DNA of 64,000 nt from Dicyema japonicum. Taxonomy: Eukaryota > Animalia > Dicyemida. The notes below the pieces were generated by a model. That model had not been told where the DNA came from. It worked only from the letters and a program-made list of their open reading frames with translations, and did not search any database. Of the stretch, positions 1 through 64,000 are shown one piece after another. Position numbers and translations under genes: made by a program. Position 1 is the first letter of the stretch. Every line of letters starts with the position of its first letter. The DNA is taken from positions 186,001-250,000 of the forward strand of contig RDEW01000052.1 in assembly GCA_011109175.1 (NCBI GenBank). Direction: 5' to 3'.

Positions 1-119
1 AATTATCTGCATATATATTTTAAACTGAATTACGTGTCAATTAGATTCTGAGTCGAACAATTAACTGAATCCTCCATTTGCTATGGAATAACACACTCAT
101 CACTTAAACTATCTAAGAT

Positions 120-975
120 ATAATATGATATATATGTAAAACCATGAAATATTGAGTTTATTCTCTTTATTCCTCGATATCTTTCGAAAGGAATTTCGTT
201 AGAAAATGAATGGGCAGAAATGTTATTACGTACACAGCATTTTCTAGCTTATCAAGCCACTTTTTTTCACTGTTATGAAGCACTTTCTCGTTATCGTTTG
301 ATTGAATCGTTCGACGATCCCTTGTGTCCGAGGATTGTTAGGCCTGCCGTGAATTCGCTTTTGAAATCAGCGCAAAGTTTTGTTATTTCTCGATTTTTTA
401 ATTCAGACCCATTATCTGACTGAAGATATTTGCATGGCCCATTCAGGTAAAACCATGATCTTAGATTTCACACACTTCTTTTCCAGACTTATTGAGTCGC
501 TTGACAAACGCGAATCTAAAAAAATTGTTTTAAAAAGCCAACCTACTATATATAAAATCAATTTGAAACTTGGATTCACTGTTGAAATTTTTTTCAGATC
601 TCTGAAAACGTTCATTTGGACAAGAAGCTAACACAAGGTGATTTATATCTCCAATCTACAATATAAAGGAATCTTACGTTTAAAGGACGCGAAAATTTTC
701 AAACTTCACAATTTCAAATGACTTTTTTGATAATCTCATTCTTGACAGTAAAGTACTTTGTCGAAATTCATACTCATTTTATTTACTTCTCAGTGTGAAA
801 TTCGTGTAATAATTTCGCCAGGAGCTCCATTTCGGATTCATTCTCCAGGGATATGACTAACTTGGGATCAGTGCATTTAAGATCTGTACATTCATTGTAC
901 ATTTACAATACCTTTCATTGATAAAAGGAAAATTTTCTAACTTCTTGACAGTGCCTCGGAAGATTTTCGGGAAAA
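120..975 (-). mobile_element. Decayed integrase-type (HHCC + rve/DDE) transposase, Ginger/Gypsy-integrase-like; copy A
   Basis: Minus-strand translation across frameshifts gives LHELSHG (zinc-binding His pair), PNERFQ.DL, QSDNG and HGRPNNPRTQGIVERFNQTITRK (~300-353). Confidence 0.8.
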
Positions 976-989
976 TTGCTATGCAGGGC

Positions 990-2000
990 ATCTTTTAAAA
1001 TTCCATACAGGTACAAACATAGAGTCTATTCAGATTTATTTCATGCAGTCTTTCACAAAACCCTTGTAAGAACCCATTACAAGAAATAATCCAAGCTAAA
1101 TATCACCTTTGGTCGGAGGTGAATAGAGTGGATGTTGATTTTGGAGCCGATACCAAGAGACGGCGCGCTATCAATCGTGGATACAATCCACTTTTTTCTG
1201 TGCGAGTAAGACTGCTTTTTTTTCAATTATGATATCGTCAGCATAAGAAAGCAGTAGGAAGTTCTTTTCAATACCTGCTGGCAGGTCGTGAAGGAAAAGA
1301 TTAAATAGAGTATCCTTAGGGCACTCCGTTTGGCAGTAAACGTGATGACTTCCCACGTCTTCCAGATAAGTTTTTGCGAATTTTTTAAATAAAGATTTTT
1401 CCAACTAAATGTTTTTTCGGTACAGAGTCAAATTCCTTGTTGATCTCAATCGAGACAATTGTTATCCGCAATCTTTTGGGGTAGTGTTCAAACCATTCAC
1501 AATGCGTTGATAAGAGAGTTGTGGTTGATCTTACAGAACGGAATCCGTGTTGGAAATTCGGTTGAGTTAGGGAAGGGGTAAATTCAAATAAGATCAACTT
1601 TTTCAACACTTTTGATATAGTTGAGGTCAATGATATTGGTCTATATGAACTGAGATCATTTTTTGCTTTTCCGGCCTTATGAGTTGGAGTGATAAGCGAG
1701 TTCTTCTATATTTGGGGGATAGTGTTCCAGTTAACAAACAGGTTAAAATTTCCGTAAGGTAGCTAATTGCGTATTTACTAAGGTGTTCTGGGTGAAGTCA
1801 AGATAGTTTGTCTGAGCCGCAGACCCGTGAGTTCTTTAATCCGGCGATGACCTCTGAGACCTGCTTGTCAGAGAATAGTTCTTGGTAAGGTACATTTTTC
1901 GGTTTGCGGACACGTACGTTGATATCCAGTTCTTTAGAGAATTTCTTGAAGGTGATCGCAGAGTACTGTTTCATTAGTAGATTAGGGTGTATATGACAAT
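990..2000 (-). mobile_element. Decayed non-LTR RT fragment (I/Jockey-like); copy A
   Basis: SSYRPISLTSTISKV, QHGFRSVRSTT, FDSV, LFNLFLHDLP and YADD motifs. Confidence 0.85.
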
Positions 2001-3689
2001 TATGTTCTGGAGAAAGGTTACAGGTTAATTGTTGTTCGTAAATTTAATTAAAAAATATGAATTTTTGAAAATTTTTTAATGGATATTTAAATATATAAAT
2101 TTTAATTATTTAATTAACGAATGGCTCTAGTGAGATTATCTCAAGAAAAATTAAATCTGTAACAATTTAAACGTAGCAGGAAACATTTAGTCAACTTGAA
2201 GTATTTCAGCTTAACTCTCTACAAATTTATTTTCGACGAGGAAAAAGCAATATTTGAAGTATTTCGGGATTGTTAGGGAACTGATAGAGCCTGTTATCTC
2301 AAATTGTGAATTTTGTTAAGTAATTTTTGGTTACTATTTTCACAGGAAAGAAATTAATGCCTTTAACACCGATCTTTGCAAGAAGACTAAGGATCGCTAT
2401 ATTGCTCAATGAACCTAAGGAGATACTCCGAAATAAATGATGGATATTCATTGTATGATTTACTGGAACATTGGATGGAGAATAAAGAATATGACTTGAC
2501 GGAATTAAAGTTTTGTTTGTTTTGTCTGTCCTCCTCTTCCCTTCCTATATACTATACTGGCGTCATAGTATTCACCTTGCGCCCAGTGCCAGGTGGCACA
2601 AAAAAAGGATCAATTGCTCTCTCCCACTCTATTGGAGGGGTTTCCACAACTGTAAGGAATGGATGTCTTTTACCTTTTATGCGGGTTCCTGATTTCTTCT
2701 GACAGATCTGCGAACTCCTGATTGTCGATTGATTGTAAGTTTTCTCCAACAAAGTTCACTGAATTTTTAACTTTTTGAGAATCAGAAATATAGATGATTC
2801 CATGTTCTGGGAAACAGCTTTTTAAAGTTTCGAGTCAATGTGCGACAGGAAAATCGTAATTTAAGTTAGTTTTGGCACTTTTAAGTTTGACTTTATTGCA
2901 ATATCTGACCTGTATGACACATTTGAATATAGTTCTGATGAATGCAATTTTAATTGACACTGACAATTTATCTTATGTTTTTCAAATTTGACTACGTGGT
3001 GTCATGTAGCGACTTGATGAAAGATTTCTCTTCCTATTGATATTACAAAAAAGAGTAATCCTACAGTTAATTGATCACAAATTTGTCTATTTTTTTATTA
3101 AACAGAAAACTCATTAAATTCACAAGTTGCTTAAAATAGTAGAATTATTAAATAATATATGAAATTCACATCAAAGAGGATTAGCATGTCAAGATTATGC
3201 TGTGAATCATCTTGATTACTTAAAAGAACAAAATCGACCACTATACTCAGAGATCTGTCCACATGGTCCATATTGCTTATTCGAACTAGAAACTTTCAGT
3301 TAAACAATATTTTAAGAATTGAATTTTTCGATCACTTAACTTTAGCCACATTAATCCTAACAACAAATCTTCAAAATTTGGCTTTTTCTAATTTGAAAAC
3401 TAACCTACGTGGTATTTAACGCAATTTCACTCCATCACATGAAAAATTCCGAAATGCAAAAAAATCGATTGCAGACGCTTAGATGGGTAGACTAGTGTAC
3501 AATTTTTTATTTTAGATTACATATAAACCCTAATAAAATTAATTTTTAACCACTAAATAAGTGTAACCAGGTCCCATTTTCACAGAAATAGAAGAACCTT
3601 CTAATATCAGAGATAAGTCCATCACAAAACCAATAGAAAAGGAATAGAACATCCTCTCTTGAGTTATGGGAACCTCTCTAATTCGTTCC

Positions 3690-4225
3690 GAGAACCGACA
3701 CACTTCCTCTATGTACGAGTCATTTTTGGAAATATCTGAGGTGTCAATATGGCTTTCGATCTTTTCATAAGTTTCTCGAATGGAGATGACCTTAGCGGTG
3801 AAGAGGAAAACGGGGAGAAATTTTGTAAACCTTAGTGGATATAAAGAGGGCATGATGTATATGAAAGTCGACGGAGGTGCCACACCGGCAATTTTTGAGT
3901 CTGGCAAATCTCAAGTCCAACTCTGGTGGGGATGCCGATGGAGAAAGTATCGTCGTCAAAGTGGGCCCCGACACTACCAACTCCTTCAGCAAAAAAGTAA
4001 TATAACTCGTTCGCATGGAGGACAATTTATCTTCGAACCAGTGAAAGTCGAAACGACAGGTATCATTAGAAGCAGGGTACTGACCCTACTAAACGATTGT
4101 TCGCTCAACGCGAAGATGAAAAATTATAAGAACGAAAGGAGCTGGCTCATTGAGCTCATTTCCTTGCAAATCGTCAGTGGAAATGCGTTTTCAACTATGA
4201 GAGCATCACCATTGATAATTGTTTT
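3690..4225 (+). mobile_element. Decayed CRE-type (RLE) non-LTR 3' fragment, internally deleted relative to copy C
   Basis: QFIFEPVKVETTG and ELISLQIVSGNAFS resemble the CRE C-terminus (F.P.AVET.G ... ISIAIQRGNA). Confidence 0.6.
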
Positions 4226-4923
4226 TTTTGCGTTTAAATAAAGACACTTTTCTTTTTTATTTGTCATCATAAAAATCGTTCTGGTTTTACTCCTAAATGG
4301 ATTCGACAATCTCTCTCAGGAAAAGAAATTTAAGAACAACGACTCGCTTTCACGTTTGTTTTCGGATGTAATCCAGCGCGAAGTTAAACGAGGACCAAGA
4401 AAAACTAATGTGAAGAAAATATGGTGACTTTCCCTATGATATGCCATCGTATGTCAAATTATCGTGTAATGACTTATTCATGAAAAAGTCGTTGTAGAAC
4501 GATCTGCTCTGTAGCCATGTTGAAAATTCAGGCAGTGGTAGAACAAGGGAGATTAACATTAATACAAGCTTCTCCATCACTTTGTTCTTGAAGTGTTAAA
4601 TAAATAAATCTCAGCTTAAACGGAACTCACGTAATTTAAGATGTAAAGAACATTTATACTGTATAATTCAAGGCATCGAAGATGTTCTTAAGTAATTTTC
4701 TTTTTGCTTGGGTATGAATATTTAGAGATTTCGTTACTGAGCGATTAGTAACTAATTATGTAGTTAATCGATTCCAAGCAGCAACGTAGATATTTTGAAT
4801 CTTCGACGAAATAAAGAAGAGCGAGATTCTAACTTGGGACCTTCTGAATTCGGTCAGGCACTCACTAACTGATTCAACAATTGAAACGTGTAATTTTTAA
4901 ATATTTTATTTAATTTTAAATTT

Positions 4924-5138
4924 TTTTTCTAGCCTTTTCACGAGAGCCATAGTATTTATAGCTCCGCATAGGCAGGAAACACACTTTATTTAAGTAAAGA
5001 ACAGTTAATTTTAACTAATCGTAGAACCAAGGAATGATCTTCACTTCTTTTTTTTTTCTTGTGTGAGTGTCCTTTCTAGACAAATCCAGTTCCGCAGTGA
5101 GTATTCACTGATGACGGCGTCACTCGTCAAACCATTTC
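4924..5138 (-). mobile_element. 5'-truncated copy of the tRNA-derived SINE
   Basis: Reverse complement of the 3' part of 30383-30725. Flanked by TTTAAATTT (4915-4923 and 5139-5147). Copies B (~22620) and C (~54445) have the empty site. Confidence 0.9.
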
Positions 5139-5194
5139 TTTAAATTTATAATGCGATAGAAATTAAATAAAATCACAATAAATATAAAAAATAA

Positions 5195-6005
5195 ATGTGT
5201 CATTTAGGTTCCTTAATTGAACTAATTTTAGTTTTTTTATTATTTTTTATCACGTTGGCCATGCAATGTGGAAAAAATAATGGAAGCTCAATCCAACTAT
5301 TAAAAATGGATTTCTTACGAGGAGCCGTTTCTCAATAATAATGTAACAGCCATCCTCAGTGGTATAATATCTATCATGTTGTTTTGGAGGTTAATTTTAT
5401 TATTTATTAGAAATCAATTTTTTACAATGACAAAAAATAGTTTTGTCGTTTATAAACAGCCAAACGATTATATAGCGACTTTTGTCAGAGGATATATACA
5501 AGCTTACGTTTATTTATGCCAGGTGGATGAATCGGTTAAAATAACACAAATTTCTGTTTCAGTTAATTATACCGGTAAATATGTGATCTATAGAGATTTG
5601 AAAAAGAATTCAACTATGAACCAGAAATTTGGCATAAAATTGGTGAATATTTCAGTTGTTACAAATCAGGCTTAAAAAAAGCAACGTGGTGTTACAAAAA
5701 GATTTAATTGGTCAGGTTAGTTGTTGAATAATGATCGAATATGAATGCAAATCGAGCAATACAAAAGAATCTATAATGTCGACCATAGGTCGTATAGTGA
5801 ATGGCAAAAATTAATTCATCGGACAGTCAAAAAAAGAGGTATACATGTCGACAATCCGTCGGATATCGAATGGAGCAAATATAAATCATACAGTTTTTCT
5901 AGTGCCAAAGACGATGATTTAGGCTGTGTAATTTCAGCAATTTTGTCATTTCGTTAATTGTATATTTTAAAGTGAAACGAATAAGAGAGAAAGATCACTA
6001 CTTAA
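5195..6005 (+). pseudogene. Frameshifted putative secreted or single-pass membrane glycoprotein; copy A
   Basis: Homologous to 22680-23542; hydrophobic N- and C-termini. Confidence 0.45.
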
Positions 6006-6129
6006 TTTCAATTCCTTTAAATTAATAATAAATTTATTAATTTTTTATGTCAAATATTAAGACAATCTGTCTTTAATGTGTGAACACAGAGGATTAACTT
6101 TATCTCACATTAAGATGACAGTGAGGATT

Positions 6130-6780
6130 TTGAAGATGATGAATTCTTCCCTTTCATATGTGCCCGATATATCCCGATATCTTACTATAAACCATGAACA
6201 TATTGCGATTGAATTCAATGCGTTATTTTTAACTATTCAATAAAAATGAAACTGTCTTATATACGGCCAAGTCTATAAGACAGAGAAGCCTAATGACAAA
6301 CCTGCTTTTTTTCGACAATCTTTTTACTATGCATTTTATCAAAATATTGGAAATTGATTTTAATCTAATAATCGTCCTTTCATTTTCATCAAAAAAATGA
6401 ATTCAAATGAGTTATTCCAAATCTACTCACGTCCTTCAACCAATTTATTCTTGAAGGTATTAACAAAATCCTCGCCACCTCAAAACAGTCGTTCTAATCA
6501 ATATACAAAAGGCGATCGACACTGTCTCAAGGAAAATCCTAACCCGGAAATTGTTGGCCTCTCTGTAACCTCATATAAAACTTTGGCTTGCTAACTTCAA
6601 TCAAGAAGACGGCCAGTATACATGTATGAGACCAAATCAGTTTCAAAATTACTACCACAATGGTGTCCCACAAGCTCCTTTGTCACCCCTTAATAAACTA
6701 TGTCTGGTATACCACAACCAGGTAAAAAGACATTTCCTCCTATAATCTTAATTATTCGAATCCTCCGATTGAGATCTTCC
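6130..6780 (+). mobile_element. Decayed non-LTR RT fragment (I/Jockey-like); copy A
   Basis: Homologous to the B copy, which reads YIRPIFKTGKPKDKPAFFRPIFLLNILSK and PNGVPQGFPLSP. Confidence 0.75.
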
Positions 6781-6817
6781 TAAGGCATCATAAAGAGTAC
6801 AATAATATTTTCACATA

Positions 6818-7066
6818 TTAGAATTTGGCTAAATTATAATCGATTGATAGATTTACTGAAAATCTCAAATTCTTAATTACCTCAGACAAACGATTTGGAC
6901 AAATGACAGCGGAATATTTATCAACTAGACAAAAATAACTTTCATGAGGAAACTGAAAATCTTGGTGATCACCTTCGACACAAATGTCTTTTTCATATAT
7001 CAACGATGCTTTTGCGTCATGGAAAATCAATTTGTCCTGGACGAACAAACAAAGTATTCGAGACAT
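6818..7066 (-). pseudogene. Hypothetical gene remnant (MSRILCLFVQ...), also at 24413-24628 and ~56230-56450
   Basis: Open in two copies; no recognisable motif. Confidence 0.2.
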
Positions 7067-7399
7067 TCAGCCCTTAACAGCCACTATTATTAGTAATTGG
7101 AAAACTAAAAAACTAATACCCTCATCACTTGAAGACCTTATCTGACAACATAGAAAAAGAATTACTACCTATGCAGACAGTGCAACTCTGAACAATACAC
7201 ATCAATGACGTGTCTTAAGAGAAAAATATGCATCACCCCTATCCAATAGATTCCATTGCTTCTGGTCATTAGATAATTCAAGTATAAATAATTATTCTGC
7301 TCATGAGAATTACGGCTTCTTTTCATCTCTGAATGGACATTCATTTATTCTAAAATTCATTACTACTATCATACTTAGGAAAATGAATGTTTGCGCATT

Positions 7400-7900
7400 C
7401 GAGCCAACTACTCTACTTAGCTCATTCTTCAAGTGTCAAACAACTGTTTATAATTTTATGTAGTCAAGGTAAAGAAATCCCTTAATGCATCCAGTAATAA
7501 ATCTCAATTGTCTGTGTCAAATCCTTCGTAGTTTGGTTTCTTGAATCATATCCACGTTGATCTCGTGACATACCACAAATGATCGAATTTTATCCAGGAA
7601 AAAAGTGGACCCTATATGGCGAATGCATGGCTCAATGTATGTTTTTATAAAGTTTTCAAAATAGAGTGATTTCCAATTTTCTATAACCCAAAGAGACATT
7701 TCAACACGTTAGTATTCTCTTAATATTTTGTTACTACTTACCAAAATGGCGCAAGAGTTAGATGTGCATGTCAAAAATTACCCCAGGGATTTTAAGATCA
7801 TTTAAACAGGATAACACTATTGCTTGTTTTTGAATCTAACTCTGTCGACAAGCGGTTCTTCAACAACCATTCGTTAAGACAGTACAGGTTTCGTTGTAAT
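7400..7900 (-). mobile_element. Decayed I-like RT C-terminal fragment; copy A (partly deleted)
   Basis: RQLRFITGCIK motif; the fuller copy at 24960-25700 has GVP and DD motifs. Confidence 0.6.
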
Positions 7901-8029
7901 CGTTGTGGAAGTCAATTGAGAAAAGTATGTTCTTCAGATGTTTATTCCTGTGTGAAAAACCAAAATGTATACGTTTATCAAGATTGATAGATGGGGTTAA
8001 GTAGACATATCCTGTTTAATATGTGCCGA

Positions 8030-8160
8030 AATAATCTCCATCCGGTCTTAGTAATAATTATATCCAAGTGATTCGATTTACAAACTGGTCTTTGTTTTTG
8101 ATAAATAGATTTCTCCAGGGTGTGTTTTTACAAAAACATCCAATTGAGGGACGTCACTAC
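8030..8160 (-). mobile_element. Old RTE-like fragment (also 26200-26530 and 58000-58330)
   Basis: Homolog in B reads IITKTRWRLFRHIL, matching the RTE RWRLFGHILR motif. Confidence 0.6.
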
Positions 8161-8639
8161 CTCGGTCAATAACTTGAAATATTAAAATATAATTTTTAAA
8201 AATTAAATTAAAATGAAACATTTAGAAAAATAATTTCTACTAAATAATTATTAAATCTAGAATAACTCAGATTATTTTTACGGATTTAAATTAAATCATT
8301 TTAATTGATTTCTGCGTTATTATAAAAATAAATCATATATATTTTCTTACGATGCTTAACAAAAATTTAATTTTTAGGTGGTAGTTCATTTTTTGGCTGA
8401 GCTGGTGACGTAACTAATAAAATATGTATGTAAAACCCAAGAAGCGACTTGCAACTAGCATTACTGTCCTTACGTTCAATGTTAGATGACTATTAAAAAG
8501 TTTGTTAAATAAAAACTCTGTGTGAAGAATTAAAGAAATATAAAGTCGAGATAAAATATTTATTGTAACACACGTGCCTGTAAATATTCTTTATAATTGT
8601 TAAACTATATAACATTAGATTTTTTGATTTTCAAAATCC

Positions 8640-8960
8640 TGTTCCGAAATGATGAATCACCGTGGACCCTTCATTCGAATTAACAGCAGAGAGACTCAAA
8701 CAAGGAACCTCATGGATTTTTGTCCGGAACTTATCAAACAGCGCTATGCTTTAGAGTTGCTGATAATAATAATAACTACACCAGAGACCACGATCACACA
8801 AACTAACTAATCACGTGATCCCAGCACGCTCTAGCAGGAAACTCATCTTGGCCCAATGCCTTCCTCGTCCCCGCACAAGCACGTAATCGGTCGAGTGACT
8901 AGACCTTCGCAGTCACGACGTCACGATCCGTGGTTCACTCATATCAAGGATTCAAGAAAC
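8640..8960 (+). repeat. Dispersed ~300-bp repeat, probably an APE-endonuclease remnant (also 28440-28765 and 59270-59595)
   Basis: Diverged inverted paralog at 13890-14105; LTNHVIPARS.RDLIL resembles APE PTR..LDL. Confidence 0.5.
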
Positions 8961-9890
8961 ATTGGTGGCTGGAGTTCTCTAGAAATCTAGCGTTCTGTGA
9001 CTTTGGAGGATCTACAAGACAATCGTCCAAGAGATGAGTAACCCCATATACCGCATTTGGCAAAAATGTTGAAAGGAAAAAAGGAGAAGGGTCACTTGCG
9101 TTATCTGATGGTATGAATGCAATTCTTGCCATATCCGAGAGCGTTGTGGCAGATGACCCAAAAGAATGGGCGAGGCAGGTAGTCCCTGCAGGTACGTAGC
9201 AGGCTATCTCGAATACCCTGAAATGGTTGGCCATACTTGGCGGAGCTCTGCAGTGGAAGATTCAGTACTGCTAATATCTGTGAGTGAACTCAAGAAAATG
9301 GCTGTAGGCAAAGAGGGTACTGGTCTAAAGGGGCAGGGACCAGGTGACCACAACTGTCAAAGAGAGCACCAGAGCTTTGATACGTTGCAACTCAAGCATG
9401 TTTATGAGGTCTTCGCGCAGAATCTCGCTGCAGCGGCACATGTCCCACTTGAGGACCGTAGATTTATCCGCAAAATCCCTCATTGTAAGGTTAACGGAGT
9501 AGTGTTAACCTGTATCAATAAGGCTGTCGCTTATCCGGTGGAGGCTAAGCCAGTAGGGTCACTGGGTGACATCTCCCTAGTGCTGTATGCAGGACAGATC
9601 ATCTATGAGGAATTGACTGACAAGCCCAGACCACTTAGTAAATGAGGGAGCAGATCTGTGCCAAGATTGCTTGGAGACAGACTGAGCTGGAAGCACTGGA
9701 GGAGCATATAAGTAGTGTGGCGAGAGGGGTTAGAGGAAAAGCACCGCCTATAGTAAAGGGGCTAATTAGTAAACTCCGTGTTCCAAAATGGGACCACAAA
9801 AAGTTGAGGAGGACAAAGGTGGTAATTGCGGTTTTGGGCCTGAAGCAAGCACTTTTAATGATTGCTTTCGAGTATCGAATTCTTAGAATT
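8960..9890 (-). mobile_element. Possible highly decayed RT fragment (also 59600-60500; absent in copy B)
   Basis: Weak motifs only (YSKA, IQH*GDV, DFADK); GC-richer than the flanks. Confidence 0.3.
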
Positions 9891-11052
9891 TAACCAAACA
9901 TTCCCATATTTTTTTGAGGTACGCACTTGCACATTTGTCACCCTTTACGACAGCATTATATATGTAAATTTAATCACTTTTCTTTTTACAAATACACTAT
10001 AAATTATTTATTTTAATTATCTTGAGCTCTTTCATGCTCTAATTGTCTGTTATTATTGGTTCTAATCAAATTATAGTGTCTCTCAAAAAAAACGTAAAAG
10101 CACGTGATCAAAAAGTATTTCAAAAGTGAAAAATATTATGTCACGGACGTACGTGGTATCGGCCCACACATGGTTAATGATCTTAATCAGTTAAAAAAAT
10201 AATTATATGTTTTTGTTCGTTATTAGATTAGGATTACAAATATATATTTTTTATTTTAAAATAATCACTTTTTTATTTTTAAAAAAAATAAAATTGAAAA
10301 ATGTGTACAGTATTAAAATACTTAGTTTTTCATTTATAAATTGTTTCTTAATAATAATTAATTTAAATTATTTAAAATTATTCCCCCATAAATGGGACAA
10401 GACAGAGCTAAGATTGTGAAGATTACTTTGTTTAGTCAAGATGGCTTTTATTTAAATAAGTAATCAAATTGAGATTTTTTTCAAAAAGTTTACGAATCCA
10501 TCGATTTAAAGTTTGGTTAAATAATTCCATTTGACCCAGGAACTTTGATCTCGGACGACTAATTTCAGTAGAACATTAAACTCTTTTATAGGGAATTTAT
10601 ACAATCATTTTTAAATTCTGGAAACGATTATAGTTGCCTTTATGGACAAGAGTTTGTTACAAACGTGTCTCGATAATTTGTTCAGAAGTCGTGGTTAAGC
10701 AAATTGTAAGTGCTTTTAAGAAATAACTAACTTTCCAAAAAATTTATAAGTAGTAGAAGCTCGTCAGTAACTCAATTCCCATCTACCTATTTAATCGGTT
10801 CCAACTTAAAAAGGAGACGGTAACTCCATGACCGAAATTCCATACTAAGAAACGATTACTCACTGGCAAAAAGATTCGGCATGGATTTCAGATTTTTGAC
10901 AATATCCTTTGATCACTACTCGGATAATTCTTCTAATTTGAGCCTTCAAAAGCAACCAATTAGTCTTAGTTTAACTCTGATTTAAAGAATAATTTTATCA
11001 ATTTAATTTATTAACTGATTTTTGTTTATTAGTAAAATTATTAATTAACGGA

Positions 11053-12745
11053 TCACTCGATATGAATTGATTTTATTGCCGATTTATATAATTCTATATT
11101 GCACAAAATAACAACATTGTAATTCCTTCGAATAATCTCCGCATATAAATGGATCTTTTTCATATTAGATTGTAAGCACACATTCTCAATTTTCATAATA
11201 ATGTTATTAGAAATAAACATTTCCATAATTTCTGGTTCTATTATAAAATATGATATAACGATATCTGTTTGTAATTTCAGCGCATTCCCACATAACCCAT
11301 AGCCAAATTCGTTCATCTGTGTTCACGTTTAATAAATTTATCTTTGAAGTAATAGTTCTTAATATAGAAATTAGGAAATAACCTAATATCGTAATCAGGT
11401 TCGTCACGCCAAGTAAGATTTTTTATAAAAAGAGCAAATTTATTGAGAATCGGTTCACATGAATTCAAATCGCTAAAATCAGAATTCATAAAAATAGGTA
11501 AAAAATCATTTGGATCACTTAATATCTGGCAGATACAACTCAATATGGAATAGACTACGTCACTAGAACAGTTAGCGTGATCAATGTCCCTTTTCGATAA
11601 AACAACAAATTTACAATATAAAATTTATTAGACCATCAGTTCTTAGTAAATATCTGGAATTTGGGCATTTAGCAATATAATGGATAATTTTAATGACGGG
11701 AACTAATATATAATCGCAATCAGGAGGGGATACAGAATATCTTTCGAAAAAATAATAAATATAATAAATTCCACTATAATCTAAAAACAAATTCATATTT
11801 TTTCATTTTCGTCTAACAAATATATTTCAAATACCTAGAAGAACGCTCAACAAATCAAATTTGATAGCATCACTGAAGTCCTCTGTTTTAAAATGTTCAA
11901 CACATAACTAAAATTATTTTGTTATATGAACTTTGACAAGTCCTTCAGAATAAGCAACATAGGCTAGATGATCCATACTCATATTTTTTACGATTGATTT
12001 AAGATCAGTCGGAATACATTGATAATAGTGATGAGGTTTCATTAACATAATTGTAAGGGCAGGTAGCTAAAATAAGAATTAACAAACAAAAATTGATTTC
12101 TCCCACGGTTTAAAATCATTCAAAAGATAAATAAACGGCTAAAAATCAAATAACAGGTAATAATACATATACTTTATATATATTCGAAAAAATCTCAAGA
12201 AAAATATCAAAAATAAAACTATTTATGAAATATACACATACCAAATATTAGCATAAGAAATCGGTGGCTGTTTGACTATTCTCATTAAAATTTCCCTGAT
12301 GTAAAAATTTTAAAATACATTAATAGATTTTGAAAATCATAATCATAATCTACATACAGATGCACAAACTAAATATATATTTCTAAAATACTTTCAAAAA
12401 TGGTTTTAATAAATGATTCTTTTCTGTTGAAACAATCCTTCTTAGAGTAATATTTGATAAATTTGGATAAACTTGAATCATCTTAACAACGTCCTTAACT
12501 TCAACATCTTCACGAGTCAATTCAATGTAAAAAACGTCTTTCTGAACTACATCCGGAATCCTATATAAATTCGAATGTTGAAGAAATAAATCTTTCTCAT
12601 GTCGTGAAATCAAATATTTCAGTTCACTAAGTATTCTTTTAGAAAACATTTTTTTAGACTTGTTGTTTAATTTTGTATATTTTTGTTCATTAAAGTTTGC
12701 TCGAATATTATTAATGCATAACGCGTATAATGAAGGTGTTTCCAT
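11053..12745 (-). pseudogene. BC-box/LRR-like gene, copy A, with ~663-bp internal deletion and frameshifts
   Basis: METPSLYALCINNI start; ORF pieces at 12383-12745, 11611-11796, 11313-11543 and 11053-11316 match the U1-U3 genes. Confidence 0.7.
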
Positions 12746-13399
12746 TTAATAAGTTGAATATATTGTATGACCTATAAATTTTATTTATTTTTTTATTTGA
12801 ATTACCTAATTTTTAATAATATTTTTTTATGAAAAAAATAATTATTTGTACTCAGCAATGTTCTATTATTTATATATAATTGCGAAATCACCGTGAAGAT
12901 GACAGGAATGTTCCAATACCTTCTATGACTGATAAGCCAACCTTTCGATTTTAGATGGTGAAGTACTATTATCGCATAGTGGTACTCTCACTGACATGAA
13001 TGACCCTTCGAAACATACGAGAATTACATTCAGTGTGTCAGACCAACTAATTTCTCAGACTTCACGCAGAAATAATGGATATTACGCACGTCAAGAAGGG
13101 TGAGAATGCTAAAAACAGTGCAGGATCATTCTTCATTTTTAGTGCGATATAAGGGAGCCAAGAAAAATCTTGAACAATAATGTTAATTTTCATGTGAGGA
13201 AAGCAGATATCATTGATAGTCGTTTTTCGACATAGCACGTTATGATTATTTTACAAAAAATATTTTCCAATGTCAGAATTGGCAAATTTAGAAACATTAC
13301 TTTATATGGATGACTCGTTTACGTATTTTATATAAAATAAAATATACCATCTACATAAATCATTTGGTAAAATTTACCTTAATAGACTATCTGAAGTCT

Positions 13400-14150
13400 C
13401 TGAAGTATTTCTCAGATCGTTTATAGATCTACAGGAAACATCTGTTTTAATCATTCTTTTCATCTTCAAAATTAGGTTATAGTCGCTTCTAATGTCATAG
13501 AAGAGAGACAAATTTGTTCTCTCTAACGAAGGAAACAGATTGGGATATCTATGTTGTTGGTTGTTCTGAATCCTGTGCGATGTTATTGTTTTCTAAAAAA
13601 TTATTGATATTCGTCAGTTAATTATCTGCAACAACAGTAAGTTTTTTCTCGCATCTGCGAACTGGCATTTTTTCCGTGGTCATTTAAGGATCTTTCAAAC
13701 TCCCCAGACATCATAAGTCCTCTATTACTATTTTTAGACCTGATGATAAATTTTTATATTGATCCATAATGTGTTTATACTTGGTCATATTTCCCTGTGG
13801 ACAGTAAAAACCAAGTTCATAGTTAGTGGATACAGAATCGATCATTTTTAATTCATACACCTAATCCACTCTACTTTTATTGTTTTTATTATAATTTGTT
13901 TTGTTTTAGTTCTTGAATTCTTGGTACGAATGAACCATGGAACGCGGTGCCGTGACTACGAAGGTTCTGTCACTCGACCGATATGTTCGTGTGTGGGGTC
14001 GTGGAAGGGGCATCGGTCCAAAATGAGGTCCCTGCTAGATCTGGTTGGGGCCACGTTATTAGTTAGTTTGTGTAACCTTGGTCTTTTTTGTTATTATTAT
14101 TACCTAATTAGTTCAGTTACTATTAGTGACATGGTGGACAGGTTGACATT
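13400..14150 (-). mobile_element. Decayed CR1/L2-like APE endonuclease fragments (also ~42080-42830)
   Basis: FNVNL, PTRSSRDLIL, GFYCP, LMMSGEF, FLENNNIAQ..EQPT and SDYNLI motifs. Confidence 0.5.
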
Positions 14151-14279
14151 AAAATAAAGTTGTCATAATTAAACGAATTTTTTACGATAATAAATATTCA
14201 AATTATTTTTCAGTATTTTTTAATTTCGCTATTTTACAATTATGTGTGCTAAAATATTAGACTTTCTCTTCCCGGGGTC

Positions 14280-14770
14280 ATCGTCGACATCCGTCTAGGA
14301 GCTTCTAAGAAGTCCAGAGGAATTCCCTGAGAAATTTCTTACCCCACCTACTCACTCTATTCAAAAAGAATCAGAAATGCAAGAACATCACTTCAGAGGT
14401 TAAACAATGCATTAAGGATAATGAGGTTACTGAAGTAATCGTACTTTCATTGGCTACAACAAATGGAAGTCAATGTCTTATGAACATCTATATTCTTCCT
14501 CCTGTCTCAAACACCAAGGGATATGAGATTCTAAATTTATAAGATTGACTATTTTTGATGAGATCATCATCTGTGGGGACCTGAATGTCAAGCATCCACT
14601 TTGGTTGTCTTCTAAACTCGCCAACAAAACAGAGAAATTACTATTTTCGCAAACAGACAATTTAACGATCTTAAACTATCTTTCCAAAAACACAAGGACT
14701 AGCCTTCTTCACCTGAAGTAACTCTTTTGTGCTTAAATGCATCGATGATTACATTGTTAGTCTAAAGCAA
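14280..14770 (+). mobile_element. Decayed APE endonuclease (I/Jockey-like); copy A
   Basis: MNIYILPP and IIICGDLNVKHPLW motifs. Confidence 0.8.
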
Positions 14771-14949
14771 TTCGTAATGTGGCAAACTGTTATGAGGTTT
14801 CACTTTAGAAGACTACACCCAGACAGATGTCAATAGGATGATAAAATTCTACACTAAGATTTCATGCAAAAATTACAAAAAGTTGGATGGGTTCACAGTT
14901 ATCACGAAAGAAGCTGAAAGGGATGTCAGACATTTCTCGGAGTAGGAAG

Positions 14950-16330
14950 TGAGGGAATCATCTTTTCTCCAGAACATGTTCCAACTGCACGGATAACATC
15001 CTGTTGATTCTGTTAAATAATTGTAGATGGATGAATCACCTTCCTTACGGTTTTCTTAAACTTTTCAGTTAACTAATACGTAACACCATTAAATTGAAAC
15101 CAGACTACATTCGCCCAATTCTCAAACCATGAAACCATAGGTAGGAATTAGCGTCATTTTGACCTGAGTCTCTACTCTGCTCAATATTACAAGGCGCCAA
15201 AGAGCAAGTTGTGATCAATCAGTGTATAAGAGATGTATATGGAATAATTTATTTGCAACATGGCTCGACGTTAAGAAGCATATGATTCAGTCGACCATGA
15301 GGAAATTTCTTGAAGAGTCTAACTACTAAATGGAGAGTAATCTTAAACTTAAACACGGAGAGGATTGGGACAGTTGAATTGAAGCATGGAGTACTGCAAA
15401 GGGACTTTGTCTCCCAAAATTATTTGCTTTTGATAGTTACCTGTCAGTGAACGTATTCAAAAAACATCTGAAGATACTTGCGGAGAAGAGATTGATGATT
15501 ATTTCGATGTTGTTTGTCTCAAGTGATAATATGAAAAGTCAACAACTAATCTTGATCCATGAATGAAGTGAAATGCCTGGATGGACAAGAAAGCTATCGG
15601 TAACTCTGTGTTTTAGAAGACAAATGACGTAATTTCATGAAACATAAAGTCTTGAACAATATTACTGAAAATATGAGAATGAGAACTCTAAACTTGTTGC
15701 ATACAAAACTCAATGCTGTAAGGCTGTTTAAAGCCATAAACGGTTAATATTGAACCAAATGAGTTTGAAAATATATATTCGGATGTTCGACGAGTCAAAG
15801 TATAAAATTCACCTGAAGCACGCAAACAAAGAGAGATTATTTATTACTTGAACTAAATTGGGGAGAGGCCTTACTTCGATTTCCATGAGAGTGAATGTAT
15901 GCTGTATCAGTTTCTGACTGATATGGATAGAAAATCAGATATTTCGCTAAGAAAGGATGGAATCTGCGAGGTCTTGAAGACACAGAAAACGCATATGACC
16001 ACGATTGATAGATTCCTATTTTTCAAGTAGAAGATGGATCTAACTCCAGTTAGGATGAAGACTATCAGAGAAAGTCAGGATAAATTCCTGATTGATTCCA
16101 TTGGGAAAAAGCTGCTAGAGTCTGTTCTGTTAAACATTTACGTTGATATAGCTGGATCTTCGAAGTGGTTAACCAGTAGAATTATTAGCCCGAGATCAGA
16201 GAGAATGTATTATTTGCTTCGGGAAATGAACTCGTTTTGTATACCAATGATTCTGTTTATGGTCAAAAAGTGAAAGAAATTATTGGACCACTTGGCTACA
16301 CGTTTTAGCAAAATTGTCAATAGTGATTAC
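14950..16330 (+). mobile_element. Decayed R4-like (RT + RLE) non-LTR retrotransposon; copy A
   Basis: QGAKEQ, WLDVKKAYDSVDH, KW..GVLQ..LSP, SKWL..IISPRSE and LDHLATR..DY motifs. Confidence 0.8.
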
Positions 16331-17749
16331 ATGACCTGATAATAGGCTAAACAAAATATTAATTCTTTTTAAAGAAAACCATTCTTGATAGAGATTCAGA
16401 AATGACTGTATGGGGTTAGTGACTTGTCGACTTCCCGTAGCAGCAACTGCTCCAGCTTTCAATAAAAAATCCACGGAATTGTATTCCCTCCTTATATCAC
16501 TCTTCGCTTTCTATAGTTTCGTCTCATTGACCACCAGAGGCTCTAGTAAGTAGTGCTAGTTCATTATTCTTTGTCCCTAAGGATTGGACATTCACTAGAA
16601 CTACCTTGCTTTTTCAAGGTCGCTATCTCCATTAAATCCACCTGCGGAATCGAGCACATATGGTTTAGTTGTGACATAATCTACGATATTTCCGTATATA
16701 CCTTCTTTGATAGATTGGATGGGACTTGATTGAACGTAACTGTCTGTTTTTAACGTTCTCCCAATATGTCACACAGGCGAAGCGATTACTATGGGCAGCA
16801 CGTTACATTAACCTTGAACTTAGATTAACCTCAATTAATTTCATTATTGATTTATTAACTACAAAAAATTAATTTAAGTAAAAAAAAATTTCAGTTATAA
16901 TAATATTAGTGAGCGTTTCCGAGGACAAAGGCTATGCCCATTTGTTGCTTCATCCAGACCGCTTCCCGTCTTTCTTTAGATAGCCTAATTCCCCCCGATT
17001 TCCCTCAGGAACGTGGAGGGATTCCTCCCTCAGCAACATGCTTTTTAAATGCCATCAATACTTAAACGAAAGCAGTCTCCGATTACAAAATATTTTTTTA
17101 TCTTAATTTTCTCATCAAAATAGGTTCGATCCAGCAGACTGCGCCGAAGTGAGCATCACTGAGTTAGAAAAAGAATCCACACAAGTTCAGTCCCATACTA
17201 GCAATTTTCTCTCAGAGAACTGAAAGAATGTTAGCCCATCCGGCCTTTTCCCGTCTCCGAAAATAATTTAAGTAACTATTTTAGTCTAGCCATTTCTACA
17301 GTCGATATTTCTCTTTTGATTTATTATCTACTAAATTAAAAAATTTAAAAAAACCTTAACGTATTATTGGATAAAATATTAATATTTTTGCAGCGAGATA
17401 ATATTGACAGTCAACTTTTCCAGTCGCAACCAAGGATTTGTTCCAATATCTTTTTAACTCAAATTATTTATTATTGTTTTTAAATCATATTTATCTCCCA
17501 CACAAAAAATTATACTTACTATTATAGACATGGATTTCCTGTTCATGCCTTGTAATAACTCGAATCTTATTCAATCAGTTTGATTTCGAAGTTGAATCTT
17601 GTCGTATTCGGTATTAAATCGTCTGACGGGAATTATCTGCATATATATTTTAAACTGAATTACGTGTCAATAGATTCTGGAGTCGAACAATTAACTGAAT
17701 CCTCCATTTGCTATGGAATAACACACTCATCACTTAAACTATCTAAGAT

Positions 17750-18600
17750 ATAATATGATATATATGTAAACCCATGAAATATTGAGTTTTTTCTCTTTAT
17801 TCCTCGATATCTTTCGAAAGGAATTTCGTTAGAAAATGAATGGGCAGAAATGTTATTACGTACACAGCATTTTCTAGCTTATCAAGCCACTTTTTTTCAC
17901 TGATATGCAGCACTTTCTCGTTATCGTTTGATTGAATCGTTCGACGATCCCTTGTGCCCGAGGATAGTTAGGCTTGCCGTGAATTCGCTTTTGAAATCAG
18001 CGCAAAGTTTAGTTATTTCTTGATTTTTGAATTCAGACCCATTGTCTGATTGAAGAAATTTGCATGGTCCATTCAGGTAAAACCATGATCTTAGATTTCA
18101 CACACTTCTTTTCCAGACTTATTAAGAGTTGCTTGACAAACGCGAATCTAAAAAATTGTTTTAAAAAGCCAACCTACTATATATAAAATCAATTTGAAAC
18201 TTGGATTCACTGTTGAAATTTTTTTCAGATGTCTGAAAACGTTCATTTGGACAAGAAGCTAACACAATGTGATTTATATCTCCAATCTACAATATAAAGG
18301 AATCTTACTTTTAAAGGACGCGAAAATTTTTAAACTTCACAATTTCAAATGACTTTTGTGATAATCTCATTCTTGACAGTGAAGTAGTTTGTCGACATTC
18401 AAACTCATTTTATTTACTTCTCCGTGTGAAAGTTCGTGTAATGATTTCGCCAGGAGCTCCATTTCGGATTTATTCTCCAGGGATATGACTAACTTGCGAT
18501 AAGTGATTAAGATCTGTACATTCATTGCAGATTTACAATACCTTTCATTGATTAAAGAAAAATTCTCTAACTTCTTGACAGTGCCTCGGAAGATTTTTGG
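17750..18600 (-). mobile_element. Decayed integrase-type transposase; copy B
   Basis: LQSDNGSEFKNQE at ~18020-18055, GIVERFNQT and LHELSHG. Confidence 0.85.
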
Positions 18601-18619
18601 GAAAATTGCTATGCAAGAC

Positions 18620-19650
18620 ATCTTTTAAATTTCCATCCAGGTACAAACATAGAGTCTATTCAGATTTATTTCACGCAGTCTTTCACAAAACCCTTGTAAG
18701 AACCCATTACAACAAAATAATCCAAGCTAAATATCACCTTTGGTCGGAGGTGAATAGAGTGGATGTTGATTTTGGAGCCGATACCAAGAGACGGCGCGCT
18801 ATCAATCGTGGATACAATCCACTTTTTTCTGTGCGAGTAAGACTGCTTCTTTTTCAATTATGATATCGTCAGCATAAGAAAGCAGTAAGAAGTTCTTTTC
18901 AATACCTGCTGGCAGGTCGTGAAGGAAAAGATTGAATAGAGTGGGGGACAAAGGGGATCCTTGGGGCACTCCGTTTGGCAGTAAACGTGATGACTTCCCA
19001 CGTGTTCCAGATAAGTTTTGGCGAATTTTTTAAATAAAGATTTTTCCAATTAAATGTTTCTTCGGTACAGAGTCAAATTCCTTGTTGATGTCAATCGAGA
19101 CAATTGTTATCCGCAATCTTTTGGGGTAGTGTTGAAACTATTCACAATGCGTTGATAAGAGAGTCGTGGTTGATCTTACAGAACGGAATCCGTGTTGGAA
19201 ATTCGGTTGAGTTAGGGAAGGGGTAAATTCAAATAAGATCAACTTTTTCAACACTTTTGATATAGTTGAGGTCAATGATATTGGTCTATATGAACTGAGA
19301 TCATTTTTTGCTTTTCCGGCCTTATGAGTTGGAGTGATGAGCGAGTTCTTCTATATTTGGGAGATAGTGTACCAGTTAACGGACAGAAAAAAATTTCTGT
19401 AAGGTAGCTAATTGAGTATTTACTAAGGTGTTCTGGGTGATGTGAAGATAGTTTGTCTTGACCGCAGACCCGTGAGTTCTTTAATCCGGCGATAACCTCT
19501 GAGACCTGCTTGTCAGGTATTAGTTCTTGGTAATGTACATTTTTCGGTTTGCGGACACGTACTTGATATCCAGTTCATAAGAAAATTTCTTGAAGGTGAT
19601 CGCAGAGTAGTGTTTCATTAGTAGATTAGCGTGTATATGACAAATATGTT
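18620..19650 (-). mobile_element. Decayed I/Jockey-like RT; copy B
   Basis: Intact GVPQGSPLSPTLFNLFLHDLP (~18910-18975) and YADD. Confidence 0.88.
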
Positions 19651-22600
19651 CTGGAGAACGGTTACAGGATAATTGTTGTTCGTAAATTTAATTAAAAATA
19701 TGAATTTTTGAAAATTTTTTAATGGATATTTAAATATATAAATTTTAATTATTTAATTAACGAATGGCTCTAGTGAGATTATCTCAAGAAAAATTAAATC
19801 TGTAACAATTTAAACGTAGCAGGAAACATTAGTCAACTTGAAGTATTTCAGCTTAAGAAACTCTCTACAAATTTATTTTCGACGAGGAAAAAGCAATATT
19901 TGAAGTATTTCGGGATTGTTAGGGAACTGATAGAGCCTGTTATCTCAAATTGTGTATTTTGTTAAGTAATTTTTGCTTATTATTTTCACAGGAAAGAAAT
20001 TAATGCCTTTAACACCGATCTTTGCAAGAAGACTAAGGGATCGCTATATTGCTCAATGAACCTAAGGAGATACTCCGAAATAAATGATGGATATTCATTG
20101 TATGATTTACTGGAACATTTGGATGAAGAAGAAAAAATATGACTTGACGGAATTAAAGTTTTTTTGTTTGTTCTGTCTGTTCCTCCTCTTCCCTTCCTAT
20201 ATACTATACTGGCGTCATAGTATTCACCTTGCGCCCAGTGCCAGGTGGCACAAAAAAAGGATCAATTGCTCTCTCTCACTCTATTGGAGGGGTTTCAACA
20301 ACTGTAAGGAATGAATGTCTTTTACCTTTTATGCGGGTTCCTGATTTCCTCTGACAGATCTGCGAACTCCTGATTGTCGATTGATTGTAAGGTTTCTCCA
20401 ACAAAGTTCACTGAATTTTTAACTTTTTGAGAATCAGAAATATAGATGATTCCATGTTCTGAAAAACAGCTTTTTAAAGTTTCAAGTCAATGTGCGACGG
20501 GTAAATCGTAATTTAAGTTAGTTTTGGCACTTTTAAGTTCGACCTTATTGCAATATCTGACCTGTATGAAACATTTGAATATAGCTCTGATGAATGCAAT
20601 TTTAATTGACACTGACAATTTATCTTATGTTTTTCAAATTTGACTACGTCGTGGCATGAAGCGATTTGATGAAAGATTTCTCTTCCTATTGATATTACAA
20701 AAAAGAGTAATCCTACAGTTAATTGATCACAAATTTGTCTATTTTTTTATTAAACAGAAAACTCATTAAATTCACAAGTTGCTTAAAATAGTAGAATAAT
20801 TAAATAATATATGAAATTCACATCAAAGAGGAATTAGCATGTCAAGATTATGCTGTGAATCATCTTGATTACTTAAAAGAACAAAATCGACCACTATACT
20901 CAGAGATCTGTCCACATGGTCCATATTGCTTATTCGAACTAGAAACTTTCAGTTAAACAATATTTTAAGAATTGAATTTTTTGATCACTTAACTTTAGCC
21001 ACATTAATCCTAACAACAAATCTTCAAAATTTTGCTTTTTCTAATTTGAAAACTAACCTACGTGGTATTTAACGCAATTTCACTCCATCACATGAAAAAT
21101 TCCGAAATGCAAAATTCGAAATCAATCGAGACAATTGTTATCCGCAATCTTCTGCTGTTTTGTCACACATTATATTATAGGATTTATCAAATAGTGTTGA
21201 AGGCTGCTATCAAAGTGTTTTCGATAAATATTTTGCTAATTCATTGTTTGCTTATCTTCTACACTATTCTGACTAATCAATATATTCAAAATATATCAAT
21301 TTGTCATTCAATACTGAGTATTTCTATATGCGAATTTATTGCATTTATTCACTATTTTATTCAATTTTTTTATTTTGACATCTCAAGACTACGTTAACAC
21401 CAAATACGTGCTCTAGATGAGTTCCATCAAAGTCCTTATCTTCATCCTGTCTACTATCCGGACCGATATTTAATACATTCTCAGCAGTTTATAAAATCTG
21501 AACTTCCTCTTCGACATTTCCTCAATCTTCCTCATATTCGTCTAAATAAATGATATGAAAATTCAAATGACCACGATAACTCAAACTAACTTCTCAAGTA
21601 ACAAGCTCGAATTGAGACTTTTGACTGGGGTTCACAAAAAACCTCAATCATCATGCTTTGTTTCCTTTAACTGTTGAAGACTCACACTTGTCTTCGATCC
21701 AACTGTTGAAGACTTTTTTAGAATTTTGTGGCCAACAATGAACAAAAAAAAGACTTTTTTAAGTTTTAATAAAATAAAATATATTTGCTTTAATAATACT
21801 TGCTTTGTACTTTTTTATTGACGAACTTAGAAAAAATCATGTTATTCCTTTTATAGTTTCCTCTTCCCAAGCGAGAGAAGACTAAATTTTAAACTAGTAG
21901 GAAAAAGTCTATTGGCGATGCTATTTCAGTTAAAGTTTAATATTTTATGGACACTTTTCGTTTTTATTTGTCATCATAAGAATCGTTCTGGTTTTATTCT
22001 TATATGGATGCGACAATCTCTTCTGGAAAAGAAAATTAAGAACAAACGACTCCCTTTCACGTTTGTTTTCGGATGTAATCCAGCGCGAAGTTAAACGAGG
22101 ACCAAGAAAAACTAATGTGAAGAAAATATTGGTGACTTTCCCAATGATTTGCCATCGTATGTCAAATTATCGTGTAATGACTTGTTCATGAAAGAGTCGT
22201 TGTAGAACGATCTGTTCTGTAGCCATGTTGAAATTCAGGCAGTGGTAGAACAAGGGAGATTAACATTAATACAAGCTTCTCCATCACTCTTGTTCTTGAA
22301 GTTTTAAATAAATAAATCTCAGCTTAAACGGAACTAACGTAATTTAAGATGTAAAGAACATTTATACTGTATAATTCAAGGCATCGAAGATGTTCTTAAG
22401 TAATTTTCTTTTTGCTTGAGTATAAATATTTAGAGATTTCGTTACTGAGCGATTAGTAACTAATTACGTAGTTAATCGATTCCAAGCAGCAACGTAGATA
22501 TTTTGAATCTTCGACCGAAATAAAGAAGAGCGAGATTCTAACTTGGGACCATCTGAATTCGGCCAGGCACTCACTAACTGATTCAACAATTGAAACGTGT

Positions 22601-22679
22601 AATTTTTAAATATTTTATTTAATTTTAAATTTATAATGCGATTAAAATTAAATAAAATCACAATAAATATAAAAAATAA

Positions 22680-23542
22680 ATGTGTCATTTAGGTTTCCTT
22701 AATGTTGAACTAATTTTAGTTTTTTTATTATTTTTTATCACGTTGGCCATGCAATGTGGAAAAGATAATGGAAGCTCAATCCAACTTATAAAAAATGGAT
22801 TTCTTACGAGGATTGCCTTTCTCAATAATAATGTAACAGCTATCCTCAGTGGTATAATATCTATCATTGTTTTGGAGGTTAATTTTATTATTTATTAGAA
22901 ATCAATTTTTACACTGACAAAAAATAGATTTGTCGTTTATAAACAGCCAAACGATTATGTAGCGACTTTGTCAGAGGATATATACAAGCTTACGTTTATT
23001 TATGCCCAGGTGGATGAATCGGTTAAAATAACACAAATTTCAGTTTCAGTTAATTATACCGGTAAATATGTGATCTATATAGATTTGAAAAAGAATTCAA
23101 CTATGAACCAGAAATTTGGCATAAAATTGGTGAATATTTCAGTTGTTACAAAATCAGGCTTAAAAAAAGCAACGTGGTGTTATTTATGTTCAATCTAAAG
23201 TTACAGTTATTCAGAAATGACAAAATCTTAGATTTAATTGGGTCAGGTTAGTTCGATGAATAATGATTAGCAAATGAATGCAAATCGAACATACAAAAGA
23301 AGTCTATAATGTCGACCATAGGTCGTATAGTGAATGGCAAAAATTATTCATCGGACAGTCAAAAAAAGAGGGTATACATGTCGACAATCCGTCGGATATC
23401 GAATGGAGCAAAATATAAATCATACAGTTTTTCTAGTGCCAACAGACCGATGATTTTAGGCTGCGTAATTTCAGCATTTTTTGTCATTTCGTTAATTGCA
23501 TATTTTAAAGTGAAACGAATAGAGAGAGAGATCACTACTTAA
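22680..23542 (+). pseudogene. Putative signal-peptide + C-terminal TM surface glycoprotein, frameshifted; copy B
   Basis: MCHLGFLNVELILVFLLFFITLAMQC N-terminus, MILGCVISAFFVISLIAYFKVKR C-terminus and several N-x-S/T sequons. Confidence 0.5.
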
Positions 23543-23659
23543 TTTCAATTCCCTTAAATTAATAATAAATTTATTAATTTTTTATGTCAAATATTAAGAC
23601 AATCTGTCTTTAACGTGTGAACACAGAGGATCAACTTTATCTCACATTCAGATGACAGT

Positions 23660-24330
23660 GAGGGTTTGAAGAGGTTGAATTCTTCCCTTTCATATGTGCC
23701 TGATTCTATCCCTGGTATCTTACTATAAAACTTTGGACATTGCGATTGATTCAATCACAGTTATTTTCAACTATTCAATAAAAATGAAACTGTCCTATAT
23801 ACGGCCAATCTTTAAGACGGGGAAGCCTAAGGACAAACCTGCTTTTTTTCGACCAATCTTTTTACTAAACATTTTATCAAAATATTGGAAATTTGATTCT
23901 TAATCTAATGATCTTGACCTTTCATTTTTCATCAACACAAAATGAATTCAGAATGAGTTATTCCACTTCTACTTAACGTCCTTTAACCAATTTATCCTTG
24001 AATGTATTACACAAATCGCCACAGTCGTTTGCTCAATCGATTTACAAAAAAACGATCGACACTGTCTCAAGGAAAATCCTAACCCGGGAATTGTTTGGCC
24101 TCTCTGTAAACCCCAATATAAAACTTTGGCTTGCTAACTTCATCTATTGAAGAACGGCCGTATATATGTATGAGACCAAATCAGTTTCAAAATTACTACC
24201 CAATGGTGTCCCACAAGGTTTTCCTTTGTCACCCCCTTAATAAACTTATGTCTGGTATACCACAACCAGGTAAAAAGACGATTTCCTCCTATAATATGCT
24301 GAAGCCTTATTATTTGATTCCTCCGATTGA
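23660..24330 (+). mobile_element. Decayed I/Jockey-like RT; copy B (copy C ~55470-56150)
   Basis: YIRPIFKTGKPKDKPAFFRPIFLL and PNGVPQGFPLSP. Confidence 0.8.
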
Positions 24331-24959
24331 GATCTCAGAAGGGCATCATAAAGAGTACAATAATACCTTCACAATATTAGAATTTGGCTAAATTATAATC
24401 GACTTGATAGATTTACTGAAAATCTTCAAATTCCTTAATTACCTCAGACAAACGATTTGGACAAATGACAGTGGAATATTTATCAACTAGACAAAAATAA
24501 CTTTCACGAGGAAACTGAAAATCTTGGTGATCACCTTCGACACACATGTCCTTATCATATATCAACGATGCATTTGCGTTATTGAAAATCAATTTGTTCT
24601 GGACGAACAAACAAAGTATTCGCGACATTCAGCCCTTAACAGCCACTATTATTAGTAATCTTGGAAAACTAAAAAACTAATACCCTCATCACTTGAAGAC
24701 CTTATCTGACAACATAGAAAAAGAATTACTACCCTATGCAGACAGTGCAACTCTGAACAATACATATCAATGACGTGTCTTAAGAGAAAAATATGCAACA
24801 CCCCTCTCAAATAGATTCCATAGCTTCTGGTCATTAGATAATTCAAGTATAAATAATTATTCTTCCCATGAGAATTACGGCTTCTTTTAATCTCTGAATG
24901 GACATTCAATTATTCTAAAATTCATTACTACTATCATAATTAGGAAAATGAATGTTTGC

Positions 24960-25700
24960 GCATTCGAGCCAACTACTCTACTTAGCTCATTCTCCAAGTG
25001 TCAAACAACTGTTTATAATTTTATGTAGTCAAGGTAAAGAAATCCCTTAATGCATCCAGTAATAAATCTCAATGGTCTGTGTCAAATCCTTCGTAGTTTG
25101 GTTTCTTGAATCATATCCACGTTGATTTCGTGACATACCAAAAATGATCGAATTTTTTTCCAGGAAAAAAATGGACCCTATATGGCGAATGCATGGCTCA
25201 ATGTATTGTTTTTATATAGTTTTCAAAATAGAGTGATTTCCAATTTTCTATAACCCAAAGAGACATTTCAACACGTTAGTATTCTCTTAATATTTTGTTA
25301 CTACATTACCAAAATGGCGCAAGAATGAGATGTGCATGTCAAAAATTACCCCAAAGATTTTAACATCATTTAAACAGGATAACACTATTGCTTGTTTTTT
25401 AAATCTAACTGTGTCTCGACGAGCGTTCTTCAACAACCATTCGTTAAGACAGTACAGGTTTCGTTGCAATCTTTAAGCAACAGTCAGCCTGTATGTCACT
25501 GAAACTATGACGATGTCGTCATAAGTAATAAGAATATCATTTTCGACTTCCGGTGTGGGAATATCGGGCATGATTACTTTAATTAAAAAAGCAAAAGGGA
25601 ATATTGGAACACCATTCGGAAGAAATCACAATATAGATTTTAATTTTCCAATTCAGGTACATTCTCTGTCGACCACTAAAGAGGTTAGCTAAAGTTTAAG
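24960..25700 (-). mobile_element. Decayed I-like RT; copy B (copy C ~56800-57530)
   Basis: PNGVP, MPDIPTP...ITYDDIVIV, LQRNLYCLNEWL and KIFGVIFD. Confidence 0.7.
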
Positions 25701-26534
25701 TTTTCAGAAATTCTTGTCTGGAATATTGTACAAGAAATCCCTTATACAGTGAGTCGAAATCTTTGTGGAAGTCAATTGAGAAAAGTATGTTCTTCAGATG
25801 TTTATTCCTGTGTGAAAAACCATAATGTATACGTTTATCAAGATTGATAGATGGAGTTAAGTAGACATATCCTCTTTGAATCCATGCTCTCTTAAGATTT
25901 ATTTGTCATCTTTGTAGCAGTTTTGAAAAAGCAATTAGATTCTTAAAAGCTCTCAAAACTTTAGATTCATATTACACTAGAGGAGTTCCGAAATGGCCAA
26001 TGTGATGCAATTGTCGCTCGGAAAAGATGTGTTTATGACCGTTCGATGTCCCATGGCTCCGTTTCTTTATATCCATTCTCGTGAGGAGTAAGACAATGCT
26101 AGTTATCAGTTATGAAGCTATTATACATTCTGTGCATTCAAGTTGCGTCACCATCTCACCTTTTGTATCGTTCCCATCGCTTGTGCCACCCTCCGGATGA
26201 TCCGCTCTGTTACACTTCTCCATGCTCTCGAGATTGCGATTTTTCGGAAGCTGTCTAGTTAATCTGCTTCTTCTAATGCGATTTTCACATGTTTTAGATC
26301 TATCCCATTGTTCGTGGCTTCCCCAAAAAAGAGGAAGATGATTCCATAATACCGTAAGCAGGAACGGCATGATTAATATGTGCCGAAATAATCTCCATCG
26401 GGTCTTAGTAATAATTATATCCAAGTAATTCGATTTACATACTCTGTATAGGTCTTTGTTTTTGATAAATAGATTTCTCCAGGGTGTGTTTTACAAAAAC
26501 ATCCAATTGAGGAACGTCACTACCTCAGTCAATA

Positions 26535-27338
26535 TTATTATTATTATAAGCACTTATCGCTATGTCATAGGACTTGACAAAGCCATGGTGGCAACAACAC
26601 GAGTTAGCAAATCACTGGTTAGTTTCATCCACTTCCTCCTATTCAAAGCCGCAGCGCGCAACCAGTCCAGATCCTTCCACTTGCAAGATGCCGTCCATTT
26701 CTTTAAGGTCCTCGTCGAGAACGACTGCCAGTGTCGTCCTTGGGGCGACCACGGAAACGGGGGGCCTCCAACATGAATAATCCTCCAGGCTACGTTCGCG
26801 GGGGCATCTAGGTTCCAGTCGCAGAATATGGCCGAAAAGCCTCCATCGTGTATCCAGAATCTCATTAGAAATTTTCTGAGGTCTTCGTCCTCTTATAGAG
26901 AAGATTAGATGACATCCTCGTAATCACTTCTTTCGACATCATATGCCGTAGTTGGTCTCTATGACACGCATTAAGCGCTCTTCAGTTCATTTTTTGAGGC
27001 AGGCCAAGGTACCAGCGTTATATAGTAGTATGGGTTTCACTAGCGAGTTGTATAATCGAGTTTTTTGTTTATAATGTCAAGGCCCTTTTTGTGAAGCCGA
27101 GATGTTCTTTATCTGGAGAGGGTAGTTTGTGCTAGGGTTTTCCTTCTCGTAATTTTCTTTATGGTCTCCTAGGAGGGAGCCAAGCTTTTTGCATTTGCGC
27201 CAGTACTCCTCTGTCCTTGTTTCTTTTTCTCTTGAGTTCGTTACGTCAGTCTTGTCTGGATTTACTGTTAGGAACCATTCGGCTAGTCTTCCAGACACTT
27301 CCCCATCAAGCGGGTGAGCGGTATTTTCATTTGAAGTA
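26535..27338 (-). mobile_element. 5'-truncated RTE-clade non-LTR insertion with (TAA)n tail; copy B only
   Basis: LTVNPDKT, KKLGSLLG, RLYNSLVKPILLYN, RWRLFGHILR and RGRP motifs. (TTA)n on + at 26535; AATA on both sides; empty site GTCAATAACTTG in A and C. Confidence 0.85.
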
Positions 27339-27739
27339 AATAACTTGAAATATTAAAAAGATAATTTTTAAAAAATTACTAAATTAAATTAAAATGAAAC
27401 ATTTAGAAAAATAATTTCTTACTAAATAATTATAATTCTAAATAACTCAGATTATTTTAAGGATTTAAATTAAATCATTTTTATTGATTTCTTCGTTATA
27501 TTAAAATAAATCATATATATTTTCTTGCGATGCTTTAACAAAAAATTTAATTTTTAGGTGGTAGTTCATTTTTTTGGCTGAGCTGGTGTAGTTCAACTAA
27601 TAAAAATATGTATGTAAAACCCAAGAAGCGACTTGCAACTAGCATTACTGTCCTGACGTTCATGTTAGATGACTATTAAAAAGTTTGGTAAATAAAAAAC
27701 TCTGTGTGAAGAATTAAAAAATATAAAGTCGAGATCGGA

Positions 27740-28100
27740 TACATTCCTTAGTATTCAGGTGATCTGAATGTTAAAGTCGCACTCGGATTGCGTGGAGGAA
27801 ACTTTCATAAGAAGGAAGGTACGGTAAAAAAAAGAACATACCAAAAACCTTAATTGCTAAATTCTACAAGGCAAATGATTTATTCATATATAACATTGCC
27901 TGATGCACCTAGTAAACTAACTTGCGACTAGAGCAAAATGGAAGAGGAAATTATTGCTGTAAGTTCTCTATTTACACGTGCCTTTAATGAACCGTGACAA
28001 AAGCGAAAGTTTATTAATAATCTGGTTTACCGACTATATTGCTTGACTTGTTTCAAAACTTAGAACTAATAATTGACCCCTTACAATCTATTACTGGAGA
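27740..28100 (+). mobile_element. Decayed APE fragment, RTE-like (also ~58690-59050; absent in A)
   Basis: GDLNVKV, ANDLFIYN and DYI motifs. Confidence 0.5.
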
Positions 28101-28774
28101 CCGACTAAGCTAAAAGACGCGGTGGTAGCCTGCTTGCTCCATTACAGAAAGGCCTACATGTGTTAAGAAATATCATAAAGAACATTTTTTGGTGTCCGCA
28201 ATGTTTGTAGAAATTATTGGATATTTAATTGAAACCCAAAAGTTAAATATTTATCGTAACACACGTGCCTGTAAATATTCTTTAATATTGTTAACCTATA
28301 ACAATTATTTTTCGCAATAATTTATTCAATGAATAGCACAAAACTCAAAGCTGAATGACGTAGTCTATTTGTCTGATGAAAAACATACTGTTTTTGTAGT
28401 GTGGATTGACTAAATATATAACATTAGATTTTTTTGATTTTCAAAATCCTGTTCCGAAATGATGAATCACCGTGGACTCTTCAATCGAATTTACAGCAGT
28501 GAGATTCAAACAAGGAACCTCATAGATTTTTGTCCGGAACTTATCAAACAGCGCTATACTTTAAGAATTGCTTTAATACACACCAGAGACCACGATCACA
28601 CAAACTAACTAATCACGTGATCCCAGCACGCTCTAACAGGGACCTCATCTTGGCCCGATACTCTTCCCTCGTCCCCGCACAAGCACGTATCGGTCGAGTG
28701 ACTAGACCTACGCAGTCACGACGTCACGATCCGTAGTTCACTCTTATCAAAGGTTCAAGAAACATTCGTCTGAA

Positions 28775-29070
28775 TACAGGGTCTGCTCAGAATTCGGGTC
28801 CTGGCTCAATGCCTTCCCGAACAGGCAGTAGGTACTCTGCTTTGACGTTGCTTTTTGGTTAGACCTTGACGTCTGCTTGGAACACCGATGCCGATGTAAT
28901 TGGATTGTTGTCATTGAAGGACTACACCTGCTGTCATATAGACGGAGCTCCAAGAGATTCCTGCGTCACACGATGTAAAAACTCGACAGTCACGAACGCT
29001 TCAATACATCGAGTTTACTTGTTTTCTCGAACCCGTCGGTCTTGACAGAAGTAATGGCTGATGGTTAAAC
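28775..29070 (+). mobile_element. Decayed CRE-type fragment; copy B only
   Basis: SWLNAFP, HRCRC...GLHLLS.RRS..RFLRH and EPVGLDRSNG. Confidence 0.7.
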
Positions 29071-29079
29071 AACTATGAC

Positions 29080-29845
29080 TAGGAAGTCAAGAAGGTGTCT
29101 TACTTGGGATTTAACGTTTGGATTTAGGTAGACATTCTATAATGTGAATTTTCTAAAATTTGATTCTTCGGGGACTAGGTCCGACGTCAATATAAGTCTT
29201 TTACTATAAATATCCAGTAAAACATGTTTCTCAATTCGGTCAGGGGATTGACATTCGATTAAGGGTAAAACAGATGCAGTGATAAGTTTTCCTTTTGAAG
29301 TAAAAATAATTGTGCTAGACTTCTCAGGAATTGTGTTTAATAGTTTTTCAAGTCAACTATTCAGGTAATCCAGTAAATCTTGTAAATGATACCAGCTGTG
29401 TTAATAACTCTAGTTGCCAACATTATGTAGTCAGCATAAGCGAGTATAAGAGATTTGATGTTGCTATGGTAAAGCATATAGCTCATAAAGAAGCTAAAGA
29501 GAATGTTTGATAGGGGGATCCCTATGGGACCCCATTTGGTAAAACTTAGTCACAGAAAATGTGGATGTGAATTTATTCGTTTTCGTTTTTTAAAAGTTTT
29601 AAACAAATATATATTTTTGGAAAATAGTCAAAAATCTTCGTAGTGAGTAATTTCCTATAGGGAATAATATCATAGAGCACATAGGGACTTTTGATGCCGA
29701 GGTTGGAAACTTAAATCATTCTAATGAATTTCGTTAAGCGTGTGAGGTGAATAGTAAGGTTTAATCTGATCAAGAATAAGTTTTTCCATAATTTTTGAAG
29801 TGGTATACAAAAGATATATTGTTATTAATTAAAGTCAAAATATTA
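29080..29845 (-). mobile_element. Decayed I-like RT fragment; copy B only
   Basis: LPNGVP*GSPLSNILFSFFM and LAYADY. Confidence 0.7.
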
Positions 29846-30382
29846 TAATTGCGGTTTTGGGCCTCAAGTAAGACTTTTAGTTTTAGCAATTTTTGATGGA
29901 TATAAGCATATCATGTGGGGTTAACTTTAAGATAATTTCAGGAACATTCAACTTTAATCATTTCTAAGGATCAATAAAAGATCCCAAAGAGACATAGGGA
30001 CTACTGTTAACAACCCACGTGTTAAAAATAAAAAATTAATTTTTGTATATATGTAAATTTAATCACTCTACTTTTAAAAATACACTATAAATTATTTATT
30101 TTAATCATCCTGAGCTCTTTCATGCCCTAATTGTCAGCTATTATTGGTTCTAATCAAAATAAAAGTGTCTCTCAAAAACGTAAAATCACGTGATCAAAAA
30201 GTATTTCAAAAGTGAAAAATATTATGTCAAGGCCCGTACGTGGTATCGGCCCACACATGGTTAATGATTTTAATCAGTTAAAAAAATAATTATATATTTT
30301 TGTTCGTTATTGGATTAGGATTACAAATATGTATTTTTTATTTTAAAAAAACAAAAATTTTTTTTTTACAATTAAACAAATG

Positions 30383-30725
30383 CCACTAGCCGGGTGGCGT
30401 AGTGGTTAGGTGTCGGGCTTAAGTGGCTTAGGTTACGGGTTCAATTCTCGCTGCTGTTCACCCGGTGGAAGGTTCCACGCATCTACGATGCAGAAATGGT
30501 TTGACGAGTGACGCCGTCATCAGTGAATACTCACTGCGGAACTGGATTTGTCTAGAAAGGACACTCACACAAGAAAAAGAAAAAAAAGAAGTGAAAATCA
30601 TTCCTTGGTTCTACGATTAGTTAAAATTAACTGTTCTTTACTTAAATAAAGTGTGTGTCCTGCTAATGCGGAGCTATAAAATACTATGGCTCTCGTGAAA
30701 AGGCTTTATTATTATTATTATTATT
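30383..30725 (+). mobile_element. Full-length tRNA-derived SINE with (TTA)n tail
   Basis: Pol III A box TGGCGTAGTGG (~30395) and B box GGTTCAATTC (~30439). 8-bp TSD AACAAATG (30375-30382 and 30726-30733). Second copy at 4924-5138. Confidence 0.9.
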
Positions 30726-30733
30726 AACAAATG

Positions 30734-31405
30734 TCAGTTGAGGAAGCCTGCTGCGTGGATTGCGAACGAGTTCCCTCGGAGTATGGCTATTCGATCTTTT
30801 GTCTTAGCCATAACCCTTCTCGTTGATCCCTTTTCTTTCTGGCAAGCAATCCTCCGAGTTCTTGCAAGAATTCAGCCGTCATTGGACCAACGGCTCCCGA
30901 TGATTCGGTCGCAACAGGAGTAAATCGGTAGCGATCCCAGAGGCAAGAATATTTCTTGATTTTTAGGTTTTCCGCGGTCGAAGCAGCTGCTCCAGGTGTC
31001 TGAACAGATTTAAAAATGTTCGTGCTTGAGAACGTGTCTATGCAAGTTGCGTCCCAGACCAAAGATCTTCCAGACATGAAGGGGAAAAGGGTCATCCCGT
31101 CAGGACTCTTCCCATCTCATCGATCAAGACCCACTGGTTCAAGCTGTGCTGGGAAGCCTGAAGCCTTCAGAGCTCTGACGATCACATCATTCAGAGCGGC
31201 ATGACGTGGTCCCTTCCGGAGCTTCTTCTGCAGGACAGCCGGTGCAAACCTTTCGCATCGACTGTTTTCCCGCATCGGCATCGTGCTCTTGGCAAACGTC
31301 TAGTCCCAGCCTTTGTCCGATTCCAATCCTCAAAGAATCGTCGTCCAAAAAAGTCCCGAGGTTTGGGCAAGGTATTGCACCAAGCCATGCTCCAAGCCAT
31401 GCTCC
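30734..31405 (-). mobile_element. 5'-truncated CRE-type non-LTR retrotransposon (CCHC + RLE); its 3' UTR and poly(A) lie at ~30358-30382
   Basis: [58 protein letters not shown] and IAILRGNS...stop. Absent from copies A and C. Confidence 0.88.
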
Positions 31406-32193
31406 ATTTTATTTTTTGGAAAAATAAAATTGAAAAATAAGTAAAGTATTAAAATACTTAGTTTTTCATTTATAAATTGTTTCTTAATAATAATTAATTT
31501 AAATTATTTAAAAATTATTCCCCCATAAATGGGACAAGACAGAGCTAAGATTGTGAAGATTACTTTGTTTAGTCAAGATGGCTTTTATTTAAATAAGTAA
31601 TCAAATTGAGATTTTTTTCAAAAAGTTTACGAATCCATCGATTTAAAGTTTGGTTAAATAATTCCATTTGACCCAGGAACTCTTGATCTCGGACGACTAA
31701 TTTCAGTAGAACATTAAACTCTTCATTGGGAATTCATACAATCATTTTTAAATTCTGGAAACGATTATAGTTGCCTTTATGGAAACAAGAGATTGTTACG
31801 AGAACGTGTCTCGATAATTTGTTCAGAAGTCGTGGTTAAGCAAATTGTAAGTGCTTTTAAGAAATAACTAACTTTACAAAAAATTTATAAGTAGTAGAAG
31901 CTCGTCAGTAACTCAATTCCCATCTACCTATTTAATCGGTTCCAACTTAAAAAGGAGACGGTAACTCCATGACCGAAATTCCATACTAAGAAACGATTAC
32001 TCACTGGCAAAAAGATTCGGCATGGATTTCAGATTTTTGACAATATCCTTTGATCACTACTCGGATAATTCTTCTAATTTGAGCCTTCAAAAGCAACCAA
32101 TTAGTCTTAGTTTAACTCTGATTTAAAGAATAATTTTATCAATTTAATTTATTAACTGATCTTTGTTTATTAGTAAAATTATTAATTAACGGA

Positions 32194-34547
32194 TCACTCG
32201 ATATGAATTGATTTTATTGCCGATTTATATAATTCTATATTACAAAAAATAACAACATTGTAATTCCTTCGAATAATCTCCGCATATAAATGGATCTTTT
32301 TCATATTAGATTGTAAGCACACATTCTCAATTTTCATAATAATGTTATTAGAAATAAACATTTCCATAATTTCTGGTTCTATTATAAAATAAGATATAAC
32401 GATATATGTGTGCAAGTTTAGCGCAGTCCCACATAATCCATAGCCAAATTCGTTCATCTATGTTCACGTTTAATAAATTTATCTTAGAAGTAATAGTTCT
32501 TAATATAGAAATTATGAAATAACCTAATATCGTAATCAGGATCGTAACACCAAGGATTAATTGTTATAAAAAGAGCAAATTTATTAAGAATGGGTTCACA
32601 TGGATTCAAATCGCTAAAATCAGAATTCATAAAAATAGGTAAAAAATCATTTGGATCACTTAATATCTGGCAGATACAACTCAATATGGAATAGACTACG
32701 TCACTAGAACAGTTAGCGTGATCAATGTCCCTTTTCGATAAAACAACAAATTTACAATATAAAATTTTATTAGACCATCAGTTCTTAGTAAATATCTGGA
32801 ATTTGGGCATTTAGCAATATAATGGATAATTTTAATGACGGGAACTAATATATAATCGCAATCAGGAGGGGATACAGAATATCTTTCGAAAAAATAATAA
32901 ATATAATAAATTCCACTATAATCTAAAAACAAATTCATATTTTTTCATTTTCGTCTAACAAATATATTTCAAATACCTAGAAGAACGCTCAACAAATCAA
33001 ATTTGATAGCATCACTGAAGTCCTCTGTTTTAAAATGTTCAACACATAACTAAAATAATATTGGTATATGAACTTTGATAAGTCCTTCAGAATAGGCAAC
33101 ATAGGCTAGAAAATCCATACTCATATTTTTTACGATTGATTTAATATCAATCGGAATATATTGATAATGGTGATGAGGTTTCATTAACAGAATTGTAAGG
33201 GCAGGTAGCTAAAATAATAATTAACAAACAAAAATTGATATCTCCCACGGTTTAAAATCATTCAAAAGATAAACAATCGGCTAAAAATCAGATATCAGAT
33301 AGTAATACATATACTTTATATATATTCGAAAAAATCTCAAGAAAAGTATCAAAAATAAAACTATTGATGAAATATACTCATACCAAATATTAAAATAAGA
33401 ATTCGGAGCCTGATTGACTATTCTCATTAAAATCTCCCTCGTGTAAAAATATTAAAATACATTAAATGATATTGAAAATCAAAATCATAATCTACATACA
33501 GATGCATAAACAAAATAATTATTTCTAAAAAACTTTCAAAAATGTTTTTATTAAATTTTCATTCAATTTGCATTTATTTTACAAATGTAATCAATGGTGT
33601 TTCTCAATAGTTTGTCCTTATTATCGAAATGTAAGACAGAAATAACATAATTATTCATAATTGATTGCTCGTCATTCTGCATTATTTAGAAAATATACAG
33701 AATCGCTAATATTTTTACTGAAATGTAAAATTTTACGATAGTGAAATTTTTTAAATCCAATTTTTTTGATTTGGCTAGAATTATTCAAATCAATAACTTT
33801 ATTAACTTTTTTAGTATTTTTCTTTTAATTAAATATCCAGATAAATTCACGTAAGTAAGATTCTTGGCTTTTTCGAAAAGAGAAATGAAATTACAATCAT
33901 ATCCATATATTTCTCCATCACTTGTATGTATGAAATGTCTAAATTTGAGATAAAATCAACCTTCAAAGAATCTGGATTGTTTAAGTTTGTAATAAATTTA
34001 TTAAAATTTGGAATTATGACGTCGTGAAAATTTATGCGTTCCAGTTTTTCTATTATATTTAGTGTTCTGTTATAAATAGTCGTTGTGCTATTGACTCCAA
34101 GAAGGGAGATAAACTTCAATTTTTTAAATCCAGTAATGAATAGTTGATGCAGCAAATCTGGGTCATCATAAAACCAGAGTGAAAATGATTTGACCTCATT
34201 CTGTAAAAATGGCAGTAAAAGATTCTTTTCTGATGAAACAATCCTTTTTAGTGTGATATTTGATAAATTTGGATAAACTTGAATCATCTTAACAACGTCC
34301 TTAACTTCAACATCTTCACGAGTCAATTCAATGTAAAAAACGTTTTTCTGAATTACATCTAGAATCCTATATAAACTCGAATGTTGAAGAAATAAATCTT
34401 TCTCATGTCGTGAAATCAAATATTTCAGTTCACTAAGGATTCTTTTAGAAAACATTTTTTTAGACTTGTTTAATTTTGTAATTTTTGTTCATTAAAGTTT
34501 GCTCGAATATTATTAATGCATAACGCGTATAATGAAGGTGTTTCCAT
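32194..34547 (-). pseudogene. BC-box/LRR-like gene U1 (frameshifted)
   Basis: ATG at 34547, 202-aa ORF 33847-34455 and shared C-terminal ORFs. Confidence 0.7.
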
Positions 34548-35623
34548 TTAATAAGTTGAATATATTGTATGACCTATAAATTTTATTTATTTTTTTATTT
34601 GAATTACATAATTTTTAATAATATTTTTTTATGAAAAAAATAATTATTTGTACTCAGCAATGTTCTATTATTTATATATAAGTGCGAAATCACCGTGAAA
34701 TGTCAGGAATGTTCCAATACCTTCTATGATTGATAAGCCAACCTTTCGATTTTAGATGTGAAAGTACGATTATCGCATAGTGGTCCTCTCACTGACATGA
34801 ATGACCCTTCGAAACATACGAGAATTACATTCAGTGGGTCAGACCAACTAATTTCTCAGACTTCACGCAGAAATAATGGATAGTACGCACGTCAAGAAGG
34901 GTGAGAATGCTAAAAACATTGCAGGATCATTCTTCATTTTTAGTGCGATATAAAGGAGCCAAGAAAAATCTTGAACAATAATGTTAATTTTCATGTGAGA
35001 AAGCAGATATCATTGATAGTCGTTTTTCGACATAACACGTTATGATTATTTTACAAAAAATATTTTCCAATGTCAGAATTGGCAAATTTAGAAACATTAC
35101 TTTATATGGATGTTTTTGAATAACACTACCATCTTCTCGTTCTAGATCAATCAATCCTGTGGCAGATAATTCTTTAACATGATATGTGAATGTATCAATG
35201 TGTACGTTTAAGCAACTTTTTCGTGTTTTTTTATTATTATCAAGATAGACCTTTATAAAAACTCGACCACCGAATACTGGACAGAATTATAGGAACTTGT
35301 AATTTCTTGAATTATGTACATCCATTTGAAATTCAAATTTTTAAAATTATGTCTTTATTGCACTTGACATCTGCGTTGCCGATTTACTCTTTAGAGATCT
35401 TGTCCAGCAAAATTTGGAAAAGGCATACAACCTAACCAAAAGCGAGCAAAAATTTTATTTCAGTATTTGGACAATATTCATCGATCACTACTCGGATACT
35501 TGTTCATTTTGAGCCTTCAGAACCAACCAATTAGTCTTAGTTTAACTCTGATTTAACGAATAATTTTATCAATTTAATTTATTAATTGATCTTTGTTTAT
35601 TAGTAAAATTATTAATTAACTAA

Positions 35624-37980
35624 TCACTCGATATGAATTGATTTTATTGCCGATTTATATAATTCTATGCTACAAAAAATAACAACATTGTATTTCCTTC
35701 GAATAATCTCCGCATATAAATGGATCTTTTTCATATTAGATTGTAAGCACACATTCTCAATTTTCATAATAATGTTATTAGAAATAAACATTTCCATAAT
35801 TTCTGGTTCTATTATAAAATAAAATATAACGATATATGTGTGCAAGTTTAGCGCAGTCCCACATAATCCATAGCCAAATTCGTTCATCTATGTTCACGTT
35901 TAATAAATTTATCTTAGAAGTAATAGTTCTTAATATAGAAATTATGAAATAACCTAATATCGTAATCAGGATCGTAACACCAAGGATTAATTGTTATAAA
36001 AAGAGCAAATTTATTAAGAATGGGTTCACATGGATTCAAATCGCTAAAATCAGAATTCATAAAAATAGGTAAAAAATCATTTGGATCACTTAATATCTGG
36101 CAGATACAACTCAATATGGAATAGACTACGTCACTAGAACAGTTAGCGTGATCAATGTCCCTTTTCGATAAAACAACAAATTTACAATATAAAATTTATT
36201 AGACCATCAGTTCTTAGTAAATATCTGGAATTTGGGCATTTAGCAATATAATGGATAATTTTAATGACGGGAACTAATATATAATCGCAATCAGGAGGGG
36301 ATACAGAATATCTTTCGAAAAAATAATAAATATAATAAATTCCACTATAATCTAAAAACAAATTCATATTTTTTTCATTTTCGTCTAACAAATATATTTC
36401 AAATACCTAGAAGAACGCTCAACAAATCAAATTTGATAGCATCACTGAAGTCCTCTGTTTTAAAATGTTCAACACATAACTAAAATTATTTTGTTATATG
36501 AACTTTGACAAGTCCTTCAGAATAAGCAACATAGGCTAGATGATCCATACTCATATTTTTTACGATTGATTTAAGATCAGTCGGAATACATTGATAATAG
36601 TGATGAGGTTTCATTAACATAATTGTAAGGGCAGGTAGCTAAAATAAGAATTAACAAACAAAAATTGATTTCTCCCACGGTTTAAAATCATTCAAAAGAT
36701 AAATAAACGGCTAAAAATCAAAATAACAGGTAATAATACATATACTTTTATATATTTCGAAAAAATCTCAAGAAAAATATCAAAAATAAAACTATTTATG
36801 AAATATACACATACCAAATATTAGCATAAGAAATCGGTGGCTGTTTGACTATTCTCATTAAAATTTCCCTGATGTAAAAATTTTAAAATACATTAATAGA
36901 TTTTGAAAATCATAATCATAATCTACATACAGATGCACAAACTAAATATATATTTCTAAAATACTTTCAAAAATGGTTTTAATAAATTTTCATTCAGTTT
37001 GCATTTTATATAACGAATGTAAGTAATTGCGTTTCCCAATAGTTTGTCTTTATTATCGAAATGTAAAACAGAAATAACATAATTATTAATAATTGATTGA
37101 TCATCATTCTAAATTTTTATAAAATATACAGATTCGCTTATATTTTTACTGAAATGTAAAATTTGACGATGTTGAAATTTTTTAAATCCCATTTTTCTGA
37201 TTTGGCTTGAATTATTCAAATCAATTACTTTGTTAACTTTTTTAGTATTTTTCTTTCAATTAAATATCCAGATAAATTAACGTAAGTAAGATTCTTGGCT
37301 TTTTCGAAAAGAGAAATGAAATTACAATCATATCCATTTATTTCTCCATCACTTGTATGTATGAAATGTCTAAATTTAAGATAAAATCAACTTCAAAGAC
37401 TCTGGATTGTTTATGTTTTTAATAAATTCTTTAAAATTTGAAATTATGACGTCGTGAAAATTTATGCGTTCCAGTTTTTCTATTATATTTAGTGTTCTGT
37501 TGTAAATAGTCGTTGTTCTATTGACTCCAAGGAGGGAGATAAACTTCAATTTTTTAAATCCAGTCATGAATAGTTATGTAGCAAATCTGGGTCATCATAA
37601 AACCAGAGTGAAAATGATTTGACCTCATTCTGTGAAAATGGCAGTAAAGGATTCTCTTCTGATGAAACAATCCTTCTTAGTGTAATATTTGATAAATTTG
37701 GATAAACTTGAATCATCTTAACAACGTCCTTAACTTCAACATTTTCACGAGTTAATTCAATGTAAAAAACGTCTTTCTGAACTACATCCGGAATCCTATA
37801 TAAATTCGAATGTTGAAGAAATAAATCTTTCTCATGTCGTAAAATCAAATATTTCAGTTCATTAAGTATTCTTTTAGAAAACATTTTTTTAGACTTGTTG
37901 TTTAATTTTGTAAATTTTTGTTCATTAAAGTTTGCTCGAATATTATTAATGCATAACGCGTATAATGAAGGTGTTTCCAT
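35624..37980 (-). pseudogene. BC-box/LRR-like gene U2 (frameshifted)
   Basis: METPSLYALCINNI ORF 37564-37980 and downstream pieces. Confidence 0.7.
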
Positions 37981-39056
37981 TTAATAAGTTGAATATATTG
38001 TATGACCTATAAATTTTATTTATTTTTTTATTTGAATTACATAATTTTTAATAATATTTTTTTATGAAAAAAATAATTATTTGTACTCAGCAATGTTCTA
38101 TTATTTATATATAAGTGCGAAATCACCGTGAAAATGTCAGGAATGTTCCAATACCTTCTATGATTGATAAGCCAACCTTTCGATTTTAGATGAAAGTACG
38201 ATTATCGCATAGTGGTCCTCTCACTGACATGAATGACCCTTCGAAACATACGAGAATTACATTCAGTGGGTCAGACCAACTAATTTCTCAGACTTCACGC
38301 AGAAATAATGGATAGTACGCACGTCAAGAAGGGTGAGAATGCTAAAAACATTGCAGGATCATTCTTCATTTTTAGTGCGATATAAGGAAGCCAAGAAAAA
38401 TCTTGAACAATAATGTTAATTTTCATGTGAGGAAAGCAGATATCATTGATAGTCGTTTTTCGACATAACACGTTATGATTATTTTACAAAAAATATTTTC
38501 CAATGTCAGAATTGGCAAATTTAGAAACATTACTTTATATGGATGTTTTTGAATAACACTACCATCTTCTCGTTCTAGATCAATCAATCCTGTGGCAGAT
38601 AATTCTTTAACATGATATGTGAATGTATCAATGTGTACGTTTAAGCAACTTTTTCGTGTTTTTTTATTATTATCAAGATAGACCTTTATAAAAACTCGAC
38701 CACCGAATACTGGACAGAATTATAGGAACTTGTAATTTCTTGAATTATGTACATCCATTTGAAATTCAAATTTTTAAAATTATGTCTTTATTGCACTTGA
38801 CATCTGCGTTGCCGATTTACTCTTTAGAGATCTTGTCCAGCAAAATTTGGAAAAGGCATACAACCTAACCAAAAGCGAGCAAAAATTTTATTTCAGTATT
38901 TGGACAATATTCATCGATCACTACTCGGATACTTGTTCATTTTGAGCCTTCAGAACCAACCAATTAGTCTTAGTTTAACTCTGATTTAACGAATAATTTT
39001 ATCAATTTAATTTATTAATTGATCTTTGTTTATTAGTAAAATTATTAATTAACTAA

Positions 39057-41413
39057 TCACTCGATATGAATTGATTTTATTGCCGATTTATATAATTCTA
39101 TGCTACAAAAAATAACAACATTGTATTTCCTTCGAATAATCTCCGCATATAAATGGATCTTTTTCATATTAGATTGTAAGCACACATTCTCAATTTTCAT
39201 AATAATGTTATTAGAAATAAACATTTCCATAATTTCTGGTTCTATTATAAAATAAAATATAACGATATATGTGTGCAAGTTTAGCGCAGTCCCACATAAT
39301 CCATAGCCAAATTCGTTCATCTATGTTCACGTTTAATAAATTTATCTTAGAAGTAATAGTTCTTAATATAGAAATTATGAAATAACCTAATATCGTAATC
39401 AGGATCGTAACACCAAGGATTAATTGTTATAAAAAGAGCAAATTTATTAAGAATGGGTTCACATGGATTCAAATCGCTAAAATCAGAATTCATAAAAATA
39501 GGTAAAAAATCATTTGGATCACTTAATATCTGGCAGATACAACTCAATATGGAATAGACTACGTCACTAGAACAGTTAGCGTGATCAATGTCCCTTTTCG
39601 ATAAAACAACAAATTTACAATATAAAATTTATTAGACCATCAGTTCTTAGTAAATATCTGGAATTTGGGCATTTAGCAATATAATGGATAATTTTAATGA
39701 CGGGAACTAATATATAATCGCAATCAGGAGGGGATACAGAATATCTTTCGAAAAAATAATAAATATAATAAATTCCACTATAATCTAAAAACAAATTCAT
39801 ATTTTTTTCATTTTCGTCTAACAAATATATTTCAAATACCTAGAAGAACGCTCAACAAATCAAATTTGATAGCATCACTGAAGTCCTCTGTTTTAAAATG
39901 TTCAACACATAACTAAAATTATTTTGTTATATGAACTTTGACAAGTCCTTCAGAATAAGCAACATAGGCTAGATGATCCATACTCATATTTTTTACGATT
40001 GATTTAAGATCAGTCGGAATACATTGATAATAGTGATGAGGTTTCATTAACATAATTGTAAGGGCAGGTAGCTAAAATAAGAATTAACAAACAAAAATTG
40101 ATTTCTCCCACGGTTTAAAATCATTCAAAAGATAAATAAACGGCTAAAAATCAAATAACAGGTAATAATACATATACTTTATATATATTCGAAAAAATCT
40201 CAAGAAAAATATCAAAAATAAAACTATTTATGAAATATACACATACCAAATATTAGCATAAGAAATCGGTGGCTGTTTGACTATTCTCATTAAAATTTCC
40301 CTGATGTAAAAATTTTAAAATACATTAATAGATTTTGAAAATCATAATCATAATCTACATACAGATGCACAAACTAAATATATATTTCTAAAATACTTTC
40401 AAAAATGGTTTTAATAAATTTTCATTCAGTTTGCATTTTATATAACGAATGTAAGTAATTGCGTTTCCCAATAGTTTGTCTTTATTATCGAAATGTAAAA
40501 CAGAAATAACATAATTATTAATAATTGATTGATCATCATTCTAAATTTTTATAAAATATACAGATTCGCTTATATTTTTACTGAAATGTAAAATTTGACG
40601 ATGTTGAAATTTTTTAAATCCCATTTTTCTGATTTGGCTTGAATTATTCAAATCAATTACTTTGTTAACTTTTTTAGTATTTTTCTTTCAATTAAATATC
40701 CAGATAAATTAACGTAAGTAAGATTCTTGGCTTTTTCGAAAAGAGAAATGAAATTACAATCATATCCATTTATTTCTCCATCACTTGTATGTATGAAATG
40801 TCTAAATTTAAGATAAAATCAACTTCAAAGACTCTGGATTGTTTATGTTTTTAATAAATTCTTTAAAATTTGAAATTATGACGTCGTGAAAATTTATGCG
40901 TTCCAGTTTTTCTATTATATTTAGTGTTCTGTTGTAAATAGTCGTTGTTCTATTGACTCCAAGGAGGGAGATAAACTTCAATTTTTTAAATCCAGTCATG
41001 AATAGTTTATGTAGCAAATCTGGGTCATCATAAAACCAGAGTGAAAATGATTTGACCTCATTCTGTGAAAATGGCAGTAAAGGATTCTCTTCTGATGAAA
41101 CAATCCTTCTTAGTGTAATATTTGATAAATTTGGATAAACTTGAATCATCTTAACAACGTCCTTAACTTCAACATTTTCACGAGTTAATTCAATGTAAAA
41201 AACGTCTTTCTGAACTACATCCGGAATCCTATATAAATTCGAATGTTGAAGAAATAAATCTTTCTCATGTCGTAAAATCAAATATTTCAGTTCATTAAGT
41301 ATTCTTTTAGAAAACATTTTTTTAGACTTGTTGTTTAATTTTGTAAATTTTTGTTCATTAAAGTTTGCTCGAATATTATTAATGCATAACGCGTATAATG
41401 AAGGTGTTTCCAT
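39057..41413 (-). pseudogene. BC-box/LRR-like gene U3 (frameshifted; longest N-terminal ORF, 201 aa)
   Basis: SLYALCINNI, then the LxxLxL-like units NLSNITL, KLKFISL, KLERINF and, after a frameshift, NLTYVNLSG. Confidence 0.72.
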
Positions 41414-42959
41414 TTAATAAGTTGAATATATTGTATGACCTATAAATTTTATTTATTTTTTTATTTGAATTACATAATTTTTAATAATATTTTTTTATGA
41501 AAAAAATAATTATTTGTACTCAGCAGCAATGTTCTATTATTTATATATAAGTGCGAAATCACCGTGAAAATGTCAGGAATGTTCCAATACCTTCTATGAT
41601 TGATAAGCCAACCTTTCGATTTTAGATGTGAAAGTACGATTATCGCATAGTGGTCCTCTCACTGACATGAATGACCCTTCGAAACATACGAGAATTACAT
41701 TCAGTGGGTCAGACCAACTAATTTCTCAGACTTCACGCAGAAATAATGGATAGTACGCACGTCAAGAAGGGTGAGAATGCTAAAAACATTGCAGGATCAT
41801 TCTTCATTTTTAGTGCGATATAAGGAGCCAAGAAAAATCTTGAACAATAATGTTAATTTTCATGTGAGGAAAGCAGATATCATTGATAGTCGTTTTTCGA
41901 CATAACACGTTATGATTATTTTACAAAAAATATTTTCCAATGTCAGAATTAGCAAATTTAGTAACATTACTTTATATGATGACTCATTAACGTATTTTAT
42001 ATAAAATAAATATACCATTACATAAATCACTTGGTAAATTTACCTTAATAGACTATCTGAAGTCTCTGAAGTATTTCTCAGATCGTTTATTAGATCTACG
42101 GGAAACAACCTGTTTTAATCATTTTTTTCATCTTAAAAATTATGTCATAGTCGTTTTTAATGTCATAGAAAATAGACAAATTTGTTCTCTCTAACGAAAG
42201 AAACAGATTGGATATCTATGTTGTTGGTTGTTCTGAGGTCCTGTGAGATGTTATTGTTTTCTAAAAAATTATTGATATTCGTCAGTTAATCTATCTGCAA
42301 CAACAGTAAGTTTTTCTCGCATCTGAGAACGGGCATTTTTTCTCTTCATGTTAGGGTTTCTTCAAACTCCCCACACTTCAAAAGTCCTTTATTACTATTT
42401 TCGGACCGTGATGATAAATTTTTATATTGATCCATAATGTGCTTATATTTGGTCATATTTCCCTGTGGACACTGTAAAAACCAAGTTCCATAGTTAGTGT
42501 ATACGGAATCGAGGATTTTTAATTCATACACTAATCCACTCTGCTTTTATTTTTTATTATTATAATTTGTTTTGTTTTAGTTCTTGAATCCTTGGTACGA
42601 ATGAACCATGGAACGAGGTGCCGTGACTGCTAACGTTCTGTCACTCGACCTATTCGTTCGTGTGTGGGGTCGTGGGAGGGGCATCAGGCCAAAATGAGGT
42701 CTTTGCTAGATCTGGTTGCGGCCACGTTATTAGTTAGTTTGTGTAACTTTGGTCTTTTTTGTTATTATTATTACCTAATTAGTTCAGTTACTATTAGTGA
42801 CATGGTGGACAGGTTGCCATTAAAATAAAGTTGTCATAATTAAACGAATTTTTTACGATAATAAATATTCAAATTATTTTTCAGTATTTCTTAATTTCGC
42901 TATTTTACGATTATGTGTGCTCAAATATTAGACTTTCTCTTCGCGGGGTCATCGTCGAC

Positions 42960-43440
42960 ATCCGTCGAGGTGCTTCTAAGAAGTCCAGAGGAATTCCCTG
43001 AGAATTCCTTACCCCACCTACTCACTCTATTCAGAATGAATCAGAAATGCACGAACATCACTTCAGAGGTTAAACAATGCATTAAGGATAATGAGGTTAC
43101 TGAAGTAATCGTACTTTCATTGGCTACAACAAATGGAAGTCAATGTCTTATGAACATCTATATTCTTCTTCCTGTCTCAAAAACCAAGGGATATGAGATT
43201 CTAAATTTATAAGATTGACTACCTTCGATGAGATCATCATCTGTGAAGACCTGAATGCCAATCATCCACTTTGGTTGTCTTCTCAACTAGCCGACAAAAG
43301 AGGAAAATTACCACTTTCGCAAACAGACACTTTAACCATTTTAAACGATCCTTCAAAAAACACAAAGGACCAGCCTTCTTCACCTGACGTAACTCTGTCA
43401 TGCGTAAATGCATCGATGATTACATTGTCAGTCTAAAGAA
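42960..43440 (+). mobile_element. Decayed APE endonuclease; copy B
   Basis: IIICEDLNANHPLW...RGKL..TILNDP...SSPDVT. Confidence 0.8.
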
Positions 43441-43599
43441 ATTCGTAATGTGGCAAAGGGTTATGAGGTTTCACTTTAAGACTACACTCAGAGAGATGTC
43501 AATAGGATGATAAAATTCTACACCAAGATTTCATGCAAAAATTACAAAAAGTTAAATGGTTCACAGTTATCACGAAGGAAGCTGAAAAGAGGTCTGACA

Positions 43600-45050
43600 A
43601 TTCTCGGAGAAGGAAGTGAGGGAATCATCTTTTCTCCAGAACATGTTCCAACTACACGGATTACATTCTGTTAATTCTGTTAAATACTTATAGATGGATG
43701 AATCACCTTCCTTACGGCCATCTTAAACTTTTCATTTAATCAATACGTAACACCATTAAATTGGAACCAGGCTACATTCGCCCAATTCTCAAACCATGAA
43801 ACCATAGGTAGGACTAGCGTCATTTTGACCTGATCCCACTCTGATCAATATGACAAGGCGCCAAAAAGCAAGTTGTGATCAATTAGTGTATAAGAGATGT
43901 ATATGGAATAATTTATTTGCAACATGGCTCGACATTAGGAAGCATATGATTCAGTCGACCATGAGGAAATTTCTTGAAGAGTCTAACTACTAAATGGAGA
44001 GTAATCTTAAACTTAAACACATAGAGGATTGGGACAGTTGAATTGAAGCATGGAGTACTGAAAGGGACTTTGTCTCCCAAAATTTTTGTTTTAGAACTGG
44101 ATCAGTTGAGCAAAATCCTAACAATAGGTTTTCAAAATTATTTACTTTTGATAGTTACCTGTCAGTGAACGTATTCAAAAAACATCTGAAGATACTTGCG
44201 GAGAAAAGATTGATGATTATTTCGATGTTGTTTGTCTCAAGTGATAATTTGAAAAGTCAACACTAATCTTGAATCCATGAATGAAGTGAAATGCCTGGAT
44301 GGACAAGAAAGCTATCGGTAACTCTGTGTTTTAGAAGACAAATGACGTAATTTCATAAAGCATAAAGTCTTGAACAATATTACTGAAAATATGAGAATGA
44401 GGACTCTAAACTTGTTGCATACAAAACTCAATGCTGTAAGGCTGTTTAAAGCTATAAATGGTTAATATTGAACCAAAGGAGTTTGAAAATGTAGATTTGG
44501 ATATTCGATGTGTCAGAGTATAAAATTCATGTGAAGCCCGCAAACAAGGAGAAATTATATATTAGTCGAACTAAATTAGGGAGGGGCCTTACTTCGATTA
44601 TCCATGAGTGAATGTATACTGTACCAGTTTCTGACTGATGTGGATAGAAAATCGAATATTTCGCTAAGAAAGAATGGAATCTGCAAGGTCTTGAAAACAA
44701 AGAAAATGCATGTGACCACGATCGATAGATTCCTACTTTTCAAGTAAAAGATGGATCTAACTCAAGTTGACATGAAGACTATCAGAGAAAATTAGGAGAA
44801 ATTCCTGATTGATTCCATTGGGAAAAAGCCGCTATACCCTATGCTGTTTAACAGTTACGTTGATATGGCAGGATCTTTGGAGTGGTTAATCAATGGAAAT
44901 AATAGCCCGAGATCGGAGGGAATGTATTATTTGCTTCGGGATAGGAACTTGTTTTTTATACCAATGATTCAGTTTATAGTCAAAAGTGCAAGAAATCATT
45001 GGACCATTTGGCTACACGTTGTAGCAAAATTGTCAATAGTGATTACATGA
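43600..45050 (+). mobile_element. Decayed R4-like RT/RLE retrotransposon; copy B
   Basis: LSP..FVLELDQLSKIL, WLINGNNSPRSEGMYYLLRDRNLF and DHLATR. Confidence 0.82.
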
Positions 45051-46389
45051 GAATTAACCTCCTGATAATAGGCTAAACAAAATAATGAGTCTCCTTAGAG
45101 AATACCATTCTTGATAGAGATTCAGATGTGACTGTATGAGATTTGTGACTTGTCGACTTCCCGTAGCAGCAACTGCTCCAGCTTTCAATAGAAACGTCCA
45201 CGAATTATATTCCTCATTATATTACTATTCGCTTTCTATAGTTTGGTATCATTGACCACCAGAGGCCCTCGTAAGTAGTGCTAGGTCGCTATCTCCATTA
45301 AATCCAGCTGCGGAATCGCGCACATATGGTTTAGCTGTGACATAATCTCCGATATTCCGTATATACCTTCTGATAGATTGGATGGACTTGATTGAACGTA
45401 ACTGTCTTTTTTTACACGTTCTCCAATATGTCACACAGGCCAAGCGATTACTATGGGCGTTACATTAACCTTGAACTTAGATTAACCTCAATTAATTTCA
45501 TTATTGATTTATTAACTACAAAAAATAATTAATTTAAGTAAAAAAATTTTAGTTATAATAATATTAGTAAGCGTTTCCGAGGACAAAAGAAATGCTTATT
45601 TGTTGCTTCATCCAGACCGCTTCCCGCACGTCTTTCTTTGATAGCTAATTCCCCCGATTTCTCTCAGGAACGAGGCAGGGATTCCTCCCTCAGCACCATG
45701 CGTTTTAAATGCCATCAATACTTAAACGAAAGCAGTCTCCGATTACAAAATATTTTTTATCTTAATTTTCTCATCAAAATAGGTTCGAACCAACAGACTG
45801 CGCCGAAGTGAGCATCACTGAGTTAGAAAAAAGAATCCACACAAGTGCAGTCCCATACTAGCAATTTTCCTCAGAGAACTGAAACAATGTTAGCCCATCC
45901 GGCCTTTTCCCGTCTCCGAAAATAATTTAAGTAACTATTTTAGTCTAGCCATTTCTACAGTCGATATTTCTCCTTTTGAATTTATTATCTACTAAATTAA
46001 AAAATTTAAAAAAACCTTAACGTATTATTGGATAAAATATTAATATTTTTGCAGCGAGATAATATTGACAGTCAACTTTTCCAGTCGCAACCAAGGATTT
46101 GTTCCAATATCTTTTTAACTCAAATTATTTATTATTGTTTTTAAATCATATTTATCTCCCACACAAAAAATTATACTTACTATTATAGACATGGATTTTC
46201 TGTTCATAGCCTTGTAATAACTCGAATCTTATTCAATCGGATTGATTTTGAAGTTGAATCTTGTCGTATTCGGTATCAAATCGTCTGACGGGAATTATCT
46301 GTATATATATTTTAAACTGAATTACGTGTCAATAGATTCTGGAGTCGAACAATTAACTGAATCCTCCATTTGCTATGGAATAACACACT

Positions 46390-47260
46390 CATCACTTAAA
46401 CTATCTAAGATATAATATATATATATGTAAAACCATGAAATATTGAGTTTATTCTTTTATTCCTCGATATTTTTCGAAAGGAATTTCGTTAGAAAATGAA
46501 TGGGCAGAAATGTTATTACGTACACAGAATTTTCTAGCTTATCAAGCCACTTTTTTTCACTGTTATGCAGCACTTTCTCGTTTTCGTTTGATTGAATCGT
46601 TCGACGATCCCTTGTGTCCGAGGATAGTTAGGCCTGCCGTGAATTCGCTTTTGAAATCAAAGCAAAGTTTTGTTATTTCTTGATTTCTTAATTCAGACCC
46701 ATTGTCTGACTGAAGAAAATTGCATGGTCCATTCAGGTAAAACCATGATCTTAGATTTCACACACTTCATTTCCAGACTTATTGAGTCGCTTGAGAAACG
46801 CGAATCTAAAAAATTGTTTTAAAAAGCCAACCTACTATATATAAAATCAATTTGAAACTTGGATTCACTTTGAAATTTTTTTCAGATCTCTGAAAACCTT
46901 CATTTGGACAAGAAGCTAACACAAGGTGATTTATATCTCCAATCTACAATTAAAAGGAATCTTTCGTTTAAAGGACGCGAAAATTTTCAAACTTTACAAT
47001 TTCAAATGACTTTTTTGATAATCTCATTCTTGACAGTGAAGTAGTTTGTCGACATTCAAACTCAATTTTATTTACTTCTCCGTGTGAAAGTTCGTGTAAT
47101 GATTTCGCCAGAAGTTCCATTTCGGATTCATTCTCCAGGGATATGAGTAACTTGGGATCAGTGAAATTAAGATCTGTACATTCATTGCACATTTACAATA
47201 CCTTTCATTGATTAAAGAAAATTCTCTAACTTCTTGACAGTGCCTCGGAAGATTTTCGGG
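46390..47260 (-). mobile_element. Decayed integrase-type transposase; copy C
   Basis: LHELSHGEVNK, QSDNGSE and GIVERFNQT. Confidence 0.8.
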
Positions 47261-47279
47261 AAAATTGCTATGCAAGGCA

Positions 47280-48270
47280 TCTTTTAAATTTCCATCCAGG
47301 TACAAACATAGAGTCTATACAGATTTATTTCATGCAGTCTTTCACAAAACCCTTGTAAGAACCCATTACAACAAAATAATCCAAGCTAAATATCACCTTT
47401 GGTCGGAGGTGAATAGAGTGGATGTTGATTTTGGAGCCGATACCGAGAGACGGTGAGCTATCAATCGTGGATACAATCCACTTTTTTCTGTGCAAGTAAG
47501 ACTGCTTCTTGTTTCAATGATGATATCGTCAGCATAAGAAAGCAGTAGGAAGTTCTTTTCAATACCTGCTGGCAGGTCGTGAAGGAAAAGATTAAATAGA
47601 GTATCCTTGGGGCACTCCGTTTGGCAGTAAACGTGATGACTTCCCACGTCTTCCAGATAAGTTTTGGCGAATTTTTTAAATAAAGATTTTTCCAATTAAA
47701 TGTTTCTCGGTACAGAGTCAAATTACTTGTTGATGTCAATCGAGACAATTGTTATCCGCAATCTTTTGGGGTAGTGTTCAAACCATTCACAATGCGTTGA
47801 TAAGAGAGTCATCACACAGAACGGAATCCGTGTTGGAAATTCGGTTGAGTTAGGGAAGAGGTAAATTCAAAAAAGATCAACTTTTTCAACACTTTTGATA
47901 TAGTTGAGGTCAATGATATTGGTCTATATGAACTGAGATCATTTTTTGCTTTTCCGGCCTTATGAGTTGGAGTGATGAGCGAGTTCTTCTATATTTGGGG
48001 GATAGTGTTCCAGTTAACAAACAGGTTAAAATTTCCGTAAGGTAGCTAATTGCGTATTTACTAAGGTGTTCTGGGTGAAGTCAAGATAGTTTGTCTGAGC
48101 CGCAGACCCGTGAGTTCTTTAATCCTGGCGATGACCTCTGAGACCTGCTTGTCAGAGAATAGTTCTTGGTAAGGTACATTTTTCGGTTTGCGGACACGTA
48201 CGTTGATATCCAGTTCTTTAGAGAATTTCTTGAAGTGATCGCAGAGTACTGTTTCATTAGTAGATTAGGG
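47280..48270 (-). mobile_element. Decayed I/Jockey-like RT; copy C
   Basis: LFNLFLHDLP...YADDIII and YLDGNL. Confidence 0.85.
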
Positions 48271-48751
48271 TGTATATGACAATTATGTTCTGGAGAAAGG
48301 TTACAGGTTAATTGTTGTTCGTAAATTTAATTAAAAATATGAATATTTGAAAATTTTTTAATGGATATTTAAATATATAAATTTTAATTATTTAATTAAC
48401 GAATGGCTCTAGTGAGATTATCTCAAGAAAAATTAAATCTGTAACAATTTAAATGTAGCAGGAAACATTAGTCAACTTGAAGTATTTCAGCTTAAGAAAC
48501 TCTCTACAAATTTATTTTCGACGAGGAAAAAGCAATATTTGAAGTATTTCGGGATTGTTAGGGAACTGATAGGGCCTGTTATCTCAAATTGTGTATTTTG
48601 TTAAGTAATTTTTGCTTACTATTTCCACAGGAAAGAAATTAATGCCTTTAACACCGATCTTTGCAAGAAGACTAAGGGATCGCTATATTGCTCAATGAAC
48701 CTAAGGAGATACTCCGAAATAAATGATGGATATTCATTGTATGAATTTACT

Positions 48752-49838
48752 AATATTAAAGTGTGATAGATATATATAGAAAGTTTTAATCATTGATTCT
48801 TGTATCGGTGGGTTCGATAATCTTGTACTCCCTTACATGATTCTAGATTTTGAAAAATGTTTGGTCAAGAACTCGAAAATTAAGTTGAATTCTGATCACA
48901 GAAATTTGGAGAATCGTCATTAAAAGAGGAATCTGTAGGGTGACTCTGACTTTTTTTACTTTCTAGCTGCTGGACTTAACGAAACGTTCAAAGCTTTGAC
49001 TAATGTGCTTAGCCATGGGATCTGGAGTTAGTTAATTTAATGATTGGGTGGAAATCTATACTTTTGAGTGCTAGAGAATAAAAATGCAACATTTATTTAA
49101 AAACAAGTGAATTCAATATATGATGATGTTAATAAGAGGATCGACAGCCTGACAAATACAATATTGAACTCGATCGTAAATGCACATGCTTTAATTTGGC
49201 TCTTAGAAACTTAATGGCAAAGTGTGGGTGTATGTTAAACAGCGACTAACTAGGAAGGATGAGGTGGCTAAATGGATACATCTATGCCTCTGTCGGCTCT
49301 AAGGAATTAAGAAGACTAAAAGACTCAGGACACAATCCGTCTACTTTATTGTTGCTAATAAGTTTTTGTACATTCTCGTGGATACGACTGGTTGAAAATT
49401 GGTGGTGTTGAAGAAAAAAAGCTGCTGCTAGCAAATTGTTATTAATTTAAAATTCTAAAGAAAACGTGGTAGCAATAGTAATAATATGAGATCGTTTTGC
49501 GAGCAAATTCTATAAACACCATCAATTCACACTCAAAGGAATGATGCTCTAAGAGCATATTTAGAGTATGCAGGTAGTTTCTTAATCTTGGTTAGTCACA
49601 GCGGAGGTTGTGGGAGACAAATAGATATTAGTTGAAAGTGAAAACTCTACTCCTACAATAAAGTTAACAAAATGGTATACTCTTTCGTGATTTGCTATTA
49701 ATAAATATTAATTAAAAGATTTTAGGGTCCGGGAAGTGCACAGTATATCATTTTCCTTGAACTCTTATCAGCTGTTGATAAGATGAATCTTCGACGTCCA
49801 ACGTAATCGTCAGAGATCGGGTGAAGGAGACTGCTGGA
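48752..49838 (+). mobile_element. Copy-C-specific segment containing a decayed R4-like 3' region
   Basis: DEVAKWIHLCLCRL*GIKKTKRLRTQSV...VDTT; flanked by TACT (48748-48751 and 49839-49842). Confidence 0.65.
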
Positions 49839-51199
49839 TACTGGAACATTTGGATAGAGAAGAAAAAATATGACTTTACGGAATTACAAGTTTTTTTGTT
49901 TGTTTTGTTTTTCCTCCTCTTCCTTCCTACTATACTATACTGGCGTCATTGTATTCACCTAGCGCCCAGTGCCAGGTGAGACAAAAAAAGGATCAATTGC
50001 TCTCTCCACTCTATTGGAGGGGTTTCCACAACTGTAAGGAATGGACGTCTTTTACCTTTTATGCGGGTTCCTGATTTCCTCTGACAGATCTGCGATCTCC
50101 TGATTGTCGATTGATTGTATGCTTTCTCCAACAAGTTCACTGAATTTTTAACTTTTTGAGAATCAAAAATATAGATGATTCAATGTTCTGGGAAACAGCT
50201 TTTTAAAGTTTCGAGTCAATGTGCGAAGGAAATCGTAATTTAAGTTAGTTTTGGCACTTTTAAGTTTGACTTATTGCAATATCTGACCTGGTATGAACAC
50301 ATTTGAATATAGCTCTGATGAATGTAATTTTAATTAACACTGACAATTATGTTTTTCAAATTTGACTACGTAGTGTCATGTAGCGATGAAAGATTTCTCT
50401 TCCTATTAATATTACAAAAAAGAGTAATCCTACAGTTAATTGATCACAAATTTGTCTATTTTTTTATTAAACAGAAAACTTATTAAATTCACAAGTTGCT
50501 TAAAATAGTAGAATTATCAAATAATATATGAAATTCACATCAAAGAGGAATTAGCATGTCAAGATTATGCTGTGAATCATCTTGATTACTTAAAAGAACA
50601 AAATCGACCACTATACTCAGAGATCTGTCCACATGGTCCATATTGCTTATTCGAACTAGAAACTTTCAGTTAAACAATATTTTAAGAATTGAATTTTTCG
50701 ATCACTTAACTTTAGCCACATTAATCCTAACAACAAATCTTCAAAATTTTGCTTATTCTAATTTGAAACTAACCTACGTGGTATTTAACGCAATTTCACT
50801 CCATCACATGAAAAATTCCGAAATGAAAAAAATCGATTGCAGACGGGTAGACAAGTGTACAATTTTTTTATTTTAGATTACATATAAACCCTAATAAAAT
50901 TAACTTTTAACCAGTAAATAAGTGTACCCAGGTCCCATTTTCACAGAAATAGAAGAACCTTCTAATATCAGAGATAAGTCCATCCAAAACCAATAGAAGA
51001 GGAATAAAACATCCTGTCTTGAGTTATGGGAACCTCTCCAATAAATCATTTAATGGAGAGGTTTAGAAAATTGACAAAAATAATCAAAAGTAGTTGCTAT
51101 GGTAGATCCTCAAACAGAGTTATTTTAAACCAAGAATCACCGACAAATTAAAAGGGAATATATGGCCGTCATGTGATCCCCGTGTTCTTAAGCAGCCGG

Positions 51200-52010
51200 T
51201 TTTCGTTCCGAGAACCGACACACTTCCTCTATGTACGAGTCATTTTTGGGAATATCGGAGGTGTCAATATGGCTCCCGATCTCTTCATAAGTTCTCGATA
51301 GGAGTTGATCTTAGCGGTGAGAGGAAAACGGGAGAAAATTTGTAACCATAGTGGATATAAAGAGGGCATGGTGTTCATGAGAGTCGACGGAAGTGCCACA
51401 CCGGCATTTTTGAGTCTGGCAAATCTCAAGTCCAACTCTGGTGGAGATGCGATGGAGACAGTATCGTCGTCAAAGTGGGCCCCGACACTACCAACTCCTT
51501 CAGCAAAAAAGTAATATAACTCGTTCAGCAATCTTCGAGACAACAGGTCTTCACGTTCTTTCCTGCCGAATGAGTGGCACTTGAGGCTGCCGATTTCTTG
51601 ACTAATTGGAGCCGCTTGGAATTGCTCAAGCCAACCAAAGACAGTTTCGGAAACACTCTCTTCCCGTTGGTGAGTGTAAATACCTTGCCTGAGACGCCAC
51701 CTGTGTCGATAGCCTCTCTAACTCTAACTTTCAATGACAGCAACTAACCCCAGAATCTGATGCGGAGAAGGCTGAGACCACTACTGATAATAAAATACGC
51801 ATGTAGGACAATTCATCTTCGAACCAGTAAAAATCAAAACGACAGTAATCATTAGAAGCAGGGTACTGACTTTACTAAACGCAATCTGTTCGCTCAGCGC
51901 GAAGATGAAAAACTATAGGAATGAAAGGAGCGGGCTAAGTGAGCTCATTTCCTTGCAAATCGTCAGTGGAAATGCGTTTTCAATTATGAGAGCAGCCACC
52001 GTTGCTAATT
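51200..52010 (+). mobile_element. Decayed CRE-type 3' fragment; copy C
   Basis: GLHVLSCRMSG, TLFPL, YLA*DATCVDSLS and LISLQIVSGNAFSIM. Confidence 0.75.
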
Positions 52011-54499
52011 GTTAGTTTTTGCGTTTAAATAAAATTTGGAAAGCAGCCATTTTTCTTCTCAACCTTGCTGAATGGTGCGCCAACAGTAAAAAAATCTACA
52101 AAAAAACTTTCTTTGAATGGGGACAAATTATAGAAAAACAGAAGCATTACGCCGAATCATTTGTTTGTTTCATTTTCTATTAGATGTCATAAATCATTGG
52201 CCCACAAGCTGACAATCTAGTCTGTCAGATCGACTCAATGATCTAAAGGGTCAACGCGGATCCAGGATAGACTGGATGACTTGAAGAAAGTATAAATAGT
52301 TATCGTCAGAAAAAACAATAAGACCAGTAGAGCTCCCTCACTATTAACATTTTTTTTGATTAGTTAATTAATTTAATGAAAATTCAATAATTCAAATTTT
52401 TAGATCTCTGCGCACGTACGATAAGAACATAGACACGTCAAATTTTGACTAATTTAAATTAATTTAATACTTATTTCAGTCTGATTTATCCGCGTGGCGC
52501 CATGTGGTGCTGCGTGGTTAATTGGTTTAAAATTTCTGCTTGCTTGTCTGTTCCTCCTCTCTCTTCCTAATAGAGTGGCGTCATGTGATCCACCTGTCTA
52601 GGTGACGCCCAGTGCCAGGCCGGCATGAAAAAGGATCATTTGCACTTCCCCACTCCACTGGAGGGGTTTCCACAACTGCATGTAATGGACGTCTTACCCT
52701 TTATGCTGATTCCGGATGGACTCTGTTTCTGTAATAGTGGAAACTGGATACACTTAATTAATTGTTTACTTTAACTTCTTTCTCGGTGTATCCGGGGTTA
52801 ATAAATAAATTTAAAAAAAAATAAATATTTATTAAAATAATTTTTCAATATGGCGAACCTATAATTAAATTTATATATTATTCGGCATGCGTTGCCACTT
52901 TCTTGTGGTCGGCTGTTTGTATTTATTTTGTTGCATATTTTGTATTTTTCTGCTGTTTTGTCACACATTATATTATAGGATTTATCAAATAGTGTTGAAG
53001 GCTGCTATCAAAGTGTTTTCGATAAATATTTTGCTAATTCATTGTTTGCTTATCTTCTACACTATTCTGACTAATCAATATATTCAAGATATATCAATGT
53101 CATTCAATATTGAGTTTTTCTATATGCGAATTTATTACATTTATTCACTATTTCATTCAATTTTTTTATTTTGACATCTCAAGACCAAGTTGAAACCAAA
53201 CACGTGCTCTAGATGAGTTCCATCAGAGTATTTGTCTTCATCCTGTCTACTATCCGGACCGATATTTAATACATTCTCTGCAGTTTATAAAATCTGAACT
53301 TCCTTTTTGACATTTCCTCAATGCTTCTCATATTCGTCTAAATAAATGATATGAAAATTCAAATGACCACGATAACTCAAACTAACTTCTCAAGTGACAA
53401 GCTCGAATTAAGACTTTTGACTGGGGTCCACAAAAAACCTCAATCATCATGCCTTTGTTTCCTTTAACTGTTGAAGACTCACACGTGTCTTCGATCCAAC
53501 TGTTGAAGACTTCTTTAAAATTTTGTGGCAACAATAAACAAAGATGCTTTTATGTCTTAAATGAACAAAAAAAGACTTTTTTAAGTTTTAATAAAATAAA
53601 ATTATATTTGCTTTAATAATACTTGCTTTGTACTTTTATATTGACGAACTTAGAAAAAATCATGTTATTCCTTTTATAGTTTCTCTTCCCAAGCGAGAAA
53701 AGACTAAATTTTAAACTAGTACGAAAAAGTCTGTTGGCGATGCTATTTCAGTTAAAGTTTAATATTTGATGGACACTTTTCTTTTTATTTGTCATCATTA
53801 AGAATCGTTTGCTTTTACTATCTTATATAGATGCGACAATCTCTCAGGAAAAGAAAATTAAGAACAAACGACTCCCTTTCACGTTTGTTTTCGGATGTAT
53901 CCAGCGCGAAGTTAAACGAGGACCAAGAAAAACTAATGTGAAGAAAATATTGGTGACTTTCCCAATGATTTGCCATCGTATGTCAAATTATCGTGTAATG
54001 ACTTGTTCATGAAAGAATCGTTGTAGAACGATCTGCACTGTAGCCATGTTGAAATTCAGGCAGTGGTAGAACAAGGGAGATTAACATTAATACAAGCTTC
54101 TCCATCACTCTTGTTCTTGAAGTTTTAAATAAATAAATCTCAGCTTAAACGGAACTCACGTAATTTAAGATGTGAAGAACATTTATACTGTATAATTCAA
54201 GGCATCGAAAATGTTCTTAAGTAATTTTCTTTTTGCTTAAGTATAAATATTTAGAGATTTCGTTACTGAGCGATTAGTAACTAATTACGTAGTTAATCGA
54301 TTCCAAGCAGCAACTTAGATATTTTGAATCTTCGACCGAAATAAAGAAGAGCGAGATTCTAACTTGGGACCATCTGAATTCGGTCAGGCACTCACTAACT
54401 GATTCAACAATTGAAACGTGTAATTTTTAATATTTTATTTAATTTTAAATTTATAATGCGATTAAAATCAAATAAAATCACAACAAATATAAAAAATAA

Positions 54500-55360
54500 A
54501 TGTGTCATTTAGGTTTCCTTAATGTTGAACTAATTTTAGTTTTTTTATTATTTTTTATCACGTTGGCCATGCAATGTGGAAAAGATAATGGAAGCTCAAT
54601 TCAACTTCTAAAAAATGGATTTCTTACGAGGATTGCCTTTCTCAATAATAATGTAACAGCATCCTCAGTGGTATAATATCTATCATTGTTTTGGAGGTTA
54701 ATTTTATTATTTATTAGAAATCAATTTTTACACTGACAAAAAATAGATTTGTCGTTTATAAACAGCCGAACGATTATGTAGCGACTTTGTCAGAGGATAT
54801 ATACAAGCTTACGTTTATTTATGCCCAGGTGGATGAATCGGTTAAAATAACACAAATTTCAGTTTCAGTTAATTATACCGGTAAATATGTGATCTATATA
54901 GATTTGAAAAAGAATTCAACTATGAACCAGAAATTTGGCATAAAATTGGTGAATATTTCAGTTGTTACAAAATCAGGCTTAAAAAAAGCAATGTGGTGTT
55001 ACTTATGTTCAATCTAAAGTTACAGTTATTCAGAAATGACAAAATCTTAGATTTAATTGGGTCAGGTTAGTTCGTTGAATAATGATTAGCAAATGAATGC
55101 AAATCGAACATACAAAAAACGTCTATAATGTCGACCATAGGTCGTATAGTGAATGGCAAAAATTATTCATCGGAGAGTCAAAAAAAGAGGGTAAACATGT
55201 CGACAATCGGTCGGATATCGAATGGAGCAAAATATAAATCATAAAGTTTTTCTAGTGCCAACAGACCGATGATTTTAGGCTGCGTAATTTCAGCATTTTT
55301 GTCATTTCGTTAATTGCATATTTTAAAGTGAAACGAATAGAGAGAGAGATCACTACTTAA
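54500..55360 (+). pseudogene. Putative secreted or TM glycoprotein; copy C
   Basis: Near-identical to 22680-23542. Confidence 0.48.
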
Positions 55361-58300
55361 TTTCAATTCCCTTAAATTAATAATAAATTTATTTAATTTT
55401 TTATGTCAAATATTAAGACAATCTGTCTTTAACGTGTGAACACAGAGGATCAACTTTATCTCACATTCAGATGACAGTGAGGGTTTGAAGAGGTTGATTT
55501 CTTCCCTTTCATATGTGCCTGATTCTATCCCTGGTATCTTACTATAAAACTTTGGACATTGCGATTAATTCAATTACAAGTTATTTTTCAATAATTCAAT
55601 AAAAATGAAACTGGCCTATATACGGCCAATCTATAAGACGGAGAAGCCTAAGGACAAACCTGCTTTTTTTCGACCAATCTTTTTACTATACATTTTATCA
55701 AAATATTGGAAAATTGATTCTTAATCTAATGATCTTGTCCTTTCATTTTTCATCAACACAAAATGAATTCAGAATGAGTTATTCCACTTCTACTAACGTC
55801 CTTAACCAATTTATCTGAAGGTATTAACAAAAATCTTCGCCACCTCAAAACAGTCGTTTGCTCAATCAATTTACAAAAGGCGATCGACACTGTCTCAAGG
55901 AAAATCCTAACCCGGAAATTGTTTGGCCTCTCAGTCAACCCCAATATAAAACTTTGGCTTGCTAACTTCATCAATTGGAAGAACGGCCAGTATACATGTA
56001 TGAGACCAAATCAGTTTCAAAATTACTACCCAATGGTGTCCCACAAAGTTCTCCTTTGTCACCCCCCTTAATAAACTTATGTCTGGTATACCACAACCAG
56101 GTAAAAAGACGATTTCCTCCTATAATATGCTGATGCCTTATTATTGATCCTCCGATTGAGATCTCTTAAGGGCATCATAAAGAGTACAATAATATTTTCA
56201 CAATATTAGAATTTGGCTAAATTATAATCGTCTTAAAAGATTTACTGAAAATCTTCAAATTCCTTAATTACCTCAGACAAACGATTTGGACAAATGACAG
56301 TGGAATATTTATCAACTAGACAAAAATAACTTTCATTAGGAAACTAAAAATCTTGGTGATCACCTTCGACACACATGTCCTAATCATATATCAGCGATGC
56401 ATTTGCGTCATTGAAAATCAATTTGTCCTGGACGGACAAACAAAGTATTCGCGACATTCAGCCCTTAACAGCCACTATTATTAGTAATCTTGGAAAACTA
56501 AGAGACTAATACCCTCATCACTTGAAGACCTTATCTGACAACAGAAAAACAATTACTACCTTATGCAGACAGTGCAACTCTGAACAATACACATCAATGA
56601 CGTGTCTTAAGAGAAAAATATGCATCACCCCTATCCAATAGATTCCATAGCTTCTGGTCATTAGATAATTCAAGTATAAATAATTATTCTGCCCATGAGA
56701 ATTACGGCTTCTTTTAATTCTGAATGGACATTCAATTATTCTAAAATTAATTACTACGATCATACTTAGGAAAATGAATGTTTGCGCATTCGAGGCAACT
56801 ACTCTACTAGCTCATTCTCCAAGTGTCAAACAACTGTTTATAATTTTATGTAATCAAGGTAAAAAAATCCCTTAATGCATCCAGTAATAAATCTCAATGG
56901 TCTGTGTCAAATCCTTCGTAGTTCGGTTTCTTGAATCATATCCACGTTGATTTCGTGACATACCAAAAATGATCGAATTTTTTTCCAGGAAAAAAATGGA
57001 CCCTATATGGCGAATGCATGGCTCAATGTATTGTTTTTATATAGTTTTCAAAATAGAGTGATTTCCAATTTTCTATAACCCAAAGAGACATTTCAACACG
57101 TTAGTATTCTCTTCATATTTTGTTACTACTTTACCAAAATGGCGCAAGAGTTAGATGTGCATGTCAAAAATTACCCCAGGATTTTAAGATCATTTAAACA
57201 GGATAACACTATTGCTTGTTTTTGAATCTAACTCTCTGTCGACAAGCAGTTCTTCAACAACCATTCGTTAAGACAGTACAGGTTTTCGTTGTAATCGTTA
57301 AGCAACAGTCAGCCTGTATGTCACTGAAACTATGACGATGTCGTCATAAGTAATAAGAATATCATTTTCGACATCCGGTGTGGGAATATCGGGCATGATT
57401 ACTTTAATTAAAAAAGCAAAGGGGAATATTGGAACACCATTCGGAAGAAATCACAATATAGATTTTAATTTTCCAATTCAGGTACATTCTCTGTCGACCA
57501 CTAAAGAGGTTAGCTAAAGCTTAAGTTTTCTGAAATTCTTGTCTGGAATATTGTACAAGAAACCCCTTATACAGTGAGTCGAAATCTTTGTGGAAGTCAA
57601 TTGAGAAAAGTATGTTTTTCAGATGTTCATTCCTGTGTGAAAAACCATAATGTATACGTTATTCAAGAATGATAGATGGGTTAAGTAGACCTATCCTCTT
57701 TGAATCCATGCTCTCTTAAGATTTATTTCTTACCTTTGTAGCAGTTTTGACAAAAGCAATTAGATTCTCAAAAACTTTAGATTCATATTACACTAGAGGA
57801 GTTCCGTAATGGCCAATGTGATGGAATTTTCGCTCGGAAAAGATGTGTCTTATGACAGTTCGATGTCCCATGGCTCCGTTTCTTTATCCATTCTCGTAAG
57901 GAGTAAGACATTGCCATTTATCAGTTATGAAGCTATTATACATTCTGTGCATTCAAGTTGCGTCACCATCTCACCTTTTGTATCGTTCCCATCGCATGTG
58001 CCACCCTCCGGATGATCCGCTCTGTTACACTTCTCCATGCTCTCGAGATTGCGATTTTTCGGAAGATGTCTAGTTAATCTGCTTCTTCTAATGGGATTTT
58101 CACATATTTTAGATCTATCCCATTGTTCGTGGCTTCCCCTAAAAGAGAGAGAATATGATTCCATAATACCGTAAGCAGGAACGGCATGATTAATATGTGC
58201 CGAAATAGTCTCTATCGGGTCTTAGTAATAATTTTATATCCAAGTAATTCGATTTACAAACTCTGGTCTTTGTTTTTGATAAATAGATTTCTCCAGGGTG

Positions 58301-61300
58301 TGTTTTACAAAAACATCCAATTGGGGACGTCAGTCAGTCAATAACTTGAAATATTATAGTTAATTTTTTAAAAATTACTAAATTAAATTAAAATGAAACA
58401 TTTAGAAAAATAATTTCTACTAAATAATTAATAATTCTATAATAACTAAGATTATTTTTAAGGATTTAAATTAAATCATTTTTATTGAAATTTAATTTTT
58501 AGGTGGTAGTTCATTTTTTGGCTGAGCTGGTGACGTAACTAATAAAAATATGTATGTAAAACCCAAAAAGCGATTTGCAACTAGCATTACTGTCCTTACG
58601 TACAATTTTAGATGACTATTAAAAAGTTTGGTAAATTAAAACTCTGTGTAAAGAATTAAAGAAATATAAAGTCGAGATCGGATACATTCCTAGTATTTAG
58701 GAGATCTGAATGTTAAAGTCGCACTCGGATTGCGTGGAGGAAACTTTCATAAGAAGGAAGGTACGGTAAAAAAAAACATACCAAAAACCTTAATTGCTAA
58801 ATTCTTCAAGGCAAATGATTTATTCATCTATAACATTGCCTGATGCACCAAGTGGACTACTTGCGACTAGAGCAAATGGAAGAGGAAACACTGCTGTAAG
58901 TTTCTCTATTTACACGTGCCTTTAATGACCGTGACAAAGCGAAAGTTTATTAATAATCTGGTTTACCGACTATATTGCTTGACTTGTTTCAAAACTTAGA
59001 ACTAATAATTGACCTTACAATCTTATTACTGGGGACTGACTAAGCTAAAAGACGTTGGTGGTAGCCTACTTGCTCCTATACAGAAAGGCCTACATGTGTA
59101 GAAATATCATTAAGAACATTTTTAGGTGTCCGCAATATTGTAAGAAATTATTGGATATTTAATTGAAACCCAAAAGTTAAAAATATTTATCGTAACACAC
59201 GTGCCTGTAAATATTCTTTATAATTGTTAACCTATATAACATTAGATTTTTTTGATTTTCAAAATTCCTGTTCTGAAATGATGAATCACCGTGGACCCTT
59301 CATTCGAAATTAACAGCAGAGAGACTCAAACCTGGAACCTCATGGATTTTTGTCCGGAACTTATCAAACAGCGCTATGCTTTAGAGTTGCTGATAATAAT
59401 AATAACTACACGAGAGATCACGATCACACAAACTAACTAATCACGTTATCCCAGCACGCTCTAGCAGGGACATCATTTTGGCCCGATGCTCCTTCCTCGT
59501 CCCCGCACAAGCACGTATCGGTCGAGTGACTAGACCTACGCAGTCACGACGTCACGATCCGTAGTTCACTCTTATCAAAGGTTCAAGAAACATTGGTGGC
59601 TGGGGTTCTCCAGAAATCTAGCGTTCCGTGACTTTGGAGAATCTTCAATACATTCGTCCAAGAGATGAGTAAACTCCATATAGCGCATTTGGCAAAAATG
59701 TTGAAAGGAAAAAAGGAGAAAAAGTAAACTTGCGTTACCTGATGGTATGAATGCAATTTGCCATATCCGAGAGCGTTGTGGCAGATGACCCAAAAGAATG
59801 GGCGAGGCAGGTAGTCCTGCAGGTACGTAGCAGGCTATCTCGAATACCTTGAAATGGTTGGCCATACTTGGCGGAGCTCTGCAGTGAAGATTCAGTACTG
59901 CTATATCTGTGAGTGAACTCAAGAAAAATGGCTGTAGGCAAAAAGGGTACTGGTCTAAAGGGCAGGGACCAGTGACCACAACTGTCAAAGAGAGCACCAG
60001 AGCTGTGATACGTTGCAACTCAAGCATGTTTATGAGGTCTTCGCGCAGAATCTCGCTGCAGCGGCACATGTCCCACTTGAGGACCGTAGATTTACCCGCA
60101 AATCCCTCATTGTAAGTTAACGGAGTAGTGTTAACCTGTATCAATAAGGCTGTCGCTTATCAGATGGAGGCTAAGCCAGTAGGGTCACTGGGTGACATCT
60201 CCCTAGTGCTGTATGCAGGACAGATCATCTATGAGGAATTGACTGACAAGCCCAGACCACTCAGTAAATGAGGGAGCAGATCTGTGCCAAAATTGCTTGG
60301 AGACAGACTGAGCTGGAAGCACTGGTGGAGCACATAAGTAGTGTGGCGAGAGGGTTAGAGGAAAAACACCGCCTATAGTAAAGGGGCTAATTAGTAAACT
60401 CCGTGTTCCAAAATGGGACCACAAAAAGTTGAGGAGGACAAAGGTGGTAATTGCGGTTTTGGGCCTAAAGCAAGCACTTTTAATGATTGCTTTCGAGTAT
60501 CGAATTTTTAGAATTTAACCAAACATTCCCATATTTTTTTGAGGTACGCACTTGCACATTTGTTACCCTTTACGACAGCATTTACGTCTGGACCTCAGGT
60601 TTTCCAGGGACCAGATAATAAGACTTTTAGTTTTAGCAATTTTTGATGGATATTAAGCATATCTTGTGGTGTGAACTTTAATGATAATTTCCGGAACTAT
60701 AAACTTTAATCATTTCTAAGGATTAATTAAAGATCCCAGAGAGACATAGGGACAACTATTGACAAGCCTCGTGTTTAAAATTAAAAAATTATTTTTTTAT
60801 ATATGTTTAATCACTTTTCTTTTACAAATACACTATAAATTATTTATTTTAATTATCCTGAGCTCTTTCATGCTCTAATTGTCTGTTATTATTGGTTCTA
60901 ATCAAATTATAAGTGTCTCTCAAAAAAAAATGTAAAAGCACGTGATCAAAAAGTATTTCAAAAGTGAAAAATATTATGTCACGGACGTACGTGGTATCGG
61001 CCCACACATGGTTAATGATCTTAATCAGTTAAAAAATAATTATTATATTTTTGTTCGTTATTAGATTAGGATTACAAATATATATTTTTTAATTTAAAAT
61101 AATCACTTTTTTAATTTTTTGGAAAAATAAAATTGAAAAATGTGTACAGTATTAAAATACTTAGTTTTTCATTTATAAATTGTTTCTTAATAATAAATTA
61201 ATTTAAATTATTTAAAATTATTCCCCCATAAATGGGACAAGACAGAGCTAAGATTGTGAAGATTACTTTGTTTGTTAAGATGGTTATTATCTAAATAAGT

Positions 61301-62899
61301 AATCAAATTGAGATTTTTTTAAAAAAGTTTCCGAATCCATCGATTTAAAGTTTGGTTATTAATTCCATTTGACCCAGGCACTTTTGATCTCGGACGACTA
61401 ATTTCAGTAGAACATTAAACTCTCTTCATAGGAAATTTATACAATCATTTTTAAATCTGGAAACGATTATAGTTGCCTTTATGGAAACAAGAGTTTGTTA
61501 GAAGAACGTGTCTCGATAATTTGTTCAGAAGTCCTAGTTAAGCAAATTGTAAGTGCTTTTAAGAAATAACTAACTTTCCAAAAAATTTATAAGTAGTAGA
61601 AGATCGTCAGTAACTCAATTCCCATCTACCTATTTAATCGGTTCCAACTTAAAAAGGAAACGGTAACTCCATGACCGAAATTCCATACTAAGAAACGATT
61701 AGTCACTGGCAAAAAGTTTCGGCATGGATTTCAGTTTTTGGACAATATCCATAGATCACTACTTGGATAATTGTTCACTTTGAGCCTTCAAAAGCAACCA
61801 ATTAGTCTTAGTTTAACTCTGATTTAACGAATAATTTTATCAATTTATTTATTAATTGATCTTTGTTTATTAGTAAAATTATTAATTAACGGATCACTAA
61901 TCTGTGAGATTTACAATCAGAATAACAGATTTTTATGTCTCTTTAATTTTGAAGGTTTGATGGAGTTGTTTTCCAATATATTGAGCATTTTCGTAATCAT
62001 CATTATTGGAAATGTCTTGTAAATCTAAATTTGACATGAGAATTAGACCAAAAACGTTAATTAGAATCCGACACGAAACACGCCCACAATAATTTATTAT
62101 GAAAAAATAATAATCAAATTTTAATAAACATTATTTTATTTTTAAATTTAAAATAAACGGCACGTAATGGATTTTAGTCAGGACATCTTGAGAACGCTGT
62201 TTTATAATCAAACTACATTTTCCAGCCTTAAAATGACTAAAAAAAGTTTTTTTCCGTACTTATTTTTTGGTAGATATACTCTCTCCTTAAAAGCTGGGCT
62301 GTTATAATTTTTTACTTCATCATAACTTTCCGACTTGCACGAAGTCTTAATCAAATATGAGGCTATAGAGGATTCTAACGTTCAATCATTTAATGTCAGA
62401 GGATTGAAACATAATCTAACCACTATTGAAAGTTGGATTTTTTTCTCTTAATTAGAATATTTGAAATTTGTTTGTTTCTGTGATAATAATACTGGACTTT
62501 AAGTATAACATATTACCTACGGGTCCACCCAGTCAAGGCACACATTTTATATAATAAAGGACAGTTATGATGATTAATCGTAGAGGGAGAAACAAGAATG
62601 CCCTTCACTTCTTTTTCTTTTTGTTGATGAATCTTTATGGTCGATACAGTTCCGTAGTGAAATGTCACTGAGGACAGTATCACTTGTCAAGCCATAATAT
62701 TTCCTGTGGTAGTGCTAATAATATCTGTAGCTATCAGACAACTTGGCAATATTTCTACGCGATAACTAGGGCAACCACCAGTATGACCTAAATATGATTG
62801 AAATATTACCTTAAAAATATAACTTTTAAGACCTTAAAAATTAAATATGAATTAATTTTGTGCAGTAATGTTTTTAACTTAATTTTATTAAAATTTATT

Positions 62900-63200
62900 G
62901 AAATGAACTTTCGGTGCTCTATGAATGCCAAGTGAAGATTATTCAGTGGATTTGACATGGGATGGAGTAGTCTCAAGATGCTTCAAAAATCATATGGATA
63001 AATTATCTATTTAAGAATCAACGAGACTTACATCTGTTCTGTTCTGAAGAGAACGGTCGAAAGTATGCTCATTGAACATAAGCATGGGATGAAGGTATAC
63101 GATGAAGAGTATGCCTCTGCTACCTCTCAACTTGTGCAACTGGCATGCCGTGAGGACAGCCCTCTGGACTCTGACGGAGATATTTTGACTGATCTGATGT
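62900..63200 (+). mobile_element. R4-like retrotransposon extreme C-terminus, decayed
   Basis: LYECQVKII, TWDGVVSRCFKNHMDKLSI and LKRTVESMLIEHKHG. Confidence 0.75.
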
Positions 63201-64000
63201 GGAGATGGAGAGTAACAGGGAGTTTATGACAGACTCTTCTTTTAAGAGAAGAGGGATTACCAACAATCTGGATCAAAATCCGCCTAATTAGTTAACTTAC
63301 TCGTTATAAAAAATATAAAATTTATTATTTGAAATTAAGCATCAAAAAACTTTTAACGTGTTCACCATTAAAGTTTCTATCCCTTTCGAGCATTTTATTT
63401 AACATGGAAAAAATTAATAAAAGTAACTCATAAAAGCGTAAGTTACAGAGATCTGCGAGGTGCTACAGCGATAAATATACACGATGTCGAGTCTTTCTAT
63501 TGATCTTTACCAAAGTTAGATGGAAACTCGAGTTATACAAGAAATATTAACAAACTAATAATAACTTCTTTTCCCTCCAATTGTCTTATGATTGATCGAG
63601 TATTTCTTTCATCATTTGTATACGCGTGGTTCTATCAGCCATCTCACTGTCGGCTGTCTCAACTCTTTCTGGTATCACTGATCCGCTATCAATGATATAA
63701 TATCACGTGGTTTTTAACTAATGAACGTACTAACCATTACGGATATATTGCCTAGCCTTGGCTCACTTCATGAAGCTATCTCCGCTTGCAGGGTCTCAGA
63801 GCTGTGCAGTGATTGCGTTTCAGATATCAGCATTTAGCCAAAGTCGCACGTATCAAGAAGGTTCAATGTTAATTAAGACGAATCGAAATCAATCTCTAAG
63901 AGCTAAGATTTCTTAGTTTCTTCAGTAAGTCAATATTTGGATGCTCTTGTTGGTAGATGATGCTGATGAAGCAAGCGTATATTAAGATGTATCTATTCTG

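Follow-up and report, generated by a model that had tools for sequence, protein, structure and literature searches.

A recently expanded, fast-evolving family of ZYG11/ZER1-like genes in Dicyema japonicum, likely receptors for Elongin B/C ubiquitin ligases

The evidence supports a kinship between the repeated gene found in this stretch of the Dicyema japonicum genome and the ZYG11/ZER1 ubiquitin-ligase adaptors of animals, and the gene is evolving fast. We consider it likely that the locus represents a branch of ZYG11/ZER1 which is specific to Dicyema, has expanded recently and evolves fast, and whose members act as Elongin B/C–cullin–RING substrate receptors. In such a protein the first helix, carrying a BC box whose key residue is L6, would plug into the parasite's own Elongin C, and the leucine-rich repeat (LRR) and ARM solenoids that follow would present substrate to the ligase for ubiquitylation. 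An earlier note on this DNA had proposed an expanding family of E3-ligase adaptors, and this proposal has held up well, with about 90 loci, a ZYG11/ZER1 architecture and a conserved BC box, ligase activity being what we infer. We refer below to the whole 64-kb stretch of DNA that was analysed as the window.

The tandem array and its four gene copies

The window contains four copies of the gene, each on the minus strand and each translating at its N-terminus to METPSLYALCINNIRANF, as the earlier note had seen. The start motif occurs four times in the 64-kb window and in none of 100 shuffles, and the corresponding ATGs are at 12745, 34547, 37980 and 41413. All four copies had been placed between 32040 and 41978; three do lie there, and the fourth is dispersed at 11053–12745. 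The array and the copies are as follows.

32040..41978, no strand assigned: tandem array in which a 3.43-kb unit, made up of one gene copy and a spacer of about 1.07 kb, occurs about 2.9 times
39057..41413, minus strand: copy 3, the sole intact copy of the four, with 14 exons, 13 GT-AG introns and a 684-aa product
35624..37980, minus strand: copy 2, broken by a 1-nt deletion in exon 1; its identity to copy 3 is 99.7%
32194..34547, minus strand: copy 1, decayed, with several indels and an altered intron-4 acceptor
11053..12745, minus strand: copy 4, dispersed 20 kb from the array, with most of exons 1–4 (about 660 nt) missing

The period of the array is 3429–3438 bp and its direct-repeat families are 81–100% identical. 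Copy 2 retains all 26 splice dinucleotides, and the deletion at about 37575 stops its frame at residue 138. Copy 1 has 1-nt indels at +66, +589, +974, +1605 and +1782, a 3-nt deletion at +78, and TG in place of AG at the intron-4 acceptor; it diverges from copy 3 by 4% in exons and 8% in introns, with 59 non-synonymous and 14 synonymous changes, and has the +1605 frameshift in common with copy 4. Frame-breaking indels are confined to copies 1, 2 and 4, which are pseudogenes, and the array is therefore a birth-and-death cluster, one that tandem duplication and gene conversion have probably shaped.

The copy 3 gene model and its tiny introns

Copy 3 measures 2357 nt from ATG to stop, of which about 313 nt are intronic, and has a 2055-nt reading frame interrupted by 13 GT-AG introns of 21–28 nt each, with all 26 splice dinucleotides intact. 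The exons, all on the minus strand, are given here.

40824-41413, 40661-40801, 40562-40637, 40397-40540, 40324-40373: copy 3 exons 1–5
40247-40300, 40172-40223, 40093-40143, 39937-40071, 39840-39912: copy 3 exons 6–10
39619-39817, 39387-39593, 39264-39361, 39057-39241: copy 3 exons 11–14

The locus length of about 2.35 kb given in the earlier note agrees with this model. The product of about 780 aa, which had been suggested on the assumption that the frameshifts were errors, does not: with about 313 nt intronic, the product is 684 aa, and the apparent frameshifts of copy 3 are introns, not sequencing errors. An intron-aware read-through of copy 3 extends over 2357 nt, compared with at most 592 nt for 40 random ATGs. 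About 12 of the intron positions, phase included, are common to 9–13 of 13 independently modelled paralogues, in which the introns are mostly 21–25 nt long and differ by 1–2 nt from one paralogue to another; introns also diverge twice as fast as exons. Exact unitigs of public DNA runs span much of copy 3, intron 1 included (40659-40912, 0 differences). A run search found the stretch in four public runs, all of DNA type and from one study, and the contigs of these four DNA-type runs have no joints of 21–28 nt. Introns of less than 30 bp have already been published for D. japonicum (PMC13644364), and we note that a 'frameshifted' gene in this genome is usually an intact gene with 21–25 nt introns.

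Two candidate models were set aside. The first intron model for copy 3 had introns of 29, 30 and 25 nt, and three boundaries were moved to agree with the paralogue positions; a ciliate-type alternative genetic code was dropped because introns account for the stops.

The BC box, the Cul2-box-like stretch and the predicted Elongin C complex

Two short motifs are found in the N-terminal region of copy 3.

41372..41401, minus strand: BC box SLYALCINNI, residues 5–14, on the first predicted helix (residues 6–16, AF2)
41288..41314, minus strand: Cul2-box-like stretch FSKRILNEL, residues 34–42, with the hydrophobic positions kept and Ser for the consensus Pro

The BC box had been reported as an exact match at the extreme N-terminus, and S5-L-Y-A-L-C10-I-N-N-I14 does fit the published consensus, (S,T,P)LXXX(C,S,A)XXX-hydrophobic (PMC4878042). 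Among the paralogues it is conserved too: in an alignment of 25 exon-1 sequences L6 never varies, conservation is at least 90% at S5 and at C10, and all but one of these 25 intact sequences satisfy the whole consensus. The Cul2-box consensus is hydrophobic-PXX-hydrophobic-XXX-hydrophobic (PMC4878042), and here F34, I38 and L42 are the three hydrophobic positions. M33 is invariant across the 25 paralogues in this region and R37 and E41 are at least 90% conserved, and the Pro is absent from all 25 exon-1 sequences and from the single-copy gene L062 described below. No conserved Pro-containing Cul5-box-like motif follows the BC box in the 25-sequence alignment; the earlier note had remarked that no clear Cul2 or Cul5 box could be seen. 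The BC-box Leu and the FSKRI stretch are 28 residues apart, compared with 32 in ZYG11B, where the long connecting loop has been described as ZYG11-family specific (PMC13201589).

Of the two ligase partners that the earlier note had considered, the parasite has its own Elongin C, the gene for which was found in the genome at L076:1292-1659. Cullin-domain matches were found at five or more loci, and when three of these pieces were compared with solved structures (the C48 and C113 loci being left out), one was Cul1-like, one was Cul3-like and the third produced nothing beyond a Cullin-4B row short of significance (E 0.44), so that no Cul2 orthologue was recognised among the three. SKP1 is also present in the genome alongside the Cul1-like cullin.

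The predicted complex between the N-terminal region and Dicyema Elongin C gave an ipSAE of 0.61 (runs 0.60–0.64) compared with 0.30 for the best control, with at least 88% contact agreement between runs and a partner pLDDT of at least 64. It should be noted that 51 of 78 solved complexes attain the passing mark of this test, as do 2 of 108 mismatched pairs, and that Elongin C was entered as two exon chains and the paralogue exon-1 alignment was left out. In the model, L6, C10 and I14 contact Elongin C, as do residues 33–35 and 37–38; L6 is predicted to sit in the canonical pocket, contacting the equivalents of human EloC V73, Y76, L103, A107 and L110, and the EloC L104 equivalent to contact Y7, C10, I11 and I14. 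The solved contacts of ZYG11B with Elongin C, L18 and L19/C22/L23/L26 (PMC13201589), are mirrored by these predicted contacts. The prediction thus exceeds its controls with canonical BC-box contacts, and this pass may reflect only the memory of solved BC-box complexes.

LRR and ARM solenoids and the relationship to ZYG11/ZER1

Two repeat regions make up the rest of the protein.

40397..41206, minus strand: LRR solenoid region, beginning near residue 70, exons 1–4 (AF2, Foldseek and VIA)
39057..40373, minus strand: helical ARM-repeat region, exons 5–14, homologous to the ZER1-like C-terminal domain

The LRR-like strings on which the earlier note had based its LRR body are located in exons 1–2, and an LRR body is what the structural models show, with ARM repeats then following. 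The AF2 model of exon 1 (the first 196 residues, pLDDT 74.6) has strand/helix repeats, the alternation beginning at residue 73 with a pLDDT of 81–94 across residues 71–180, and all of its structural matches are LRR proteins (Foldseek E of at least 0.012; all 50 top VIA rows, Z up to 9.8), if with modest scores. The exon-11 profile matches ARM proteins and ZER1, and a modelled paralogue piece has an ARM fold for which Foldseek lists ZER1 and ZYG11B among other ARM proteins.

When the paralogue ARM profile was compared with solved structures, only ZER1 chains were matched (E 0.0018). The Pfam domain PF22964 (ZER1-like_2nd) has 34 sub-threshold matches in the genome which are mostly at family loci, at least 28 of them about 2 kb downstream of family exon-1 loci and a few without placement. 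A single-copy Dicyema gene, L062, matches PF22964 on three colinear exons with 29.5, 25.7 and 23.5 bits (the cut-off is 27), and copy 3 can be aligned with it from end to end (residues 4–643, E 7e-56). Zer-1-like clusters are also listed by the Atlas for both halves of the protein. The window's own exons have no family match in Pfam, PF22964 included, and the link of these exons to the ZER1-like domain is therefore made only through the L062 alignment.

Searches with the N-terminal half were negative. A search of 1.84 billion proteins with the profile of the 196 N-terminal residues gave no outside relative and one marginal match to an LRR giant (E 6e-4); PF25013 (LRR_Zer-1) left the family unmatched in the genome and gave one unrelated weak match; and the exon-1 profile recovered only chance-level DDX6 rows from the solved structures. 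The exon 12, 13 and 14 profiles and one further paralogue profile had no matches among the solved structures either. As neither the N-terminal profile nor PF25013 connects the family to outside proteins, the case for membership comes from the ARM half and, transitively, from homology to L062. Sequence identities are about 18–28%, at which no shared five-residue words are expected.

The pocket with which ZYG11B binds Gly/N-degrons was mapped by motif spacing (WNxTD and NxAE) in low-identity alignments, by which copy 3 has S, V, D, Y and K at the positions of W522, N523, D526, N567 and E570; four of the five are replaced and only D526 is retained. The paralogue ARM profile keeps D526 and N567 but shows Y at N523 and K at E570, with W522 unaligned, and L062 retains all five. 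Since so much of the pocket is replaced in copy 3, its targets probably differ, and judging from these residues the expanded branch probably recognises something other than Gly/N-degrons.

Family size and evolution

At least 147 exon-1 matches were found at about 90 loci in the genome. About 32 of these loci have an open full-length exon 1 and more than half carry stops, with at least 50 members decayed. The median dN/dS among intact paralogues is 0.45, and the pooled pN/pS is 0.75 in the pocket-bearing ARM exon compared with 0.47–0.58 in the neighbouring ARM exons. Two apparent intronless paralogues, L064 and L065 (1613 and 443 aa), were rejected as assembly gaps read as X.

The D. japonicum assembly is 67.5 Mb in 377 scaffolds with about 5,000 genes (PMC6736024), and neither the genome paper nor its supplements mention the family. 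In the papers searched we found no link between dicyemids and ZYG11/ZER1, and, judging by titles and abstracts, none of those mentioning both dicyemids and cullins deals with dicyemid ubiquitin ligases. Some 32 apparently intact members are thus kept in an animal of about 5,000 genes, where other animals have one to three copies.

One might speculate that the expanded branch, instead of being a set of redundant ZER1 copies, is a diversifying recognition repertoire, serving as an arms-race arsenal against selfish elements, viruses or host-derived proteins, though we regard this as rather unlikely. Its points are a fixed Elongin C handle, a mostly replaced pocket and the fastest change in the pocket exon; were it true, some 32 of 5,012 genes, or roughly 0.6%, would be devoted to it in an animal genome that is among the most reduced. 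If the genes are active, they would provide a natural experiment in how to re-aim a CRL2 receptor, with the handle held constant and the pocket rebuilt, which is of relevance to ZYG11B as a degrader scaffold.

Alternative explanations

We think it unlikely, if only a little more so than the repertoire just described, that the whole array is non-functional, copy 3 included, and that it is a decaying repeat with a frame that is open only through recent duplication. Only one of the four copies is unbroken and more than half of the family loci have stops, copies 2 and 3 are only 0.3% apart, which would have left copy 3 little time for decay, the 59 non-synonymous and 14 synonymous changes between copies 1 and 3 are near neutral, and the public runs containing the stretch are all of DNA type. 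However, copy 3 keeps its 2055-nt frame over 13 introns and 26 splice dinucleotides where random starts reach 592 nt at most, full-length exon 1 is open at about 32 loci, and the intact paralogues have a dN/dS below 1 (median 0.45) with the BC-box residues fixed.

Exon 1 finds its best structural matches in the LRR domains of FBXL2, FBXL5, FBXL17 and SKP2, and with SKP1 and a Cul1-like cullin in the genome the protein could be an F-box-like (FBXL) adaptor binding these rather than Elongin C. We hold this to be improbable, as the matches cover only the LRR (residues 55–196) and not the N-terminal helices, Pfam brings up no F-box for exon 1 even at E values as high as 1, the N-terminus matches the BC-box consensus and is predicted to dock on Elongin C above controls, and the ARM half is ZER1-like. 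Just as little probability attaches to a SOCS-box-type receptor recruiting Cul5 in place of Cul2, or to the use of another cullin. The BC box is common to VHL-box and SOCS-box proteins (PMC4878042), and both the missing Cul2-box Pro and the failure to recognise Cul2 among the three cullin pieces searched would agree with this, but there is no conserved Pro-containing Cul5-box-like motif after the BC box in the 25-sequence alignment, the spacing of 28 residues between Leu and FSKRI is set against 32 in ZYG11B with its ZYG11-specific long loop (PMC13201589), and the protein as a whole is built like ZYG11/ZER1. The suggestion in the earlier note that the proteins are possibly host-directed finds the least favour, and a secreted mimic hijacking the Elongin BC ligase of the cephalopod is highly improbable; it draws on the parasitic lifestyle and an analogy with viral BC-box proteins (PMC4878042), and on nothing else. 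The protein has no signal-peptide-like or membrane segment, in agreement with what had been remarked from the sequence (maximum hydropathy 0.79 over 12 aa at the N-terminus and 1.41 over 19 aa), and the BC box begins at residue 5, occupying the place that a signal peptide would need. Furthermore, an endogenous Elongin C exists to which binding is predicted, and the family is descended from an ordinary animal ZER1-like gene.

Comparison with known systems

Our preferred explanation, an expanded ZYG11/ZER1 branch of Elongin B/C–cullin–RING substrate receptors, can be compared with several known groups of LRR receptors. Yeast Rad7 is an LRR protein with a BC/SOCS-type box binding Elc1, the yeast Elongin C, and was among the structural matches (5zb2_A, Z 9.0); it lacks an ARM domain, the match extends over its LRR alone, and we saw no relationship in sequence. 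The FBXL receptors SKP2, FBXL2, FBXL5 and FBXL17 have the closest LRR geometry among the solved structures (Z 8.0–9.8) and follow the same logic as the Dicyema protein, with a three-helix adaptor-binding module and then LRRs, but the latter has no F-box, has Elongin C and not SKP1 as its predicted adaptor, and has an extra ARM domain. The PRAME family of mammals has undergone a lineage-specific expansion as tandem, fast-evolving arrays. These CRL2 LRR receptors likewise combine a VHL box with LRRs in Cul2 ligases (PMC4878042), but unlike the Dicyema protein they have no ARM domain, and no sequence similarity was detected.

The CRL2 substrate receptors ZYG11B, ZER1 (ZYG11BL) and C. elegans ZYG-11 have the same domain order as the Dicyema protein (PMC13201589), and this consists of a BC-box helix, a long spacer, a Cul2-box-like stretch, the LRR solenoid and the ARM domain. 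Their ARM half is homologous in sequence to that of the Dicyema family, whereas the N-terminal half of the latter has diverged past the reach of any profile to outside relatives and the Cul2-box Pro has been replaced, and while ZYG11/ZER1 is represented by one to three genes, the Dicyema family occupies about 90 loci.

Copies in the window

Four occurrences of the start motif were found in the window, all on the minus strand, compared with none in 100 shuffles, and METPSLYALCINNIRANF is the N-terminal translation of all four copies. The earlier note had put four copies with the same start at 32040-41978; the common start holds for all four, but only three lie within that stretch and the fourth is dispersed.

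11053-12745, minus strand: copy 4, dispersed
inside 32040-41978, minus strand: tandem array of three copies (copies 1–3), period 3429–3438 bp
12745, 34547, 37980 and 41413, minus strand: start ATGs of copies 4, 1, 2 and 3, from the motif search
34576-34645, 38009-38078 and 41442-41511: 32-nt repeat unit, 2.2×, upstream of the tandem ATGs
31376-31406: 12-nt tandem repeat inside a GC-richer stretch (30787-31440)

The array is AT-rich (26–29% GC vs 31–39% in both flanks), and the 32-nt AT-rich unit, found 30–100 nt 5' of the ATG in each tandem copy, is a candidate 5' UTR or promoter element. The GC-richer stretch has retrotransposon-like open frames, and some 0.6 kb separates it from the left end of the array.

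Only one of the four copies, copy 3, is intact. Copy 2 is 99.7% identical to it but lacks one base at +405, so that the frame stops at residue 138, and has one additional T in intron 7. In copy 1 there are 1-nt indels at +66, +589, +974, +1605 and +1782, 3 nt are deleted at +78 and the intron 4 acceptor is gone; copy 4 is missing about 660 nt and has the +1605 frameshift in common with copy 1. Identity among the tandem units is patchy: copies 1 (32194-34547) and 3 (39057-41413) have 57 differences within residues 1–430 and none within 431–661, and their upstream spacers agree at 100%, whereas the copy 2 spacer is only 81% identical to that of copy 3 (34698-34953, 38130-38385 and 41568-41823). 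To judge from these sequences, this looks like the result of gene conversion or unequal crossing-over.

Tiny introns and the gene model

Dicyema japonicum belongs to one of just two animal lineages with known introns of less than 30 bp (PMC13644364), and we tested for such introns with a reading that begins at an ATG and is allowed to pass over 19–30 nt segments bounded by GT...AG. Copy 3 could be read through 2357 nt with 13 skips, compared with at most 592 nt from 40 random ATGs in the window. When 13 paralogues were modelled independently, about 12 intron positions were common to 9–13 of them in the same phase, with lengths mostly of 21–25 nt that vary by 1–2 nt between paralogues and would be frameshifts if these segments were coding. 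Introns have also diverged twofold more than exons between copies 1 and 3 (8% vs 4%). After setting three boundaries from the paralogue intron positions, the refined copy 3 model has 14 exons, 13 introns and a 684 aa product, rather than the roughly 780 aa suggested earlier.

Copy 3 intron lengths, introns 1–13: 22, 23, 21, 23, 23, 23, 28, 21, 24, 22, 25, 25 and 22 nt

Much of copy 3 is matched exactly by unitigs from four public runs, among them a stretch spanning intron 1 (40659-40912), where an assembly error can therefore be set aside; the runs have the character of DNA, with no joints of 21–28 nt. The frameshifts that the earlier note took to be possible errors are thus, in copy 3, tiny introns. 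A scan of the 684 aa product for segments resembling a signal peptide or a membrane span found none, in agreement with the note as regards the signal peptide.

Kinship with ZER1

Database searches, folds and complex predictions were run exon by exon, and spliced models were compared by script only. The decisive link to ZER1 is provided by Pfam PF22964 (the ZER1-like C-terminal domain) together with L062, a single-copy ZER1-like Dicyema gene on another contig. PF22964 has 34 matches in the genome, of which at least 28 are found some 2 kb downstream of an exon-1 locus (a few were not placed); three colinear exons of L062 score 29.5, 25.7 and 23.5 bits (cut-off 27), and copy 3 aligns with spliced L062 over residues 4–643 at 28% identity (E 7e-56).

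G000:C323:1896655-1900155, gene at about L062:283-2725: L062, 14 tiny introns, passes Pfam PF22964

In the family tree L062 is a long-branched outgroup to the expanded family, and it is probably an orthodox ZER1/ZYG11 orthologue from which that family arose.

The later exons are ARM repeats. An exon-11 profile matched ARMC4 (E 1.7e-4) and ZER1 (E 0.04) among solved structures, and A6, an ARM-exon profile of 183 positions built from the open frames of six paralogues, matched only ZER1 chains at E 0.0018, with the next family at 0.13. The fold predicted for such a paralogue piece, with a pLDDT of only 62, matches ARM proteins at E 0.006–0.1, with numerous ZER1 rows and a single ZYG11B row among them.

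For residues 1–196 the predicted fold is of moderate confidence (pLDDT 74.6) and has helices at 6–16, 20–24 and 28–49 followed by strand/helix repeats. The top structural matches are all LRR proteins, albeit with modest scores (Foldseek E of at least 0.012; VIA Z of at most 9.8 across residues 55–196), and this favours the LRR body proposed earlier. By sequence, the N-terminal half matched no Pfam family and not LRR_Zer-1, its profile matched none of the solved structures, and a search of 1.84 billion proteins gave nothing convincing; on these comparisons it is the weak side of the ZYG11/ZER1 case.

BC box and predicted Elongin C complex

The BC-box consensus is (S,T,P)LXXX(C,S,A)XXX-hydrophobic, and in VHL-box proteins it is followed by a Cul2 box, hydrophobic-PXX-hydrophobic-XXX-hydrophobic (PMC4878042). 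The BC box proposed earlier has been kept across 25 intact paralogues: L6 and Y7 never vary, conservation of S5 and C10 is 90% or more, and 24 of the sequences have a hydrophobic residue at position 14. The stretch F34-S-K-R-I-L-N-E-L42 is Cul2-box-like with the hydrophobic positions retained, and the alignments show the Cul2-box proline to be absent from all paralogues and from L062.

The earlier note had asked whether the parasite has its own Elongin C; it does, and exon 2 holds the entire BC-box pocket.

L076:1292-1659 (G000:C112, about 1968.35-1968.72 kb, minus strand): Elongin C gene, two exons, one 26-nt GT-AG intron, phase 2

With Elongin C given as two exon chains and exon 1 as partner, the complex scored 0.61 (runs 0.60–0.64) compared with 0.30 for the best control. 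The runs agreed in at least 88% of contacts, with a partner pLDDT of at least 64. Of solved complexes, 51 of 78 come up to this mark, as do two of 108 mismatched pairs. In the model L6 contacts the equivalents of human Elongin C V73, Y76, L103, A107 and L110, the L104 equivalent contacts Y7, C10, I11 and I14, and F34, S35, R37 and I38 likewise contact Elongin C. These predicted contacts match the ZYG11B–Elongin C interface (L18; L19/C22/L23/L26; F50/P51/V54; PMC13201589). Docking on Elongin C in the canonical manner is therefore predicted, although the score may reflect model memory of solved BC-box complexes, and the predicted complex would speak for likeness to known interfaces and not for binding.

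Other ligase components are as follows.

L072 (G000:C315:145.4-146.0 kb): SKP1, from a conserved C-terminal peptide and a Skp1_POZ match
L077 (C146), L078 (C360), L079 (C48), L080 (C179) and L081 (C113): cullin-domain loci

The cullin-domain matches, at no fewer than five loci, are very diverged. Compared with solved structures, the C146 piece is closest to Cullin-1 and the C360 piece to Cullin-3, while that from C179 gave nothing but a non-significant Cullin-4B row (E 0.44); neither Cul2 nor Cul5 was recognised in this search of pieces from C146, C360 and C179.

Family size and evolution

Exon 1 has at least 147 matches in the genome at about 90 loci; it is open and full-length at about 32 loci, and many others have stops. 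Members on both sides of the window on the same contig make it part of a larger cluster.

G000:C326:159177-159716 and 169767-170345: members before the window, from the exon-1 search
G000:C326:254424-255010: member 4.4 kb beyond the window end

The family tree has three supported subclades, with the window gene within one. Pairwise dS is low (0.08–0.4 in the closest pairs), the median exon 1 dN/dS among paralogues is 0.45, and pooled pN/pS for ARM exons 11, 12 and 13 is 0.75, 0.58 and 0.47; by these sequence measures the family is recent, and quickly evolving yet constrained. Long open frames (1613 and 443 aa) were rejected as artefacts of N runs that the assembly has within family members (L064 on C99, L065 on C52 and L036 on C17).

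The text and supplements of the genome paper (PMC6736024) do not mention this family, though other expanded families are given. We found no literature linking dicyemids with ZYG11 or ZER1, and the titles and abstracts of papers naming dicyemids and cullin include none on dicyemid ubiquitin ligases.

Comparison with ZYG11B

The Dicyema family has the same architecture as ZYG11B, with a BC-box helix followed by LRR and ARM repeats (PMC13201589). The BC-box leucine is 28 residues from the Cul2-box-like stretch, compared with 32 in ZYG11B, where the long connecting loop is described as specific to the ZYG11 family (PMC13201589). ZYG11B holds Gly/N-degrons with W522, N523, D526, N567 and E570 (PMC13201589), and we mapped these positions in low-identity alignments by motif spacing (WNxTD and NxAE). 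All five residues are retained in L062, whereas the corresponding residues in copy 3 are S, V, D, Y and K; A6 retains D and N but has Y at N523 and K at E570, with W522 outside the alignment. Given these replacements, the expanded branch, unlike L062 in its pocket residues, probably does not recognise Gly/N-degrons in the way that ZYG11B does.
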